Notes: generated by a model from the sequence alone, not told the origin. A DNA stretch of 64,000 bases from Candidatus Altiarchaeales archaeon (GCA_014727915.1 WJMO01000005.1:320001-384000); one strand, 5' to 3'; shown: positions 1-64,000, counted from the first letter of the stretch. Program-made: numbers and translations.

Positions 1-291
1 CAGCGCTTGCACGTCGTAGGGGTGGATCCCGAAGACGACTATGCTCTTCCCCATGTGCTCCGGCTCTGACACAGCCCCTCCCTTGAACTCCAGCAGGGTC
101 TCCTCCGCAGGGAAGAACGCCTTCTTCACAGCTGAGTTGGTGGTCTCATAGTCCAATACGGCCTCGTCCCCATCCCGCCAAATGTCGAAGGTGACGATAT
201 CACCCCGTTTTACTGGTGCGTAGACGACGTATTCGCGAGCCAGCCTGCTCAGATACCCCCCTAGATCCTCTTTGGCCAAAACCAAGGCCAT
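1..291 (-). CDS. Sulfhydrogenase beta subunit / AsrA-family Fe-S protein, N-terminal part (runs off window start)
   Basis: Not in ORF track. Manual translation from ATG at 291: MALVLAKEDLGGYLSRLAREYVVYAPVKRG...LDYETTNSAVKKAFFPAEETLLEF...IVFGIHPYDVQAL. This matches the HydB/AsrA N-terminal pattern (V.APV, K.FFFP..E.L, FGI.P.D). Confidence 0.75.
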   Translation of the reverse strand, partial: MALVLAKEDLGGYLSRLAREYVVYAPVKRGDIVTFDIWRDGDEAVLDYETTNSAVKKAFFPAEETLLEFKGGAVSEPEHMGKSIVVFGIHPYDVQAL

Positions 292-326
292 CGTAACTAA
301 TTAACTTCGTTATATTAATAACCCAT

Positions 327-965
327 ATGTTGTTCGAACTGCACGTTCACTCCTCCTACTCTGATGGGAAGCCAACACCCAAGGAGATACTGGAATATGC
401 AGGCAGCAGACTAGATGGCATCGCATTAACAGACCATGACGAGATAGCCGGCGCTTTGGAGGCTTTGGAACATGCAGGCGACGATTTCACCGTGATACCC
501 GGGGCTGAGGTTTCCTCTGTTGAAGGTCACATACTCGCTTTGGGCGTCACCGAACTGGTGCCCCGGGACCTATCCGCGGCCGAGACCGTTGACAGGATAC
601 ACGGCCTGGGCGGGCTGGCGGTCGCAGCCCACCCCTACGACGTTCGCCGCGCGGCCCTCGGAGACCTCATACTAAAACTCCCGTTCGACGCAGTTGAAGT
701 CGTTAACGGCCACACGTTCGGCAACAAAAAGGACCCTGTCAAGGTCTGCCGGGAGGCCGGCCTGCCGATGGTCGGCGGCAGCGACGCCCACATACTATCC
801 GAGGTCGGTTCCGTGACCGTCGAGTTCGACGGCGACTGGAGGAACGCCATAAAGAAGGGCAACGTGACGATCGACAGCAGGAACATCGCCCACAGGATAT
901 TCAACTTCGGAGTAGGCGCAGTGCATCGCAGGATCTCACGGAGCAGGAAGAAGGGCGACCATTAG
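327..965 (+). CDS. PHP-domain metal-dependent phosphoesterase
   Basis: ELHVHSSYSDG, ALTDHD, GAEVS, AHP, GGSDAH motifs. Confidence 0.9.
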   Translation: MLFELHVHSSYSDGKPTPKEILEYAGSRLDGIALTDHDEIAGALEALEHAGDDFTVIPGAEVSSVEGHILALGVTELVPRDLSAAETVDRIHGLGGLAVAAHPYDVRRAALGDLILKLPFDAVEVVNGHTFGNKKDPVKVCREAGLPMVGGSDAHILSEVGSVTVEFDGDWRNAIKKGNVTIDSRNIAHRIFNFGVGAVHRRISRSRKKGDH

Positions 966-1768
966 CCCTTGTAGACTGAATAGCATTCCATCTCGGACGG
1001 GAACGCCCTCTCCTTCACCTTATTGATGAAATCCCCAACTGCTTTCTCAGGGCTGCTGGTGTCCCATTCGCCTATGAATCTGGGCTTCCTGCCGCCGGGG
1101 AACCTGCTGAAGTCCGTCCAACCCACCAGGTCATCGAGGACGAGCACCTGCCCGTCTGTTCGCGGGCCTGCTCCGATACCGATGGTTGGAACGCCCACGG
1201 ACTCTGTCACCCTCCCTGCGACTTCCGGGTCTGCCAGCTCTATCACAATTGCGAAGGCTCCCGCCTCCTCCAATGCCCTGGCATCCCCTATCAGCTTTCC
1301 GGCGTCCTCCTCGTCCCTGCCCTTTATCCTGTGCTTCTTCTCCGTCTGTGGTGTGTGCGCAATGTGCCCCATCACATCCACTCCAGAATCTACGATTGCC
1401 TTCACCATATCCGCGACCTCGCTTCCCCCCTCCAACTTCACCGCTTCACCTCCGGCGTCAACCAGCCTCTTCGCGTTCTTCACCGCATCCTCAAAAGTAT
1501 CGTATGTGTGTATGGGCATGTCAACGACCACCAACGCGTTGGCCTTCTCTGACGTCACATCCGCCGCCGCCTTCATCATGTCCTCCAAGGTGACATGTGT
1601 TGTGTCCGGATAGCCCAGCCTCACGTTTCCTATGGAATCCCCCACGAGTATAACGTCCACGCCAGCGCTGTCGAGCAGCTCACGGTCCCTGCTGTCATAG
1701 CCTGTTATGACGGCTATCCTCTCGCCCCCTGCCTTCATCCCCCTAATGCTATCAACAGTCCTCTTCAT
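962..1768 (-). CDS. panB: 3-methyl-2-oxobutanoate hydroxymethyltransferase
   Basis: ILVGDSIG, VVDMP, AVKLEGG, GHI, PTIGIGAG, DGQVLV motifs. Confidence 0.95.
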   Translation of the reverse strand: MKRTVDSIRGMKAGGERIAVITGYDSRDRELLDSAGVDVILVGDSIGNVRLGYPDTTHVTLEDMMKAAADVTSEKANALVVVDMPIHTYDTFEDAVKNAKRLVDAGGEAVKLEGGSEVADMVKAIVDSGVDVMGHIAHTPQTEKKHRIKGRDEEDAGKLIGDARALEEAGAFAIVIELADPEVAGRVTESVGVPTIGIGAGPRTDGQVLVLDDLVGWTDFSRFPGGRKPRFIGEWDTSSPEKAVGDFINKVKERAFPSEMECYSVYKG

Positions 1769-1836
1769 ATAATGCCTCGACCGTTCACTAATGCTATTAC
1801 AACTTATTAATCCTCTTTCCCCTATAATTTGGAGCC

Positions 1837-2892
1837 ATGAAAAAGCTTAACGTCGGTGTTTTGGGCGCTACCGGCATGGTGGGTCAGAGGTTCATAGAGG
1901 GTTTAGAGCATCATCCATACTTCAAGATTGCGTGCCTGGCAGCTTCCGACCGGAGCGCGGGCAAACCCTACCGTGAGGCCGCCAAATGGTACCTCGCAGG
2001 GGACATACCCAAGCACGTCGGGGACATGAAGGTGGAATTGATCGGCACCGGGATCATCGACGAGTTCGACCTGGACATCGTGTTCAGCGCCATACCCTCC
2101 TCAGTTGCGAAGGAGGTCGAGGGCTCGTTCGCTGAGCAGGTCCCCGTCTACAGCAACACCAAGACCTACCGGATGGAGTCTGACGTCCCCCTGGTCGTAG
2201 CTGACGTCAACCCCCATCACCTGGACCTGGTGAAGGTGCAGAAAGAGAACCGCGGCTGGAACGGCCACATAGTCACTAACCCCAACTGCTCGACCATCGG
2301 CTTGGTGGTTCCCCTTAAGCCCATACTGGACGAGTTCGGCCTTGAATGGGTGAACGTCTGCACCATGCAGGCATTGTCCGGAGCGGGATACGATGGCGTG
2401 CCCTCCATGGCCGCAGTCGACAACGTCATACCCTTCATAGGCGGCGAGGAGGAGAAGGTGGAGCTTGAGCCCTTGAAGATACTGGGCAAGATGGAGTCGG
2501 GTCGAGTGGAGGACGCCGGATTCCAGGTTTTCGCATCCTGCAACCGTGTGGCCTCGTTGGACGGCCACTTGAAGTCCATGTTCATCGGAACCAGGGATGA
2601 CTTCGACATCGAGGACATAGTTGCGGTATTGCAGAACTACACCAGTGTTCCACAGGAGCTCAAGCTCCCGACCGCCCCCATACCCCCGATCATCGTCAGG
2701 GAGGAGGACGACCGGCCCCAGCCACGGTTGGACAGGGATGCTGGCAGGGGCATGGCAGTAACCGTGGGCAGGCTGCGGAAGAAGTCGGAGAAGAAGCTTA
2801 AGCTCACCTGCCTCAGCCACAACACAATACGCGGAGCGGCCGGGGCTAGCATACTGAACGCCGAGCTAGCGTTGAAGGAGAAGCTACTCTAG
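1837..2892 (+). CDS. asd: Aspartate-semialdehyde dehydrogenase (archaeal type)
   Basis: LGATGMVGQRF, NPNCST catalytic Cys, QALSGAGY, SHNTIRGAAG. Confidence 0.95.
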   Translation: MKKLNVGVLGATGMVGQRFIEGLEHHPYFKIACLAASDRSAGKPYREAAKWYLAGDIPKHVGDMKVELIGTGIIDEFDLDIVFSAIPSSVAKEVEGSFAEQVPVYSNTKTYRMESDVPLVVADVNPHHLDLVKVQKENRGWNGHIVTNPNCSTIGLVVPLKPILDEFGLEWVNVCTMQALSGAGYDGVPSMAAVDNVIPFIGGEEEKVELEPLKILGKMESGRVEDAGFQVFASCNRVASLDGHLKSMFIGTRDDFDIEDIVAVLQNYTSVPQELKLPTAPIPPIIVREEDDRPQPRLDRDAGRGMAVTVGRLRKKSEKKLKLTCLSHNTIRGAAGASILNAELALKEKLL

Positions 2893-2901
2893 GATCAACC
2901 A

Positions 2902-5844
2902 CTACGCCTGTTCTGTCAATGAGGTTTTGTGCCTTATCGGCGGCCGGAAGTACCCTCGCACGTCCAATTCTACGTAGTCGTCTGATGTGATGATGTCGAA
3001 CAGCCTGTCCTGGTTCTCCTCTGACAGCGGAATCCCGAACCTTCTGTTGCAACGCTCCATGAATGCGTTTTTCGCGCCTTCCCTAGAATTCCCCCTCATC
3101 AGGCCTCTTATGTAGCCTATGACCGTCTCTGCTGTCAAGCTCCTATCCGGGTCCAGCGGTTTATGCCCTACCCTGTTTATCCACGCGCTTATCCGCATCG
3201 CCTCGAGCTTTCCCATCCTCCTTCTGAAATCGTCTGTTTGGAAGCTTGGGTCGTCCTCTAACACCTTCACCCCTGCTGCCAGGTCCTTCGAGAGCAGGCC
3301 GAAAGTTCTCAGATACTGCTCTCTAAGCTCTCTACGCTGGTTTTCCGTGAGGTTCTCGTCTGTGCACGCGAGCTCCATCCCCCTTACCGCGTCTTCTGCG
3401 TTCTTCCTGAAGACCTGAACTACATCGTCGGGGTCGGCCTCGCCTATCAGCCTCATCCTATGATTCCACTGCAGCCGCGGGTCCCACATAAGGAAGGGGG
3501 TCTTGGACGTGCGCGGGTAGGGCAGGCCCTCACCCATCACCTTCTTGGCAGCATCCTCCACCCGCTCCCCAAGGCCCTCCTCTCCTGAATCGCCTGCCAG
3601 GCTCACTAGATGGTCTGCAAGATACGGCCTCAGTGGCTCTGAGACCCCCAGCAGCGTTCCATGCACGAACCGTTCCAGCCGGTCTCTCCGCATTAGCATC
3701 CTGGTCAGGGGCAGTCCAACCCTCCTCGGCCTACCCGCGTTTATGAGTCCCTCTGCCAGTTCCATGTCCTGTTCCCGGAGTATCCCATGCATCTCCAACA
3801 GCTCCGGGTTCTCCAACAGCTGCGTATCAACGAACGAATCCCAACCGTGCATCTCACTGTCCCTCTTTATCCTGCTCAACTCCCCCTGGATGTTCTGGCA
3901 GTAGGCGTTAAGGACCCTCTCCCCGCTCCTACTCCTCTTGCCGCCGTATTTGTACCTGTACATGTCGCTCGCAGCGTTCAAGGCGTATATCCCAGTGTTA
4001 TCTCTAAGTGGTCCCTTATCCCGGAATAATGACGTGTGCTCGGATAGCACCAGCATCCTCGTAAGGCCCTCGTCGTTTATCAGGGCCAGCTCGTCACCGT
4101 CGTCGAATACCACTCTCCCCGCGCATAGGGCGTCGGCTGCCATGCACGCCTTCTTCCTCACAAGCGACTCCAGCAGGCTCCAGTGCCGGTACTGCTCGTC
4201 TGTTAGTATGTGCGTGGGCCTGACGGTCTCTCCCTCACCCGCCTCCTGGTAGTATCTCGCGCAGTGGCCGACTTCGATGAGCCCATACCGGGGGTGCCGT
4301 TCCCTCAGGTGCACCAGGTCCAAGTCCGGCACCACGATGCCCTTCTTCCGGTTGGCTATGAGGCCTGCGCATAGCACCCTGGTCTTCGTGTAGCCCAGGT
4401 ACCTGTCCTGCTCCCTCTCCGCTCTCCTCTTTTCACGGCACCACCGGTTGTCCAGTATCAGCACGGCATTGCATCTCACCTTGCGTGTGAAGTCCCTCTC
4501 CTCTCCCTCATCACCCCGGGTCTTGTATAGCACAGTGAAGACTTCCCTTGCAGAGTCTCCGTATTCCCTCGTCGCGTCCACCATCCTCTCCCTCTTCCAT
4601 ATGGACTCTGGCACCGCTAACACCAGTATGTACTCTCCCCCTCCCCTCATCTTCACCTGGTCATAGTGCGTTATCAGGTCTCTTGTCTTAGTGCTCGCAT
4701 AGGGGTTGAACTGCACCTCGCCAGTCTCAGGGTCTAACCTTGCTCCTGGGAGCGGGACCAGCAGGCCTCCCGTCCGCCTGAACTCCGGACCCCACCCCGA
4801 CAGTATCTGGTCGTTTATGATCCCTGAGAGTACATAGTGCATGTCCTTCTCCCATTCCCTGTCTCCGGGCCGGTCCCTCCTGAACTCGGGGGAGCACAGC
4901 CTCCTGAACTGCTCTATCAAAGCCGTGAACTCCCTGTGTGTAAGCCTCCTGTTCGAGACCGCCCCAGTCTCCTGCCCCTCCCAATCGGTCCTACCCCGAA
5001 CCCTCCCGATGAAGGATTTCATGTTCACTGCGAGGTCGTCGGTGTCCTGGTTGAGCCCTCCGTCACCTGTGAAACCCAGCAGGAAGTCAGCGTCCCGGTG
5101 GCTGTTGTCCCTCATCCTCATGAACTCCTCCAAACCGCCCAGGAAGACCTCACGGTTCTCCAGCGTCCTGACATGGTCTGTGAGGTTCTGGACCGAGACG
5201 AACCTCAATCCTATGTTCTTGCTGTACCAGCACCCCAGACCCCTGATGCTGCTCTTCCTGGATGCGACCTCATCTGCCATCTCCTCTGACGAGAGCCGCA
5301 GCCTTGGCGTCCTCCAACCGTAGTCGTTCAAGAGGAAGAAACGCCGGCTTCCCTCTTTCAGCCCGGGGGCTGTTATGAACTTTATCCTGTTGGGGTCGCA
5401 CCCGTGGCCTTCCAGCGCCCTCACAGCCCTGTCCAACCTCTCGGCGAACTCCGGCTCGAAGTTTTCTATCCTCAATTCCATGTCACGGCCAGGTCTGATG
5501 TGGCCCCTTATCATCTCCTCGCTTATCCTCCCCTTCGCCGCAGCCTGGTCTGCGGGTAGTGGTGTGCCCACCACCTGGGGGAAGAGCTCGGTTAGCAGGA
5601 GGTCGTGGGAGCCGAAGAACCACCCGTCCGGCCTCTGGGCTCCCCCCACGAAAACTATGTCGTCCCCGACGAATGCAACGTCTATGAGCCTCTCATCCTG
5701 GGGCCTTTCCACATCCCCCCTCAAGAGCTTAACAGGGTCTTCATACACCCACCTGAACGGTATCTGGCCAAGTTCTCCCTTCAATCCGGGTGTTATCTCA
5801 GCTATGGGGCTCTCAGCCTGCCCGTGCCTCCGGTACTTGCGCAT
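2902..5844 (-). CDS. Large hypothetical protein (980 aa), possible degenerate atypical-kinase-like central domain
   Basis: Long ORF filling the gap between asd and the Lrp gene. Motif AGRVVFDDGDE...LVLSEHT; function is inference only. Confidence 0.7.
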   Translation of the reverse strand: MRKYRRHGQAESPIAEITPGLKGELGQIPFRWVYEDPVKLLRGDVERPQDERLIDVAFVGDDIVFVGGAQRPDGWFFGSHDLLLTELFPQVVGTPLPADQAAAKGRISEEMIRGHIRPGRDMELRIENFEPEFAERLDRAVRALEGHGCDPNRIKFITAPGLKEGSRRFFLLNDYGWRTPRLRLSSEEMADEVASRKSSIRGLGCWYSKNIGLRFVSVQNLTDHVRTLENREVFLGGLEEFMRMRDNSHRDADFLLGFTGDGGLNQDTDDLAVNMKSFIGRVRGRTDWEGQETGAVSNRRLTHREFTALIEQFRRLCSPEFRRDRPGDREWEKDMHYVLSGIINDQILSGWGPEFRRTGGLLVPLPGARLDPETGEVQFNPYASTKTRDLITHYDQVKMRGGGEYILVLAVPESIWKRERMVDATREYGDSAREVFTVLYKTRGDEGEERDFTRKVRCNAVLILDNRWCREKRRAEREQDRYLGYTKTRVLCAGLIANRKKGIVVPDLDLVHLRERHPRYGLIEVGHCARYYQEAGEGETVRPTHILTDEQYRHWSLLESLVRKKACMAADALCAGRVVFDDGDELALINDEGLTRMLVLSEHTSLFRDKGPLRDNTGIYALNAASDMYRYKYGGKRSRSGERVLNAYCQNIQGELSRIKRDSEMHGWDSFVDTQLLENPELLEMHGILREQDMELAEGLINAGRPRRVGLPLTRMLMRRDRLERFVHGTLLGVSEPLRPYLADHLVSLAGDSGEEGLGERVEDAAKKVMGEGLPYPRTSKTPFLMWDPRLQWNHRMRLIGEADPDDVVQVFRKNAEDAVRGMELACTDENLTENQRRELREQYLRTFGLLSKDLAAGVKVLEDDPSFQTDDFRRRMGKLEAMRISAWINRVGHKPLDPDRSLTAETVIGYIRGLMRGNSREGAKNAFMERCNRRFGIPLSEENQDRLFDIITSDDYVELDVRGYFRPPIRHKTSLTEQA

Positions 5845-5927
5845 ATGTTATCATCTGGAATCCCACGTTTATATCACCTATTTTTAAGTTTATAGCGTGT
5901 ATTCTCTTACCTATAGGGTGTGTAGGT

Positions 5928-6410
5928 ATGGTCGACGAGACCCGGTTGTTGGAGCTGCTGGAGGGTGATGCGAGGACTTCCCTCGCTGACCTGGCGACCA
6001 TGTTGGGCTCATCAAAGGATGAGGTGGAGAAGGCCATCGAGAGACTCAGGAAGAAGGGCGTCATAAAGGGCTCCAGGACTGTTGTGGACTGGCGGAAGGT
6101 CGACGGCAAGAAGGCGGTGGCCGTCATACAGGTTCAGGTCGTACCCCAGCAGAAGTACGGCTTCGACAGGGTTTGCGAGGATATCGCCAAGGACAAGCGT
6201 GTCTCGGACCTGTTCATAACATCCGGCAAGTATGACCTCATGGTGACAGTCAGGGCGGATGACATAGACGAGATAAGCGAGTTCGTCACTGACAAGCTGG
6301 CGCCGATGAAGGAGGTCACAGGCACGTTCACCCATGTCATTTTGAAGGAGTTCAAACGGGATGGCGCGTTGTTCCACGAGGCCAAGCGGAAGCGCCTTCC
6401 CGTCAGCTGA
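5928..6410 (+). CDS. Lrp/AsnC family transcriptional regulator
   Basis: Start moved to ATG 5928 (MVDETRLLELLEGDARTSLADLA HTH). C-terminal SGKYDL...TFTHVILKEFK RAM domain; paired with an aminotransferase as in YugG/YugH-type loci. Confidence 0.9.
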   Translation: MVDETRLLELLEGDARTSLADLATMLGSSKDEVEKAIERLRKKGVIKGSRTVVDWRKVDGKKAVAVIQVQVVPQQKYGFDRVCEDIAKDKRVSDLFITSGKYDLMVTVRADDIDEISEFVTDKLAPMKEVTGTFTHVILKEFKRDGALFHEAKRKRLPVS

Positions 6411-6421
6411 TGTGCTAGGCG

Positions 6422-7558
6422 ATGGTTTCAAAGCGCGTGTCTGAAATACCCTTCTCGGGTATCAGGAGGTTCTTCGACATCGTGTCGGAACGGGATGATG
6501 TCGTTAGCCTGGGGGTTGGAGAGCCGGATTTCCCCACCCCTGACCCGATGAAGCACGCTGGCATACAGTCCATTGAAGACGACCTCAACAGCTACACCTC
6601 AAACTACGGCCTGTCGGAGCTGAGGGAGAAGATATCAGCCAAGCTGAAGTCGGAAAACGGATTGTCAGCAGACCCAAAATCACAGCTTCTAATAACCACA
6701 GGCACAAGTGAGGCGTTGGACCTGGTTTTCAGGGCCATACTGGACCCTGGCGACGAGGTCATCGTCCCGGAGCCCAGCTACGTCTCATATAAGCCGTGCG
6801 TGTGGTTCGCCCACTCCACTCCCGTTCCCGTGCCGATGGTTGAGGATAACGAGTTCAGGGTGCAGTCAGACGACATCAGGGAGAAGATAACCGACAGGAC
6901 CAAAGCCATAATCGTAGCCTCCCCCAACAACCCTACGGGCAGCGTGCTTAGGAAGAAGGACCTTGAGAGCATAGCAGACCTTGCATTGGAACATGACCTG
7001 ATGGTCGTATCCGACGAGCTCTACGAAGACCTCATATACGACGGCCTACGCCACTATAGCATCGGCTCCTTCAACGGCATGTCCGACAATACCGTGACGA
7101 TCAACGGGTTCAGCAAGGGCTACGCCTTCACCGGGTGGAGGCTCGGATACGCCGCTGGCTCCTCGGAGATTATCGAGGCGATGATGAAGATACACCAGTA
7201 TACGATGCTTTCAGCACCCTCCGTAGCCCAGTACTCGGCCTTGGCCTTCGACAAGTGCGGCAAGTTTGTGAAGTCGATGGTCAAGGAATACGACGTGCGC
7301 AGGCGACTGCTGGTGAAGGGCTTGAACGAGGTCGACGGAGTGTCGTGCATAATGCCGAAGGGCGCATTCTACGCGTTCCCCAACATCGAAGGCACCGGAT
7401 TGTCGAGCGAGGAGTTCGCCCGGAAGATGCTGGACGAGAAAAAGGTGGCGGTAGTGCCGGGCAACAGCTTCGGAGAGACCGGGGAAGGCCACGTACGCTG
7501 CTCGTACTCGGTGAACAGGGAGACCATAAAGGAAGCGTTGGAGCGGATGAAGGCCTGA
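6422..7558 (+). CDS. PLP-dependent aminotransferase class I/II
   Basis: SLGVGEPDF, SPNNPTG, SDELY, GFSKGYAFTGWRLGY. Confidence 0.95.
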   Translation: MVSKRVSEIPFSGIRRFFDIVSERDDVVSLGVGEPDFPTPDPMKHAGIQSIEDDLNSYTSNYGLSELREKISAKLKSENGLSADPKSQLLITTGTSEALDLVFRAILDPGDEVIVPEPSYVSYKPCVWFAHSTPVPVPMVEDNEFRVQSDDIREKITDRTKAIIVASPNNPTGSVLRKKDLESIADLALEHDLMVVSDELYEDLIYDGLRHYSIGSFNGMSDNTVTINGFSKGYAFTGWRLGYAAGSSEIIEAMMKIHQYTMLSAPSVAQYSALAFDKCGKFVKSMVKEYDVRRRLLVKGLNEVDGVSCIMPKGAFYAFPNIEGTGLSSEEFARKMLDEKKVAVVPGNSFGETGEGHVRCSYSVNRETIKEALERMKA

Positions 7559-7590
7559 TTATTAATTAATAATCCCTATCTTTTCCTATC

Positions 7591-10392
7591 ATGTCCGATT
7601 CGGCTGAAATCGAGGCCAAATGGCTCAAACGTTGGGAGGAGGCGGGAGCCTTCGAAAGCGACCCTGACAGCAGGGATTCCTTCTATCTCACGGTTGCCTA
7701 CCCCTACCCGTCGGGGGGGATGCACATCGGTCACGCCCGAACCTACACCGTACCCGACGTCATAGCCCGGTATAAGCGCATGCAAGGCTACAACGTATTG
7801 TTCCCGATGGCCTGGCACGTCACCGGCACTCCCATCATCGGCGCGTTGAACCGGCTGAAGGAGGGAGAGGAAAAACAGCTCAAGGTCCTCAGGGAAGTCT
7901 ATGGAATGTCAGACGAGGAATTGAACTCCATCAAGGAGCCCCTGGACTTCGCCCGCTACTTCATCGACAGCCACTACCGGCCCAGCATGCGCAAGCTCGG
8001 CTATACGATCGACTGGCGCCGCCAGTTCACCACCAACGACCCGCACTACAACGCCTTCATCACATGGCAGTACATGACCTTGAAAGACCGGGGCCTCATA
8101 AAGAAGGGACTGCACCCGGTCAAGTTCTGCACCAAGGACGAGAACCCGGTCACCACGCACGACCTCTTGGAGGGCGCTGAAGCTGACACCCAGGAGTTCA
8201 CACTGCTCAAGTTCGAACACGACGGATCCTACATCATAGCCGCCACCCTCCGGCCTGAGACCATGTGGGGCCAGACCAACATGTGGGTTAACCCGGCTGT
8301 GACCTATGTGAAGGCCGACGTGGACGGGGAGGAGTGGATAATCAGCAGGCAGTGCGCCGGCAAGCTGAAGCTCCAGGACAGGGGGGTGGAGGTCAAAGGC
8401 GAGGTCAAGGGCGGCGACCTGCTCGGCAAGTACTGCAAGGCTCCAGTCATCGACAGGGACATAATAATACTGCCCTCCGACTTCCCGGACCCTGACATCG
8501 GCACCGGCCTTGTTACTTCAGTCCCCTCCGACGCGCCCTACGACTGGATCGCGCTGAAGGACCTCCAAGGTGACAGGGCAACATGCGAAAAACACGGCTT
8601 AGACTACGATGTTGTGAAAGCGATCGAGACCATCCCGATCATAGACATCGAGGGCTTCGGCCCGGAGGCTGCGAAGGACATGGTGGAGCGTATGGCCATC
8701 CGAAGCCAGCATGACACGGAAAAGCTGGAGGAGGCGACGAAGGAGGTTTACAAGCAGGGCTTCCACGCAGGCTTCATGAACGAGAACTGCGGCCCCTACA
8801 AGGGCATGGCCGTGGTCCGCGCCAAGGAGAAGATGAAGCAGGCCCTCCTGGGCGAGGGCCGGGCGGACACGATGCTGGAGTTCAGCGAGCCCGTCATATG
8901 CCGGTGCGGCGGCCGCGTGGTGGTAGCCAAGGCCGAGAGCTGGTTCATCGACTACGCCAACGAGGACTGGAAGGAGCAGGTTTGCGGGTGCATCTATAAC
9001 CTCAACACCATACCAGACCGGACCAAACAGGATTATATGAACACTGTGGACTGGCTTAGGGAATGGCCTTGCATCCGCAACTATGGCCTCGGAACCAAGC
9101 TCCCATTCGATGACCGGTTCATGATAGAGCCGTTGTCGGACTCGACCATTTACATGGCCTACTATACCATAAGCCATCTGCTGGAGGAACTTGAGCCGGA
9201 ACAGCTGACACGGGAGTTCTTCGACTACATCTTCAGGGGAGAGGGCAAACCCGGGGAAATCTCAAATAATCTAAACATTCCTTTAAATAATTTGAAAAAA
9301 ATCCGCGATAGTTTTGACTACTGGTATCCTCAGGCCTGGAGGTGCAGCGCCCTCGAGCTCATCCAGAACCACCTCACCTTCATGCTCTTCCACCACTGCG
9401 CCCTCTTCAACGCGGACAAATGGCCCCTGGGAATCGCATCCTTTGGCATGGGTTTGCTGGAGGGGGAGAAGATGAGCTCCTCCAAGGGTAACGTGATACT
9501 GGTGAAGGAAGCGGTTGAAAAGCATGGAGCTGACGTCACCCGCCTGTTCCTGATGGGCAATGCGGAGCCCTGGCAGGACTTCGACTGGCGTGAGAACCTG
9601 GTGGAGGCGACGATGAAGCGGCTGAACCAGTTCAAGAAGCTGGTGTTGGACTCGCACTCACTTGAGGGCAAATCTGAAATCCGGCCCATCGACCGTTGGA
9701 TGATGTCCCGGCTTAACAGGAGGATAATGGAGGCTGTCGAGTCCCTGGAGGCCTTCCAGACCCGCAAAGCCCTTCAATCGATGTTCTATGAGATGTTCAA
9801 TGACATCTCATGGTATCAGCGCAGGCGCGACCCGAATCCGGAGGTCATGCGGGAGCTGGCCAACGCGTGGGTCCGACTCCTCACGCCATTCACACCCTTC
9901 ACCTGCGAGGAACTCTGGGAGAATATCGGCGGCGAAGGATTCGTCTCACAGGCCGAATATCCCACCGCGGACGAGTCCAAGCTTGACGAGCGTTCCGAGG
10001 CATCCGAGGAATATCTCCGCAGCCTAATGGAAGACGTGCAGAACATATTGAATGTGACGAAGAAATCACCCTCTAAGATCTCACTATACACTTCCCCCAG
10101 ATGGAAATACACTGTGTTCAACGCTATCGTCGAGGGCAGGCAGATAAAGGACGTGATGGCCGACCCTGAGGTGAAGAGGAACGGGAAGCAGGCCGCGAAG
10201 CTCATGCAGACCCGCAGGGACGAGATACCACACGTTTTACTGTCTCCTGAGGATGAATCCGCAGTTTTAGGGTATGCATACCAATTCTTATCAAGGGAGT
10301 TCAAAGCGGAAGTGTCGATCAACCCGGAATCAGACCCTGAGGGAAAGGCGAAATTCGCCCAACCCATGAAACCGGGCATCTTCATCGAGTGA
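7591..10392 (+). CDS. leuS: Leucine--tRNA ligase (archaeal type)
   Basis: AYPYPSGGMHIGH, ATLRPET, SVPSDAPYD editing domain, KMSSSKGN, C-terminal PMKPGIFIE. Confidence 0.97.
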   Translation: MSDSAEIEAKWLKRWEEAGAFESDPDSRDSFYLTVAYPYPSGGMHIGHARTYTVPDVIARYKRMQGYNVLFPMAWHVTGTPIIGALNRLKEGEEKQLKVLREVYGMSDEELNSIKEPLDFARYFIDSHYRPSMRKLGYTIDWRRQFTTNDPHYNAFITWQYMTLKDRGLIKKGLHPVKFCTKDENPVTTHDLLEGAEADTQEFTLLKFEHDGSYIIAATLRPETMWGQTNMWVNPAVTYVKADVDGEEWIISRQCAGKLKLQDRGVEVKGEVKGGDLLGKYCKAPVIDRDIIILPSDFPDPDIGTGLVTSVPSDAPYDWIALKDLQGDRATCEKHGLDYDVVKAIETIPIIDIEGFGPEAAKDMVERMAIRSQHDTEKLEEATKEVYKQGFHAGFMNENCGPYKGMAVVRAKEKMKQALLGEGRADTMLEFSEPVICRCGGRVVVAKAESWFIDYANEDWKEQVCGCIYNLNTIPDRTKQDYMNTVDWLREWPCIRNYGLGTKLPFDDRFMIEPLSDSTIYMAYYTISHLLEELEPEQLTREFFDYIFRGEGKPGEISNNLNIPLNNLKKIRDSFDYWYPQAWRCSALELIQNHLTFMLFHHCALFNADKWPLGIASFGMGLLEGEKMSSSKGNVILVKEAVEKHGADVTRLFLMGNAEPWQDFDWRENLVEATMKRLNQFKKLVLDSHSLEGKSEIRPIDRWMMSRLNRRIMEAVESLEAFQTRKALQSMFYEMFNDISWYQRRRDPNPEVMRELANAWVRLLTPFTPFTCEELWENIGGEGFVSQAEYPTADESKLDERSEASEEYLRSLMEDVQNILNVTKKSPSKISLYTSPRWKYTVFNAIVEGRQIKDVMADPEVKRNGKQAAKLMQTRRDEIPHVLLSPEDESAVLGYAYQFLSREFKAEVSINPESDPEGKAKFAQPMKPGIFIE

Positions 10393-10398
10393 AATAAA

Positions 10399-10785
10399 AT
10401 GCCGGAGTACAAGGAACTCAACCAAGGCCAGCAGCGAGCCATATTGGAGTCTAAGCTCAGGACTGTTGACTTTCCCCTACCCGACATCAGGGACTTCTCC
10501 AGGATCGACAGCATCGCATGGCAGGTGAACGGAAACGAACGGGTCGTTGACCAGTGCATCGAGATCGCCAAGAGATCCTCCAACAAGCGCGAGACCTTAA
10601 CCCTACTGGACAATGCCATGAAACACTGTAAAGGCCAGCGTGAAAGCCCGTCGGAAATCGGGGACAAGCTCTCTGGCGCATTGACGGACATGAAGGAGAT
10701 AACAGCCTACCACTCCTACCCCCCTGAGGGGATTAACAGGATCTTGATACGCAATCATCTGCTGCCCGAGGAGGATGAAAAATGA
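10399..10785 (+). CDS. Hypothetical protein
   Basis: 128-aa ORF starting 6 nt after leuS; ATGA overlap with next gene. Confidence 0.7.
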   Translation: MPEYKELNQGQQRAILESKLRTVDFPLPDIRDFSRIDSIAWQVNGNERVVDQCIEIAKRSSNKRETLTLLDNAMKHCKGQRESPSEIGDKLSGALTDMKEITAYHSYPPEGINRILIRNHLLPEEDEK

Positions 10786-11075
10786 AGTGCCCCAAAGACG
10801 GATGCGAGATGAAGGAGAAGACAGAGGACGACATCAAAGTCGACGAATGCCCGGAATGCGACGGCGTCTGGCTTGACTGGGGGGAGCTCCAGCGGGCGAC
10901 AGACAACCGGGTGACGGAATACGAGGTCAACTACCGCGGGAAAAGCGGCAGAAACTGTCCCCGGTGCGGAAACAGAATGCGGAAGGGTGACCTGCACTCG
11001 GTGATAGTGGAAGAATGCGAGTGCGGCCTGTTCTTCGACAAGGGAGAGATAAGACAAATCACAATCTACAGCTAG
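10782..11075 (+). CDS. Double zf-TFIIB-like zinc-ribbon protein
   Basis: CPKD...VDECPECDGVWLDWGEL and CPRC...VEECECGLFFDKGEI. Confidence 0.85.
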   Translation: MKCPKDGCEMKEKTEDDIKVDECPECDGVWLDWGELQRATDNRVTEYEVNYRGKSGRNCPRCGNRMRKGDLHSVIVEECECGLFFDKGEIRQITIYS

Positions 11076-11165
11076 GCTTCTATGCACTTACCGGCGGGAA
11101 CCTTTCTCTCTTAGGAAGAAAGAGAAACTTTCACGAAAGAGAAAGAACATTATCACATCCTGATA

Positions 11166-11918
11166 CTATGCTTCGATGCATTTGTCCGCGAACTCCCGAG
11201 CCTCGCTTAACGTGAAATCTCCGGTCAAATCCTTACCCGTCGCCGGACATAACAGCTGCGGAGCGTACTCGGTCCTGTCGAACGCCTGCAGGCAGTCTGT
11301 CAATATCTCCTTGTTAACCGCATGGTCCGCGGTGTAGACATCGTAGACTACTCCGTCATCGTATTCCAAACCCTCCAACTCGTCAACGACCTTGTCGGTG
11401 GACTCGCAGATCGGGCAGTTGCCGGAACTCGTATGGTAGACGATGGAATCCTCTCCCAGCCCGTATCCTTCAACGCAGGAACCGACCCTCTCCAACTCAC
11501 TTTCGAACAGCTGGCAGGACTTCTCCAACCCGCTGAGCAGGCAAATGGTGTGGGCGATGTTATACCGTGTCCGCGCATCCCCCAAGGTGGCCTTGTCCTC
11601 GTACATGACCATGACCGCGGGTTTGCTCACGGCATCGCTGACCTTGAACTGCACAGGGGTTCCCACCTCCTGACTGATCAAATCCATCAACCGGATGTCA
11701 TAGTAGCTGGTGCAATAATCACACTCTCCCTGAACGTGCAGGTCACAGTCCACACAACGGAGGGGATAAAGGTAGTAGACGGTCAAATCCTCAACGGGAT
11801 AGACTGTGTTATTAAACTCAACGACTTCAGTATGCACAGTACCCCCAAAAACGATGAAACCCGCCAGAATCAGGCAGATAACACCCAAAACCCCCGCGGC
11901 AAACCTGTAATCCATCAT
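11166..11918 (-). CDS. Membrane-anchored Cys-rich protein with thioredoxin-like domains
   Basis: N-terminal TM helix; CVDC, CDYC and CPIC motifs; cis-Pro-like segments KPAVMV and YAPQLLC. Confidence 0.65.
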   Translation of the reverse strand: MMDYRFAAGVLGVICLILAGFIVFGGTVHTEVVEFNNTVYPVEDLTVYYLYPLRCVDCDLHVQGECDYCTSYYDIRLMDLISQEVGTPVQFKVSDAVSKPAVMVMYEDKATLGDARTRYNIAHTICLLSGLEKSCQLFESELERVGSCVEGYGLGEDSIVYHTSSGNCPICESTDKVVDELEGLEYDDGVVYDVYTADHAVNKEILTDCLQAFDRTEYAPQLLCPATGKDLTGDFTLSEAREFADKCIEA

Positions 11919-12050
11919 ATCCCCAAACCAAATCAAGAATAAATACTATGCCTACACTAATATAAAAAGCCAGCGCACCAGCCTTGAATTCACACACTAT
12001 GCCAAGGCATGCACAACCTCTACGAGGTTGATAACCTACCCCTCTTCGAG

Positions 12051-12204
12051 GCCGAGGTGGCGATGCCGCAACCTAGCGGTTGCTTACCGCCACCTCGTCC
12101 ACACGATAACACAAAGGATAACACATTGCCGAGGTGGCGATGCCGCAACCTAGCGGTTGCTTACCGCCACCTCGTCCACACGATAACACAAAGGATAACA
12201 CATT
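12051..12204 (+). repeat. Two identical 77-bp tandem units, each beginning with the first 12 nt of the adjacent tRNA
   Basis: GCCGAGGTGGCGATGCCGCAACCTAGCGGTTGCTTACCGCCACCTCGTCCACACGATAACACAAAGGATAACACATT at 12051 and 12128; the tRNA starts one period later at 12205. Confidence 0.95.
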
Positions 12205-12290
12205 GCCGAGGTGGCGGAGCCTGGACTAACGCGCACGCCTGGAAAGCGTGTTCCTTCACGGGAGCTCGAGTTCAAATCTCGACCTCGGCG
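12205..12290 (+). tRNA. tRNA-Ser(GGA)
   Basis: Acceptor GCCGAGG/CCTCGGC plus G discriminator; anticodon stem CACGC/GCGTG with loop CTGGAAA; long variable arm; T-loop TTCAAAT; no encoded CCA. Confidence 0.95.
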
Positions 12291-12359
12291 ATTTATTATC
12301 ATATCAGAGCGATTTCGTCTAGAGAACCGGGAGAGATAAGCGAGCCGTCAGGCGAGCGG

Positions 12360-12478
12360 AATCTCGACCTCGGCGCACGGCTCGTGCCGGAGACATATGT
12401 GTCTCCGGTACGACCAAGAGCTTTTGCTCTTGGTCGCGCCCCGTGCACACGCGGAGCGAGTACCCCCGAAGGGGGTAC
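12360..12478 (+). repeat. 16-bp duplication of the tRNA 3' end followed by a cluster of palindromes
   Basis: AATCTCGACCTCGGCG at 12275 and 12360; hairpins at 12387-12408, 12411-12436 and 12460-12478. Confidence 0.85.
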
Positions 12479-12494
12479 GCACTATAATATTGAA

Positions 12495-12695
12495 ATGTTG
12501 AATTGGGAACGATATAGCATTGATAAAGTAGGGAAAATGGCCGATGGAATTATTATTAGTGCTCTCGGCGGTTTTGTTGCTGCAACTGTATAGGACAACT
12601 TGATTTATTTACTTATGGATTTTTTTTTAATGTTTACAGTTTCTGTTTGGGCAATTCTACAATTTCTGATCTTTTGGGTTAAAACAAAGACCTAA
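12495..12695 (+). pseudogene. Small AT-rich two-TM membrane protein interrupted by an in-frame TAG
   Basis: MLNWERYSIDKVGKMADGIIISALGGFVAATV*DNLIYLLMDFFLMFTVSVWAILQFLIFWVKTKT*; hydrophobic in frame on both sides of TAG 12591. Confidence 0.45.
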
Positions 12696-12732
12696 GTGTT
12701 CTTGGGGTTCGATGGTCTCGGCGCAGGTTTTT

Positions 12733-13440
12733 TTATTTTTTGTTTGTTTTTTTGTTGTGTATTTCTATTCCTTTGTTTGTGATTTCGAATGTTTTGGTGT
12801 CTAGGGGGTGTTTGGTTTCTCGCATTTTTATGACTCTTATTGATCTTGAGTTCAGGGCGGGGTTTATGCCGAGTTTAAAGACTCCATCGCATGCGAACTC
12901 CAGTATCTTATCCTCCTCTTTCGTGCCTTCGAAGTCTTCGATCAGCAGCATGGTCGTTAGTTCCAGCGATCTTATCTCTTCGACCACCAGCCGGTTGGTC
13001 TTCTCCGATTCTGCCTCCAAGCCGGTGCGGGCGAACTGGAGGTCGTAGCCCAGCATGGACTTGTTGTAGAGGTTGTACAGGCTGATGCTGTCCACCACAA
13101 GGCGTTTTATGTTGTGTTCTTTCATCTGTTCCCTGATGTTGTCCGTCATGGTCCTGACGTCCCGGGCCTCCTGGATGAATATGTGGTAGTGTTCGCTGCC
13201 TGCGAGATCCCAGCCGAACTGCAACGCCTGGGTTTCGATGTGGTCTGCCTCCCCCTCCAAGTGGACGAACAGACATTCCTCCCCTGCTTTTATCCCCTCC
13301 CATATGAACTGTATGCCAAGTATTGTCTTGGCAGCTCCTGGGCCGCCGATAACTCCCACTATGAAACCCTCGGGTATGCCCCCGTCCAGCATCTCGTCCA
13401 AGCCTTCAACTCCTGACTTAACCCGTTTGATCTCGCTCAT
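12733..13440 (-). CDS. KaiC/RAD55-like RecA-superfamily ATPase (single domain)
   Basis: SGVEGLDEMLDGGIP, variant Walker A GGPGAAKT, RLVVDSIS, DGVFKL, RSIRVIKMRETKH. Confidence 0.9.
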   Translation of the reverse strand: MSEIKRVKSGVEGLDEMLDGGIPEGFIVGVIGGPGAAKTILGIQFIWEGIKAGEECLFVHLEGEADHIETQALQFGWDLAGSEHYHIFIQEARDVRTMTDNIREQMKEHNIKRLVVDSISLYNLYNKSMLGYDLQFARTGLEAESEKTNRLVVEEIRSLELTTMLLIEDFEGTKEEDKILEFACDGVFKLGINPALNSRSIRVIKMRETKHPLDTKTFEITNKGIEIHNKKTNKK

Positions 13441-13480
13441 ACAGTCAACTATTAGATGTGTAAAATAAAAAAATCCAGGT

Positions 13481-14149
13481 TTACTTGCATCTGTTGTTTT
13501 CGCACCCTTTTGGGCAGGGTGTTTGGGTGATAATCCATGTGGTGGGTTTGCACTGGGATTCGCGCGTTCCGGGGTTCTCGCATTCGAAGAGGAAGTGTTC
13601 GCTTGTCAGCTCGCATTCGCCGGTGCATACTGTGTTGGTTATCCCTCCTCCGCAGTCGGTGTCCCGGGTGCATAGCAGGTCAGGGTTTCCCGGGTTGCGG
13701 AGGCAGCTTCCCTCCAAGCATATGCTCTCGCAGGTTTGGACTTTAAACTCCCTCTTTCTCGTCGTGCACCTCGACTCCCCCGACCTTGGAGGGCCGCAGG
13801 CGTAGTGCCTCTGGCATCCGCTGACCTCGTATCTCACGTACTGGTCGTATCCTATGCAGAACAGCTCCACGCTCGTCTCCCTGCCGCCGCAGTCCTCGTC
13901 CGTGTGACAGGCGGTCTCATCTTCCGAATATTCATTCTCGCCGCCTTCGATGGGTTTCGGGCATCTGGGTCCAGCGCATGTGGGGGAGATCCCGCCTGAA
14001 CTGCCATTGTCACGGGTCATTTGATGTTCATCCGCTCCCCGGCCTGCAATTTCCACCTCCTCGGGTTCTCCGGTCTTTGATCCGCCGATACGTTGCATTA
14101 TGCAGCCTGAAAGGATAAGCAGTAGAACAAGCGATGCGAGTGCTCTCAT
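13481..14149 (-). CDS. Cys-rich lipoprotein
   Basis: Lipobox LILSGC; two C.TD.DCGG...C..GC repeats. Confidence 0.8.
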   Translation of the reverse strand: MRALASLVLLLILSGCIMQRIGGSKTGEPEEVEIAGRGADEHQMTRDNGSSGGISPTCAGPRCPKPIEGGENEYSEDETACHTDEDCGGRETSVELFCIGYDQYVRYEVSGCQRHYACGPPRSGESRCTTRKREFKVQTCESICLEGSCLRNPGNPDLLCTRDTDCGGGITNTVCTGECELTSEHFLFECENPGTRESQCKPTTWIITQTPCPKGCENNRCK

Positions 14150-14191
14150 CAGGTTAATGATGATAATATGGGAATAAAACCTCCTGCCTTA

Positions 14192-14554
14192 TCAGAACCG
14201 AACTGAACCCACGCTGCCCAATGACCTGCTGAATTCATCCAAGCGTCCGGTGGCTCTTCCCACAACTGAAATACGCGGCACATGCCCCTCTAGTGGAGCG
14301 AGGGTTGTGTTGGCCCCTATCTCACTCACTCCAGCTCCTTGAACCGGTGTCCGGACCACTGGCGGCTTCCTAGTCTGTATTGGCGGTATCTCGCCCGGGG
14401 CTGCCATCGTTTCCCCTGGCTGCAGATGTACGGCGGCTTTTGCGCCCACTACTGGGATCTGCCCGTCTCCGGCGACGCCCTGCCCTCCATCCAACGTCTT
14501 CCATTCGCCTGTGTGCGTCTCATCAGCTGGTTTTCTCTGTTTTTCCCTCGCCAT
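14192..14554 (-). CDS. Hypothetical Pro/Gly-rich protein
   Basis: Strong GGAGGTGA Shine-Dalgarno upstream of ATG 14554. Confidence 0.6.
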   Translation of the reverse strand: MAREKQRKPADETHTGEWKTLDGGQGVAGDGQIPVVGAKAAVHLQPGETMAAPGEIPPIQTRKPPVVRTPVQGAGVSEIGANTTLAPLEGHVPRISVVGRATGRLDEFSRSLGSVGSVRF

Positions 14555-14607
14555 TTGCACTCACCTCCTCTTATATCTATCCCCGCAGGATTCCAATAAA
14601 TACTTGT

Positions 14608-14913
14608 CTATTGGGCTTCTTGGGCTCTCTTCTCTATGATTTTCTCTAATTCAGCTAAGAGGGTCCTCTCCTGCTCTTCGCTGATTTCCGCCTTTTTGGC
14701 GTCTCCTATGCGCAAGTCGTTCATCTCCGCGTAAACGGCTATTTTCTCGCTCACCGGCGAGCCGAATATCTCCTGGAGCGTCTTGTCCGCGTCGATGTCG
14801 TCCGCGATCCTACGCAGGATGTCCAGTCTTATCGCAATCTTCGGCCGCTTGTAGGCGTCCATCATCTTCTTCTCGATGTCCGCCGACCTTTTATCCAGAT
14901 CCTCACTGACCAT
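14608..14913 (-). CDS. Hypothetical protein, 'IRLDILR' family paralog A
   Basis: Aligns by eye with 15431..15694. Confidence 0.75.
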   Translation of the reverse strand: MVSEDLDKRSADIEKKMMDAYKRPKIAIRLDILRRIADDIDADKTLQEIFGSPVSEKIAVYAEMNDLRIGDAKKAEISEEQERTLLAELEKIIEKRAQEAQ

Positions 14914-15009
14914 TTGAAACACCTATGCGAAAACATTAAATTCCAACGTTAAAATACCAGTTCAGTCTCAAAAAACGACTTTTAACCGATTAGCTCCCAT
15001 TTTTTTAAC

Positions 15010-15381
15010 ATGGCATTGGTAGCACAACCTCCAAGGGCTCCGGTAATGTCTCCAAGCCCTCCACCTGTAGGTCTTCAGCAGAATCCCCAGCAGCAGAAGG
15101 AGGAGCTTCTGAAGATTATAGACAAGAAGATGGCCGCCAACCCAGGCTGGAAGCCGGGCGACGGCATCGACTTCAACCCGGATGCCGACCAGGTGGACGG
15201 GATGATAGCCTCTAAGGCGAAGACGTTCCTAGCAGCCGACCAGAGGGTTAAGATGGATTTGGCTCAGGCGGTGTTGGACCCAACTGCTGCAGGAGCTTTT
15301 TTGCAGAATAAGTTCGGACTTGAAAAACCACCCGAAAACCCTCTCTACAAGGTCCAGGTGCTGGCGGCGGCATTGGGTTAG
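15010..15381 (+). CDS. Hypothetical protein with P/Q-rich N-terminus
   Basis: ORF downstream of an AT-rich divergent promoter region. Confidence 0.7.
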   Translation: MALVAQPPRAPVMSPSPPPVGLQQNPQQQKEELLKIIDKKMAANPGWKPGDGIDFNPDADQVDGMIASKAKTFLAADQRVKMDLAQAVLDPTAAGAFLQNKFGLEKPPENPLYKVQVLAAALG

Positions 15382-15430
15382 ATAACTAACCCATCTTTTA
15401 CCTTTTTTTATGTTTTCCCCTATTTCTACT

Positions 15431-15694
15431 ATGGCCGACGATTTTAAACCTCCTTTCGGTATCAGGTTGGATATTCTCAGGGAATTGATTGATGGGTTGT
15501 CTGGCCGGGATGAGTTGAAGAGTTTCCTCGGCGAGGACCCTTCCAAGAGCATTGCGGCGGTCAGCCAAGACAACGACATACTCTTCTATATCGTGGGTAG
15601 CGAGGGTAACGTGCCGACCGTGACCGGTGAAGACCATGAGACGTTCTTGAACGCGGTTGATTCCGTGTTGCGGAATGTGTTGCCGAAGGGGTAG
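15431..15694 (+). CDS. Hypothetical protein, 'IRLDILR' family paralog B
   Basis: FGIRLDILRELIDGL...ELKSFLGEDPSKSIAAVSQDNDI. Confidence 0.75.
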   Translation: MADDFKPPFGIRLDILRELIDGLSGRDELKSFLGEDPSKSIAAVSQDNDILFYIVGSEGNVPTVTGEDHETFLNAVDSVLRNVLPKG

Positions 15695-15697
15695 AAG

Positions 15698-15982
15698 ATG
15701 CTGAAACAAAGAACGGATGAGAGGGACGCTAGTTTGACCCAGCTCATAAACAACATCGAGACCGAACGCGGACTTAGGAAAAACGGAGAGGGACTCTTCC
15801 CCCAGAAATCCATGGAAGGTGGCGGTGGTCTGATGGCTATGGCCGGTCTTTCCATGCTGAATCCAGTCTGCTTTGGGGTTGGGTTCACCCTGCTGGTGAT
15901 GGGGCAGGCCGAGAAGGAACAGCACCGCATAGTTGAGGACCGTCGTAGGAGTGCGAGAAACCACTACTCACTGGCGGTGTAA
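15698..15982 (+). CDS. Hypothetical protein with a hydrophobic segment
   Basis: Starts 3 nt after the previous stop. Confidence 0.6.
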   Translation: MLKQRTDERDASLTQLINNIETERGLRKNGEGLFPQKSMEGGGGLMAMAGLSMLNPVCFGVGFTLLVMGQAEKEQHRIVEDRRRSARNHYSLAV

Positions 15983-15989
15983 GCGGATT

Positions 15990-16463
15990 TCATCTATTCT
16001 GTGTTTTCCGGGTTGGGAACCTTATCCTGATGCCGGGCCTGGGTTGATCCAGGTTCTGTTGTTGGTCCAGGTCTTCAGGGGGCAGCCTTTCGATAGGCGT
16101 TACCGGGACTAGTGGCCTGCTTTCAGCCGGTGGGTGCACGGGCACCAGCGGCCGGCGGTCGGGTTCCAAGGCCTCTGGCATAGGTCGTATGTTGTCTGTG
16201 CTGGCAGCAGCCGGAGTGTTCGGTTCCTCTTTGATTTGGCTGTCCTGGGGCCTGTCAGCGGTCAAGCATGCCATCAGAATGGCTGTCGCGGCCGCTCCGA
16301 TGATCCCTCCGGTTATGTGATCGCCGACTCGCTGGCCCAGCCTTCTGCCGTGGTATCTCACATGCTCTCCGGCGGTTGACAGCTTGTCCGAGACGATCTC
16401 CCCGTCTTCGTCGGTGGTGACCTCACGGACCAGTAGCTCCCTTCTGACATCCCTATTGCCCAT
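15990..16463 (-). CDS. Hypothetical single-TM protein with Pro-rich tail
   Basis: TM GGIIGAAATAILMAC; RPLVPV repeated twice. Confidence 0.65.
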   Translation of the reverse strand: MGNRDVRRELLVREVTTDEDGEIVSDKLSTAGEHVRYHGRRLGQRVGDHITGGIIGAAATAILMACLTADRPQDSQIKEEPNTPAAASTDNIRPMPEALEPDRRPLVPVHPPAESRPLVPVTPIERLPPEDLDQQQNLDQPRPGIRIRFPTRKTQNR

Positions 16464-16503
16464 CTTATGTTTAATAATTTGGGGTCGTAGGAATAAATAA
16501 TCC

Positions 16504-18234
16504 CTATCTTCTGTCTTTGACCCGTTCCAGCAGATTTTCCCGTTCGCTATAATATTCTTGGACGAACATGCCGAACTCGTTTATGCCCTTGATGTCTTTT
16601 TCTATGGCGTGTTTGAGGACTTTCTTCTTCTCCTCGATGTCCGCTTTCATCTCCGCTTCGGTCATGCCCGTCTTCTTGTTGACCTTTTCGAATATCTTGT
16701 CCGGCTTGCTGACCTGTATGTACGCGCGGTTCTTGGGCGAGTATAGGTATAGGTTGGACATGATGTTCGAGTCCGACATTGAGCCGTCGTATGTTATCTC
16801 CGATACCTCGATCAAGGTCCTGCTCATGTCCTTCAGGTTATGATACATGACCACCACTAGGTCCAGGGAGTTTATGTCGGTCTTTGGGATGTTATAGGAG
16901 GGGTCCATGAGCCTTTTCATCAGTTCGTTGCTGCTCGTGGCGTGTATGGTCGAGTATACTGGGTGCCCGATCTGCATGGCCTGGAAGAGCGCGCGTATCT
17001 CTTCAGGGCGGACAGCCTCACCCAGTATTATCCGCTCCGGTCGCATCTTAAGGCTGGTGTTTATCAGGTCTATGGTGTCTATCGGGTCTGTGTTAGGGTC
17101 GTCCCTTGAAGTCAGCGAGAGCCAGTTCCACGCGCGGTTCTCGGGTATGAAGATCTCCCTCACCGACTCTATGCTCAGCGTGTGTATGGACGGGGGTATG
17201 AGGCTGCATATGGCGTTCAGCAGCGTCGTCTTACCCGACCCCGATCCGCCGGCTACGAGGATGTTCAGGTCGTATTCGACGGCGAACCATAGTAGCGCGG
17301 CTATCTCCAGGCTGACGCTCGCATACTCTGTCATCAGCCCGACTATGGTCCACGGGTTCCTCGAGAACTTCCTTATGGTTATCATGGTCCCCTGTGGCGA
17401 GACGGTGTTCAGCAGCGTAGTAACCCGGTCGCCTGTGTGCAGCCTCGTCTCTACGATGGGGTTGCTTATGTTTATCTCCTTCCTCGCGACCCGTGCCATC
17501 CTGTTGGCGATCTCTATCAGCGACTCCTCGCCGTTGGGGTATGCGTTGGTCTTCATCCAACCGTGCCGGCAGTGGTATATCGACACGGCATTGTTCCCGT
17601 TGAATACCACCTCCTCAACTTCCGGGTCCATCAGGAATATGCTCAGGCACCCGATCTCGGAGAACTCGTATAATAGGATGTCTGACAGGCGGTCCGTGAC
17701 GTCGGCAGGGAGCTTAAGCTCCTTCTTTATGGCTATCACCGCCATCCTCTTGGCCATCTCCATCTTCTGCTCGTGGTCCTGGCCTATCGGCGCAGTGTAG
17801 TCCCCCTTCACCCGTATGAGGTTGTGGAATACGTACTTCAACTGTATCTTCAGCCCGTTGCTGATCTTTATGGGGGGTACATAGTATGTTAGCACGTTCT
17901 CCCCGGGGAGGTCCAGGACCTTCACGACGAACTTCAGGTTCCTCCAGTCGAATTCCTCCTCCGAGACGACTTTTCCCTCCTCTATGGTCTCGTATTCGAT
18001 CAGCCCTGCGGGGGGTATGACATCCCATATCCGGTCGCTTCTTATGTCGAACACGTGGGCTTTCGAGAATACGTCGATTATGTTACGGTATGTGTGGGAG
18101 TCAAGGTTGAACGCGCTCTGCACCTTGGACAGGGGTATGGGCTTCTTGCCCTTTGATGTGGCCTCGTAAACCTTGTCATAGATGGCCTTGGCCTTCACCA
18201 GTTCGCTCTCACTGTAGCCCTCCGGGTCTGGCAT
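16504..18234 (-). CDS. Type II/IV secretion or pilus ATPase (FlaI/TadA/VirB11 family)
   Basis: ITIRKF, Walker A GGSGSGKTT, LKMRPERIILGE, His box GHPVYSTIHA. Confidence 0.92.
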   Translation of the reverse strand: MPDPEGYSESELVKAKAIYDKVYEATSKGKKPIPLSKVQSAFNLDSHTYRNIIDVFSKAHVFDIRSDRIWDVIPPAGLIEYETIEEGKVVSEEEFDWRNLKFVVKVLDLPGENVLTYYVPPIKISNGLKIQLKYVFHNLIRVKGDYTAPIGQDHEQKMEMAKRMAVIAIKKELKLPADVTDRLSDILLYEFSEIGCLSIFLMDPEVEEVVFNGNNAVSIYHCRHGWMKTNAYPNGEESLIEIANRMARVARKEINISNPIVETRLHTGDRVTTLLNTVSPQGTMITIRKFSRNPWTIVGLMTEYASVSLEIAALLWFAVEYDLNILVAGGSGSGKTTLLNAICSLIPPSIHTLSIESVREIFIPENRAWNWLSLTSRDDPNTDPIDTIDLINTSLKMRPERIILGEAVRPEEIRALFQAMQIGHPVYSTIHATSSNELMKRLMDPSYNIPKTDINSLDLVVVMYHNLKDMSRTLIEVSEITYDGSMSDSNIMSNLYLYSPKNRAYIQVSKPDKIFEKVNKKTGMTEAEMKADIEEKKKVLKHAIEKDIKGINEFGMFVQEYYSERENLLERVKDRR

Positions 18235-18327
18235 AGATGATATTGTGACCTTCCATATAAGTGCTTTTCCGGTAACCTAACCCTCACCATGGCATTTTTA
18301 TTTCTCACATGGCTATTTCCTACTCCT

Positions 18328-18741
18328 ATGAGCAGGCTAGCAGGTGAAGAGCCAGGGAAGGTCAAAAACACAATTCAAACACTCATACTTGCGTCAGCGG
18401 CGGTCCTGTCCACTCTCATGTTCTTCTCTGTCTTGGGGGCGGCCTATGTGATGTCAACATCCCCCCATGTGGCTTCCACCACATCCTCGACGGTTCCGAC
18501 TTCCACCACCTCAACCACGGCTTCCACCACATCCTCGACGTCTTCGACTTCCACCACTTCAACCACGGCTTCCACCACGACTACGACCCAACCTCCGTGT
18601 GGAGGGTTCAACCAGAAGCCATGCGGGGGTAGCACATGCGACCCCGGCTATGATATATCTGCCGGCGGGAGGTGCTGGCCCATCAAAGGAGGCGGGGGCG
18701 GGTGCTACATACCAGCAGGATACCTGGAGTCCTGGAGGTGA
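18328..18741 (+). CDS. Membrane-anchored Thr/Ser-stalk protein with small Cys domain
   Basis: MSRLAG start, TM helix, T/S stalk encoded by a 48-bp tandem repeat, C-terminal CGG.NQ.PC...CDPG. Confidence 0.75.
   Translation: MSRLAGEEPGKVKNTIQTLILASAAVLSTLMFFSVLGAAYVMSTSPHVASTTSSTVPTSTTSTTASTTSSTSSTSTTSTTASTTTTTQPPCGGFNQKPCGGSTCDPGYDISAGGRCWPIKGGGGGCYIPAGYLESWR
18471..18578 (+). repeat. Intragenic 48-bp tandem repeat (about 2.25 copies)
   Basis: GGCTTCCACCACATCCTCGACG at 18471 and 18519, with a partial third unit at 18567. Confidence 0.85.
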
Positions 18742-18778
18742 GCTAATATAAAGAGAGGCTACCAATCCATATACGCAT

Positions 18779-19705
18779 ATGAGGTCCGTGCTGTTCATCC
18801 TGGCTCTGGTGTTGTCTTCCGCTTGCATCGCTGGGAAGTCCTGTGAGAACCCCTACACCCTCGTATACGGGGATTGCTGCCTGGACGAGGACTCAGACGG
18901 CATATGCGACAGTGACAAGCCGGTATGCAACCCCCCTTACATGTTGAAGGGCGTGGATTGCTGCCTGGACGAGGACTCAGACGGCATATGCGACAGTGAC
19001 AAGACCCCCACCACCACGAATTCTGAGGCTACCGCATCCACCCAGGCCACGACCACGTCTTCCACCCAGGCTACCACCACCTCCCTGCCAGCCGAGTGCG
19101 AGTGCGTTAACGTGTCCGAGTGCACATCCTACTCTGACATCGCATGCGACGACAGGGGCAGGGCTGTGACAGTCCATTATACTCCTATCATATGCTCCGA
19201 CGGCGAGTGCGTCTACAGGAGCAGCCAGGAGATAAGCAGGTACTCATGCGGTTACTGGGAGCGTTGCGTTGACGGTCTTGGATGCGTCCCGGAAGAGAAC
19301 GTCTCATCCTACACTACCACTACATTGAAGTACACCTACAGCTTCGAGGGCATAGTGGACCGGGTCAGCGAGAAGGCGTCCATGACCACCACTACCACCA
19401 CCCTGGCGGAGATGGACTGCTTTGACGATGACGGCGGCAGGAGATACGGCTCCAGGAGCGTCAACGTCTCCGGATACTATTATGACAATAAGACGGCGGT
19501 CTACTCCATCTCCGAGCATTGTATCGGATCGGACGTCATCGAATACTACTGTGAATCCGGGGTTTTGGAGAGCATTAGGCACACTTGCGCCGGGGAGTGC
19601 GTTGATGGCAGGTGCTGCGGGAAGCCGACTGACACGTGCACTGGAGACAGGGACTGCTGCAGCGGCCAGTGCAAGTCCAGGGGCATACTCAAATACTGCC
19701 TCTGA
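18779..19705 (+). CDS. Cys-rich lipoprotein with CCLDEDSDGICD repeats, Thr stalks and a CxDxDGG domain
   Basis: Lipobox LSSAC; 49-bp exact repeat at 18871 and 18955. Confidence 0.85.
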   Translation: MRSVLFILALVLSSACIAGKSCENPYTLVYGDCCLDEDSDGICDSDKPVCNPPYMLKGVDCCLDEDSDGICDSDKTPTTTNSEATASTQATTTSSTQATTTSLPAECECVNVSECTSYSDIACDDRGRAVTVHYTPIICSDGECVYRSSQEISRYSCGYWERCVDGLGCVPEENVSSYTTTTLKYTYSFEGIVDRVSEKASMTTTTTTLAEMDCFDDDGGRRYGSRSVNVSGYYYDNKTAVYSISEHCIGSDVIEYYCESGVLESIRHTCAGECVDGRCCGKPTDTCTGDRDCCSGQCKSRGILKYCL

Positions 19706-19735
19706 TCCCCTCTTTTAAAGATGGGGGATTAATGA

Positions 19736-20245
19736 TTGAATGGGTCAGTTAAACAGTATTTGGTGGTCAGATTGGTCGGAAACGAGACAACTCACAGGAC
19801 TGTGGGCGAAGTCAATCTCAACAAGGTCGTTCTGGTATCCTCTCAGACGTCGATATTCGACGCTTGCAAGCACATGGCCGAGAAGAACGTTGACAGCGTA
19901 TTGGTCGTGGACAAGTCCGGCGACGGCGCCAAGCCCGAGTTCCTCGTCAGGCCGCTTATAAAGGGCATCCTAACCTCCAAGGACATAGTCTTGAAGGTCA
20001 TCTCCCAGGACGTGGACCTGAAGAAGACGCCGGTGTCGTCTGTCATGACCTCCCCGGTCCGCACAATAGAGTCGGACGCCTCACTCTACAAGGTGGCGTC
20101 CTTCATGAACAAGAACGACTTCCGTCAGATGCCTGTCGTGTCCCCCGAGGAGATCAGGGGCATGGCCACCTCCTCCAGGGTTAACATGGTCATCTTGGAG
20201 AGCATAATAACGGACATCAAGCTGATGGCATCCCTATTCAGGTGA
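19736..20245 (+). CDS. CBS-domain pair protein
   Basis: SVLVVD...GILTSKDIV, VSSVMTSPV, RQMPVV. Confidence 0.85.
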   Translation: MNGSVKQYLVVRLVGNETTHRTVGEVNLNKVVLVSSQTSIFDACKHMAEKNVDSVLVVDKSGDGAKPEFLVRPLIKGILTSKDIVLKVISQDVDLKKTPVSSVMTSPVRTIESDASLYKVASFMNKNDFRQMPVVSPEEIRGMATSSRVNMVILESIITDIKLMASLFR

Positions 20246-20256
20246 GGGGGGGGGTT

Positions 20257-20889
20257 CTAGCATCTCTTCACGTAGGCTTCCCTGACCAGTATCTTGGCTT
20301 CCATGGGCTCTTCACAGTATGGGTTGCAGGTCAGCTGGTATTCGCCCGCCTCTTCCGCGTAGAATATGAGCTCGTAGCTCTCCCCGGACTGCAGTGTTAT
20401 GGACTTGTTAGTGTAGGTCTCCCTTATGCGGTGCAGGCCTTTGACGTTGGTTATGTTGGCTATCACCGTGTCACCTACGAAGACCTCTATCTCGTCAGGC
20501 CTGAACTCCTGCCCTTTGATCCTCATGTGGAACTGCCTGGCCTGGGGGGTGTAGTCCTTTACAGGTATGGTCACGCAGGTGGTGCTGGTGGATGAGGTGG
20601 TCGTCGTTGGGGTGTCGCATACCCACTGGACGCATTCACAACCCTCCTTGGGGGCATGCACCCACTGGGTGCCATCGTCGATCGTGGTCGTCGTGGTCTC
20701 CTTGACTGTCATGGTGGTGGCTTCGGGCTTTGGTGTCGTGGTGGTTGTTTTGACTGTGTCATGGGTTGTCGATGTGGGCTTGGTTGATGTTGTTGCCGTG
20801 TTGGTCGTGTCGGGGGTCAGGCACCCTGATGCCAGAAGGAGCGCAATGAAACATGTCATCGCATGCCATGGTTTCATCGTTTTATCCAT
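20257..20889 (-). CDS. Lipoprotein with Thr stalk and C-terminal cupredoxin-like domain
   Basis: LASGC lipobox; FRPDEIEVFVGDTV...GLH...GEYQLTCNPYC...M. Confidence 0.8.
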   Translation of the reverse strand: MDKTMKPWHAMTCFIALLLASGCLTPDTTNTATTSTKPTSTTHDTVKTTTTTPKPEATTMTVKETTTTTIDDGTQWVHAPKEGCECVQWVCDTPTTTTSSTSTTCVTIPVKDYTPQARQFHMRIKGQEFRPDEIEVFVGDTVIANITNVKGLHRIRETYTNKSITLQSGESYELIFYAEEAGEYQLTCNPYCEEPMEAKILVREAYVKRC

Positions 20890-20932
20890 TGGGTTAGGTG
20901 TTTATATACCTTCTTGGACATATTCATAGGTT

Positions 20933-21280
20933 ATGCCTGACTGTTCTGGATGCACCGCATGCTGCAGGCATGTTTCCATCGAAGTGGACGAGCCTGACAC
21001 ATATGAGGAGCTGGACGAGTACCTTTGGCTTGTTTTGCACGAGGGTGTTGACGTCTACATTGACGACGGCGACTGGTATGTGGAGTTCAAGACAAAGTGC
21101 ACTGCCTTAGCTGATGACGGCAGGTGCACCCGCTACGAGGGCCGGCCGCTGCTATGCCGCAACTACGACCCCAAGGACTGTCTCAAGCATGGGGAGGAAG
21201 CATGGTACGACCATTATTTCACGACTCCCGAGGAGCTGAAGGCATACTGGGAGAAGGCGAAGAGAGCAGAGAGCCAATAG
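20933..21280 (+). CDS. YkgJ/FliB family cysteine-cluster protein
   Basis: CSGCTACC...CTAL...CTRYEGRPLLCRNY. Confidence 0.9.
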   Translation: MPDCSGCTACCRHVSIEVDEPDTYEELDEYLWLVLHEGVDVYIDDGDWYVEFKTKCTALADDGRCTRYEGRPLLCRNYDPKDCLKHGEEAWYDHYFTTPEELKAYWEKAKRAESQ

Positions 21281-21382
21281 TATATCCCATATTATTTTGA
21301 AAAAAGCCATTTTTTTATGAATAATTAATATATGTCATGCTCTGCTGTCTTTTAATCTCCTATTCCATATTTCCTATCTCAA

Positions 21383-23785
21383 ATGGCTGGGAAGAAGAAA
21401 TACGACCCCCGAGAGGCCGAGCCAAGGTGGCAGAGGCTGTGGGAGGAGGACCAGGTCTACAGATTCGACCCGGATGCGGGGGGTGCGGTCTACAGCGTGG
21501 ACACGCCTCCGCCGACGGTATCCGGGAAGATGCACCTTGGGCATGCGTTCAGCTACAGCCAGCAGGACTTCATCGTCCGCTACAAGCGGATGCGAGGCTA
21601 TAACATCTTCTACCCGTTCGGCACCGACGACAACGGCATACCAACGGAGCGGCTGGTTGAGAAGATGAAGAAGGTCCGCGCCCGGGACATGGAACGTCAG
21701 GACTTCATCAAGCTCTGCCTCAGGACCTTGGAGGAGGAGCTAAGGCCAAAGTACATAGAGGACTGGAAGCGCATCGGCATGAGCTGCGACTGGAACGTCT
21801 TCTACACGACCATCAACGAGCACTGCCAGAGGATAAGCCAGAAGTCCTTCATCGACCTGTACGGGATGGGCCGGGAGTACCGGAAGGACGCGCCCACCAT
21901 GTGGTGTCCCGAGTGCCAGACGGGCATAAGCCAGGTTGAGTGCGAGGACAAGGAGTTGGAGTCATCGTTCAACGACATCATATTCAAGGTGGACGGCGAG
22001 GACCTTGTGATAGCCACCACGAGGCCCGAGCTATTGCCCGCCTGCGTGGCTGTATTCTACCACCCCGACGACGAACGCTACAAGAAGCACGAGGGCAGGG
22101 AGGCTAAGGTCCCATTGTTCGACATCAACGTCCCCATCCTCCCCGACCCCCGGGCTGACCCTGAGAAGGGGACGGGCATCGTCATGTGCTGCACATTCGG
22201 CGATCAGACGGACATGGAATGGCAGAAGGCCCACGAACTCCCCATCAAGGTCGCTATCTCCCCGGATGGCAGGATGACCGGCCAGGCCGAGAGATACGAG
22301 GGTTTGAAGGTCAAAGAGGCGAGGGAGAGGATAATAGGGGACTTGAAGGAGGCGGGGCTGCTGGTGAAGCAGGAGAAGATCCTCCACCCAGTCAACGTCC
22401 ACGAGCGCTGCGGCACGGAGATCGAGTACCTGAAGAGCAAGCAGTGGTTCATAAGGTACCTGGACTTGAAGGACGAGATGCTCGAGTGGGGTTACCAGCT
22501 GAACTGGCACCCGGAGCACATGAGGCACCGATTCGACCACTGGGTGAAGGGCCTCCAGTGGGACTGGCTCATATCCAGGCAGCGGTACTTTGGCGTTCCC
22601 TTCCCTGTGTGGTATTGCAGCGAATGCGAGGCCGAGGTATTGGCCAGGGCGGAGGACCTCCCGGTTGACCCGCTGGTTGACAACCCCCCCGTTGACAAGT
22701 GCCCCAACTGCGGTTGCAAGGAGTTCACGCCCGAGGAGGATGTGTTGGACACGTGGGCCACCTCATCCCTGACGCCCCATCTATCCGCCGACCTCTACAA
22801 GGACCATCCAATCTACGAAAAAATCTATCCTATGAGCCTCAGGCCCCAGGCCCATGACATCATCACCTTCTGGCTGTTCAACACGGTGGTTAAGAGTCGC
22901 ATGCATGATAGGGTGAACCCGTGGGCTGACGTGGTCATCTCAGGCCACGCCCAGGACCCCCACGGCCGGAAGATGAGCAAATCCAAGGGGAATGTCATCG
23001 AGCCCCAGGAGATGCTCGAGAAGTACAGCGCGGATTCGCTGAGGTTCTGGGCTGCCGGTTGCAAGCTCGGCGACGACCTCCCCTTCAGCGAGAAGGACCT
23101 TGTCACAGGGGAGAAGTTCATCACCAAGATATGGAATGCGTCACGGTTCGTGTTCATGCACCTGGAGGACTACGACGGCAAAGACGTCGAATTGGAGGAT
23201 GTTGACAGGTGGTTGTTGACCAAGCTGTCGAAGATAATAGCGGCTTCCACGGAGTCGTTCGACAAGTACGAGTACAGCCGGACGAAATCGGAGGTTGAGA
23301 AGTTCTTCTGGCAGACCTTCTGCGACTACTACCTCGAGATCGTGAAGCAGCGCCTTTACAAGCCCGAATTGCGCGGTGAAGAGTCCCGGAGGGCCGCCCA
23401 GCATGTCCTATATCACGCTCTTCTGGCTGTTGTGAAGATGATGGCTCCCATCATGCCCCACATAACCGAGGAGATATACCAGACATACTACCGGGAGTTG
23501 GAGGGGAGCAAGTCAGTCCATGTAAGCGCATGGCCTGATGAGGGGTTGGTCGATGAGGAGGCCGAGAGGAAGGGCGACCTGCTGGTAGAGGCTGTCGCGC
23601 TCATCCGCAAGGTCAAGTCCGACAACCAGCTGAGCCTTGGCAAGGAGGTGGAGAAGGCGAAGATAACCGGGTCCAAGGACCAGTTGGACATGCTGAAACC
23701 CCTGGAAGCGGATGTTAAAGGAACGGGGAAGATAGGCCTGTTGGAATATGAGGTTGGAGACGGGTTGAGTGTTTCCTTGTCCTAG
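21383..23785 (+). CDS. valS: Valine--tRNA ligase (archaeal type)
   Basis: DTPPPTVSGKMHLGH, ATTRPEL, GTGIVMCCTFGD, WLISRQR, KMSKSKGN. Confidence 0.97.
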   Translation: MAGKKKYDPREAEPRWQRLWEEDQVYRFDPDAGGAVYSVDTPPPTVSGKMHLGHAFSYSQQDFIVRYKRMRGYNIFYPFGTDDNGIPTERLVEKMKKVRARDMERQDFIKLCLRTLEEELRPKYIEDWKRIGMSCDWNVFYTTINEHCQRISQKSFIDLYGMGREYRKDAPTMWCPECQTGISQVECEDKELESSFNDIIFKVDGEDLVIATTRPELLPACVAVFYHPDDERYKKHEGREAKVPLFDINVPILPDPRADPEKGTGIVMCCTFGDQTDMEWQKAHELPIKVAISPDGRMTGQAERYEGLKVKEARERIIGDLKEAGLLVKQEKILHPVNVHERCGTEIEYLKSKQWFIRYLDLKDEMLEWGYQLNWHPEHMRHRFDHWVKGLQWDWLISRQRYFGVPFPVWYCSECEAEVLARAEDLPVDPLVDNPPVDKCPNCGCKEFTPEEDVLDTWATSSLTPHLSADLYKDHPIYEKIYPMSLRPQAHDIITFWLFNTVVKSRMHDRVNPWADVVISGHAQDPHGRKMSKSKGNVIEPQEMLEKYSADSLRFWAAGCKLGDDLPFSEKDLVTGEKFITKIWNASRFVFMHLEDYDGKDVELEDVDRWLLTKLSKIIAASTESFDKYEYSRTKSEVEKFFWQTFCDYYLEIVKQRLYKPELRGEESRRAAQHVLYHALLAVVKMMAPIMPHITEEIYQTYYRELEGSKSVHVSAWPDEGLVDEEAERKGDLLVEAVALIRKVKSDNQLSLGKEVEKAKITGSKDQLDMLKPLEADVKGTGKIGLLEYEVGDGLSVSLS

Positions 23786-23786
23786 C

Positions 23787-24311
23787 TTATGCCTTTGTTT
23801 TCACATATACCATTACTGTCTCTCCTTTTGTGTTTTTCCCCGGTTCTAGCGTCATGTCCGCTTCGTTTGTGCTGTGGACTCCCCCGTCCTGGACCTGTTT
23901 CACCTTCATGTCCGCTGCTATCGCCTGCCCTATCTGTTTCCTGGCCTCCGGGTTCAGTGGGTTGGCTGGGTTGAACTGGGTTTTAAGCAGTTCTGTCGGG
24001 TCCTCAACGACGAAACCTACGGCCACACCTATCAGCCCGCGTTCACTACTCTTTTCAGCTACCCTGGGGGATATGAGCTTTGGTTCTGCGGTTCTTTCGT
24101 AGTCTGTTGGGTACATGATCACCACTCCCCTGAGTTCTGGGAACCTGCTTCCCAATTGGTTAACGGTTCCTTGGAGGCTTTCAAATCCCTTCTCTGCAAC
24201 CGCTCTGAATGCCATGACCTCGCCTGTCAGGTTCTTTTCGATTTCAGGTTCTGTTTCCCCGGGGTTGAACCGTGGCATCACACCATCAGTCCCTATCCTC
24301 CTCTTTTTCAT
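23787..24311 (-). CDS. Hypothetical protein
   Basis: Likely start MKKRRIG at 24311, 7 nt after the upstream stop. Confidence 0.65.
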   Translation of the reverse strand: MKKRRIGTDGVMPRFNPGETEPEIEKNLTGEVMAFRAVAEKGFESLQGTVNQLGSRFPELRGVVIMYPTDYERTAEPKLISPRVAEKSSERGLIGVAVGFVVEDPTELLKTQFNPANPLNPEARKQIGQAIAADMKVKQVQDGGVHSTNEADMTLEPGKNTKGETVMVYVKTKA

Positions 24312-24318
24312 GGTCTGT

Positions 24319-25101
24319 TTACACTTTTGGCAGTCTGCCTTTTTTAACAGCAGACGGCCGGACCACACCATACTTCCGCTTTTCTGCGGGTGGCTTCAAT
24401 TCGCCCAACTCCTTGGGTGGTAGATCAGCTGTCATATCGCTGTCTGCCTTGGGTGGTAGATTAGATGTCATATCGATGTCCGAATCCCCAGGTCCCCCTG
24501 TCTGGCTGACCCCGCCTCCAGTCAACATCCTCTTGACCCTCTTAAAAAACCATGTGAATCCCCTTGGCTCTTCACTCTCCCCACCCTGTCTGGGCGTGCC
24601 TTGCAAGCCATGTTTCAGTAGTGAGTCCAGGACTTTCAGTTCTGTTTGTAGGAGATGCTCCCTATCCAGGAGTGCTTGCGACACGCGTTCACCCCCTTCT
24701 TTCACCCTCATGCGTATCTCTCCCTTAGTGAAGTCCTCGTTTATCATTATCCCATGTTGGGTCTCCATGGTCAGCTGTATGCCCTCATCGTTGATCGCGA
24801 CCACACCCCCCCTGTCCCCGCACCTATAGTCGTATTCCCCCGGTTCATATCTCCGCTCAGGGTCGTATTTCTCCCACTTTGGCTGGGGGTGAGCTTCCCC
24901 CCATCTCTTATACTCTTCTCCCATCATACGCTCTACTTCCCCCAGTTCCCTCCCCAGTTCCATGAGTCTTTCAGGGCCTCTTCCACTGGCTATTACCCCC
25001 TGCACCCTAAGCATAATCTCATCGTAAACCTTCTCTTCCGCCCCCAATGCCCTTCTCACTTCAGCTGAAGCATAACCTTTTCTCTCCACAACTTTTCCCA
25101 T
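24319..25101 (-). CDS. Hypothetical protein
   Basis: Likely start MGKVVERK at 25101; the longer ORF-track start overlaps the glmU-like gene. Confidence 0.7.
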   Translation of the reverse strand: MGKVVERKGYASAEVRRALGAEEKVYDEIMLRVQGVIASGRGPERLMELGRELGEVERMMGEEYKRWGEAHPQPKWEKYDPERRYEPGEYDYRCGDRGGVVAINDEGIQLTMETQHGIMINEDFTKGEIRMRVKEGGERVSQALLDREHLLQTELKVLDSLLKHGLQGTPRQGGESEEPRGFTWFFKRVKRMLTGGGVSQTGGPGDSDIDMTSNLPPKADSDMTADLPPKELGELKPPAEKRKYGVVRPSAVKKGRLPKV

Positions 25102-25156
25102 CAATAAATACTGGGATGAATTCTTTTTTATCCTTGTTCTCCGTTGATAATACAAC

Positions 25157-26380
25157 ATGGACGCCGTTGTTCTGGCTGCGGGTGAGGGCACGCGTTTGAG
25201 GCCTTTGACCTCCACTAGGCCCAAGCCCATGCTGCCCGTTGCTGGCAAGCCCATCCTGGAATGGAACCTGGAGGCCCTCGACTGTGTGGGTGTGAAGAAG
25301 GCTGTCATCGTAGTCGGGTACATGCGGGAGGCCATCGAATCCTATTTCGGGAGGAAGTTCCGGAAGGTGAGGCTCGAGTACGTGGAGCAGAAGGAGCAGT
25401 TGGGCACTGCTAACGCCTTGTCGTCTGCCAGGGGCATGGTGAAGGGGGAGTTCATCGTGTTGAACGGCGACCTCTTCATAACCCGGAAGGTTCTTTCATC
25501 GCTCATCGAAGCCCATGGCAGGCACGGGGCAGAGGTGACTATGTCCCTTGTTGAGGTCAGGGAACCCCGTTCGTTCGGGATCGTCGAGGTGAGCCGTGGC
25601 AAGGTCGAGTCACTGGTCGAGAAGCCGAAGCGGCCGAAGAGCAACCTCGCGAACGCTGGCGTGTACATATTCAAAGAAGGCATATTCGAGGTCATTGAGG
25701 GGTTGAAGAAGAGCGTGCGGATGGAATACGAGCTCACAGACGCCATCGGCAGGCTGATCAAAGACGGTGTCGTCTACGGTTGCAGGAACGAGGAGGGCCA
25801 GTGGATAGACGTAGGTTTGCCCTGGAACCTTTTGGACGCGAACGAGATCGTCATGAAGAGCGTTCCGTTGAAGATGAGCAAGAAGGCGACAGTCGAAGAC
25901 TATGCTGTCCTCAAGGGCTCTGTTAACGTCGGCGACGGCACGGTCATAAGGTCGGGCTCGTACATCGAGGGTCCCGTGTACATCGGCAGGGACTGTGTGA
26001 TCGGCCCCAACTGTTACATACGCCCCCACACCGTAATAATGGACGGTTGCAAGGTGGGCAACGCCGTCGAGGTCAAGAACTCCATAATCATGCCGCGAAC
26101 ATGCGTCGGCCACCTGTCATACGTTGGGGATTCAATAATCGGGGAGGGCTGCAACTTCGGCGCGGGCACCAAGGTCGCCAACCTTCGGTTCGACGACGGG
26201 GAAGTGTCCATTGAGGTCAAGCAGAATATGGTAATGTCCGGCCGGCGGAAGTTCGGGGTCCTCATGGGCGACAACGTGAAGACGGGCATAAACGTGTCCA
26301 TAATGCCTGGCCGTTCCATCTACCCGAACGCCTACGTGGACGCCGGCAGCGTGGTGAAGAACACCATATACACGGAATAG
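25157..26380 (+). CDS. glmU: Bifunctional sugar-1-phosphate nucleotidylyltransferase/acetyltransferase (archaeal GlmU-like)
   Basis: LAAGEGTRLRPLT, PKPMLPV, VEKP, hexapeptide repeats, HLSYVGDS, GAGTKVANLRFD. Confidence 0.9.
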   Translation: MDAVVLAAGEGTRLRPLTSTRPKPMLPVAGKPILEWNLEALDCVGVKKAVIVVGYMREAIESYFGRKFRKVRLEYVEQKEQLGTANALSSARGMVKGEFIVLNGDLFITRKVLSSLIEAHGRHGAEVTMSLVEVREPRSFGIVEVSRGKVESLVEKPKRPKSNLANAGVYIFKEGIFEVIEGLKKSVRMEYELTDAIGRLIKDGVVYGCRNEEGQWIDVGLPWNLLDANEIVMKSVPLKMSKKATVEDYAVLKGSVNVGDGTVIRSGSYIEGPVYIGRDCVIGPNCYIRPHTVIMDGCKVGNAVEVKNSIIMPRTCVGHLSYVGDSIIGEGCNFGAGTKVANLRFDDGEVSIEVKQNMVMSGRRKFGVLMGDNVKTGINVSIMPGRSIYPNAYVDAGSVVKNTIYTE

Positions 26381-26416
26381 GACTTATATCCGATTCCTTC
26401 CTCTTCTTTTAATATA

Positions 26417-27748
26417 ATGGCTAAAAAGCATGCTAATCTAAATGTAGGGGCTGGAGGCGGTGAGGAGGGCGTTCCGGTAGCGAGGCTGGAGCAGCCTGCA
26501 GGCCTCAAACTCTCCGAGGAGGATATGATGGGGCGTTATCTCATCTTTTCCGACGAGCCTCGGGAATTGGCGGCGATCGCATCGGGAGATAAGCCTAATC
26601 CCGCGGATAACATCGCGGGTTTCCTGCGTGCCGGCCAGAGGTTCGGGTTCTGTGTCTCCCCCTTCATGGGATATACGCGCGTGGAGCCGGCTTCGCATCC
26701 TGTCGTCTCATCCGCGTGCAGTATGAGGGCTACACTCCCTTCCGAGAACATTTACTCTCTCGGGTCTGTGGGGCCCGACCCCGAAGACCCTTCCAAGACC
26801 CTGGTCTACATAAGCAGGCCTGCGTGGATCCCAGAATACGGCCCTGATGTCGTGGAGGACCGTACCGTGGCCGCTCTTCACGCCTTGGGCGTAGCAAAGG
26901 ATGCTGTCGTCGACTCCCCCCGGAGGAGGATGCTTGATCTTCTGGACGAGGAGGGATGCTTCTCCTGGGTTGTCGACCATAACAATAAGCTTGCGTATGT
27001 GGCTGACATGGAGACTGGCCATCCCGAGATAGTCATGGAACACACGAAGGACGGAAAGCGTTTGGCTGACAACTTCAGGAGGCAGAGGGCGCCGATCGAG
27101 GAGAGGACGGGCAAGTATACCGAGCGGTTCAGCTGGGGTAGCGTCGAGTCCCTGGAGGACGAGGTAAGCGGCGTTGAAGTTGCTTCACTACACGTGCAGT
27201 TCCTAGGGAAGAGCACATATAGCAACCCCTATAAGAGGTGGACCGAGGTCGTGGATGTGCTAACCCGCTCTGGCATGCCTGAACAGGTCAGGCTGGTCCC
27301 TCCAGAACAGCTTAAGTCTCTGAAGGGGGTTTTACCCGGGACGGTGGAGAGGGGGAAGACCCCCAATGGCGTGGGCATCCCCTACTTTCCGCGGGCGGTC
27401 TCGGAAGAAGGCTACCGCTACAGCCAGTTTACCCTCCCGAGCGGCGAACATTATCTGAAGATAGGGGGGCCGCTTCTGCGGCATGACCGCGCGATAACCG
27501 CGATCGACCGTGCGGGAAGCTTCGAGGTCTACAACGACAGCAGCAGCCAGGAGGATGATGGTGTCAAGCGCGGTTCTTTCGTGAACGGCGACTATGACGG
27601 CATCCGTGATGGACCCTCCCATAAGACCAGCAATGGTCCCGTTGGAGGTGGGAGCATGATAGCGAGGGTGCCCGATAAGGACAACCCTGATCTGATTTTG
27701 GGTCGGATTGCCAGGGTTGTTGGCAGGGATTGGAGTAAGATGGACTGA
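26417..27748 (+). CDS. Orphan 443-aa protein, tandem paralog 1
   Basis: Collinear with 27750..29081. Confidence 0.8.
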   Translation: MAKKHANLNVGAGGGEEGVPVARLEQPAGLKLSEEDMMGRYLIFSDEPRELAAIASGDKPNPADNIAGFLRAGQRFGFCVSPFMGYTRVEPASHPVVSSACSMRATLPSENIYSLGSVGPDPEDPSKTLVYISRPAWIPEYGPDVVEDRTVAALHALGVAKDAVVDSPRRRMLDLLDEEGCFSWVVDHNNKLAYVADMETGHPEIVMEHTKDGKRLADNFRRQRAPIEERTGKYTERFSWGSVESLEDEVSGVEVASLHVQFLGKSTYSNPYKRWTEVVDVLTRSGMPEQVRLVPPEQLKSLKGVLPGTVERGKTPNGVGIPYFPRAVSEEGYRYSQFTLPSGEHYLKIGGPLLRHDRAITAIDRAGSFEVYNDSSSQEDDGVKRGSFVNGDYDGIRDGPSHKTSNGPVGGGSMIARVPDKDNPDLILGRIARVVGRDWSKMD

Positions 27749-27749
27749 G

Positions 27750-29081
27750 ATGGGCAAGAAATCTGTTTCAAAGAGTGTGCAGGATAGTGGCGGTGGCGAT
27801 GTCCCGGTCTCGCGGTTGGAGCAGCCGTCTGGCTTGGCGGTTTCAGAGGATGGGCTCCGGATGAAGTACTGGCAGATGGAGGCTGACGAGAGGGTATTGG
27901 CTGATATCGCTTCCGGCAGGATTAACGATCCCTCTGAAGCAGTTCCCGGTCTTCTGGGTCGGGGGAGGATGATGGCGTTCAAGGTCTCTCCCCTCACGGG
28001 CCTGGCTTTGGTGGAGGAGGCGGACTTCCATGTTGTCAGCTCCAGCTTCGGCGGCTCCACCAGGCACGACGATGATAGGGTCTATTCTTTCGGTTGTGTG
28101 GTGCCGGGCGAGTCTGGCAAGCCCGTGATAGACATCTCACGCGCTGGTGTGGTTCCAGAGTATGGATGTGAGGTGTCGGAGCAGAGGACAGTGGATGCAT
28201 TGCATGCCATCGGCGTTCCAGGAGACTCTGGTGTCCGCTCTCCCAGGATTATGATGTCGAGGCTTTTCGAGGATGAGGGCGGCTTCTCCTTTGTCGTCGA
28301 CCATGATGAACGGCTTGTACTGGTTGATGACCTTGAAGCCGGCCATGCCGAGATCATAAGCGACAACGTGCGGGGCGGGGACGCGATCATCTCGGCTTTC
28401 AAGGGATTGGGCGGTGGCCCGCGTGATCGTGAATGCGAGTACACTCGGAGGTTCACCTGGGGTGTGGTCCAGCCGCTATTGGATGATGTAAGCGGCTTGA
28501 CGGTGAATGAGATGCAGTTCGAGCAGATTGCCAGTCATCCGCTGATGGACGGCCAGGCCGTGTACCTCCAGGCATGTTCCCTGCTTTCCGAGGCTGGAAT
28601 GCCTGATGCGATACGTTTGTCCTCCCCTGACAATTGCATTGTGCCCGAAGGCGTTCATGTGAGGAGCGTCCACCGCGGCAGGACACCCCAGGGGGTTGAG
28701 ATACCCTCTTGGACGGGAGTCCTTAGAGAGGGTAGCCACTGGTACACCGGGTTTCGGATACCTTCAGTCGCCGATAAGATAGGGTTGGGTCTGTTGCACC
28801 ATGCCAGGGCTGTGGAGCCCATTTCAGGCGCCGGCGAATTCGAGGTCTACAACGATGATGTGTCCGAGCCTGGCCAGCCAAAGATGGGCGGGTTTCGGAG
28901 GGGCGACTTCCATGGTGTATCGGACGGTGAGTACTGCAAGACGAGCGGGGCTTCCGACGGCGGGTTCATGTATGTGCGGGTCAGGTCAGGGGGGTCTGCT
29001 GGGGGCGTCCCGTCCGAGGTCACGCAGGTATTCAAGGCGATATCAGATGCGTTGAACAGGGATTACAGCAAAAAACCCTGA
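27750..29081 (+). CDS. Orphan 443-aa protein, tandem paralog 2
   Basis: ATG 1 nt after the paralog 1 stop; shared VPV.RLEQP.GL, PEYG, FS.VVDH, G.TP.GV.IP, AG.FEVYND. Confidence 0.8.
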   Translation: MGKKSVSKSVQDSGGGDVPVSRLEQPSGLAVSEDGLRMKYWQMEADERVLADIASGRINDPSEAVPGLLGRGRMMAFKVSPLTGLALVEEADFHVVSSSFGGSTRHDDDRVYSFGCVVPGESGKPVIDISRAGVVPEYGCEVSEQRTVDALHAIGVPGDSGVRSPRIMMSRLFEDEGGFSFVVDHDERLVLVDDLEAGHAEIISDNVRGGDAIISAFKGLGGGPRDRECEYTRRFTWGVVQPLLDDVSGLTVNEMQFEQIASHPLMDGQAVYLQACSLLSEAGMPDAIRLSSPDNCIVPEGVHVRSVHRGRTPQGVEIPSWTGVLREGSHWYTGFRIPSVADKIGLGLLHHARAVEPISGAGEFEVYNDDVSEPGQPKMGGFRRGDFHGVSDGEYCKTSGASDGGFMYVRVRSGGSAGGVPSEVTQVFKAISDALNRDYSKKP

Positions 29082-29085
29082 TGCC

Positions 29086-29283
29086 CTACTTGGCTAGCTT
29101 TATGTCTTCTGCCTTTACGGTGACTCTGCCCGCGTGCCTTGCCAGCTTCGCCGCCCGTTCCGCGACTTCGGTGGCGTATTCCTCTATCACGTCCCTCAAT
29201 GCCGCCGCTGCTTCGTCGCTCACTCGGTCTATGTTGGCCTTCCGGAGTATCCTGGCCATCGGGGCGATCGGTATCTCAGCCAT
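29086..29283 (-). CDS. Archaeal histone (HMf-like)
   Basis: IPIAPMARILR...RVS...HAGRVTVKAEDIKLA. Confidence 0.95.
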   Translation of the reverse strand: MAEIPIAPMARILRKANIDRVSDEAAAALRDVIEEYATEVAERAAKLARHAGRVTVKAEDIKLAK

Positions 29284-29330
29284 GTCATAATTATATTAAC
29301 CTATAATTAATTAAGAGAGGTGATCTTAGG

Positions 29331-30149
29331 TTGATCAGGCGTCCGGCTGTCGCGGGCCAGTTCTACAGCGGCAGCGTGTCGGGTTTGAAGGAGCAGGTGG
29401 AGTCCTGCTTAGACTTGAACGCCGAGAGATTCGACGCTTTGGGTGTGGTGTCCCCCCACGCGGGCTTGATGTACAGTGGCCCTGTGGCGGGGGCGGTATA
29501 CTCGCGGATCAACATGCCCGACACGTTCGTAATACTCGGGCCGAACCATCATGGTTTGGGAGCTGACTTCGGCATCATGACCGAGGGCATCTGGAACATG
29601 CCCTTTGGGGATGTGCGGGTGGATTCCATGCTTGCCAGGGAGATCTTCAAGAACTGCGGGAGCCTCGAGGAGGACCCGTTCGGCCAGGAGCGGGAGCACA
29701 GCCTGGAGGTCCAGGTCCCGTTCATGCAGTATTTCTCAGACAGCTTCCAGATAGTGCCCATAGCCTTGAGGCATTACAGCCCAGACGAGGGTTTCCTCGG
29801 GGTTTGTGAGGACATCGGCAACGCGATAGCTTCGGTGGTGTCAAAGGTCGATTCCAGGGTTGTGATTGTGGCGAGCACTGACTTCACCCACTATCAGCCC
29901 CAGGAGGTCGCGGAGGAGAACGACCATGCCGCCTTGGACGCGATACTCTCATTGGATGCCGGGGCGCTGTTCAAGGAGGTGTCTTCGAGAGGTATCAGCA
30001 TGTGCGGCTACGCTCCGGTGGCTGTGATGCTGACCGCATGCAAGGGATTGGGAGCCTCTAGGGCCGAGCTTGTCAAATACCTGACCTCAGGGGACACGAC
30101 GGGAGACTACTCTGCTGTCGTAGGATACGGGGGTGTCGTGGTACGGTAG
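29331..30149 (+). CDS. MEMO1 family protein (AmmeMemoRadiSam protein B)
   Basis: RRPAVAGQFY, PHAG..YSG, GPNHHG, EHSLEVQ, STDFTHY, SMCG, VVGY. Confidence 0.93.
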   Translation: MIRRPAVAGQFYSGSVSGLKEQVESCLDLNAERFDALGVVSPHAGLMYSGPVAGAVYSRINMPDTFVILGPNHHGLGADFGIMTEGIWNMPFGDVRVDSMLAREIFKNCGSLEEDPFGQEREHSLEVQVPFMQYFSDSFQIVPIALRHYSPDEGFLGVCEDIGNAIASVVSKVDSRVVIVASTDFTHYQPQEVAEENDHAALDAILSLDAGALFKEVSSRGISMCGYAPVAVMLTACKGLGASRAELVKYLTSGDTTGDYSAVVGYGGVVVR

Positions 30150-30467
30150 CTACTTGCGCCTTAATGGCAATCCGCTCGGCTCATCATCATCGTCTCCCTC
30201 CAGGCCTGGGAGGTCCTCGTCTATGGGCTTTTCAGCCTGTTGGTCTTTCCCTCCCAGCATGTTACCTGTGTCTTTCAGGTCGTGTATGCTGTCGTTTGCG
30301 ATTCCCTTGTTCTCGTCCACGATGTTTCCCAAGGAGCTGAAGGTGTCGTTTATGCTCATGAACACTATCATCAGGAGGATGAGTCCGGCGACGAGGAGCC
30401 AGAAGTTCCTACGGTCCACCTCGTCCATCTCATTCCACTTTTCCCTGAATTCATCTATCGGGCTCAT
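30150..30467 (-). CDS. Hypothetical single-TM protein
   Basis: TM FWLLVAGLILLMIVF; acidic tail. Confidence 0.7.
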   Translation of the reverse strand: MSPIDEFREKWNEMDEVDRRNFWLLVAGLILLMIVFMSINDTFSSLGNIVDENKGIANDSIHDLKDTGNMLGGKDQQAEKPIDEDLPGLEGDDDDEPSGLPLRRK

Positions 30468-30524
30468 ATCATGTAAATATTGTGTTTATCCCATTTATAT
30501 ACCTCTTTCTGCTATATTTAGTCT

Positions 30525-30614
30525 ATGCCCTGTGGTAGGAAGAGGAAGCTGCAGAAGATGCGGAAGCACAAGCTGAAGAAGCGCCGGAAGAAGACTAGGC
30601 ACACGAAAAAGTAG
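30525..30614 (+). CDS. 29-aa basic protein resembling the bS22/mS38 (AURKAIP1/COX24-domain) ribosomal peptide
   Basis: Not in ORF track: MPCGRKRKLQKMRKHKLKKRRKKTRHTKK; TTTATATA box about 25 nt upstream. Confidence 0.75.
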   Translation: MPCGRKRKLQKMRKHKLKKRRKKTRHTKK

Positions 30615-30621
30615 GTTTAGT

Positions 30622-32373
30622 CTACCTTTTTCTCAACTTTGACTTCAACACGCCAGCGACTATTATCAGAGACATCAGCAGCGCCGCATACATTATTATG
30701 TCATCCTGGCTTATCTCAAGCTCCTCCTTCACGGTCGTTGTGGTGGAAGTCTGGGTGGTGGTGGTCTTGCTGGCCAGCCCCTCCCTGCTGAGTTCAATGA
30801 GGGTTTTAGCGACGTTCATCCCCGGCTCATACCCAACCCTCTCGTATTCCTCATAAGCCCTTTCCGCGTATTCCAATGACGTCTCAAAGGACCCGTTTAT
30901 GTAGTGTGATTCTGCAGTCTCATAGTATCTCTGTCCGGCTTCCCTGTTTTTTATTGTCGCGATTATCTCGGCGGCTTTCCCGGTGTTCAGCTCAGCCAGC
31001 TCCCTGGACCTGTTCAGCCCCTTCTCATAGCCTATAAGCTTGTACATCTCGATGGACTGCTGGGCCGCCTCTATGCTCGCATTGTACCTGCCCGCCTCAT
31101 AGTGTTCGATCGCCTTCCTATAGTACTGTTCCGCCTCTATTATGTTCATGGACTTTGTTGCGAGGCTTCTGGCGTCTGACTCGTTGGGGGTCAACCCGAC
31201 CTCCTTGTATATCTCGGCTGCCATGTTGGCGTGTTCGATGGTCGTCTCGAAGTCTTCCAATTCGAAGTACTTCAACGCTTCGAGGTATTGCTTGTACGCT
31301 TCCCTGGCTTTGAAGATGTCCTCGTCTATCCTATATGATATTATCCCGTCGTTGGTGCCCACGAACAGCCTGACGAAACCCTCCTCTCTGACGGGCTTTA
31401 TGGAGAGTATCTTATCTCTGACCTGGTGTTCCCAGTTCACCTCTCCCCGTGGGTTGATGAATGCGAGGGTGCTTCCCGCCCCCACTAGAAGGTAGTTCTG
31501 GCTTGACCCGTATATTCCCATGGCGCTTATGGCCTCTATGTTGGGCCTGCCGTGGCTCCAGAGCCTGTTACCCGCCGAGTCGTAGACGTGGATTATGTCC
31601 TCTGAAAGGCCGATGTATTCGGGTTTTCCGTCCCCGTCCAGGTCGTAGGCTTCTGCCATGTCATACCTGCTTTCGGCAGGCTGTTCCCACATTGTCTCCC
31701 CGTTGTCGTCTAAGAGGTATAGGCCTTTGAAGCCTGCTATGATGTATTCCATCTTCTTGTCGCCGTCCGCGTTCACGGGCTTGGCATCCCACACAGACCC
31801 GTCCATGGTCAGCTCTTTCAAGACGTTACCCTCATGGTCGTATGCGCGTATCCTGTTGTCTACGGATGATGTTATGATGTCTGTCTTACCATCTCCGTTG
31901 GCGTCGGCGAAGCTTATGCTCGTTATCAAACCCGTGTCCTTGACCATCCAAACGTACCTGTTATACAGCCTGTCCAAGCCAACCTCGGGTATCCTCTGGT
32001 GCCTGTATAGGCGGTGGTTGTTTATGGACCCCACCCTTATCTCAGTGCCTGATATGAGGTCCAGGTACCTGTTACCGTCTATGTCTGCCACCGCGGCTAT
32101 GGTCTGGTCCTCATCCCCGTACTCTATCTCCGCCTCACGCGGTATTATGGTGTTGTACTTTGTCTTACCCTCCTCGTCGTAGACTGCCACGGAAGTCCGG
32201 TAGGGGTGGAAGCTCAACGCGTAGATCTCATACTCTCCGTTCTCGTTCAGGTCGAAGCATTCTATCCTGTTGACGCCCTTGGCTATGCTCTGGCTCCAGT
32301 CCGGCTTCAGCGGAGCCTCCGCAGCCCACGCCACATGGGACAGCATCAACAATGCCAAAAGAGCCCTTTTCAT
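30622..32373 (-). CDS. Surface protein: FG-GAP-like beta-propeller, TPR-like helices, Thr stalk, C-terminal TM
   Basis: Signal peptide; DIDGN, DANGDG, NADGD, DLDGDG motifs. Confidence 0.85.
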   Translation of the reverse strand: MKRALLALLMLSHVAWAAEAPLKPDWSQSIAKGVNRIECFDLNENGEYEIYALSFHPYRTSVAVYDEEGKTKYNTIIPREAEIEYGDEDQTIAAVADIDGNRYLDLISGTEIRVGSINNHRLYRHQRIPEVGLDRLYNRYVWMVKDTGLITSISFADANGDGKTDIITSSVDNRIRAYDHEGNVLKELTMDGSVWDAKPVNADGDKKMEYIIAGFKGLYLLDDNGETMWEQPAESRYDMAEAYDLDGDGKPEYIGLSEDIIHVYDSAGNRLWSHGRPNIEAISAMGIYGSSQNYLLVGAGSTLAFINPRGEVNWEHQVRDKILSIKPVREEGFVRLFVGTNDGIISYRIDEDIFKAREAYKQYLEALKYFELEDFETTIEHANMAAEIYKEVGLTPNESDARSLATKSMNIIEAEQYYRKAIEHYEAGRYNASIEAAQQSIEMYKLIGYEKGLNRSRELAELNTGKAAEIIATIKNREAGQRYYETAESHYINGSFETSLEYAERAYEEYERVGYEPGMNVAKTLIELSREGLASKTTTTQTSTTTTVKEELEISQDDIIMYAALLMSLIIVAGVLKSKLRKR

Positions 32374-32435
32374 GCCCTTACATATGTGAATCCACTCTAT
32401 TATAATCCTCTCTTATATTCGCTGCTTACCAGTCT

Positions 32436-32819
32436 ATGCTTATGGCGTCTTTCAAGGAGCTTGTGGAGCTGATGGCCTACATGCGCGGCCCCAGCGGGTG
32501 CCCGTGGGACCGGGAGCAGACCATATCCGACTTTACAGTCCACCTTCGCAACGAGTCGGAGGAGGCCTTGCAGGCCATCGAGAAGGAGGACTATGAGAAC
32601 CTAAGGGAGGAGCTCGGCGACCTGCTGTTGCATGTCCTGTTCATATCCCGGATCGCCGAGGAGGAGGGCCTTTTCACCATCCAGGACGTGATGGACGGCT
32701 TGAAGGACAAGATTGTGAGGCGGCACCCCCACGTCTTCGGCGATGAGAAGGTAGCTTCCTCGGAGGATGTCATGCGCCAGTGGAAGCGGATAAAGGAGGA
32801 GGAGAAGCGCAGTGGTTAG
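32436..32819 (+). CDS. mazG: MazG-family NTP pyrophosphohydrolase
   Basis: GCPWDREQT, EELGDLL, KIVRRHPHVFG. Confidence 0.93.
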   Translation: MLMASFKELVELMAYMRGPSGCPWDREQTISDFTVHLRNESEEALQAIEKEDYENLREELGDLLLHVLFISRIAEEEGLFTIQDVMDGLKDKIVRRHPHVFGDEKVASSEDVMRQWKRIKEEEKRSG

Positions 32820-32866
32820 TATTTATTCCAGACTTCAGAAATATTTACTGGACAGGGTGATCTCAG

Positions 32867-33253
32867 GTGTCTGGGGGTAAGATGGAGCACGAATACCATA
32901 ATCTGGGCAACGACTACTACAAGCTCGGAGACTTCCAGAGTGCGGTGGACCATTACTCCAAGGCGTTGGAGCTCAACCCCGAGCTTATCGAGTCCTACTT
33001 CAACCGTGGTCTTGCATACACCCGCCTTCGGGAGTTCGAGAAGGCGGTGGAAGACCACTCGAAGGCGATATCCCTCGACCCGGGCCTGATAGAGGCATAC
33101 TATACCCGCGGCCTACTGTATGAGTACCTCCACGACTATGAAAAGGCTTTGAACGACTATGATGCGGTCTTGGAGATGAAGCCGGACTACCATGAGGTCA
33201 GGGAGCAGCGGGAGATAGCCGTTCGGAAGAAGCTAGACGACAGATTCATATGA
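32867..33253 (+). CDS. TPR-repeat protein
   Basis: YHNLG...ALELNP, YFNRG...AISLDP, YYTRG repeats. Confidence 0.9.
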   Translation: MSGGKMEHEYHNLGNDYYKLGDFQSAVDHYSKALELNPELIESYFNRGLAYTRLREFEKAVEDHSKAISLDPGLIEAYYTRGLLYEYLHDYEKALNDYDAVLEMKPDYHEVREQREIAVRKKLDDRFI

Positions 33254-33783
33254 AGCTCTACATCCTCATCGACCGCATACCCGAACTGCCCTACTTCATA
33301 CTGTCCCTCCTGTTCCTATTCACCAATCCGATGCCTGTGTCGAGGCAGGTGTTCTCATCCGCGTTCATGTACCTCCTGGCTGCAATTGGACTGGGGCTGC
33401 TGCTTAAGTGCCTTTTGAGGACGGAACGCCCGAGGGAATACCACTGCATACCCATTGCCAGATACGACATACCCTCCCTTCACACGATGGTCTCCGTTGG
33501 CGCGGTAGCCTTCGTCTACTTCGCAGACCCCGTCTACGCGATTGTCCTGGCTCCCGTGAGCGTCCTTTACATGGTGTCCAGGCTCAAGCTTGGATTGCAC
33601 ACGCGAAACGCCGTATTCGCCGGGGCCCTGTTGGGATTGCTGGTGGGCTTATCATGCGGTTCCATGATGTGGACTCTAGACTTCAAAGGATTGGAGCCTT
33701 TCCTCTCCTCCATGTTCTTCATCACACCCCCCGCGGCCACAATGTTCCGGCTGAAATACCTGTCATACACGGGCTCGGCCTAG
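33250..33783 (+). CDS. PAP2-family membrane phosphatase
   Basis: KCLLRTERP, PSLH, SRLKLGLH. Confidence 0.8.
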   Translation: MKLYILIDRIPELPYFILSLLFLFTNPMPVSRQVFSSAFMYLLAAIGLGLLLKCLLRTERPREYHCIPIARYDIPSLHTMVSVGAVAFVYFADPVYAIVLAPVSVLYMVSRLKLGLHTRNAVFAGALLGLLVGLSCGSMMWTLDFKGLEPFLSSMFFITPPAATMFRLKYLSYTGSA

Positions 33784-34221
33784 GAGCCTACCGTCCAAGG
33801 CCAGGTGAACGCCATAGCCCAGGAATCCCATGCCCGCGTATAGCGGGTCTATCAATGCCAGAGGCGCTGACATCAGGGCGCCTGCGATGGGCTGGTGGAA
33901 GGCTCCCCTGTGCCTTGTGAGCCACATGCCGGCCGTAAGCGCCGAGAGTGCGAGGGCGGCGCATGCGTAACGCACATCCCCCGATATCAAATATGCGGTG
34001 GTGGATGCGGCTACCGCCGATGCGGAGCCCAGGTTGAAGAACCTCCTGATCCTGGACGTGCGGGAGTCTATGTCGGGTGCTAGCGTGTATACGACACCAA
34101 CTCCGCCCCCGATCAAGTCCTTAACGCCCACCTCGGCCTTCAAACCCGCTCTGAAAAGGAAATAGTATACTGCGGCTGCTGCGATCACGTAGGCTGTCAG
34201 ATGGGTCTTGTATCCGCTCAA
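33763..34221 (-). CDS. YdjM-like membrane metal-dependent hydrolase
   Basis: TH, APDID, HRGAFH, HLALD. Confidence 0.85.
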   Translation of the reverse strand: MSGYKTHLTAYVIAAAAVYYFLFRAGLKAEVGVKDLIGGGVGVVYTLAPDIDSRTSRIRRFFNLGSASAVAASTTAYLISGDVRYACAALALSALTAGMWLTRHRGAFHQPIAGALMSAPLALIDPLYAGMGFLGYGVHLALDGRLLGRARV

Positions 34222-34227
34222 AGGCCC

Positions 34228-34977
34228 TCACCTCATCCTGGACATGAACCTCATGCCTCCGTACAGGGCCAGTATTATCATGGCCAATGTGAAGAAGTAC
34301 ATGAGCTTGCTTCCTCCCCCGGCTTCCACTGACAATGTGGTTGTCGTCACCGGAGGTTCTGGTATGGTGTAACAGTTGGGCATGGTCTCCGAGCAGATGC
34401 ACACAGGCCCCGCCCTGTCATCCCTGAAGCACGTCTTGACCCCCACGTACAGCCTGTTGCATTCATCCATGCAGTAGCTAAGGCACTCGGCGCATGCGGG
34501 GTTGGTCTCCTCCTTGCAGCAGTCGTTCCTGCCATCCTGGTCTGCGTCGAATTCCACGCTGCAGACGGACTTGCTCCTGCCGCATTGGGGCGCCTCCAAG
34601 GTCGTGGTGGTATATGTGATCCCCTGGCTTTCAGCCTCCCTCCTCACAGCTTCCTTCTTGGCTTCCAGCCACTCGACCCTTCCCAAGGTCTCCGGGAAGG
34701 TGGTCGTGGTCACTGGGTCCTCCTTGATGACCCTGTGGGTGTCCCTTCCGATATCGTATACGCCCTCGTCTGTGTTGTTCTGGATGATCGTCGTGGTGGT
34801 CATCTTCTCAGTGTCGTGGTAGTCCTGGTTAGCGTGCTCTATCATGTACTCCCAATAGTCTTCCTGGTCCAGTATGACGGCGGTCTCGTTTTCACTGGGT
34901 GGCGTGGCTGATGAGACCACCCCTGAGGAAAGCATCAGTGCCGCTATTATCACCGCGTTCAAAGGCCTTTTATCCAC
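34228..34977 (-). CDS. Cys-rich surface protein with C-terminal TM anchor
   Basis: Signal peptide, Thr runs, Cys-rich domain, C-terminal TM followed by basic tail. Confidence 0.8.
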   Translation of the reverse strand: MDKRPLNAVIIAALMLSSGVVSSATPPSENETAVILDQEDYWEYMIEHANQDYHDTEKMTTTTIIQNNTDEGVYDIGRDTHRVIKEDPVTTTTFPETLGRVEWLEAKKEAVRREAESQGITYTTTTLEAPQCGRSKSVCSVEFDADQDGRNDCCKEETNPACAECLSYCMDECNRLYVGVKTCFRDDRAGPVCICSETMPNCYTIPEPPVTTTTLSVEAGGGSKLMYFFTLAMIILALYGGMRFMSRMR

Positions 34978-35030
34978 CGCTTATGTATTGGCTCTGCCGT
35001 ATTATAAACCATAATCAGTAATAGTTTCCA

Positions 35031-35699
35031 ATGAGCAGGTTAGCCGGGTTTCCGCCAAAGGAGCGTGCTGAAGGAAAAACCGCAAGGCCGGGCGGGAGGA
35101 CATTCAGCACTGTCCTGGTGTTGGGGGTGTCCATAGCCGTGATAATAGCGGTTGTGCTGGTTTCCGCTGCACTGTTCTCGCTGGCGGCCTCCAAGTCGGT
35201 GGAAATCCCGTCTCTGCCGTTCTCTCAGACCTCGTCCACAACAACATCCACGACTTCGACCTCTTCGTCCACGTCTACCTCTTCCACGTTGACCTCTTCG
35301 ACCACTGTCACCTCCACAACGTCGCCGCCGACCTCGCAGACCACGACCACCACCGCTTCGACAACCACCACCCTGAACAGGTACCAGGTAGCCTTGTGCA
35401 TGTCCACCAACATGGACGAGCTGTACATCGGGACTAACCTGCCCTCGGACCGGCTGCTCCTCTACCTCGGCGAGTATGAGTCCCTGTTCCCTGTCACCGA
35501 GTGCCGCACGTCGGATGACAAGGACAAATGCAACGACGACATACGCGAGTTCGTAGAGGATGACATGCTTTTCATCAACGACGACACCGTTAACACCGTC
35601 GGATACCCTGTCCTCGTGAGGGGTCCCAGGGCGTATCTCATACCTTCCCCCAAGAAGATGGAAGACCTTCTCGGCTGCGGCAGCCTGGAAGGCATCTGA
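35031..35699 (+). CDS. Membrane-anchored Thr-stalk protein with a CXXC-less thioredoxin-like domain
   Basis: MSRLAG start, TM, T/S stalk, then ALC...EC...C...GYPVL...LLGC pattern. Confidence 0.7.
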   Translation: MSRLAGFPPKERAEGKTARPGGRTFSTVLVLGVSIAVIIAVVLVSAALFSLAASKSVEIPSLPFSQTSSTTTSTTSTSSSTSTSSTLTSSTTVTSTTSPPTSQTTTTTASTTTTLNRYQVALCMSTNMDELYIGTNLPSDRLLLYLGEYESLFPVTECRTSDDKDKCNDDIREFVEDDMLFINDDTVNTVGYPVLVRGPRAYLIPSPKKMEDLLGCGSLEGI

Positions 35700-35704
35700 C
35701 TGCC

Positions 35705-36496
35705 ATGGACTCGGACGTTAAGCTGACCATAGTCTTCCTGCTCCTCATGGTCTTAGTGTTGGCTGGCCTCATCGCGGGCCTGGCGTACCTCACATACTCC
35801 GCTCCGGAGTCTCCGCCGCTGACTACCACCACTTCCTCCTCGACCACAACTTCAACGGCCTCTTCCACCTCTTCGACCACTGTAACTATCGTCTCTACCA
35901 CGACCACGACGACGCTGAGGCCGTTGCACATCTCATCCTCTCCTGATATGCTGTACAGGTTCGACGACGCGATACTGAACGTTACCTCTGATGGTGATGG
36001 GCTGTCGGGTGCGGTCGTCTACGTCAACGGCGAATTCGACGGAACCACCGTGGACGGCTTCTACCGTCTGTTGAGCTTGGAAGGGGGGGAATACGATGTG
36101 GTGGTCTCGAAGGACGGCCACTATAACGCTTCCACAAGGGTGGTGGTCTCACCTGACACCTATGCAACGTCCAAGGCCGTTCACGAGGAGCTATCGCTTC
36201 TGGAGCGTCAGATGGCCTTTGCAGATGGTAAGGCGAGCGTTCGCATGTATGAGACCTCCTTCTGCAGCAACTGCCGCCAGGTAAGGCCCAAGTTGGACGC
36301 GGTCGTCGACTCCAACAGGGACTGCATCGTCTACGAGAAGCTCAGCTGGTACTCCCACCAGAGGGAGGCGGGAGGTGGCACTCTGCCGATAATAGTCATC
36401 GAGGGCTCGCGGGGGGAGTTCCGGGTGACCGGCATTGTTCCCATGTCCACTGTGAAGTCCATGGTGGAGCGGGCTTCGGGGTGTGATGTGTCATGA
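35705..36496 (+). CDS. Membrane-anchored PEGA-like plus thioredoxin (CSNC) protein
   Basis: GAVVYVNG...GEYDVVVSKDGH; FCSNCR...TLPIIVI. Confidence 0.8.
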   Translation: MDSDVKLTIVFLLLMVLVLAGLIAGLAYLTYSAPESPPLTTTTSSSTTTSTASSTSSTTVTIVSTTTTTTLRPLHISSSPDMLYRFDDAILNVTSDGDGLSGAVVYVNGEFDGTTVDGFYRLLSLEGGEYDVVVSKDGHYNASTRVVVSPDTYATSKAVHEELSLLERQMAFADGKASVRMYETSFCSNCRQVRPKLDAVVDSNRDCIVYEKLSWYSHQREAGGGTLPIIVIEGSRGEFRVTGIVPMSTVKSMVERASGCDVS

Positions 36497-37152
36497 ACTT
36501 CGGATTGCTCTTCCTGAGCGTTTCATCGGGCCTTCTGGCTTCGGTCAGCGCATGCAGTCTGCCCGTCTATCCGGTCCTGTTGAACATCATGTCAAAGTCG
36601 GGTGACAGGCGAATGTCGGCGGTGTCCTTCAGCTTGGGCCTCTCCTTCACATATGCCCTGTTCTATGTTGCGGTGGCGTTCCTGGTGAAGTCCCTCGGCG
36701 AGTCCGTGTTCGACAGCTTCTCAACGTTGTATGCCGTCCTCTATTCCCTGGCTGCTATCACCTGCTTCGGGTTCGCGTTCCAGTCTCTCACGGGCTTCGC
36801 GTTCTTCACCCGGTCCTTCGGCTCTCCCAGGCACTTTGCGGGGGTGTTCGGGGCGTTCCTCACGGGCGTTCTGTTCGGCACCGTGTTGACCCCGTGCAAC
36901 ATCCCGTTCATGCTCGCCGGATTGCTTCCGGTTCTCATGTCGGGGTCCTCGGTGGCGGAGGGCCTTCTTCTCGTGTTCGCCTTCAGCTTCAGCCTGGGGT
37001 TCCCTGTCCTATTGTTCGGCCTGTTCTCAGGCTATGCGGTGGAGTCCTGGGTGAAGGAGAACATCCTGTTCATAGAGCGCTTGTCCGCGGTTTTCCTGGT
37101 ATTTGTGGGCTTCTACTTTGCCCTGGTGGTCTACGAGTTCCTCGTCATCTAG
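36493..37152 (+). CDS. ccdA: CcdA/DsbD-type transmembrane electron transporter
   Basis: SACSLPVYP and LTPCNIP Cys motifs; about 6 TM helices; coupled to the thioredoxin gene. Confidence 0.8.
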   Translation: MNFGLLFLSVSSGLLASVSACSLPVYPVLLNIMSKSGDRRMSAVSFSLGLSFTYALFYVAVAFLVKSLGESVFDSFSTLYAVLYSLAAITCFGFAFQSLTGFAFFTRSFGSPRHFAGVFGAFLTGVLFGTVLTPCNIPFMLAGLLPVLMSGSSVAEGLLLVFAFSFSLGFPVLLFGLFSGYAVESWVKENILFIERLSAVFLVFVGFYFALVVYEFLVI

Positions 37153-37790
37153 CGCAGGTGCTCGGCTATGGCTTCGTACAGTTGGTCCAAGTTGGTGCCT
37201 TCCTTGCAGGATATTGGCACCACCGGCATCTTCTGCAGGGCCTTCTTTACCCTCCCCGGGTCCGAATGCGGCAGGTCTATCTTGTTGGCTGCGACTATGA
37301 CCTTGACGTTGTTGGATTTGAGCACTCCGAGGAGCAGGGAGTTCACCTTAGTGTAGGGGCTTTCAGTGGAGTCCAGGACGACTATGGCGCTGTCTATCAT
37401 CCTCATGAACCGGACAGCCGATGCGATGCCGTTGGTAGCTTCCATGAGCCTTTTCCTCGCTTCTTTCTCGTCGATGCCCGAGCTGATGAACTCTTCGAAC
37501 GCGTCCGTGTGCAATCCCTTCTTGGTGGATATGCCCGGCATGTCGAAGAGGTCTATCTCCAGTTTCTTCCCTGACGGGGACTTCAGAACGACCTCCTCCA
37601 TCTGCTGTATCCGCCGGGTCTCGTGCCGGATGTCCGACACCTTCCATCCTGCGCCCCCCACGAAGTCCACTATGATCTTGTTGGCTAGTGAGGTCTTGCC
37701 GCTGTTCGGGGGCCCGTATATGCCGACCCTGACGTTCTTGCGCAGCTGGAACATGCGTTTTATCCACCTTAGGAATCTCCTGTGAGGCAT
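37149..37790 (-). CDS. Era-like small GTPase (OapA/ArvA family)
   Basis: VGIYGPPNSGKTSLANKI, HETR, DMPG, ANKID, ISC..G.N. Confidence 0.85.
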   Translation of the reverse strand: MPHRRFLRWIKRMFQLRKNVRVGIYGPPNSGKTSLANKIIVDFVGGAGWKVSDIRHETRRIQQMEEVVLKSPSGKKLEIDLFDMPGISTKKGLHTDAFEEFISSGIDEKEARKRLMEATNGIASAVRFMRMIDSAIVVLDSTESPYTKVNSLLLGVLKSNNVKVIVAANKIDLPHSDPGRVKKALQKMPVVPISCKEGTNLDQLYEAIAEHLR

Positions 37791-37826
37791 CTCAGTTACA
37801 GATGTGAACGAGGGGATAAATATGCC

Positions 37827-38240
37827 CTATTCGACTGCTTTCCTCAGCCTTTCCAGTATCCTCTTCAGCCCTCCGTCCCTTCTGTTTTCCCATATGCTGG
37901 GTTCGAACCTGTCCTTCTCCCCCATTACTATGTGGATGGACCTGCGCAACCCTACAAAATCCGTTTTCCCGCCTTTCAGTATCTCTTCGGCGTTGTTCAA
38001 CGGGTCCTCCTCTCCGCTCACGTTCAATGCTCTGAGGGTTTCGGCTATGTTGTGCATGTGTCCTTGGAGATCGTCTTCGTCCGCTTCCAGTGCTGCTCTC
38101 GTAAGCTCTCTTGAATAGCGTCTCAGGTCTGCTGTTGGATGGTCTTCAATCCCTTCTTTCAGGTCTGCTAGCACCTCATTGGCTGCTCTTCCTCTGATCT
38201 TCTGGAACAGTTCCCTACCGTCCCTGCTGAAGGTGACCAT
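37827..38240 (-). CDS. Hypothetical protein
   Basis: Likely start MVTFSRDG downstream of an AT-rich promoter. Confidence 0.65.
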   Translation of the reverse strand: MVTFSRDGRELFQKIRGRAANEVLADLKEGIEDHPTADLRRYSRELTRAALEADEDDLQGHMHNIAETLRALNVSGEEDPLNNAEEILKGGKTDFVGLRRSIHIVMGEKDRFEPSIWENRRDGGLKRILERLRKAVE

Positions 38241-38328
38241 GTTAACAGAATGGAGAAACAGAATATTATATGAAAAAATATAAATAGTTAATAAAAAACT
38301 TTTAATAATTAAGAAAAAATGGGTTTTT

Positions 38329-38355
38329 GCCATGCCCTTCTTGTTGGGGCATGGC
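38329..38355 (-). terminator. 9-bp stem hairpin just after the glutamine synthetase stop
   Basis: GCCATGCCC-N9-GGGCATGGC flanked by T/A runs. Confidence 0.5.
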
Positions 38356-38366
38356 TTTTCTGCTCG

Positions 38367-40490
38367 TTAGTATATGAACAGCATCTCCCTGTATTTCGGC
38401 AGGGGCCACAGCCTCTCGTCCACTTCAGCCTCCAGCTGGTCCACTGCATTCCGGACTTCCGACATGGCCTTTATGGTCGCGGGCGGCTTGCCCTTCTCTA
38501 TCGCCTTCTCCAGCTTGTCCATTCCCGCGTATAGCTGTGCGGTGAGCTCTGAGAGCTTGCCCACGTGCTTCTTCATGCCGACAAGCGCCGTTCCCTTCCC
38601 GCCCGCAGCCTTCAACGCGGCCGCGGACTTTGCCACCTTCTTCTGGTACTTTAGCGCAGCAGGGAGTATCATTGTCTTGGCCATGTCCAGGCTCGTCCTC
38701 CCTTCGATGTCTATGGCCATCTCATACTGCTCGTGGAGTATCTCGTACCTGCTCTTCAGCTCCTTCTCGGAGAATACGCAGTATTTCTCGAACAGCTTTG
38801 TGTTCTCAGGGGTTACTATGGCCTTCAATGCCTCGTCGCTGGTCTTGATGTTGGCCAGCCCCCTCTTCTCGGCTTCCTGCTCCCATTCGCTGGTGTAGTT
38901 GTCTCCGTTGAAGATTATCCTCTTGTGCTCTTTGACGATCTTCTGGAGTATCCTCTGCAGGGCTTCGTTCACCTTCTCTCCCCTGCCCATTGCCTTCTCG
39001 ATCTCGTCCGAGATGTAGTCGAGGGACTCCGCCACTATGGTGTTCAATACCAGGTTGGGCCCTGCGCAGCTCATGGTCGACCCGACCATGCGGAACTCGA
39101 ACTTGGTTCCTGTGAAGGCGAACGGAGACGTCCTATTCCTGTCTGTGACGTCCTTAGGCAGCTCCGGCAGGGATGTCACTCCGACCGTTAGCTTGTCGTT
39201 GGCCTTGCTGGCCTTGGCGCCTCCCTTCTCCACCTGCTCTATTATGTCTGTCAGCTGGTCTCCTAGGAATATGGAGACTATCGCGGGCGGGGCTTCGTTG
39301 GCTCCCAGCCGGTGGTCGTTACCTGCGGTGGCTACCGAGGCTCTGAGCAGCTTCTGGTACTTGTCGACTGCCCTGATGACCGCGCATACCATGGTGAGGA
39401 ACTTCGCGTTCTCGTGGGGGCTGTCCCCAGGGTTCAGGAGGTTCTTGCCGTCCGGTCCGCTGAGGCTCCAGTTGTTGTGCTTACCTGACCCGTTCACTCC
39501 CGCGAACGGCTTCTCGTGTAGCAGGCATACCAGCCCGTGCTTTTCAGCGGTCTCCTTGAGTATCTGCATGACCATCATGTTGTGGTCCACGCTGAGGTTG
39601 AGCTCTTCGAAGACGGGCGCTATCTCGAACTGTGCGGGGGAGACCTCGTTGTGCCGTGTCTTTGCCGGTATCCCCAGCTTCCAGCATTCCCTGTCCACTT
39701 CCTCCATGAACGCGAGGACCCTCGGCTTTATGGAGCCGAAGTAGTGGTCGTCCATCTGCTGGTGCTTTGGCGGGCAGTTCCCGAACAGTGTCCTTCCGCA
39801 CATTACCAGGTCAGGCCTCGCCAGGTAGAATTCCCGGTCTATGAGGAAGTATTCCTGTTCCGGCCCCAGTGTTGCGAAGGCCCTCCTGTCCGGCACTTTT
39901 CCATCGAAGAGCTTTATCAGCCTCCGCGTCGATTTTGAGAGGGCTTCCATGGACCTGAGCAGCGGCGTCTTCTTGTCGAGCGCTTCTCCGGTGTATGAGA
40001 CGAACGCTGTGGGTATGCACAGTGTCGGCCCTTCCTCGGTGTATTTTATGAAGGCCGGGCTTGTGGGGTCCCATGCTGTGTATCCCCTGGCTTCGAAGGT
40101 TGCTCTTATGCCCCCTGATGGGAAGCTGCTCGCGTCAGGCTCTCCCTGTGTGAGCTCCTTCCCTGAGAACTTGAATATCGCGCCCCCGTCCTCTGTCGGG
40201 TGTATGAGGGAGTCGTGCTTCTCCGCAGTCGCTCCCGTCATCGGCTGGAACCAGTGGGTGTAGTGGAATGCTCCCTTGCTTATGGCCCACTTCTTTATGC
40301 CTTCCGCGACGTCGTCTGCTATGCCTTCCGGCAGGGCTTCGCCCTTGTCTATAACGTTCTTAAGGGTCTTGTAGACCTTCTCGGGCAGGAACTGCTTCAT
40401 CGCTTTGAAGCTGAAAACGTTCTCTCCATATCTTTCCAGCATCTCCTTTTCGATCTTCGCCTCTTCTCTCATCTTCTTTTCAATAACCAT
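38367..40490 (-). CDS. glnN: Glutamine synthetase type III
   Basis: [71 protein letters not shown]. Confidence 0.95.
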
Positions 40491-40759
40491 CTCCTCAACC
40501 TCTTCACGTTTCGAAATTAAAGTTGATAATAAGAATATGTAGGATTCCTTTAAATACCTTTCTATTTTATGCCAAATTCTTCAATATTCTATTAATTTTT
40601 TGAATTATGTCTCATATTTGTTGGTTTTTTATTTTTTTGCGGCTTTATATGCCTGATTTCCCGCCTCACGGCCTCTGACATGTTGTCCAACCCCCCTCCG
40701 GAACATCACTCTTTTTTCCGCTGAATAGAATATCTGATATGCCCACTCGGTGATCAACG

Positions 40760-42736
40760 ATGACTAACGCGTTTCACGTAACCGTCATGTTATTGGCCCT
40801 GCTTATTCTGTCGCATGCTTCGGCCGAACCGGCAGCTCAGAACACTACGGACACCACAGGCCCGGGAGACAGTCTGGGATGCACTGACTCGGACGAAGAC
40901 TTCGACATATACACAAAGGGCAGCGTGACCGCTGACGGGGTTCTGAGGGAGGACTATTGCAGCGGGGAGACCACCTTGTACGAGGCCAGGTGCGGTGATG
41001 GCAGCCCATACTACACCCACTCCGATTGCAAGCTGGGCTGCAGTGACGGGGCCTGCGTCAGGGAGTCTAGCGTATGCGCCCCCGAAGACGGTGATAGGGT
41101 CTACACGGGACAGGGTGCTTTCCAACCAGGAGACTTCATGGTGGTCTCCCACAATCTCTACGAGTACGTTGGCGTCGCTGAACTGCCCGCTTCGCAGAAC
41201 AGGGTGAAGCTGACCCTCCGGGACACCGGCTGCGAATACCATGAGCTCGAGTTGGACCCTATAACGGGGGACAGGATAGTATATACTATAAAACAGACGG
41301 GGGAGGCGCTATTCATCGAATTGGACAAGAGGATATTCGACACCACCGCATACTATGGCAGCTTCAACAACGTCGACCTGCTGCTTGACGGCGGCCGACT
41401 CTACACCTACGCTCCCAGGCTGGACGGGGAGATATGCGGGAACAGGGATGCCCTATCATGGGACAACAACCTCGGCGGGAGGCTTCTGGAGGACGTGAAC
41501 CCGCTCATATGCCCGAACCTCGGCAGATGCGATGACAGCGACGGAGGCCAGAACCCCTATGAGAAGGGAACAGTACTCACCCCTGACGAGTCCTTCTATG
41601 ACGTTTGCTTCAGCGAGGGCGAGCTCGTCGAATACTACTGCGCGGGAGAAAGCGCAAAGTCCGCGAGGCTCAACTGCAGCGGGTCGTGCAGTGATGGCGC
41701 ATGCGTCAAGGGCGGTGACGAGCTCTTCATATACGACGAGTATCCGACGGATGCCCTGGAGGTGGCTAACATACCGGTCCTAGCCAAGCTCTCGGTCCGC
41801 ACTCGCGGGGGCTCGGGGAATGGGATGGCGAACTGCAGCTACAAGTACGGTGACATGGATTATGCGCCGTTCGAGATCACCGGAGACACCGGCCACAGTC
41901 ACAAGCTCATGTTCCAAAATGAAGGCTTGAACATAGTCTATGTCAGGTGTGCGGACCCCTCTGGGGCAGAGGACTACAGCAAGATATCCTTCACGGTCGA
42001 CCTCCCGGACGACTGCGATGACAGCGACGGCGGCCTGAGCTTCTACAAGGCGGGGTCTGTAGCGTCCAACGGCCGGACGATAGAGGACAGGTGCGTGGGT
42101 GGAGCTCTCCTGGAGGCTTTCTGCAGCCTGGATGTTGGGGAGATGCCTCCAGCCTACGACTGCGAAGCAGGCGCATGCACAGCCGAATACTACTGCCAGC
42201 ACGGGTGCGAGAACGGCGCATGCATGGTAAAAGTAATGCCAGATACCGTCAGGATAAGGCTTTTTGAGGGGTGGAACCTGGTCGCCCTCCCCGGCGGCGG
42301 CACACTGGAGAAGGGCTCATGCGACTCTATCGTGGGGTTCGTCATGGTCGACGGAGAATACCACACCCTCCAGGAGGCTTCGGGGATGCTTGGCGGAGAC
42401 CTGATGGCGTACCTAAGCATCCATGCCTTCTGGGTGCACACGGGCGAGTACTGCAGGCTACAGTTCAAAGCCAGCTCGCACACTTCCCCTGATGGCCTGT
42501 CATTGGATGCCGGGTGGAACCTCGTGCCTGTGGCGAGAGACATGGTCGGGAAGAGCATGTCAGGCCTATCGGGCGACTGCGTGTTCACAGAATATTACCT
42601 GTGGGATGCCGCCGGCCAGGAGTGGGAGGGGAAGGACAGCTCATACAAGTTCACCGAGTCTGAAAGATACGGTGGGGTTTTGTTGAAGGCCGAGGGCAGA
42701 TGCGACCTTGCCCCCTCAGAATCTCAGGAGGTGTGA
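40760..42736 (+). CDS. Secreted Cys-rich protein with three CxDSD(GG) repeats and GWNLV C-terminal domains
   Basis: CTDSD, CDDSDGG and CDDSDGG repeats ending in C.GC.DGAC-like motifs; GWNLV twice. Confidence 0.85.
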   Translation: MTNAFHVTVMLLALLILSHASAEPAAQNTTDTTGPGDSLGCTDSDEDFDIYTKGSVTADGVLREDYCSGETTLYEARCGDGSPYYTHSDCKLGCSDGACVRESSVCAPEDGDRVYTGQGAFQPGDFMVVSHNLYEYVGVAELPASQNRVKLTLRDTGCEYHELELDPITGDRIVYTIKQTGEALFIELDKRIFDTTAYYGSFNNVDLLLDGGRLYTYAPRLDGEICGNRDALSWDNNLGGRLLEDVNPLICPNLGRCDDSDGGQNPYEKGTVLTPDESFYDVCFSEGELVEYYCAGESAKSARLNCSGSCSDGACVKGGDELFIYDEYPTDALEVANIPVLAKLSVRTRGGSGNGMANCSYKYGDMDYAPFEITGDTGHSHKLMFQNEGLNIVYVRCADPSGAEDYSKISFTVDLPDDCDDSDGGLSFYKAGSVASNGRTIEDRCVGGALLEAFCSLDVGEMPPAYDCEAGACTAEYYCQHGCENGACMVKVMPDTVRIRLFEGWNLVALPGGGTLEKGSCDSIVGFVMVDGEYHTLQEASGMLGGDLMAYLSIHAFWVHTGEYCRLQFKASSHTSPDGLSLDAGWNLVPVARDMVGKSMSGLSGDCVFTEYYLWDAAGQEWEGKDSSYKFTESERYGGVLLKAEGRCDLAPSESQEV

Positions 42737-42741
42737 AGGAC

Positions 42742-42930
42742 ATGAAGAGGATATCAGCCCTTTTGTTGGCGGTGATTCTGCTTTCGGGTTGCGTGGGCGA
42801 CACGGTGGTAGAACCGCAGGTCACCCAGTCAACCACCACGTTGGCTTCTTTCCCGGCAGACGGGGGGGACTCGATAGACGGCATCTTCGACGACCCCGGG
42901 GGCATAAGGCCGCCGCCGATGCCGTCTTGA
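42742..42930 (+). CDS. Small lipoprotein
   Basis: MKRISALLLAVILLSGC lipobox; GGAGGTG Shine-Dalgarno. Confidence 0.75.
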   Translation: MKRISALLLAVILLSGCVGDTVVEPQVTQSTTTLASFPADGGDSIDGIFDDPGGIRPPPMPS

Positions 42931-42961
42931 CTTTTTATCCGCTTTCTTCCCAGATATTAAC

Positions 42962-43756
42962 ATGGCCTTGGACCGTCTCGCAGCCCCCGGACCCCCAGGC
43001 CCCCTATCGGACGTTCCTGCCGTCATCTTCGACCTGGATGGGACGTTGATAGACGTTGACGTCTTCAGGCCGAGATTCGACGTCGGAGACCTGAAATCCG
43101 ACCGTGCATATTCGACCAACTCCTACCTACAATCCCTCAGGGATGGTGGCTTCGACCTCTGGCTGGTTCGCAAGAGCATTGCCAACGTCGGCAGCGAAAT
43201 ACCATCTAAGAGTTTCATTGGTGGTTGGAGTTCTGTGAAAGGCCATTTTAAGAGCCTTGAATCCGAGGGCAAAACCCCGGAGGAGATATCTTCTGCCCTG
43301 GCTGATGTATACAAAATGGATAATCTGCCCCCCGACCTGAGGAGGAGGTATGAGCTGAGGTTCAGGCAGATGGCCTTCCATGACATGAGACGCGCTGGGC
43401 TGGAAACCAAGCTTTTCACCGGATTTGAGCCCGCTGTTCTGACCCAGTACTCGGCTGCCGGCGACCTGCCTGCCAGGGCTAAGGCAGAGAAGTTCAAGCA
43501 GATCATCGAGAGCCGCCGATACGACCCGAACAGGGTCCTCATCGTCGGCGACGACCCTTCAGTCGAGGGCAGGGCTGCTGAAATACTCCGGGAGCACTAT
43601 GGCCTTCCCAAATCACTGCCTTTCGTGCACGTTGGCGTCTGCACATTCAGGGGGTCGGAGCCTCACAAGCCATTGCGCGACTACGGCCTACACATGCACT
43701 TCACCGAATCACCTGCTCCTCAACGGAATTTCCAACGCCCCCGGGGCATGAACTGA
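42962..43756 (+). CDS. HAD-superfamily hydrolase-like protein
   Basis: IFDLDGTL motif I; LIVGDD motif IV. Confidence 0.75.
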   Translation: MALDRLAAPGPPGPLSDVPAVIFDLDGTLIDVDVFRPRFDVGDLKSDRAYSTNSYLQSLRDGGFDLWLVRKSIANVGSEIPSKSFIGGWSSVKGHFKSLESEGKTPEEISSALADVYKMDNLPPDLRRRYELRFRQMAFHDMRRAGLETKLFTGFEPAVLTQYSAAGDLPARAKAEKFKQIIESRRYDPNRVLIVGDDPSVEGRAAEILREHYGLPKSLPFVHVGVCTFRGSEPHKPLRDYGLHMHFTESPAPQRNFQRPRGMN

Positions 43757-43802
43757 CCTCTAATCAATGTTATTACCTACACCTTCCCATAATTCTATCA
43801 TT

Positions 43803-45344
43803 ATGCCTGAATGGTATGACCGCCGCAACCTGCTTGACCGTAATCCTGTGCTGACAAGGGATGGTAAGAGCGTTCCATTAGATGATGCCCTGCCACTGCT
43901 ATCCGAGTTCGGGAAGGGCGAGTCACAACGTTACCGGGACTTTGACCGGGCATGTGAGGAGGCTCCCGGTGCCACCCTATTCGGCAGGACAAGGGACGGG
44001 TGGGTCTACGCCGTGAATGCCCCTGCTGACCGGCTTTCTGGGATTGGCGTGGGGTTGAAGAGCCCTGAACTGGCGGCGTTCGACCGCAAGTACCGGATCA
44101 TCCAAACCCCAGAGGACCCAAAGACCAGGGCTTTGGTCGGCCGTGACCCTTTTCTCACGGACACTGGGGTGTTCGACTTCTTCGTTGTCCTCATAGGGCA
44201 AAAGCTCCTGGAAGCCGATGAGGGCAGGCACTCTCCCCTTCCGAACGACCGGCAGACAGAGGACGGCCTCATCCGGATGATATACTCCGCATACGGCGAC
44301 CGAGGGCTTAACTGGCTCCAGGAGATCGCTGACGCGGGCGGCCAGCGTAGCAGGTTCGGACACGACCCCGACCTTTCCGCGGTGGCTTCCGCGTTCATGT
44401 GCTCCAAGCAGCTCTTCACCGACCAGGCCAGCATGGACGCTCTCCTGGGCGAATACCGTGGTTGCAGGGAGTTCTGGCGCGGAGTCCCAGGAGTCGGCGC
44501 CAGTATCCTGCCCCATAAGGTCTTCCACGCGGCCTACGAGTTCAGCCACATATACACAAGCGAGGACATAAGCCGCGAGTACGATGTCATGGAGGGTGCT
44601 CTTTCGCGGACTGGCATCCCATTCCGCCGCGTCGACCTGGCGTTGGACGAGTACTGGCCGAAGGACATCAGGAGCTGGTCCCCGGACCAGAGCTACTGTG
44701 TGGAGTGCGTTGACAAGCGGAAGGTTCCTGTGCTGAGCAGAGCATCTGACTACTGGATCTCCCATTCTAACGTGCCTCACAGGATAAGCAACGGCGGGGG
44801 GATAGTCCACGGCTTCGGGAAGACCCCCTATGCAATCACTATGGGCACGATCCCAGACTCCGAGGTCAAGGGTTACTTGGAGGCGTTGAAGCGTGTGCCA
44901 GGCTATGAGGATACCGCGCATTTCAGGTTCCCCTTCGGTTTCATGCGCGTTCCCATCGGAGGCAGGTTCCAGGATTTCGAGTGGCAGGACCCTGACATGA
45001 ACCTTGACACGTTCACGGCAGCCGACACAGAGCATGGCCGGAACGGCTTGTGGGTCGACCCCTTCTACCACCGGGCCTTGCAGGGCCATCCCGCATTCAA
45101 GGACTTCAAAGAATACCACGGCGATGAGGTTCTCATCCTTGAGAGCCACCCTGATGAGACGAAGTTCCACCCGCAGAACACCTCATGGGTGGCGCCGGGG
45201 TTGAAGGCATACAACCACTGCCCAAAGTCCCTTGACATACTGCGTCCGACGGAGGGGAGGCATCTCGTATTGGACGAGCCCGTCTGCCGGATCCACCGCC
45301 ACGGCGGAGGAATGGGCTGCAACATGGGAATGGAACTCATTTGA
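43803..45344 (+). CDS. Hypothetical protein with a divergent pentein (amidinotransferase/deiminase)-like C-terminal domain
   Basis: YWPKD, SNGGG, DPDMNLD and terminal GGGMGC in pentein order. Confidence 0.6.
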   Translation: MPEWYDRRNLLDRNPVLTRDGKSVPLDDALPLLSEFGKGESQRYRDFDRACEEAPGATLFGRTRDGWVYAVNAPADRLSGIGVGLKSPELAAFDRKYRIIQTPEDPKTRALVGRDPFLTDTGVFDFFVVLIGQKLLEADEGRHSPLPNDRQTEDGLIRMIYSAYGDRGLNWLQEIADAGGQRSRFGHDPDLSAVASAFMCSKQLFTDQASMDALLGEYRGCREFWRGVPGVGASILPHKVFHAAYEFSHIYTSEDISREYDVMEGALSRTGIPFRRVDLALDEYWPKDIRSWSPDQSYCVECVDKRKVPVLSRASDYWISHSNVPHRISNGGGIVHGFGKTPYAITMGTIPDSEVKGYLEALKRVPGYEDTAHFRFPFGFMRVPIGGRFQDFEWQDPDMNLDTFTAADTEHGRNGLWVDPFYHRALQGHPAFKDFKEYHGDEVLILESHPDETKFHPQNTSWVAPGLKAYNHCPKSLDILRPTEGRHLVLDEPVCRIHRHGGGMGCNMGMELI

Positions 45345-45547
45345 TCTTATCGATTATTCACATGTGGTCCCCTAACTAATCATTGTTTATCCTCTGACCT
45401 TCCTCCTCTTTCGCCAGATGAGCATGATGGCCGCCGATAGAACCAGTGCTTTGCATCCCACGTCAGAGGCGGTGCCTGCACAATCAGTAATGCCATCAGG
45501 ATATTCCGTCCACCCCTAAGAAATCAGTGCAAGCCGGGGAATATAAC

Positions 45548-46279
45548 CTATCTCGCCTTTTTCTCCCTGTACTTCGACGCTCTCCTCCCGGTCTCAGGGT
45601 CTACTCCGACCATCCGGTAGTGTGTTGTCAGGTCGTTCCGGGGGTCGGGTTGGCCGTGGTATCCGTAGGTGTCGAATATGGGCCCTTCACTATCCTTCCT
45701 GAATCCGAGGCGCTCGAAGAGGTCCAGGAACCTGTCTCTGACGTCGTCGGGCAAGAATCCCACCCTGGCCTCTCCCTGGTGCGCCATTGCGTGGTCCCTT
45801 GCTATCCTGAGCGCCGGCATCAGAACCCCTGTCTTCCTCAGTGATGGGTCCAGGTACATGTGCCCGAGGTCTTTCCCCCTTGCTGATATGAATCCCATAG
45901 CCCACTCGAGGCTTTCCCTGCAGCCCCTCACCCTTATGGAACCGTCCTTCTTGTCGAACCTGAGCGCGTAGTAGCTGCAGTGGTAGTGTGTTCTACCGGT
46001 GAAGGGCATGACGAGAGTTCCCTTATCGGTCTCCACTGGTATCTTCACTGTTTCCCCGCCCGGCGTTCTGAAATCCAGGGTGCCTGTCTCCAGTCCTTTG
46101 TCCAGGCTTTCATCGGATGGCAGGGTGAGCATCCTGAGGCTTTCGACGTGTTGGTCTCCGTATCCGACCCTCTTCCTGAGCTCTTTTAGGTCTTCGAACA
46201 CCCTCCGCCTTTCAACGCCTTCCAGTCCTTCAAGCCGCCTTAATTGCTCGTCGGAGAGGACCCTCCTCCGCAAGGCCAT
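45548..46279 (-). CDS. Hypothetical protein with GNAT-like C-terminal domain
   Basis: HMYLDPSLRKTGV (motif A-like) and LFERLGF (motif B-like). Confidence 0.55.
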   Translation of the reverse strand: MALRRRVLSDEQLRRLEGLEGVERRRVFEDLKELRKRVGYGDQHVESLRMLTLPSDESLDKGLETGTLDFRTPGGETVKIPVETDKGTLVMPFTGRTHYHCSYYALRFDKKDGSIRVRGCRESLEWAMGFISARGKDLGHMYLDPSLRKTGVLMPALRIARDHAMAHQGEARVGFLPDDVRDRFLDLFERLGFRKDSEGPIFDTYGYHGQPDPRNDLTTHYRMVGVDPETGRRASKYREKKAR

Positions 46280-46312
46280 ATGGTATAAAGGGGAAGACGC
46301 GGTAAAATAATG

Positions 46313-46711
46313 CTATACCTCCTCGGTCAATCGCCCCTCCTTAAGCCAGTCCAGGGCTTCCCGGTAGTCTGTGAATGCTTTCATCGCGTATCCCTGGTTG
46401 TTGTAGACGTCCTCCATGAACTTGATGTCCTCCGTGATCTCCGGGTGCACCCCGGCTATCCTGGTGGTCTTGGGTATGCCCATCTCCGAGATGGTCTTGG
46501 GCCGGTCGTATTGGGCGGTGATCGAAGTCTTCAGGTTGCATTCCCTGTAGTCGCATAGGAGCTTCTGCGTTCCATGCTCTTTTATCTCCTCCGCGACCTT
46601 TTTGATGGCGTCTTCGTCGGCTGTCATGTCGTAGTCTCCGATGAGGCGGAGGACGAGTATCTCCTCCCCGTCCGTGAGATCGAACTCTATGCTATACCTG
46701 TCGGATGCCAT
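46313..46711 (-). CDS. STAS/SpoIIAA-like protein
   Basis: KLLCDYR, RIAGV, AFTDYREALDWL. Confidence 0.7.
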   Translation of the reverse strand: MASDRYSIEFDLTDGEEILVLRLIGDYDMTADEDAIKKVAEEIKEHGTQKLLCDYRECNLKTSITAQYDRPKTISEMGIPKTTRIAGVHPEITEDIKFMEDVYNNQGYAMKAFTDYREALDWLKEGRLTEEV

Positions 46712-46858
46712 ATTAGAAGAAATGGAGAATAACCCACTGTTAAAGTGATTGGATGTCTACCTTAAAAGGGTAGAATATCCTAACTGTGCCTGTCCTCTCG
46801 GGGATTACCTTTTCGAAACCACCGGGTATTTATGCCTCTAAGGGATATTCTCTCCGAT

Positions 46859-47284
46859 ATGAGGCTTTTGTCTTTGTCTTTGTCCCTGGTGCTGTTGTTC
46901 TCGGGGTGTGTCAGCCAAGGGCAGCAAGGCGGCACGGCAGAGGATTCTGCCATGCGCCATGTCCCTGATGAGGGGGGAGCGGATGGCTCTCCAGGAGTCG
47001 TTAGGTTCTCCCTTACCGGCGTGAACTACCGGTTCCTCATGGACGGGGTTGAGAACCCGACTTTGAGGGTCCGCCAGGGCGATACTGTCCGGGTCGAGTT
47101 CACGAGCGCCGAGGGCTTTCACGACTGGGTGGTGGACGAGTTCGACGCTGCGACGGATAAGGTCAGCGCGCCGGCTTCGACGTATGTGGAGTTCGTCGCG
47201 GACAAGAAGGGATCCTTCGAATACTACTGCAGCGTGGGCCAGCACCGCCAGCAGGGTATGGAAGGGGAACTGATAGTGGAATAG
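46859..47284 (+). CDS. Cupredoxin/plastocyanin-like lipoprotein
   Basis: LFSGC lipobox; GFHDW...YYCSVGQHRQQGM type-1 Cu ligands. Confidence 0.88.
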   Translation: MRLLSLSLSLVLLFSGCVSQGQQGGTAEDSAMRHVPDEGGADGSPGVVRFSLTGVNYRFLMDGVENPTLRVRQGDTVRVEFTSAEGFHDWVVDEFDAATDKVSAPASTYVEFVADKKGSFEYYCSVGQHRQQGMEGELIVE

Positions 47285-47323
47285 GGGGCATGTTTTAAAG
47301 CATCTCTGTGAATACCTTATCTG

Positions 47324-48334
47324 ATGAGGGCGTTCCTTCCTTTCCTGCTGGTGTTCATGTGCGGCTGCCTCTGTTGCGCGCCCTTCGACTTCTACACCAC
47401 CACTACCACCACTACCACGACGTTGCCTCCCTCTTTTGACCTGGGTTTTGTCGTGATGTACAACTGGGGTCCATGTGATGCTGGCTACGGCTATGAGGCC
47501 GTTCAGTTATACGGTGATGGTGAGGGCTACTACGCCTTCAACAACACCGTGACAGGCCAGTATTCGTCTAACACTTTCAAGGTTCCGAAGTCTGAGTTGG
47601 AGTCTCTGCTCAGGACCATCGACGGGAGCGGTTTCAAAGAGCTTGAGTCAGAGAACGATGATGATATGTTCTTCGACCCTGGCATCGATGGCGGGGCCTG
47701 CAGGCTGTTGACTGTCTACGACTCCGTTGACTCCGTATATGACACGCGATATAACGCGTTCGTGTCGGGTGTGGACCTGCCCGAAGTCGATAGGGTGGGT
47801 GATCATCTGGTATCCATACTTAACACCTACGGTGGCAGAACTGCTCGTTTCACCCCTCCGCCAACTGTGATAGTCACTTCCACCACGGCCACAACATCCT
47901 CTACTCTACCCGACTATAGCAGCTTCCGCGAGGACGTGATGGTGGATTACATCTGGGGGTCCTGCTGGCTTGGGGACCCGCTGGAGGGTGTTGTGATATT
48001 GGACAGCGGACTTGCAGGGTACTACTACAACGACACCGACGACAACCTCCACGCCTTCCAGGAGTTCACACTCACGCAGTCGGAGATGACGTATCTAAAG
48101 GCTGCGATACGCCAGAACCAGTTCTTCACCCTCGACTACGACTACCTGGGCTCCAACCGGGAGGAGAGCCACTGCTCCGCCCTCTATATCCACCTCGACG
48201 GGAAGCGGAGTAACGTCCAGGTGAAGAACATCCACGTCCCACGGTACAGGAACGTCGCCCAACGCCTGGAGAACATCGCCTACAAGCACAAGCCCACCTA
48301 CCTGCCAGAACTACCGGATTACCCGCTGGCTTGA
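47324..48334 (+). CDS. Lipoprotein with two repeated WGxC domains and Thr linkers
   Basis: CGCLCC lipobox region; YNWGPC...LYGDG and YIWGSC...ILDSG repeats. Confidence 0.75.
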   Translation: MRAFLPFLLVFMCGCLCCAPFDFYTTTTTTTTTLPPSFDLGFVVMYNWGPCDAGYGYEAVQLYGDGEGYYAFNNTVTGQYSSNTFKVPKSELESLLRTIDGSGFKELESENDDDMFFDPGIDGGACRLLTVYDSVDSVYDTRYNAFVSGVDLPEVDRVGDHLVSILNTYGGRTARFTPPPTVIVTSTTATTSSTLPDYSSFREDVMVDYIWGSCWLGDPLEGVVILDSGLAGYYYNDTDDNLHAFQEFTLTQSEMTYLKAAIRQNQFFTLDYDYLGSNREESHCSALYIHLDGKRSNVQVKNIHVPRYRNVAQRLENIAYKHKPTYLPELPDYPLA

Positions 48335-48356
48335 ACCTCGCCTATGTGTTGGCTGT

Positions 48357-50819
48357 TTAGAGGTATTCGTGCCAGTCTTCTCCTTCCAGCTTTCGGATTA
48401 TCCTGTTGGCTCCGTCGCTGAAGGCTATCTCACCCTCCACCCCCTCCCTAAGGCATTCAGCAGTGTTGCTGTGGTCCAGTATTCTTGTTGATACTGCGAG
48501 CAGCAGCTGGGGGTGGCGTGTTTTGTCGGGTATCCTTTCGAGGGCGTCGTTTATCCTCACGACATCCGACCTCAACCCCCTTTCCTGCAGCAGCCTCAAC
48601 GCATTCCGGATGGTCTCCTGGGGTGTTCCATACTGGCTTTCTCCGGAGGACCTGTTAGCCCACCTCTTCCACGCGTTCATGAGCGGGTTATCGTCTGCCC
48701 TGCGGGGGTTCGGCCTGTCCGTTTCCTTTGCGGGTGTTGGGGTTGATGTCGGGTTTCCCGCGGGCCTTGGAGGCCTCACCCCGCCCGCGTTCTCCACTGG
48801 ATCTGCCGTCGGAGGCTCTGAGGCCCTGGCTGCGGGTGTTGCATGCTTTACAGGCGGCTCTGGTCTTGTTCCAATTGCTTCCGCCTGTTGTGTTGGGGCT
48901 GCCTGGGTTAAGTCCAGGTTCCTGGTGGCGGTGGTGTACAGGTCTCTGCCGTTTTCAACGTCTGCTAATCCTATCCGGAACCCGTTGTCTGCCGCTAACA
49001 GCAACTCCCTCGGTTGTCCTATCCCCCTTAGGTGTTCCATGTATAGCCTGGCCATGGTGGGCCAGTTGTCCCATTCGTCTGCGTGTGATATGATCTCCCG
49101 GACTGCACCGTTGACTACTTCAACATTCAAGCCCGGTTCCCTCCTGGATTCAGTGTCGACTTCCAGGGTCATACCTGCGAGCGCCCGGGCTTCCGCGTGT
49201 GTCAGCCCCTCTTCTCTAACCCAGTCTCCCATCCTCTCCAGGTCAGGCCTGCCAGCTCTGAGCTCGTTCAACGCGTTTCTGCGGGTCGCACAGACTGGGA
49301 TGTCCGGGTTTTCTCTGTCGGTCCATCTGGCTATGGTCTTAGCGTCTACGTCGAATCCTTCAGGCAGCTGGGAGAATATCTGGGGCGGGGTCAGCCTTTC
49401 ATCCCATGTGTGTATCTCCATAACCCTGTCGTACTGGGCTAGCGTGTAGGCTGTCTTCTCCCTTTTTGCAGCGGCTTCCAGTGACTGTGTGGTCTCCGGT
49501 TCCGGCGGCCCGAACGCCCGGCATATGGGGTTATCCTGGTCGGTCGGGTACACTCTCCTCTGGAATTCCCTTATGGAGTTCGGGTCTTGGATGTTGATGT
49601 ATGACTGGCTGCCCCCGGATACAGTGGATTGTACTCCGATCCTGTCCAGTTGGAGGGCAACCTCTTCCAGGAGCGTTTCTCCCCCCGCCTGCGGCAGGAC
49701 TATGCTATTCTTCCCCACAGAGCAGGTCTTGTCTGCGAATCCTCTCACATACGCTGCCACTTCAAGCTCTGAGACCATGTGGCCGCATGGTGTCCGTTGG
49801 TTGAAATCCGTTGCTTCATTCAATCTTCTGCGGAGCTCCTGCGATATGAACTGCACATGGTATGCACCTCCCAGTTTATCTGTTCGTGGGTTTTCCCCGA
49901 CCTCCATCACCTCATTCTCCAATGGTTGTTGCATTCCTGCTCTGAAGTTCTCCACAATCCTCCTGTTGTCGTTTGTGGCCTTTATGACTCCCTGGTCGTT
50001 GGCGCCGCTTCTCCCCCCCACGTCGCTCATGGCCTGCCAGTATCCGAGGAAATAGGAGAAGGGAAGGTTCTCCTCGGTTGGGAAGTTGACTGCTCCTGAC
50101 TTGAGCTTGGGCGTGACTGTCGGCTGGTTTGATATGGCTAGGGGGAGTCTGCCCTCTGAAATCCATCCTCTGATCTGCTTCACCGACGCGCCCGCCCCAA
50201 CCCCCGTGACATTGGGGTGTGCAGCCGCCTCCGGGCCGCTGTAACCGTCTTGTATCAGGGATAGCGCAGCCCGGAACTGTCTGGCCGCGTCCTCGATCTT
50301 CTTCCGCTCCCCCTGGAAGGCTCCTTCCGGCTTCTTTTCGAGGGTGTATCTCCGCCGCTGGTCTCGGATCGCTTCAGTAGCTATCGCTTCGACTTCCTCC
50401 ACCCTTTTGATGGGGGGTGGGCCTGCCTTGTAGGACAGTGTGCCTTTGGGGTTCCTCACAACCACGGGTATGCTGCTCCCAACATACGATTGCAGGCTCG
50501 GCTCTCGACCTGCCTTATCCCCCGTCTGCTCGACTCTCCTGATAAGCTCCGTGAAGTTCCGGCCGAACCGTCGTTTCTCAGTGGTTGAGGGTTCAAGTGC
50601 AAGTCCCTGTCTTCTAATCTGTCCTCTCCGTCGTTGGTCGATCAGCCCCTCGTATTTCTCTCCGAAATATCTGAGGACGTCTTCGTTGGATCGTGTTTGG
50701 CTTCTGAATTCCTCCACTTCCTTGGGTGTGAGATCAGGGTCAACTATCTCAATGCCTACGCGTCCATCCACCTTGACAGGCCTGATGGCCGGACCCTTCT
50801 TTGGAGGAGTCATATCCAT
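48357..50819 (-). CDS. Large protein with a degenerate double LAGLIDADG domain flanked by HTH-like segments
   Basis: FSYFLGYWQAMSDVG and AYVRGFADKTCSV helices; LLEEVALQLDRIGVQS; no intein splice residues recognised. Confidence 0.65.
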   Translation of the reverse strand: MDMTPPKKGPAIRPVKVDGRVGIEIVDPDLTPKEVEEFRSQTRSNEDVLRYFGEKYEGLIDQRRRGQIRRQGLALEPSTTEKRRFGRNFTELIRRVEQTGDKAGREPSLQSYVGSSIPVVVRNPKGTLSYKAGPPPIKRVEEVEAIATEAIRDQRRRYTLEKKPEGAFQGERKKIEDAARQFRAALSLIQDGYSGPEAAAHPNVTGVGAGASVKQIRGWISEGRLPLAISNQPTVTPKLKSGAVNFPTEENLPFSYFLGYWQAMSDVGGRSGANDQGVIKATNDNRRIVENFRAGMQQPLENEVMEVGENPRTDKLGGAYHVQFISQELRRRLNEATDFNQRTPCGHMVSELEVAAYVRGFADKTCSVGKNSIVLPQAGGETLLEEVALQLDRIGVQSTVSGGSQSYINIQDPNSIREFQRRVYPTDQDNPICRAFGPPEPETTQSLEAAAKREKTAYTLAQYDRVMEIHTWDERLTPPQIFSQLPEGFDVDAKTIARWTDRENPDIPVCATRRNALNELRAGRPDLERMGDWVREEGLTHAEARALAGMTLEVDTESRREPGLNVEVVNGAVREIISHADEWDNWPTMARLYMEHLRGIGQPRELLLAADNGFRIGLADVENGRDLYTTATRNLDLTQAAPTQQAEAIGTRPEPPVKHATPAARASEPPTADPVENAGGVRPPRPAGNPTSTPTPAKETDRPNPRRADDNPLMNAWKRWANRSSGESQYGTPQETIRNALRLLQERGLRSDVVRINDALERIPDKTRHPQLLLAVSTRILDHSNTAECLREGVEGEIAFSDGANRIIRKLEGEDWHEYL

Positions 50820-51000
50820 TAAAATTCGGAAGAACAAGGTAAAAAGGGTTTTTTGGTGGGTGTTCCCTCTTCATTTATCGGTTCAAAGTGTGTCCTGTCT
50901 ATTTTTCTCCTGGCGAGCAGGGCGGAGATACTGATTATCTATCCCCTTCCGTCCATGCGGCGCGGATGCAAGATATGCCCCGGAAAAAAAGGGAGTAGGT

Positions 51001-51774
51001 CTATTCCTTCTTCGTTGGCCTCCAGATTCGGGCCAGGGTTATCGTTCCTTTCTTGTCGTCTGTTCGTATCTCTAGCTCGTCCACGTGGGCGCGTACGTAG
51101 CAGAGTCCATGCCCCACTAATCCTATCAGTTTTGTGCTTTCCCCGTGGTGGAGGTGCCTGGGTATGTCGGTCATCCTGCCCGGGTTCAACCCTATGAACT
51201 CGACTCCCCTTCGTTCTCCGTCTGTTATGGGTCTTGTGATCATCAGCCCCCGTCTTCCGTGTTCGATGATGTTCCTGCTCATCTCGCTCCACACGTACTC
51301 TTCCTGTGTGTGCATTCTCCCCTCTCGCGGGTGGGTGTCTCCTCCCAGGTATCTTTCCCCTCGGAGCTTCCTGGATATCTCGCCTCTCAGGGCGTCCGCT
51401 ACCGTCAGGCAAACCTCCAAACCAATGTTGTCCCTGGCGTGGGTCGCGTCGAACCACTGCGCGTCCGATCCTTCCTCTCTCAGTCTCTGCTGCAACCGTT
51501 TTATCCGGTCATCGTCTCCTCCGACGATGGCTTCGAGCATGTCCGGCAGCCGGTCGTGGAACCCGTCCCTGAACAGCTTCCTGGAGGTTGAGCTGGGGTC
51601 TATCCTCCAGTAGTATTCACCTTCCTCTGTGGCCTCATGGCCTCTGTAAACTGCTCTTAAGCCTAGTTCCCTCTGGGTTGGGAGTCGCCCGTCCTCGCGG
51701 AGCTCCACTGCCGCGTGCTCTATCTCCTTCGCATGGGCTCGCCTGTCGCCGCCGGTCCGGGGCACATACTTCAT
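51001..51774 (-). CDS. Protein with C-terminal RsbT-like (GHKL/HATPase_c) domain
   Basis: SEMSRNIIEHG, RRGVEF, GEST..G..GHGL, VDELEI, KGT. Confidence 0.7.
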   Translation of the reverse strand: MKYVPRTGGDRRAHAKEIEHAAVELREDGRLPTQRELGLRAVYRGHEATEEGEYYWRIDPSSTSRKLFRDGFHDRLPDMLEAIVGGDDDRIKRLQQRLREEGSDAQWFDATHARDNIGLEVCLTVADALRGEISRKLRGERYLGGDTHPREGRMHTQEEYVWSEMSRNIIEHGRRGLMITRPITDGERRGVEFIGLNPGRMTDIPRHLHHGESTKLIGLVGHGLCYVRAHVDELEIRTDDKKGTITLARIWRPTKKE

Positions 51775-51848
51775 CGTAAAAAAGTATACGAAGGAAAACG
51801 GTAAATAACTTCGCATTCGGCTTTCGCATCCTGGGTTTGGCTGCTGCG

Positions 51849-52100
51849 ATGCTCTTCAACTTTGTTCCTCTCCTTATTGTCGGGTTGGTGCTCTTTGTCA
51901 TCGCTGCCTTTGTCGAGTTGGTTGTGAAATTCCAATGGTATAAGCTCCACGCCCACTTCTTCAGGAACATGTGCTGTTCCATATACCTGTTCACCCTTGC
52001 TACGCTGGTGCTCCAGTCATTAGATGAGGGTTCCTGGGGTTCAGCAGCCATCGCAGGAGCTTTAGCGTTGCCAGCGATATACCTGATGAGGAAGAGGTGA
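51849..52100 (+). CDS. Small membrane protein
   Basis: Three hydrophobic segments and a basic C-terminus. Confidence 0.55.
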   Translation: MLFNFVPLLIVGLVLFVIAAFVELVVKFQWYKLHAHFFRNMCCSIYLFTLATLVLQSLDEGSWGSAAIAGALALPAIYLMRKR

Positions 52101-52144
52101 TGGGGTTTTTTAATTTATACTGTGCTGGCTAATACATTTTCATA

Positions 52145-52627
52145 ATGGATTTTGAACCGTCTGTGAATTGGACAATCTGGTCTTTGAGGATTGCTGCCGG
52201 CCTTTATGTGTTGTTTGGTTTGGGGTTCCTTGCGATCCTGCTTTTCTCTGGTGATGACCTGTTCAAGGAGGGTATTGTGTTCATGGTTGTTTTTCTGTTT
52301 GGTTTCGCAGCTATCGTGGTCGTGTGCACTGAAGCCCTTGTCAGAGGGCTTCGGAGGGATAGTTTCTGGGCTTGGATTATTTCACTGGTGGTGTTGGGCA
52401 TATACGCGCCCAGCCTGTATTTCCCCCTTGCGCTTTTGGGCATATTGGGGCTGGTTTGGCGTTCTTCCAGGGAGCGGTTCCTGAACAAGGAAGGCGTGAA
52501 AACCGGTTCATTGCAGCCTGGAGACAAGAGGATGCTCCTCATAATCGGTGCCTGCATAATCGCCACAATACTTTTGTTTGTTGGGGTGATAGCCTGGCAG
52601 ATACTGTGGGTAACACATGCAATATGA
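52145..52627 (+). CDS. Multi-pass membrane protein
   Basis: About 4-5 hydrophobic helices. Confidence 0.75.
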   Translation: MDFEPSVNWTIWSLRIAAGLYVLFGLGFLAILLFSGDDLFKEGIVFMVVFLFGFAAIVVVCTEALVRGLRRDSFWAWIISLVVLGIYAPSLYFPLALLGILGLVWRSSRERFLNKEGVKTGSLQPGDKRMLLIIGACIIATILLFVGVIAWQILWVTHAI

Positions 52628-52632
52628 GAAGC

Positions 52633-53031
52633 TTATGCTAGCCTCATCTTCTCGATGATCCTGTCGTTCACTTCGCCTCTTTTCACTATCAGCATGTTCT
52701 TCTCCTTTTTCGTTACGTAGTTGGTGTCAATCTCTACTTTGGCGGTGAACACCTTCAATCTGCCAGTGTGGAGCAGTCTCAACAGGTCCTTCACCTTCTT
52801 TATCTCTTTCTTGTCTGTTCGTGTGGTTTTGGCCATGTATTTTATGTTTTTCTTGTAGAACTTCACCGTCTTATCCTGCTCCCCCTGGTCGAATCCAACG
52901 TTGAACTTTATTCCTGCCCGGGTGTACAGCGCCCTGATCTCATTAACAGCATCCCCCTCCAGTGAAACGTCAAAGACAAGGAACGTGTACTCTTTCACTC
53001 CCCTCCAAAAGAATGAACCCAACAATCCCAT
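52633..53031 (-). CDS. Hypothetical basic protein
   Basis: 132-aa ORF with no recognised motif. Confidence 0.6.
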   Translation of the reverse strand: MGLLGSFFWRGVKEYTFLVFDVSLEGDAVNEIRALYTRAGIKFNVGFDQGEQDKTVKFYKKNIKYMAKTTRTDKKEIKKVKDLLRLLHTGRLKVFTAKVEIDTNYVTKKEKNMLIVKRGEVNDRIIEKMRLA

Positions 53032-53122
53032 CCCTTAATCATTCGAATCCACGCATTTAACCTCGAATATCCCATTTTCATCTATTATGGCCTTGCCCGC
53101 TCCCAGAGACCCGGATGCACTG

Positions 53123-53362
53123 TCAAACATCTTTCGCCGGTGCACCCTCATTTTTACCTTTAAACCACCCTATCAACGCCAAAATCCACAGGAGCATAAT
53201 CCCAACTGCCAATATCACCAAGGGTGAGTCACCGATACCGTCCACCACAAACGAATAACCCACATAGACGGTGGCAGCCACCAACAGCAACAAAGTAACA
53301 TAACCCTGACCATCCCTCATCTTCACCTTAACCGTCTTCTTATGAAAATCCCACAAACCCAT
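53123..53362 (-). CDS. Small two-TM membrane protein
   Basis: Two hydrophobic helices. Confidence 0.6.
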   Translation of the reverse strand: MGLWDFHKKTVKVKMRDGQGYVTLLLLVAATVYVGYSFVVDGIGDSPLVILAVGIMLLWILALIGWFKGKNEGAPAKDV

Positions 53363-53781
53363 AATAGAACAATTGAAACCAGATAATTAAAATAGTTTAC
53401 AAAAAAATATAAAATATTATGAAAAAACTTCAAACAACTTAAACTTTCCCCACATACCTTATACAGAAGTGTTTAGAATTAAACACAACCGTAAACTCCG
53501 AGAAACCGTTTTGCTCCTGATTAGAATAACTTGGTATTGAAAACAATAATTGGGGGTTATCAATTCCTGCCTCTTTGCCGCCTTGATGCCGATTTGAATT
53601 TTGTTTGGGTCTGATGAGACACTCAGAAGACATTCGTCTTCTGGTGCGCCAAATGTCCTAAAAAGCATTTGAGCGTTCGAACTCACGGCCAAATATATTT
53701 TTATCAGTTATTTAAAATTTTTTATCAATAGTTTTTAAAATATTCTAAATAATTAAAAAAATAGAAGTTTGGGATAGTTTT

Positions 53782-55161
<1,380 letters not shown>

Positions 55162-55180
55162 AACATACTAAAGTTTAAAA

Positions 55181-55723
55181 GTGAAACCTAAGTTGTCTGT
55201 GAATGAGCGTAAGGTATTAGCCCACCTGATAGGGGACGGGCGGATATCCTGCACAGAAATCGCCCGAAATCTGGGGATAACCAGCCAGGCAGTGGGGAAG
55301 ATCAAGGACAAGCTGGAAAAGGAGGGGTTCATACAGGGGTACACGGCGGAAGTGGACTTCGAGAAGCTGGGCGTGAACGTCTTCGCCATAGCGTTCTTCA
55401 ACTTCAAGAGCGGCAGCTGGAGCAGGCTAGAACGCCAGGACATCATGCAACGGGTCAAAGGACCCCACCTGGTCAGGGTATACCGGCTCTCCGAAGGGGA
55501 CATAACCCACATGGTCGTCTACGGGTTCCGCAGCGTCAAGGAGATGGAACACTACTTCCAAGTCCTCCAAACCGAGAGGGAGCACATCAGCGAGCTGAAG
55601 AAAGTCTACGTCATATCCTCCGAGAGCATACTCAAAGACTCCCCCAAGGAGCTCTTCCTGAAGCTCATAGACGAACTGGACCTGGACGTCCTCGCCCGCC
55701 CGGAAAAGCCCAAGCCCATGTGA
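55181..55723 (+). CDS. Lrp/AsnC family transcriptional regulator
   Basis: DGRISCTEIARNLGIT...LEKEGFIQGYTAEVDFEKLG. Confidence 0.9.
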   Translation: MKPKLSVNERKVLAHLIGDGRISCTEIARNLGITSQAVGKIKDKLEKEGFIQGYTAEVDFEKLGVNVFAIAFFNFKSGSWSRLERQDIMQRVKGPHLVRVYRLSEGDITHMVVYGFRSVKEMEHYFQVLQTEREHISELKKVYVISSESILKDSPKELFLKLIDELDLDVLARPEKPKPM

Positions 55724-55726
55724 CCC

Positions 55727-56788
55727 TCATCCGATAATGGCCTTTGCGAAATCGGCAGGGGTTACGCCAGGCGATTGGACCGCGGACGAACTGTAGATAT
55801 TTCCTATGGCATCGGCTATCGCTGTCTCATCCGCCTTCACACCAGCCAACGCCTCCTCGATCTCGCCCACAACGTCGGGGTAGATGAAGAAGTCACCGGT
55901 CAACACAACCTCGGAGATCACATCATCCTTCAACGATGAGGATGCTCTTATCAATCCTCCGGGGGACTTATGGGTTGACTCCACCACGTGAACGCCCTCC
56001 GATATCTTCACCTTCCTGAATCCGGGATGCCGGCGTTTCACCTTGTTCAACCACTCATCGGACACGAAATACCCATCCAAACCCTCAATGATCTGAAGTT
56101 CCTCGGGTGACAACTCCCCACGGACCAGCTCCACATCCAATGTCTCCTTGAACTTGGAGATCAAAACCTCCTTCACCTCATCACGCGGAGGAACGCTGCC
56201 AAGCTCCCGTTTCACGGTCGTCAGATACTCGCTCATGGACTTGTACACCTTATCCCTGAACTTCTCATCCGGCACCTTCAACAACCTGGACATGGCCTCA
56301 TAGTTGAAGTCCAAGATCAGACTGCCCACGACAACAACACAGTCGCCCATGGTCGCGGCCCCCGTACCCCCGATCTTCCTGTTATCCACCTGCAGGTCGT
56401 TCACAGGCCGGTGAAAAGCCTCAATACCCAACGCCCTATACGCCTCCACAGGAGCCTTCAAAAACCTGTTATAGACCTCGGTGATATCCCGTGGCGCATG
56501 GTCCTTGTGGAACATGATATGGTAGAACAGCTGGTCACGGTCCAGGTACACCGCACCCCCGCCCACACGACGACGGTACACTGGAAGACCCATATCCCTA
56601 CAATAGTCCAGGTCCACCTCCTTCTCCAGCTCCTGGTGCATGCCAACGCACACATACGGGTCACCGGGGCTCAACAGCGAGATCGTATCCTGCCCCCCCG
56701 CGCTCACGCTCTCCGCAACCCCGTGGTAGATGGTCTGACTCCGCAGGGCAGACACAAAACCCAAATCCAACAACCTTACCTCTCTCAT
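55727..56788 (-). CDS. lplA: Lipoate--protein ligase (LplA catalytic plus accessory domain)
   Basis: RRRVGGGAVYLD, NDLQVDNRKIGGTG, HKSPGGLIR, TGDFF; N-terminal SQTIYH. Confidence 0.9.
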   Translation of the reverse strand: MREVRLLDLGFVSALRSQTIYHGVAESVSAGGQDTISLLSPGDPYVCVGMHQELEKEVDLDYCRDMGLPVYRRRVGGGAVYLDRDQLFYHIMFHKDHAPRDITEVYNRFLKAPVEAYRALGIEAFHRPVNDLQVDNRKIGGTGAATMGDCVVVVGSLILDFNYEAMSRLLKVPDEKFRDKVYKSMSEYLTTVKRELGSVPPRDEVKEVLISKFKETLDVELVRGELSPEELQIIEGLDGYFVSDEWLNKVKRRHPGFRKVKISEGVHVVESTHKSPGGLIRASSSLKDDVISEVVLTGDFFIYPDVVGEIEEALAGVKADETAIADAIGNIYSSSAVQSPGVTPADFAKAIIG

Positions 56789-56798
56789 AATATCACCA

Positions 56799-57629
56799 TT
56801 AAAACAACGTTTGAGCGGACGTCAACCCCATCGCAATGTACTGGACGCCCAAGAGGAGCAACACAACACCCCCAACATACCTTACGAACGTTAGCACATT
56901 GCTCCGCATGTACCTCTGAGCAACCTCGACAGAACCCCGCGCCAACATGATCATCAATGTCGGGGGTATGAAAGCGCCCACAGCGAACGAGGTGATGATG
57001 AGCACCGCCTTGCCCAGGGAGAACAGCAGGGAAGGCGCGGAGGCCGCGTTCGCCAACGCAACAGCGGAGATGGGAGCCAAGAACACGGACGCCTCCACCG
57101 TGCACACGAACCCCGTGACAGTCCCCCAGACCATGTACTCGACAGGGTGGTTCACGCTGAACACCGGCAGCTTCAAGTATTTGAACACCTGGGAGGTGAT
57201 GTAATGGCGGATGTCCAACAAACCAAGGAGGTCCGCGGACAACGCCACCATGAACACCCCCGCTACCAGTATGGCCACGGGTGCGATGGTATAGGATATG
57301 ACACTGCCAGCCAGGCCGGTGACAATGCCCAAGACTATGAAGGTTATGAACCTGCCCGCGGTGAACAACACCGACGAATAGAATGCCGCGCGGACGTTCT
57401 CCTCCCCCCCGGCGATATACGCAGCCAATGGCACACCACAGACAGGGCAGGATATCAGCCCGAACAACAGCCCCAGCCAGAGAGCCCACAAAGCCGAAGA
57501 ACCCGCGTTCTCCATGGCAACCGCCATATACGGCTGAAGCACGCCCATGGACTCGAGCATCCACCCGCGCACAAATACTACCAACGCAACGAACAGGAAC
57601 ACCAGAACCCCGGCCAACACCTTATTCAT
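56799..57629 (-). CDS. CcdA/DsbD-like multi-pass membrane protein
   Basis: SCPVCG and FVC Cys motifs in TM segments; F..GR motif. Confidence 0.65.
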   Translation of the reverse strand: MNKVLAGVLVFLFVALVVFVRGWMLESMGVLQPYMAVAMENAGSSALWALWLGLLFGLISCPVCGVPLAAYIAGGEENVRAAFYSSVLFTAGRFITFIVLGIVTGLAGSVISYTIAPVAILVAGVFMVALSADLLGLLDIRHYITSQVFKYLKLPVFSVNHPVEYMVWGTVTGFVCTVEASVFLAPISAVALANAASAPSLLFSLGKAVLIITSFAVGAFIPPTLMIMLARGSVEVAQRYMRSNVLTFVRYVGGVVLLLLGVQYIAMGLTSAQTLF

Positions 57630-58413
57630 CAGCCCTCACCTCCGCCTCCTCTTTGGGCTCGTACTTCTCCAGGAGCCTGTCCAGCTCGCTGAAGCAGGAC
57701 ACGATCAAGGATGAGACGGATATGAACTTGGTCTCCACACCCTGCTTGCCGCCTATCTGGGAGAGTAGGGCCTCGCAGCCGGCGCAGGCCAGCGGGCACA
57801 GGTCCGCCCCCGTCGCCCCCGCGTCCGACACCTTCTTCTCAGCCAACGCGGTCATGGCAGCCCCGTCAGACCCCGCCCCGCAGCAGGCGCAGGGGTCGCT
57901 CATCTCCACATAGGAGCCGCCAAGGTAATCCACAATAACCTCGTACAAGTCTTTGATCTTCACGCCCAAGGTCCGGTTCAAGTGGCACGAGTAATGGCCT
58001 GTGACCTTAACGGAGGAGTCTAGCTTCCTGTCAACCAACTTGTCCATCTCCCCCGACCTGATCAGCGCGTACGCGTACTCGAGGATGTTAACGGACTTGA
58101 ACCCCCGCCGCCTGAACTCCGGGTGCTCGCCCAGGTATGCGGTGCAGGAGGCGCAGGTGAACAACACATCCTTTATGCCCAACCTGTTCAACTGGTTCAA
58201 ATTGTACGTCAAGCACTCTTCCGCACCCTCCTCGTCGCCTATGCCCACGGAACCGTATCCGCAGCACCGCTCGTTGGGTATGGTCTTATACTCCTCAAGT
58301 ATGCCCGCTTCAACGGCCTTGTCCAACAATACGTAGGTGGACAGCCTCAACGTCTTCAGCATGCGCGAGGTCGTGCAGCCCTCGAAGAACACAAGCTTCC
58401 GTGGAATCCTCAT
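57622..58413 (-). CDS. HdrB-like CCG-domain Fe-S protein
   Basis: FFEGC...RCCG...TCASC and HYSCH...CCGAG...ACAGC. Confidence 0.85.
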   Translation of the reverse strand: MRIPRKLVFFEGCTTSRMLKTLRLSTYVLLDKAVEAGILEEYKTIPNERCCGYGSVGIGDEEGAEECLTYNLNQLNRLGIKDVLFTCASCTAYLGEHPEFRRRGFKSVNILEYAYALIRSGEMDKLVDRKLDSSVKVTGHYSCHLNRTLGVKIKDLYEVIVDYLGGSYVEMSDPCACCGAGSDGAAMTALAEKKVSDAGATGADLCPLACAGCEALLSQIGGKQGVETKFISVSSLIVSCFSELDRLLEKYEPKEEAEVRADE

Positions 58414-58997
58414 CTCCTGAATTTCAACCCCTCCCTAAGTTTTTTCAAGTCCTCAATGGCTTCCCCGCCAACTTCAGCCTTCTTCAAATCGTCCTCGAAG
58501 GGGTTGAAGAACTTCCTCAGCCGCTGGGCCTTGGTTATCCACATCCACGGCAGGTTGAAGCCCGAGCCTTTTATCCTGCGGACCACGGCCTCGTAGGTCC
58601 TCTTCATCTGCGGGTTCGGTATGGCCTGGATGCCGCTGATGGCATCATCCTCCAACGCACCCTTCAACTCCCTGTTGTAGATGTCCATGCACAGCTCGTC
58701 CACGCCCAGCTTCCTCGGGCACCGCTCCACGCAGGCTCCACAGCCGCTGCACAACTCGACATGGCCTTTAACGGCGTCATCGTATCGCCCGCTCTTCACA
58801 GCCACCATGATGTCCTTGGGCCCTATGTAGTCGCCTTCAACCGCGACGATGGGGCAGACCGCCCGGCACTGCTGGCACTCCATGCACAACACCGCGTTGC
58901 TCTGGTTACGCAGCGCAATATACGCTATCATGCCCAAGGGCACAAGCGTCAGGGCCGCAGCCACCCCAGCCGTTGAAACAAGCGTGAAAACCATCAT
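58410..58997 (-). CDS. HdrC-like 2x[4Fe-4S] protein with N-terminal TM anchor
   Basis: CMECQQCRAVCP and CSGCGACVERCPR. Confidence 0.85.
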   Translation of the reverse strand: MMVFTLVSTAGVAAALTLVPLGMIAYIALRNQSNAVLCMECQQCRAVCPIVAVEGDYIGPKDIMVAVKSGRYDDAVKGHVELCSGCGACVERCPRKLGVDELCMDIYNRELKGALEDDAISGIQAIPNPQMKRTYEAVVRRIKGSGFNLPWMWITKAQRLRKFFNPFEDDLKKAEVGGEAIEDLKKLREGLKFRR

Positions 58998-59800
58998 GGA
59001 AACCTCAATATCTTCTTCGGGCAGGCGTCAACGCATTTCATGCACTTTATGCACTCCGAATCCGTTATCGCCTTTCCCTCCTGTATGTACTTCTCAGCCA
59101 CCAGAACGTCCATGGGACACTCCTTCTCGCAGTTCAGGCATTTGATGCACTCGCCGGCAGAGCGTATGGGAAGCAGATGAAACCTGGCGAACAATGCGAG
59201 GAAGCCTCCGACGGGACAGAGGTAACCGCACCACATCTTCCGCCCGTGGAAGAACACCAGCAGCGAGACGATAGCGAACACGGGCACGGCCATGAATATG
59301 ACATGGCCCGTCAACCCCTTGAACAGCACGCCCGCGGGGCAGTAGTCGCAGAAGGACGTGTAACCCACGAGGAACGAGAGTATCAGGAACCCGAACAACA
59401 CCACATACTTCAGGTTCACGTCCTTCAGGTCATCAGGGGCCTTGTGGGCTCCCTTGAAGGGTGAGACTTTTTCAACGGCATCGAGGAAGGTGCCGAAGGG
59501 GCACAGCCAACCGCAGAACATCCTCCCAGAAAGCATGGCAAAGCATGTGAAGGCAGCCACGATGATATACGGTGATATGGTGGGGAGTGTTGTTGAAGGG
59601 TTCAACAGGTCAACCCGCTCCAAACCCAGGTATACGATGGACTCTGCTCCGGCCCGGGCGAACAAATCCTGCAAGTGCCAGAAGGGGTCCAGCCAGCAGA
59701 CGCCCATGGGGTTGTTGAACAGGAGATAGGTCAACGCGATGGTCAAGGCTACCGCAGCCGCCTGAACACCCAACCGCATGTGAGCTTTCTTCACGTTCAT
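58994..59800 (-). CDS. NapH/MauN/RdxA-like membrane Fe-S protein
   Basis: GRMFCGWLCPFG, FCDYCPAG, WCGYLCPVG, CIKCLNCEKECP, CIKCMKCVDACP. Confidence 0.9.
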   Translation of the reverse strand: MNVKKAHMRLGVQAAAVALTIALTYLLFNNPMGVCWLDPFWHLQDLFARAGAESIVYLGLERVDLLNPSTTLPTISPYIIVAAFTCFAMLSGRMFCGWLCPFGTFLDAVEKVSPFKGAHKAPDDLKDVNLKYVVLFGFLILSFLVGYTSFCDYCPAGVLFKGLTGHVIFMAVPVFAIVSLLVFFHGRKMWCGYLCPVGGFLALFARFHLLPIRSAGECIKCLNCEKECPMDVLVAEKYIQEGKAITDSECIKCMKCVDACPKKILRFP

Positions 59801-60144
59801 TCTACCGTATGCTTGTCCCTCTCCTCTCTGATGTTCAACCTGGTCAAAACCTTCGTGGGGCAGCCTTCAACGCAGAGGCCGCACCTGTCCCAGTCGAACC
59901 GGTCCTCCTCCTCCACCCATGATAGGCAGGCGCTCCGGTTGATCACCGGGAACCCCCGCCCGTCCACTGACATGGCGTTCACGGGGCACTTGCTGATACC
60001 ATAGTATTCCCTCGGGCACAGGCCCTCGAAGGACGTCGCGTCCTGCCTGGCCAACAATAGCCCCACACCCACGACTACCGCCAGCATGAACAACAGGCCC
60101 ATCCACCTGTTACCCCCCCGCCTGGTAGCGTCGCGTATCTCCAC
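59797..60144 (-). CDS. Membrane-anchored ferredoxin-like protein
   Basis: TM, then CP...KCPVNAM and CGLCVEGCPT. Confidence 0.75.
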   Translation of the reverse strand: MEIRDATRRGGNRWMGLLFMLAVVVGVGLLLARQDATSFEGLCPREYYGISKCPVNAMSVDGRGFPVINRSACLSWVEEEDRFDWDRCGLCVEGCPTKVLTRLNIREERDKHTVE

Positions 60145-60147
60145 CTT

Positions 60148-60777
60148 CTAATCCTCCCTGTACAACAGCCTCGTCGGGCACACCACAGTGCAGACCCCGT
60201 CTTCGATGCACTTGTTCCTGTCTATGACCGGCTTCACCCTCCCATACTCGCCTTCGTCCTTCACCAGCTCCAAGGCGAACACGGGACAGATGGTCTCCCC
60301 CTGCTTCCCGAGGAGGCACCGTTCCAACCCAAAGTTCCTGCTGGCGTCCATGGCCTCCAATAGCACGGGGTTGAACCTGTAACCCACATCGGGCTTCACG
60401 ATCTCGGAGACCTTATCCCCGTTGAATAACACGATGAACGACGCGTCCTCGCCGTCGGAGATGAACATCTCCCCGCTAACGACCCGCTTGAACCTCACAA
60501 CATGCCCGCCCACGTCATCGTAGGCGTAGACGGAAAGGTACTGGCCCTCATACTCTGACCCTATCCCCTCGGACAGGGACACCCTCACACCCCCGTCAAC
60601 CGCTTCGATCGAATAGGATTCCCTCGGGAACGGCGGCCTGACCTCCGGCCTGCCGGCGTAGGCGCTGCCTATAGTCTTCCCCAGCACCTTCAAACCTCCC
60701 CCGCTCATCGCCGCGCTCGCCAGGTAGACCATGACCACAACCACGGCTATGAAAGCCAGTATGTTGTTCCTATTCAT
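60148..60777 (-). CDS. Membrane-anchored protein with C-terminal ferredoxin domain
   Basis: N-terminal TM; RCLL...ICPV and KCIEDGVCTVVCPT. Confidence 0.75.
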   Translation of the reverse strand: MNRNNILAFIAVVVVMVYLASAAMSGGGLKVLGKTIGSAYAGRPEVRPPFPRESYSIEAVDGGVRVSLSEGIGSEYEGQYLSVYAYDDVGGHVVRFKRVVSGEMFISDGEDASFIVLFNGDKVSEIVKPDVGYRFNPVLLEAMDASRNFGLERCLLGKQGETICPVFALELVKDEGEYGRVKPVIDRNKCIEDGVCTVVCPTRLLYRED

Positions 60778-61246
60778 TGAAGACACCATCCTCCTTAAGA
60801 TCACGTATCGTATCCGTTATGGGCAGCTCGATGGGGCAGCTGCGCTCGCAGGCGCCCTCCAACGGGTCGTACTTGGCAGCGTCTTTGACCCTGAGCATGC
60901 GAACCTCCACGACCAAACCCTCGCCGAACCGTTCTATTGCCTCTCCAGCGGTCATCCGCTCCCCATCCACCTCAACGGTCATGTCCGGGTCCGTGCTATA
61001 GGCCTCGTCCAACCTTAGCTGGAGGTTCCGGGCGCTCATGTAGATGTCCGGGTCGTCCACGGCCGCCGCCACGACGAACTTCGCCACATCGTAGCCGAGG
61101 GGGCAGTTGAGGTTGCAGGCCCTGCACTGGTAGCAGGTCAGCGACCACGGATGCCCCGAACTATAGGCTGTGTAGGCGAACAATGCCAGGATTGCGGCTA
61201 TCACAAAGAACGCCACCACGTTGAAACGTCGATTCCCCTCTTCCAT
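60770..61246 (-). CDS. Membrane-anchored HdrC-like Fe-S protein with a degenerate second cluster motif
   Basis: CYQCRACNLNCPLG and DPLEGACERSCPIEL. Confidence 0.75.
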   Translation of the reverse strand: MEEGNRRFNVVAFFVIAAILALFAYTAYSSGHPWSLTCYQCRACNLNCPLGYDVAKFVVAAAVDDPDIYMSARNLQLRLDEAYSTDPDMTVEVDGERMTAGEAIERFGEGLVVEVRMLRVKDAAKYDPLEGACERSCPIELPITDTIRDLKEDGVFNE

Positions 61247-61250
61247 CTTC

Positions 61251-61400
61251 CTAGAGTATGTACATCAACAGGCCCACAACGGCCCCGCCCAATAGTCCCT
61301 CCAAGCTCACGGGGCTCGTGTTGAATGATATGTTGAACATGACACCAACCGCTAAACCGGCTCCAAGGTTCAAGGCCATTTTCATCCTAGTCTCGTCCAT
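61251..61400 (-). CDS. 49-aa Gly-rich two-helix membrane peptide (paralog B)
   Basis: Not in ORF track: MDETRMKMALNLGAGLAVGVMFNISFNTSPVSLEGLLGGAVVGLLMYIL. Confidence 0.7.
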   Translation of the reverse strand: MDETRMKMALNLGAGLAVGVMFNISFNTSPVSLEGLLGGAVVGLLMYIL

Positions 61401-61403
61401 CCT

Positions 61404-61556
61404 TCATAGGAGGGCCATCAGCAAGCCCACGAGCAAGCCGCCCATCACACCTCCCCTGTCCTTCCAACTGTGATCCAATGAAATGTTTATCATTATCCCA
61501 GTGACCAAACCCACCCCGAGGGCCGCCGCAAACAGTTCAACCGTGTATCCAACCAT
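61404..61556 (-). CDS. 50-aa Gly-rich two-helix membrane peptide (paralog A)
   Basis: Not in ORF track: MVGYTVELFAAALGVGLVTGIMINISLDHSWKDRGGVMGGLLVGLLMALL. Confidence 0.7.
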   Translation of the reverse strand: MVGYTVELFAAALGVGLVTGIMINISLDHSWKDRGGVMGGLLVGLLMALL

Positions 61557-61558
61557 CT

Positions 61559-62881
61559 TCATATGAACCCCAACAAGCTTATCGTCAACGCCGCGAACCC
61601 GGTCCCAACCAGTATGCCCACCTGCTGGGGCCTCCCCGACACGCCGATGGCCGTGCCCAGGTTGCCCTCGCCGATGCCGCCGATGCCGCCGATGGGCGAG
61701 GGTCCGCAGGATGCCGCCGCATTAACGATGAAGGCGGTCAACACTATGGGAACCGCGAAGGCGCTTCCAGTAACATCTCCCAGGCGGGTGCCGAACATGA
61801 GCACCCCCGGTATCAAGGCCATCCCGATGATCCTCCCGCAGGGCATGGGCAGTATGGTGGGCAGGTTCACCAGCAGCACAGCCACACCCACGTAGCCGAG
61901 GGGCGTCAACGCCACATTCTCCAGCAATTCGATCAGGACGTCGAAGCTGCCCACCGCCACCAGCGCACCCGCCATTATGAAACCTGATATCATGGCCATC
62001 ACCGGGTGCAATATCACGCCCGCTACCAGGTCCTGTATCGAAGTTTCCGAGATCACCATCACGACCAATACTATGAGCATGAGTACCGTCTGGATCGGGA
62101 CCGGCGGCTTCAACACGAACACCGAGGTTATGGTCAGCAGGAATATGCCCAACGCCAGGTAACCGGACCTGGGGATCTTCTCAGTCTTCTCCTTTTTCTC
62201 CTCAGCCTCCTCCTCAACGTTCAACAATGACTCGGACGGCATTATCCTGTATATGAACCTGGTTGACAGCATGGTAACCGCCGTTATCAGCATTATAGCT
62301 ATCTGCTGGGCGTTCCCGAAGGATCCCAGCTCGTAGCCGCCCATCCCCTCCCCGACCATGCCGATGCCGCCGATGGGCGAGGGTCCGCAGGATGCCGCCG
62401 CATTAACGATGAAGCCGAAGACGATGATGCTAGCCAGCAGGGGGCTCTTCTTCGCCTTCGCGATGTTATGGCCGAACAGTATCGCCGCGGGTATGAGCGC
62501 GGCAGCCATTATCCTCCCGCAGGGCATCGCAAGTATCGTGGGAGTGTTCACCAGCAACGCGACCGTGCCCGTCATCCCCACTGGTGTCCTGCTCGCCCGC
62601 TCGAGCAGGTGGATCGCCGCCCGGAAGGCTCCCGCAGCCTCTAGGGCTCCGGCAACCAGGAAACCAGCTATCAACGCGGTGATCGGGTGCAGGTACAGGT
62701 TGGACATGAGCTCCCTGACGCCCACGCTGTTGCCTGACATGAACGCCAATACAACCAGGACAATCGATGATAGGATCAGCGCTGACTGTATCGGGAGGAT
62801 GTCCTGCCGTATCCACCCCCGGAGCGATGCTACTATCACCCCGAAGAAGATTATCAACCCGGTCAAGCCCAGCAAGTCCAT
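61559..62881 (-). CDS. Internally duplicated polytopic membrane protein (IT-superfamily/transporter-like) with Cys motifs
   Basis: Two halves, each with LHP..A.I.GF..AGAL, MPCGRI and NAAASCGPSPIGGIG. Confidence 0.75.
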   Translation of the reverse strand: MDLLGLTGLIIFFGVIVASLRGWIRQDILPIQSALILSSIVLVVLAFMSGNSVGVRELMSNLYLHPITALIAGFLVAGALEAAGAFRAAIHLLERASRTPVGMTGTVALLVNTPTILAMPCGRIMAAALIPAAILFGHNIAKAKKSPLLASIIVFGFIVNAAASCGPSPIGGIGMVGEGMGGYELGSFGNAQQIAIMLITAVTMLSTRFIYRIMPSESLLNVEEEAEEKKEKTEKIPRSGYLALGIFLLTITSVFVLKPPVPIQTVLMLIVLVVMVISETSIQDLVAGVILHPVMAMISGFIMAGALVAVGSFDVLIELLENVALTPLGYVGVAVLLVNLPTILPMPCGRIIGMALIPGVLMFGTRLGDVTGSAFAVPIVLTAFIVNAAASCGPSPIGGIGGIGEGNLGTAIGVSGRPQQVGILVGTGFAALTISLLGFI

Positions 62882-62882
62882 A

Positions 62883-63245
62883 CTAGAACCTCACCTTCCC
62901 CACTCTGTTGGCTATGGTCCTGGAGCCGATTTCGGTCAATCCCACCCTGGAGCCGACGGAGAGCTTGTCTATGCAGATGTTGCAGGGGCTTGTCTCAGCG
63001 GATACTACACTACCATCCTCCAATTCGACTTTCAAGGGCAGGCTGGCCTTGCCGGACTGGTCGCCCGTAGAACATGACATGCACCCGTTCACGGAGCAGG
63101 CTTTCACACCCTCCAAACCCAGCGAGAGTATAACACCTGTCCGCTGGGGTCTGAATAGGGTCTTGAAGTTCAGGTAGACCAGGTAGATGCCCAGGGCTAT
63201 CAAAAAACCGAAAACGCCCTGGTTTACCGCTTCGACCGGGTTCAT
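62883..63245 (-). CDS. Single-TM protein with Cys motifs (CxxxxCxxC, CxxC)
   Basis: Likely start MNPVEAV at 63245, 2 nt after the GcvH-like stop; the ORF-track extension overlaps that gene. Confidence 0.7.
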   Translation of the reverse strand: MNPVEAVNQGVFGFLIALGIYLVYLNFKTLFRPQRTGVILSLGLEGVKACSVNGCMSCSTGDQSGKASLPLKVELEDGSVVSAETSPCNICIDKLSVGSRVGLTEIGSRTIANRVGKVRF

Positions 63246-63247
63246 GA

Positions 63248-63667
63248 TCACTTGGCGTGCTTCTGGACTTCGGCCTTCTGCCACTCCACGGCGGCGTCGC
63301 CCTTCATGAGGTTGTCCACCTCGCCGGGGTCGCTCATCTCGACCTCGAAGATCCAGCCCTCCCCGTAGGGGTCGCTGTTTATCTTCGAGGGGTCGTCGTA
63401 TAGGTCCTGGTTCACCGCTGTTATGCTCCCCGAAACTGGCGCGTAGAGGTCGCCCACCCATTTCTTCGTCTCTATGGTGCCGACCTTGTCGTCCTGTTTG
63501 ACCTCGTCGCCCTCGAAGGGCATCATCACATAGCTTATCTCTCCGGCCAGCTTCTGCGTGAAGTCTGTGGCGCCGACCTTGCACTTGTTGCCTTCGACCT
63601 TCGCCCAGTAGTGCTCCCTGTGATAGTAGAGCTCTTCCGGGAGGTCGTATCCTTCAACGTCAACCAT
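63248..63667 (-). CDS. GcvH-family lipoyl carrier, LbpA-like
   Basis: LYYHREHYW, VGATDF, IETKKWVG lipoyl-Lys motif, APVSG, INSDPYGEGW; AGGTGA Shine-Dalgarno. Confidence 0.88.
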   Translation of the reverse strand: MVDVEGYDLPEELYYHREHYWAKVEGNKCKVGATDFTQKLAGEISYVMMPFEGDEVKQDDKVGTIETKKWVGDLYAPVSGSITAVNQDLYDDPSKINSDPYGEGWIFEVEMSDPGEVDNLMKGDAAVEWQKAEVQKHAK

Positions 63668-63683
63668 CCAAATCACCTATGAA

Positions 63684-64000
63684 TTATACTGGGGTGTAAG
63701 CGTATGCCTTGCCAAACGGCCTTGATGAACTGGGAGCTATCTTCGTGAACTTCTCTCCCTTCAGGAGCTCCGCTGGCACGTTGAAGTGGTCGCAGAACTT
63801 CTTCAATATCTCGTTCAACTCCCTCTGGTCCTCCTCGCTCATCTCCTTATTGGACGCGTATATGCCCAGCAGCTCCTCGCGGACGTCCCCGCGCATGTAT
63901 ATCTTCCCCCCGTGGATGCCGGCTCCAAGGTCTGTCTGGGCCAGTTCACACTCCATGAGCTTGATCTTCTTGGGGTCGATGTTCTTCTTCTCCATGGGCT
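63684..64000 (-). CDS. Glutamate synthase domain-3 (GXGXG, GltB3-like) protein, C-terminal part (runs off window end)
   Basis: LGAGIHGGKIYMRG...FTKIAPSSSRPFG..Y. Confidence 0.75.
   Translation of the reverse strand, partial: PMEKKNIDPKKIKLMECELAQTDLGAGIHGGKIYMRGDVREELLGIYASNKEMSEEDQRELNEILKKFCDHFNVPAELLKGEKFTKIAPSSSRPFGKAYAYTPV

What the first reader, a model, noticed from the sequence alone, without database searches (positions are those of the whole stretch)
55727..64000. Candidate undescribed membrane-bound lipoyl-relay / Hdr-like redox system linked to a glutamate-synthase-like subunit
Seen: at least 13 co-oriented minus-strand genes with gaps of about 0-16 nt or overlaps. Order: GXGXG/GltB3-like, GcvH-family carrier, Cys-motif TM protein, Cys-motif transporter, two tiny membrane peptides, three membrane-anchored Fe-S proteins, NapH-like protein, TM-anchored HdrC-like, HdrB-like, CcdA-like, lipoate ligase. 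Known: canonical GcvH has ESVK(A) at the lipoyl lysine, whereas KWVG is typical of LbpA carriers that work with Hdr-like complexes in sulfur oxidisers. HdrBC handles disulfides, and CcdA/NapH move electrons across or along membranes. No GcvP/T/L, 2-oxoacid dehydrogenase or HdrA is visible. Inference: the lipoamide disulfide is recycled by a membrane-tethered HdrBC fed by a polyferredoxin wire rather than by a flavin dehydrogenase, possibly coupled to amino-acid or amine oxidation. gdhA and an Lrp regulator lie right next to the operon.
Basis: partly seen in the sequence, partly recalled or inferred. Interest (0 to 1): 0.85.

Follow-up and report, generated by a model that had tools for sequence, protein, structure and literature searches.

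The report
Membrane redox operon with lipoyl carrier
An Altiarchaeota archaeon carries an 18-gene add-on operon that joins a glutamate synthase, a spare lipoic-acid carrier protein and a conserved, never-studied set of membrane iron-sulfur proteins built round a cysteine-lined transporter, a set that other microbes pair with dehalogenase-like enzymes.

Summary
The gene row is real. There are 14 tightly packed minus-strand genes in the window and 4 more past its end, giving an 18-gene block of about 12.8 kb in a Candidatus Altiarchaeota genome. It joins three units. (1) A split archaeal glutamate synthase (GltB1/2/3) with its own HdrB-HdrC fusion. (2) A second GcvH paralog ("GcvH2"), a DsbD_2/CcdA-like protein and a second lipoate ligase. 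(3) A ten-gene membrane Fe-S module.

The module is the conserved core. Its centre is an unnamed elevator-fold permease with four invariant cysteines; only 67 representative clusters of 1.84 billion proteins match. In bacteria the same permease and Fe-S core sits beside membrane-anchored reductive-dehalogenase homologs, not HdrB.

GcvH was found in 4 of 16 Altiarchaeota-type loci and LplA in 1. GcvH2 also occurs in genomes where the permease was not found. The genome has a complete canonical glycine-cleavage and lipoylation set about 65 kb away. GcvH2 lacks the two LbpA cysteines.

Orphan GcvH-like genes do recur beside DsbD_2-like and AhpD-like genes, so a thiol-relay role is plausible.

Best reading (0.4): a new membrane Hdr-type thiol/disulfide complex that here uses lipoyl-GcvH2 as its shuttle.

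The parts
55181..55723 (+). Lrp/AsnC-type HTH regulator (HTH1). It marks one edge of the inserted block. A 67%-identical paralog (HTH2) marks the other edge at window 68720-69259 (L002:13720-14259).
   Evidence: Pfam HTH_24, 36.7 bits. NCBIfam Lrp models below their cut-offs. Paralogy shown. G001 has only one copy, between the TrxR-like gene and gdhA.
55727..56788 (-). LplA2: lipoate-protein ligase with catalytic and C-terminal (LplB-like) domains in one chain. It is the last gene of the operon.
   Evidence: PF21948, 137 bits; PF10437, 36.3 bits. TIGR00545, 144.5 bits, below its 280 cut-off. It is the second of two LplA-family genes in the genome.
56799..57629 (-). DsbD_2/CcdA-like polytopic membrane protein. 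It has a CxxC in one TM segment and a further conserved Cys.
   Evidence: PF13386, 26.6 bits against a 24.9 cut-off. Homologs lie downstream of HdrB in other loci. The L116 homolog scores 48.8 bits for DsbD_2.
57622..58413 (-). HdrB-like protein with two intact CCG motifs (CXnCCGXmCXXC, twice). No TM segment.
   Evidence: PF02754, 53.4 bits, 2 stretches. Both motifs are conserved in an alignment of 18 homologs. TIGR03288 gives only 26.6 bits against 345.
58410..58997 (-). HdrC-like 2x[4Fe-4S] protein with an N-terminal TM helix.
   Evidence: Fer4_8, 40.8 bits; Fer4_17, 36.1 bits. TIGR03290 HdrC, 27 bits against 160. A homolog is present in the bacterial RdhA-type loci.
58994..59800 (-). NapH/MauN-family polytopic Fe-S membrane protein.
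   Evidence: Fer4_5, 64.6 bits, 2 stretches. TIGR02163, 107.7 bits against 213. Found in 16 of 16 Altiarchaeota-type loci.
59797..60144 (-). 115-aa ferredoxin-like protein with a basic N-terminus and one TM helix (FeS115).
   Evidence: Fer4_7, 25.2 bits, below the 27 cut-off. Alignment of 14 homologs; the RR pair is not conserved. Found in 15 of 16 Altiarchaeota-type loci.
60148..60804 (-). 218-aa protein: TM helix, a domain of about 130 aa with no family hit, and a C-terminal [4Fe-4S] motif (FeS218). The true start is probably an internal ATG.
   Evidence: Fer4 PF00037, 23.5 bits against 21.1. Homologs occur in archaeal and bacterial loci.
60770..61246 (-). 158-aa TM-anchored Fe-S protein (FeS158). 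It is the gene that most constantly follows the permease in archaea and bacteria.
   Evidence: Invariant C38, C41, C44, C48 and C133; C137 nearly invariant, in 21 sequences. All Fer4 hits are below cut-off. Co-fold with the permease gave weak support: 0.38 against a best control of 0.00.
61251..61400 (-). 49-aa single-TM peptide (sm49).
   Evidence: Paralog of sm52: 49% over 41 aa, E 5e-10. Homologous small ORFs lie beside the permease in other archaeal and some bacterial loci.
61404..61562 (-). 52-aa single-TM peptide (sm52).
61559..62881 (-). 440-aa permease of an unnamed family with the elevator-type (IT-superfamily, DASS/ArsB-like) fold. It has an internal two-fold repeat. Each half carries an MPCGR motif and an AAASCGPSP(I/L)GGIG motif.
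   Evidence: C121, C165, C348, C392, R123 and R350 are invariant in 18 diverse homologs. AF2 model: pLDDT 85.7, pTM 0.87, with the four Cys at helix breaks. Foldseek: VcINDY and ArsB, TM about 0.65. CitMHS scores only 25.6 bits against 31.9. No PDB sequence hit. 67 representative clusters match at E<=1e-3.
62883..63233 (-). 116-aa TMCys: an N-terminal TM helix plus a small beta-barrel with Cys pairs (a variable CxxC and an invariant SPCxxC).
   Evidence: No Pfam or NCBIfam hit. C84 and C87 invariant, C51 nearly invariant, in 20 sequences. Model pLDDT 78.5. Found fused to the permease N-half in P0131 (34% identity, E 6e-17).
63248..63676 (-). GcvH2: a second, divergent GcvH-family lipoyl carrier (motif ETKKWVG; the lipoyl lysine is kept).
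   Evidence: PF01597, 127.7 bits. TIGR00527, 117.1 bits against 115.85. Alignment to solved GcvH at the lipoyl lysine. Member of a separate clade of 10 sequences, support 95/93. GcvH1 is at C12:309522-309878.
63684..64000 (-). C-terminal part of GltB3 (GXGXG domain), cut by the window end. The whole gene is L002:8684-9523. Upstream of it lie GltB2 (L002:9526-11058), GltB1 (L002:11052-12164) and an HdrB-HdrC fusion (L002:12179-13492).
   Evidence: PF01493, 82.4 bits; PF01645, 414.6 bits; PF00310, 48.4 bits; CCG, 87 bits, plus Fer4_8, 29.2 bits.

Best explanation
The region is the distal part of an 18-gene accessory operon of a Candidatus Altiarchaeota archaeon. The operon joins three units.

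(a) A conserved ten-gene membrane Fe-S module. It comprises TMCys, a Cys-motif elevator-fold permease, two small peptides, three TM-anchored ferredoxin-like proteins, a NapH-like protein, a TM-anchored HdrC-like protein and an HdrB-like protein.

(b) A lipoyl set: GcvH2, a DsbD_2/CcdA-like protein and LplA2.

(c) A split glutamate synthase with its own HdrB-HdrC fusion.

Shown: the module is the evolutionary core and belongs to no described system. The permease, TMCys, the small peptides and the anchored Fe-S proteins travel together across archaea and bacteria. In Altiarchaeota the set ends in an HdrB-type protein, whose two CCG motifs mark the site that handles disulfides in known Hdr enzymes. 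In bacteria it ends in membrane-anchored RdhA homologs.

Inferred: the module is a membrane-bound electron-transfer complex that delivers electrons through its Fe-S chain to a catalytic subunit at the cytoplasmic face of the membrane. In this genome the disulfide handled by HdrB is the lipoyl group of GcvH2, which LplA2 charges. Reduced GcvH2 then acts like a thioredoxin. It passes two electrons to the DsbD_2/CcdA-like protein for thiol reduction outside the cell, and possibly to the HdrB-HdrC fusion that feeds the glutamate synthase.

The role of the permease's four-cysteine site is open. It could bind a substrate or hold a metal or Fe-S centre.
For: Anatomy and operon:
- Gene row and spacings.
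- Family hits.

The core is conserved:
- The order is collinear in 5 other Altiarchaeota genomes of two families.
- In the 16 Altiarchaeota-type loci, NapH was found in 16, FeS158 in 16, FeS218 in 15, FeS115 in 15 and HdrB in 14.

The permease is physically tied to its neighbours:
- P0131 fuses TMCys to the permease N-half.
- The permease-FeS158 co-fold scored a median 0.38 against a best control of 0.00. The tool rates this 'weak support': 58 of 80 solved complexes and 2 of 110 mismatches reach the mark, and passes at 0.60 or under are more often wrong than right unless the guess was likely beforehand. The runs agree in at least 95% of contacts, and the partner's pLDDT is at least 77.

The family is sharply bounded and unnamed:
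- 67 representative clusters match.
- The source names listed among the best 120 hits are 'hypothetical protein', apart from one 'MFS family permease'.

Bacterial version:
- 24 of 80 loci carry RdhA homologs beside the permease.
- RdhA identity rests on PDB 4ras at E 2.5e-49 and TIGR02486 at 148-155 bits, just under its 160 cut-off.

HdrB:
- HdrB-like keeps both CCG motifs.
- The two CCG proteins of the block are the only ones in the genome.

Lipoyl link:
- GcvH2 and LplA2 are second copies beside a complete canonical set elsewhere.
- In family f1 the 2 genomes with the module are the only 2 of 21 with a second GcvH.
- A DsbD_2-like gene lies within about 6.5 kb of GcvH2 in 5 of 10 GcvH2 loci.
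- In 3 of 3 family-f9 loci an orphan GcvH-like gene sits in a row with a Cys-bearing Trx-like membrane protein, a Pyr_redox_2 disulfide reductase, a CMD/AhpD-family protein, a LipA-like gene and LplA.
- Lipoylated proteins are known electron donors to AhpD and Ohr/OsmC (passages of PMC8945050).
- 33 of 61 Altiarchaeota genomes have a GcvH-family gene but no GcvP match at E<=1e-20. These carriers therefore do something other than glycine cleavage.

The block moves as a unit:
- It is absent from congeneric G001 and present in G002 with different upstream flanks.
Against: - GcvH was found in only 4 of 16 Altiarchaeota-type loci, and one of these (L083) is a different GcvH clade. LplA was found in 1 of 16.
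- GcvH2 orthologs occur in G022, G023, G028, G030 and G037, where the permease was not found. These genomes are 82-93% complete.
- Elsewhere GcvH2 sits beside Ftr, an amidohydrolase (FwdA-like by eye) or 2-oxoacid:ferredoxin oxidoreductase-like genes (by eye).
- The bacterial loci showed no hit to HdrB, GcvH or LplA. The core function therefore cannot depend on lipoate.
- No binding or activity of any part was tested. The one co-fold is rated weak.
- The membrane sidedness of the anchored Fe-S proteins is unresolved. Basic N-termini suggest the Fe-S domains face outward, yet there is no conserved twin-arginine motif.
- The source of electrons is unknown. No hydrogenase, flavoprotein or cytochrome is in the block.
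- The DsbD_2 call is marginal (26.6 against 24.9 bits).
- The loci are not all independent. L017 and L025 appear to be the same sequence, and several others are close kin.
Confidence: 0.4

Rival explanations
1. Import-and-reduce metabolon with no lipoyl role. The Cys/Arg-lined permease brings in a thiol-reactive or anionic compound, such as a sulfur species, a metalloid or an organic disulfide or halide. A membrane-tethered enzyme reduces it at once: HdrB-like in Altiarchaeota, RdhA-like in bacteria. The anchored ferredoxin-like proteins supply the electrons. GcvH2, LplA2, the DsbD_2-like protein and the glutamate synthase are passengers of the same genomic island.
For: - The permease has a true transporter fold: VcINDY, NaS1 and ArsB at TM about 0.65.
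- The invariant Cys and Arg sit at helix breaks, where (recalled) this fold binds its substrate.
- The catalytic partner changes with lineage while the permease and Fe-S core stays.
- The lipoyl genes are missing from most loci.
- The block is an insertion.
- Bacterial loci add a DUF4430/prenyltransferase-like protein (69.5 bits). This fits a cofactor-dependent substrate-processing cluster.
Against: - No candidate substrate can be named.
- It does not explain why the block keeps a dedicated carrier and ligase in two genera.
- It does not explain why orphan GcvH genes recur beside DsbD_2-like genes.
- It does not explain why a transporter would need a fused or adjacent Cys-rich cytoplasmic domain and five Fe-S proteins.
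Confidence: 0.3
2. The permease-like protein is not a solute carrier but a redox-active coupling subunit. Its four invariant Cys, two per inverted repeat, hold an intramembrane Fe-S or metal centre. This would resemble what NqrD/E and RnfA/E do (recalled). Electrons would cross the membrane, or drive ion movement, between Fe-S proteins on the two faces.
For: - Exactly four invariant Cys lie at the four helix breaks of a two-fold inverted repeat.
- The protein always travels with TM-anchored Fe-S proteins and a Cys-rich cytoplasmic partner.
- FeS115 and FeS158 have basic N-termini before their single TM helix. This would place their Fe-S domains outside.
- No other subunit of the bacterial version could carry electrons across the membrane.
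Against: - There is no direct evidence for a cluster.
- The Cys-Cys distances in the model could not be read with the tools at hand.
- Exporting Fe-S domains without a Tat signal is unusual, and the RR pair is not conserved.
- The fold is otherwise known only from transporters.
Confidence: 0.12
3. The cassette as a whole is a dedicated LbpA/sHdr-like lipoyl system. Lipoamide recycling by a membrane HdrBC would be its core function, coupled to amino-acid or amine oxidation through the GltB-like subunit, gdhA and Lrp.
For: - The carrier, the ligase and two Hdr-like proteins share one operon with glutamate synthase.
- The operon has no flavoprotein.
- The carrier is divergent.
Against: - The LbpA two-cysteine feature is not met. 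GcvH2 has an acidic pI of 4.07-4.71 and passes the GcvH cut-offs.
- No HdrA was seen in the row, and no sulfur-transferase gene was recognised in the row.
- The nearest relatives of GcvH2 are from anaerobes: Aerophobetes at 60-66% identity and Thermodesulfobacteriota at 48%.
- The module mostly lacks GcvH and LplA.
- gdhA and the Lrp-type regulator are adjacent only through an insertion.
- The three GltB proteins make up an ordinary split glutamate synthase.
Confidence: 0.08

Closest known systems
sHdr-LbpA sulfur-oxidising system with sLpl(AB) ligase (Cao et al. 2018, PMC6067878; passages read)
   Same: A GcvH-like lipoyl carrier and a dedicated Lpl(AB)-type ligase are encoded together with HdrB/HdrC-type CCG and Fe-S proteins. 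This set is separate from the housekeeping lipoylation set.
   Different: - No HdrA was seen, there is no sHdrC1B1AHC2B2 set, and no TusA, DsbE-type DsrE or rhodanese genes were recognised in the row.
- The Hdr-like part is membrane-anchored and joined to a permease, a NapH-like protein and polyferredoxins.
- The carrier lacks the two conserved LbpA cysteines.
- The host is an anaerobic autotroph lineage, not a known sulfur oxidiser.
- The carrier is absent from most copies of the module.
Membrane-bound Hdr-related redox complexes of anaerobes (DsrMKJOP, HmeCD/HdrDE, QmoABC, Tmc); recalled from general knowledge, not from a call
   Same: A CCG-type catalytic protein at the cytoplasmic face is wired by [4Fe-4S] proteins to integral membrane subunits. 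The presumed chemistry is thiol/disulfide.
   Different: - There is no haem-b subunit (NarI/HdrE type) and no cytochrome c.
- The membrane part is instead a NapH-family protein plus an elevator-fold permease with four Cys, a TMCys protein and small peptides.
- HdrB and HdrC are separate chains, and HdrC carries its own TM anchor.
NapGH / MauMN-type ferredoxin membrane modules (NCBIfam TIGR02163)
   Same: A polytopic NapH-family protein with Fer4_5 motifs and two C-terminal [4Fe-4S] sites sits next to several ferredoxin-like proteins.
   Different: - The score is half the family cut-off (107.7 against 213 bits).
- The partner Fe-S proteins lack a conserved Tat motif.
- There is no nitrate reductase or amine dehydrogenase.
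- Quinone use is untested.
DASS/ArsB elevator transporters of the IT superfamily (VcINDY 5ul7, NaS1, ArsB 10tp)
   Same: Same overall fold (TM about 0.65, E 4e-6 to 1e-4), with a two-fold inverted repeat and helix-break or hairpin elements.
   Different: - Sequence identity is 12-18%, and the Pfam CitMHS hit is below its cut-off.
- The helix breaks carry invariant Cys and Arg (MPCGR, ASCGPSP) instead of the Ser-Asn-Thr type motifs that I recall for DASS.
- The protein always travels with Fe-S proteins.
- It is sometimes split into halves (L078) or fused to TMCys (P0131).
Hybrid reductive dehalogenases with N-terminal TM helices (Atashgahi 2019, PMC6797604; part 1 of 4 read, plus word searches)
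   Same: The bacterial relatives of this module lie directly beside such TM-anchored, Tat-less RdhA homologs, often 2-3 copies.
   Different: - The window itself has no RdhA.
- In that paper the words 'neighbour', 'neighbor', 'gene cluster', 'flanking', 'ferredoxin' and 'transporter' do not occur. The accompanying module therefore seems undescribed there.
Lipoyl-dependent thiol relays (Lpd-SucB/DlaT-AhpD-AhpC; Ohr/OsmC), from passages of PMC8945050; and the GcvH-L/LplA2 stress operons of Firmicutes (recalled, no call)
   Same: A lipoylated protein serves as a two-electron donor to thiol-disulfide proteins rather than in glycine cleavage or 2-oxoacid oxidation. A spare GcvH is paired with a spare LplA.
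   Different: - The reductant of the lipoyl group would be an Fe-S/Hdr-type complex rather than the flavoprotein Lpd.
- The proposed acceptor is a DsbD_2/CcdA-like membrane protein.
- No peroxiredoxin, AhpD, sirtuin or macrodomain gene is in this block. An AhpD-family gene is present only in the family-f9 variant.

Membership tests
LbpA (lipoate-binding protein of sHdr systems) | Strictly conserved lipoyl-lysine | tested here: met
   The second K of ETKK aligns with the lipoyl lysine of solved GcvH (ESVK).
LbpA (lipoate-binding protein of sHdr systems) | [quoted passage not shown] | tested here: not met
   GcvH2 has one Cys (C32). The 10 members of its clade have 0-1 Cys at non-conserved positions. 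The papers note exceptions among some archaeal LbpAs.
LbpA (lipoate-binding protein of sHdr systems) | Encoded in or next to an shdr cluster that includes HdrA | tested here: not met
   No HdrA-like gene was seen in the row. The genome has only the two CCG proteins of this block. No HdrA family search was run.
LbpA (lipoate-binding protein of sHdr systems) | Placement in the LbpA1/LbpA2 clades, apart from GcvH | not tested
   No tool gave reference LbpA sequences. The nearest relatives are annotated GcvH and come from Altiarchaeota, Aerophobetes and Thermodesulfobacteriota.
[quoted passage not shown] | Matches the GcvH family models above their cut-offs | tested here: met
   PF01597, 127.7 against 22.2. 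NF002270, 137.7 against 117. TIGR00527, 117.1 against 115.85, only just above.
[quoted passage not shown] | Works with GcvP and GcvT (gene neighbourhood or co-occurrence) | tested here: not met
   gcvT, gcvPA and gcvPB flank the other copy, GcvH1. GcvH2-clade members occur in families where GcvP was found in 0 of 40 genomes.
HdrB (CCG-domain disulfide reductase subunit) | Two CCG motifs (CXnCCGXmCXXC) for non-cubane [4Fe-4S] clusters | tested here: met
   PF02754 matches 2 stretches. Both motifs are conserved in the alignment.
HdrB (CCG-domain disulfide reductase subunit) | Equivalog-level match to CoB-CoM heterodisulfide reductase B | tested here: not met
   TIGR03288, 26.6 bits against 345.15. 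The best NCBIfam hits are LdhH (73.9) and TfrB (58.4), all far below their cut-offs.
NapH/MauN ferredoxin-type membrane protein | Fer4_5 TM motifs plus a C-terminal 2x[4Fe-4S] domain | tested here: met
   PF12801, 64.6 bits, 2 stretches; Fer4_10, 38.9 bits.
NapH/MauN ferredoxin-type membrane protein | Family-level score, and a Tat-exported NapG-type partner | tested here: not met
   TIGR02163, 107.7 against 213.05. The RR pair is not conserved in FeS158 or FeS115.
CcdA/DsbD transmembrane thiol-disulfide transporter | DsbD-family TM domain with conserved Cys in TM segments | tested here: inconclusive
   PF13386, 26.6 against 24.9. A CxxC plus one more conserved Cys were seen by eye in homologs. 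The best NCBIfam hit is ArsG, 28.5 against 200.
IT-superfamily (DASS/ArsB/CitMHS) secondary transporter | Elevator-type fold with an inverted repeat | tested here: met
   Foldseek: 34 PDB matches at E<=1e-3, all listed ones being IT-superfamily transporters, TM up to 0.67. Model pLDDT 85.7.
IT-superfamily (DASS/ArsB/CitMHS) secondary transporter | Sequence-level family membership | tested here: not met
   CitMHS, 25.6 against 31.9. No NCBIfam transporter model matched. No PDB sequence hit at E<=1. The HMMER search found only 67 clusters, with almost no tail into other families.
Archaeal split glutamate synthase (GltB1/GltB2/GltB3 as separate genes) | Separate amidotransferase, FMN/Fe-S synthase and GXGXG proteins in a row | tested here: met
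   PF00310, 48.4 bits; PF01645, 414.6 bits plus an N-terminal Fer4; PF01493, 82.4 bits.
Lipoate-protein ligase Lpl(AB) | LplA/B catalytic domain plus the C-terminal accessory domain | tested here: met
   PF21948, 137 bits; PF10437, 36.3 bits. The NCBIfam equivalog is below its cut-off (144.5 against 280).

The most novel reading that the evidence does not exclude
The four-cysteine 'permease' is a new kind of respiratory coupling subunit. It would be an elevator-fold protein whose transport domain carries an Fe-S or metal centre, or a covalently held sulfur substrate, on its four invariant Cys. It would move electrons, perhaps coupled to ions, across the membrane between anchored ferredoxins on both faces. 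Archaea would plug an HdrB-type disulfide reductase into it. Here that reductase would use lipoyl-GcvH2 as a diffusible shuttle that also feeds an Hdr-linked glutamate synthase and a DsbD_2-type exporter of reducing power. Bacteria would plug in the so-far orphan TM-anchored reductive dehalogenases.
Probability: 0.12. Interest if true: 0.95.

Novelty: new variant of a known kind. Interest (0 to 1): 0.72.

Why it matters
- Three things have no assigned partners or function so far: the membrane-anchored 'hybrid' reductive dehalogenases of marine and subsurface bacteria, the orphan GcvH proteins of archaea that lack glycine cleavage, and the HdrB-like proteins of non-methanogens. This cassette links all three to one small, sharply bounded and unnamed family of cysteine-lined elevator-fold membrane proteins that always travels with anchored Fe-S proteins.

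- If the module is an electron-delivery or energy-coupling complex, it would be a new building block of anaerobic respiration shared by archaea and bacteria. It would also give the missing electron path for TM-RdhA enzymes.

- If lipoyl-GcvH2 is its shuttle, lipoate would gain a thioredoxin-like role driven by Fe-S/Hdr chemistry instead of a flavoprotein.

- The permease family also occurs in cultured Desulfobacula species (protein names). The bacterial version is therefore open to experiment.

Tried and rejected
- Tat export of the anchored Fe-S proteins: rejected. The RR pair seen in this genome's FeS158 and FeS115 is replaced by RQ, RS, RN, RE, TRT and so on in homologs, and is absent from the bacterial ones. 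Membrane sidedness stays open.

- Small peptides fused to the bacterial permease C-terminus. The extension in alignment A2 shows a similar G-x3-G...N...GG-x2-GG pattern. Pairwise BLAST of sm49 against P0048 is not significant (E 2.8). I therefore do not claim a fusion. Separate small-peptide genes do occur in some bacterial loci.

- Fold of TMCys. Foldseek against the PDB gave no match at E<=1e-3. The best was 1.2e-2, among OB-fold proteins, DUF35 and Mop/tungbindin. No assignment was made.

- N-terminal extensions of fused permease halves. NCBIfam found nothing for 9 of 10 proteins, and one weak S-layer-type hit (29.3 against 110) for P0157.

- Sequence search of the permease profile against the PDB: 0 hits at E<=1.

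- Expression. The look-up of sequencing runs listed no run ('none was listed', no RNA holder listed).

- The motif claim 'KWVG is typical of LbpA' could not be checked. The alignment figures of the LbpA papers are not held, supplements are closed, and I had no LbpA reference sequences.

- Trx-like/TM-Cys proteins upstream of GcvH in L106 and L114. I read them by eye as DsbD-like, but Pfam gave no hit at E<=1e-3. I call them only Cys-bearing membrane proteins.

- A functional link to gdhA and Lrp: rejected, because of the insertion seen.

- Literature. I found no description of the permease family or of this cassette. I read passages. An unnamed family cannot be searched by name, figures and supplements were not visible, and gene-neighbourhood figures of the RdhA papers (for example Fig. 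4 of PMC12219181 and Fig. 6 of PMC12090745) may show these genes unlabelled.

Full report
**What is there.** The window is G000:C12:320001-384000 of a 1.81-Mb, 13-contig genome that is 90.6% complete. Related contigs carry the record titles Candidatus Altiarchaeota or Altiarchaeales.

Between 55727 and 64000 the minus strand carries 14 genes. Their spacings run from an 8-nt overlap to a 14-nt gap. In the order of transcription they are:
- GltB3 (cut by the window end)
- GcvH2
- TMCys (116 aa)
- a 440-aa permease
- two peptides of 52 and 49 aa
- three TM-anchored ferredoxin-like proteins (158, 218 and 115 aa)
- a NapH-like protein
- a TM-anchored HdrC-like protein
- an HdrB-like protein
- a DsbD_2/CcdA-like protein
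- LplA2

Several Fer4 hits, the CitMHS hit and all NCBIfam equivalogs except GcvH are below their curated cut-offs.

Reading past the window (L002) shows that the row continues with the same tight spacing. It runs through whole GltB3 (GXGXG, 82.4 bits), GltB2 (Glu_synthase, 414.6 bits, with an N-terminal Fer4 domain), GltB1 (GATase_2, 48.4 bits) and a 437-aa HdrB-HdrC fusion (CCG, 87 bits, plus Fer4_8). That makes 18 genes over about 12.8 kb. On the other strand the block is bracketed by two Lrp-type regulators that are 67% identical.

**The block is an insertion.** In the congeneric genome G001 (92% complete), the TrxR-like gene, one regulator and gdhA lie directly side by side. G001 has no GltB2 match at E<=1e-30 and no permease match.

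G002, of another genus in the same family, has the whole block in the same order. Its upstream flank is different, and its downstream flank is cut by the contig end. gdhA and the regulator are therefore neighbours by insertion. The glutamate synthase, GcvH2, the module and LplA2 have travelled as one unit in two genera.

In G011 the split glutamate synthase carries a TrxR-like hit between GltB2 and GltB3 and has no HdrB-HdrC fusion. This suggests, by inference only, that the fusion is the electron-input part of the glutamate synthase in G000 and G002.

**The genome does not lack ordinary lipoate metabolism.** On the same contig, at 297.6-311.0 kb, lie:
- Lpd (Pyr_redox_dim, 110.7 bits)
- LplA1 (199.5 bits)
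- LipA (325.2 bits)
- gcvPB and gcvPA
- gcvH1 (163.9 bits)
- gcvT

GcvH2 (127.4 bits) and LplA2 (138.6 bits) are second copies. The only CCG domains in the genome are the four in the two Hdr-like proteins of the block.

**What is conserved.** The permease was found in 10 of 61 Altiarchaeota species genomes: 2 of 21 in family f1 (G000 included), 8 of 22 in f5 and 0 of 18 elsewhere.

In five of these genomes the order TMCys, permease, small peptides, FeS158, FeS218, FeS115, NapH, HdrC, HdrB is kept.

I classified 80 loci from genome and metagenome collections. Sixteen were called Altiarchaeota-type; one of them, L069, really belongs to a third arrangement. The counts among these 16 are:

| Gene | Loci with a hit |
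|---|---|
| NapH | 16 |
| FeS158 | 16 |
| FeS218 | 15 |
| FeS115 | 15 |
| HdrB | 14 |
| HdrC | 14 |
| DsbD_2-like (either type) | 9 |
| CBS-domain protein | 6 |
| GcvH | 4 |
| LplA | 1 |
| GltB2 | 1 |

Many loci are cut by contig ends, and some are near-duplicates (L017 and L025).

Two of the four GcvH genes are immediately upstream (L014, L019). Two are downstream on the other strand (L026, L083), and the one in L083 belongs to another GcvH clade.

**The permease family reaches far beyond Altiarchaeota.** A word-seeded profile search gave 443 proteins at E<=1e-5. The source names listed among the best 120 are 'hypothetical protein', apart from one 'MFS family permease'. The named sources include Desulfobacula, Syntrophobacteraceae, Acidobacteria, Spirochaetota and Methanomassiliicoccales.

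An exhaustive HMMER search of 1.84 billion representatives found only 67 clusters at E<=1e-3, 58 at 1e-10 and 34 at 1e-30. The family is small and sharply bounded.

Eighteen diverse members share the invariant residues C121, C165, C348, C392, R123 and R350, in the motifs MPCGR and ASC(G/A)PS, once per half of an internal repeat.

The AlphaFold2 model (pLDDT 85.7, pTM 0.87) puts all four Cys at helix breaks. Its fold is that of the IT-superfamily elevator transporters: VcINDY, NaS1, ArsB and TRAP-M, with TM about 0.65 and 12-18% identity.

**Bacterial context.** In 24 of the 80 loci the permease lies beside one to three homologs of reductive dehalogenases. These match PDB 4ras at E 2.5e-49 and PceA at 1e-33 to 1e-38. 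They score 148-155 bits for TIGR02486, just under its 160 cut-off. They have hydrophobic N-termini.

They are followed by homologs of FeS158, FeS218 and the TM-HdrC-like protein, and often by a DUF4430/prenyltransferase-like protein. No HdrB, GcvH or LplA hit was found in these loci.

Such TM-anchored, Tat-less RdhA proteins were described as 'hybrid' RDases of unknown function (PMC6797604; I read part 1 of 4). Words for gene neighbours, ferredoxin and transporter do not occur in that text.

A third arrangement puts HdrC-like and HdrB-like upstream, followed by TMCys, the permease, a small peptide and NapH-like. It occurs in 7 loci, plus L069. In L078 the permease is split into its two halves.

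**Physical coupling.** P0131 is a natural fusion. It consists of TMCys (34% identity over 105 aa, E 6e-17), a further TM segment, about 170 residues and the N-half of the permease.

P0128 puts a signal-like segment and a long Asn-rich domain directly before the permease's first helix. Read together, these place the permease N-terminus outside and the TMCys Cys-domain inside. This is my inference from the sequences.

A co-fold of the permease with FeS158 gave a median score of 0.38 against a best control of 0.00. The tool rates this as weak support. Its counts are that 58 of 80 solved complexes and 2 of 110 mismatched pairs reach the mark, and that passes at 0.60 or under are more often wrong than right unless the guess was likely beforehand. 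The runs agree in at least 95% of contacts, and the partner's pLDDT is at least 77.

sm52 and sm49 are paralogs.

**The carrier.** GcvH2 keeps the lipoyl lysine and passes the GcvH family cut-offs, TIGR00527 only just.

In a tree of 18 Altiarchaeota GcvH-family proteins it falls in a clade of 10, with support 95/93. Members come from families f1, f3, f4 and f5 and share ET(G/K)KW(V/T)G. The clade is apart from GcvH1 and from two other orphan types. The pI is 4.07-4.71, with 0-1 non-conserved Cys.

LbpA proteins are described as having two conserved Cys near the termini, a clade of their own, and a surface charge different from that of GcvH (passages of PMC6067878 and of the 2026 preprint). The Cys feature is not met. 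The clade test could not be run.

The closest relatives outside the phylum are annotated GcvH. They come from Candidatus Aerophobetes (60-66% identity) and Thermodesulfobacteriota (about 48%) and carry the same KW(V/L)G motif.

GcvP was found only in family f1, in 13 of 61 genomes. GcvH-family genes were found in 46 of 61. So 33 genomes have carriers but no GcvP match.

GcvH2 orthologs occur in five genomes where the permease was not found: G022, G023, G028, G030 and G037. There they lie beside:
- Ftr (Pfam FTR, 144.7 bits, and FTR_C, 183.5 bits)
- an Amidohydro_3 protein next to a GXGXG-like gene (by eye)
- 2-oxoacid:ferredoxin oxidoreductase-like genes (by eye)
- a CBS protein plus a DsbD_2 protein (48.8 bits)

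**A recurring partner.** A DsbD_2-like gene lies within about 6.5 kb of GcvH2 in 5 of 10 GcvH2 loci: the window's own locus, L014, L019, L026 and L116.

In 3 of 3 loci of family f9, another orphan GcvH type (ESVKWSGH) sits in a row with:
- a Cys-bearing, Trx-like membrane protein (no Pfam hit)
- a Pyr_redox_2 plus dimerisation-domain reductase (129.7 bits)
- a CMD/AhpD-family protein (79.7 bits)
- a LipA-like radical-SAM protein
- LplA

Lipoylated proteins are known donors to AhpD and Ohr/OsmC (passages of PMC8945050). Orphan GcvH proteins of this phylum therefore look like thiol-redox carriers. In f9 a flavoprotein would recycle them. The block studied here has none, but it has two HdrB-type proteins.

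**Reading.** Two things are shown. The cassette is real, conserved and not a described system. Its core is the permease and Fe-S module, not the lipoyl genes.

The mechanism is inferred. The module is a membrane-tethered electron-transfer complex with exchangeable catalytic heads. In G000 and G002 the HdrB head most plausibly works on lipoyl-GcvH2, which would then serve DsbD_2/CcdA and perhaps the Hdr-linked glutamate synthase.

The main rival is that the permease imports a thiol-reactive compound for immediate reduction, and that the lipoyl and GltB genes are passengers. The boldest reading that the data allow is that the four-Cys elevator protein is itself redox-active. Its direction of action, electron source, substrate and sidedness are all open.

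Noticed in passing
L106:5424-10790, L107:6338-11800, L108:6143-11580 (Altiarchaeota family f9): A gene row with a Trx-like, Cys-bearing membrane protein, an orphan GcvH-like gene (ESVKWSGH), a Pyr_redox_2 plus dimerisation-domain reductase, a CMD/AhpD-family protein, a LipA-like gene and LplA. The genomes have no GcvP match. It looks like a self-contained lipoyl-dependent thiol-redox system.
   Followed up: partly
Phylum survey: 33 of 61 Altiarchaeota species genomes have a GcvH-family gene but no GcvP match at E<=1e-20. At least four GcvH clades exist in the phylum.
   Followed up: partly
L030-L050 and other metagenome loci, e.g. L032:6248-15064 and L048:4480-18463: Clusters, apparently bacterial, of 1-3 TM-anchored RdhA homologs with the permease, FeS158, FeS218 and TM-HdrC-like homologs and a DUF4430/prenyltransferase-like (transcobalamin-like by recall) protein. 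This may be the missing electron-transfer partner set of the 'hybrid' RDases.
   Followed up: partly
P0131, P0128, P0129; L078:2-1650: Domain shuffling round the permease. There is a fusion of TMCys with the N-half, large presumably extracellular N-terminal domains fused to the N-half, and a permease split into two genes at the repeat boundary.
   Followed up: partly
L025:2961-9377 (the same in L017): Directly upstream of the module, on the other strand, lie genes that by eye look like [NiFe]-hydrogenase large and small subunits and an HdrA-like flavoprotein, plus two HdrB/C-like hits. They could be an electron source for the module in that lineage. No family search was run on them.
   Followed up: no
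window 55181-55723 and L002:13720-14259; G001:C4:10662-14002 (L121): The 18-gene block is bracketed by two 67%-identical Lrp-type regulators. The congeneric genome has one regulator and no block, so this is an insertion with a regulator duplicate or a carried-in regulator.
   Followed up: yes
L123:6868-11841 (G011:C9): Another family-f1 genome has GltB1, GltB2, a TrxR-like (pyridine nucleotide-disulfide oxidoreductase) hit and GltB3, without the HdrB-HdrC fusion. The electron-input part of the split glutamate synthase seems exchangeable.
   Followed up: partly
L015:15498-17086, L026:9898-11500, L116:82-1770, L019:10050-11570: In family f5 a four-CBS-domain protein (187.7 bits) is paired with the DsbD_2-like protein, downstream of HdrB or beside GcvH2. 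In G030 this holds even though the permease was not found there.
   Followed up: partly
G000:C12:297649-310987 (outside the window, 9-22 kb before its start): The canonical lipoate and glycine-cleavage region: Lpd, LplA1, LipA, gcvPB, gcvPA, gcvH1 and gcvT.
   Followed up: yes
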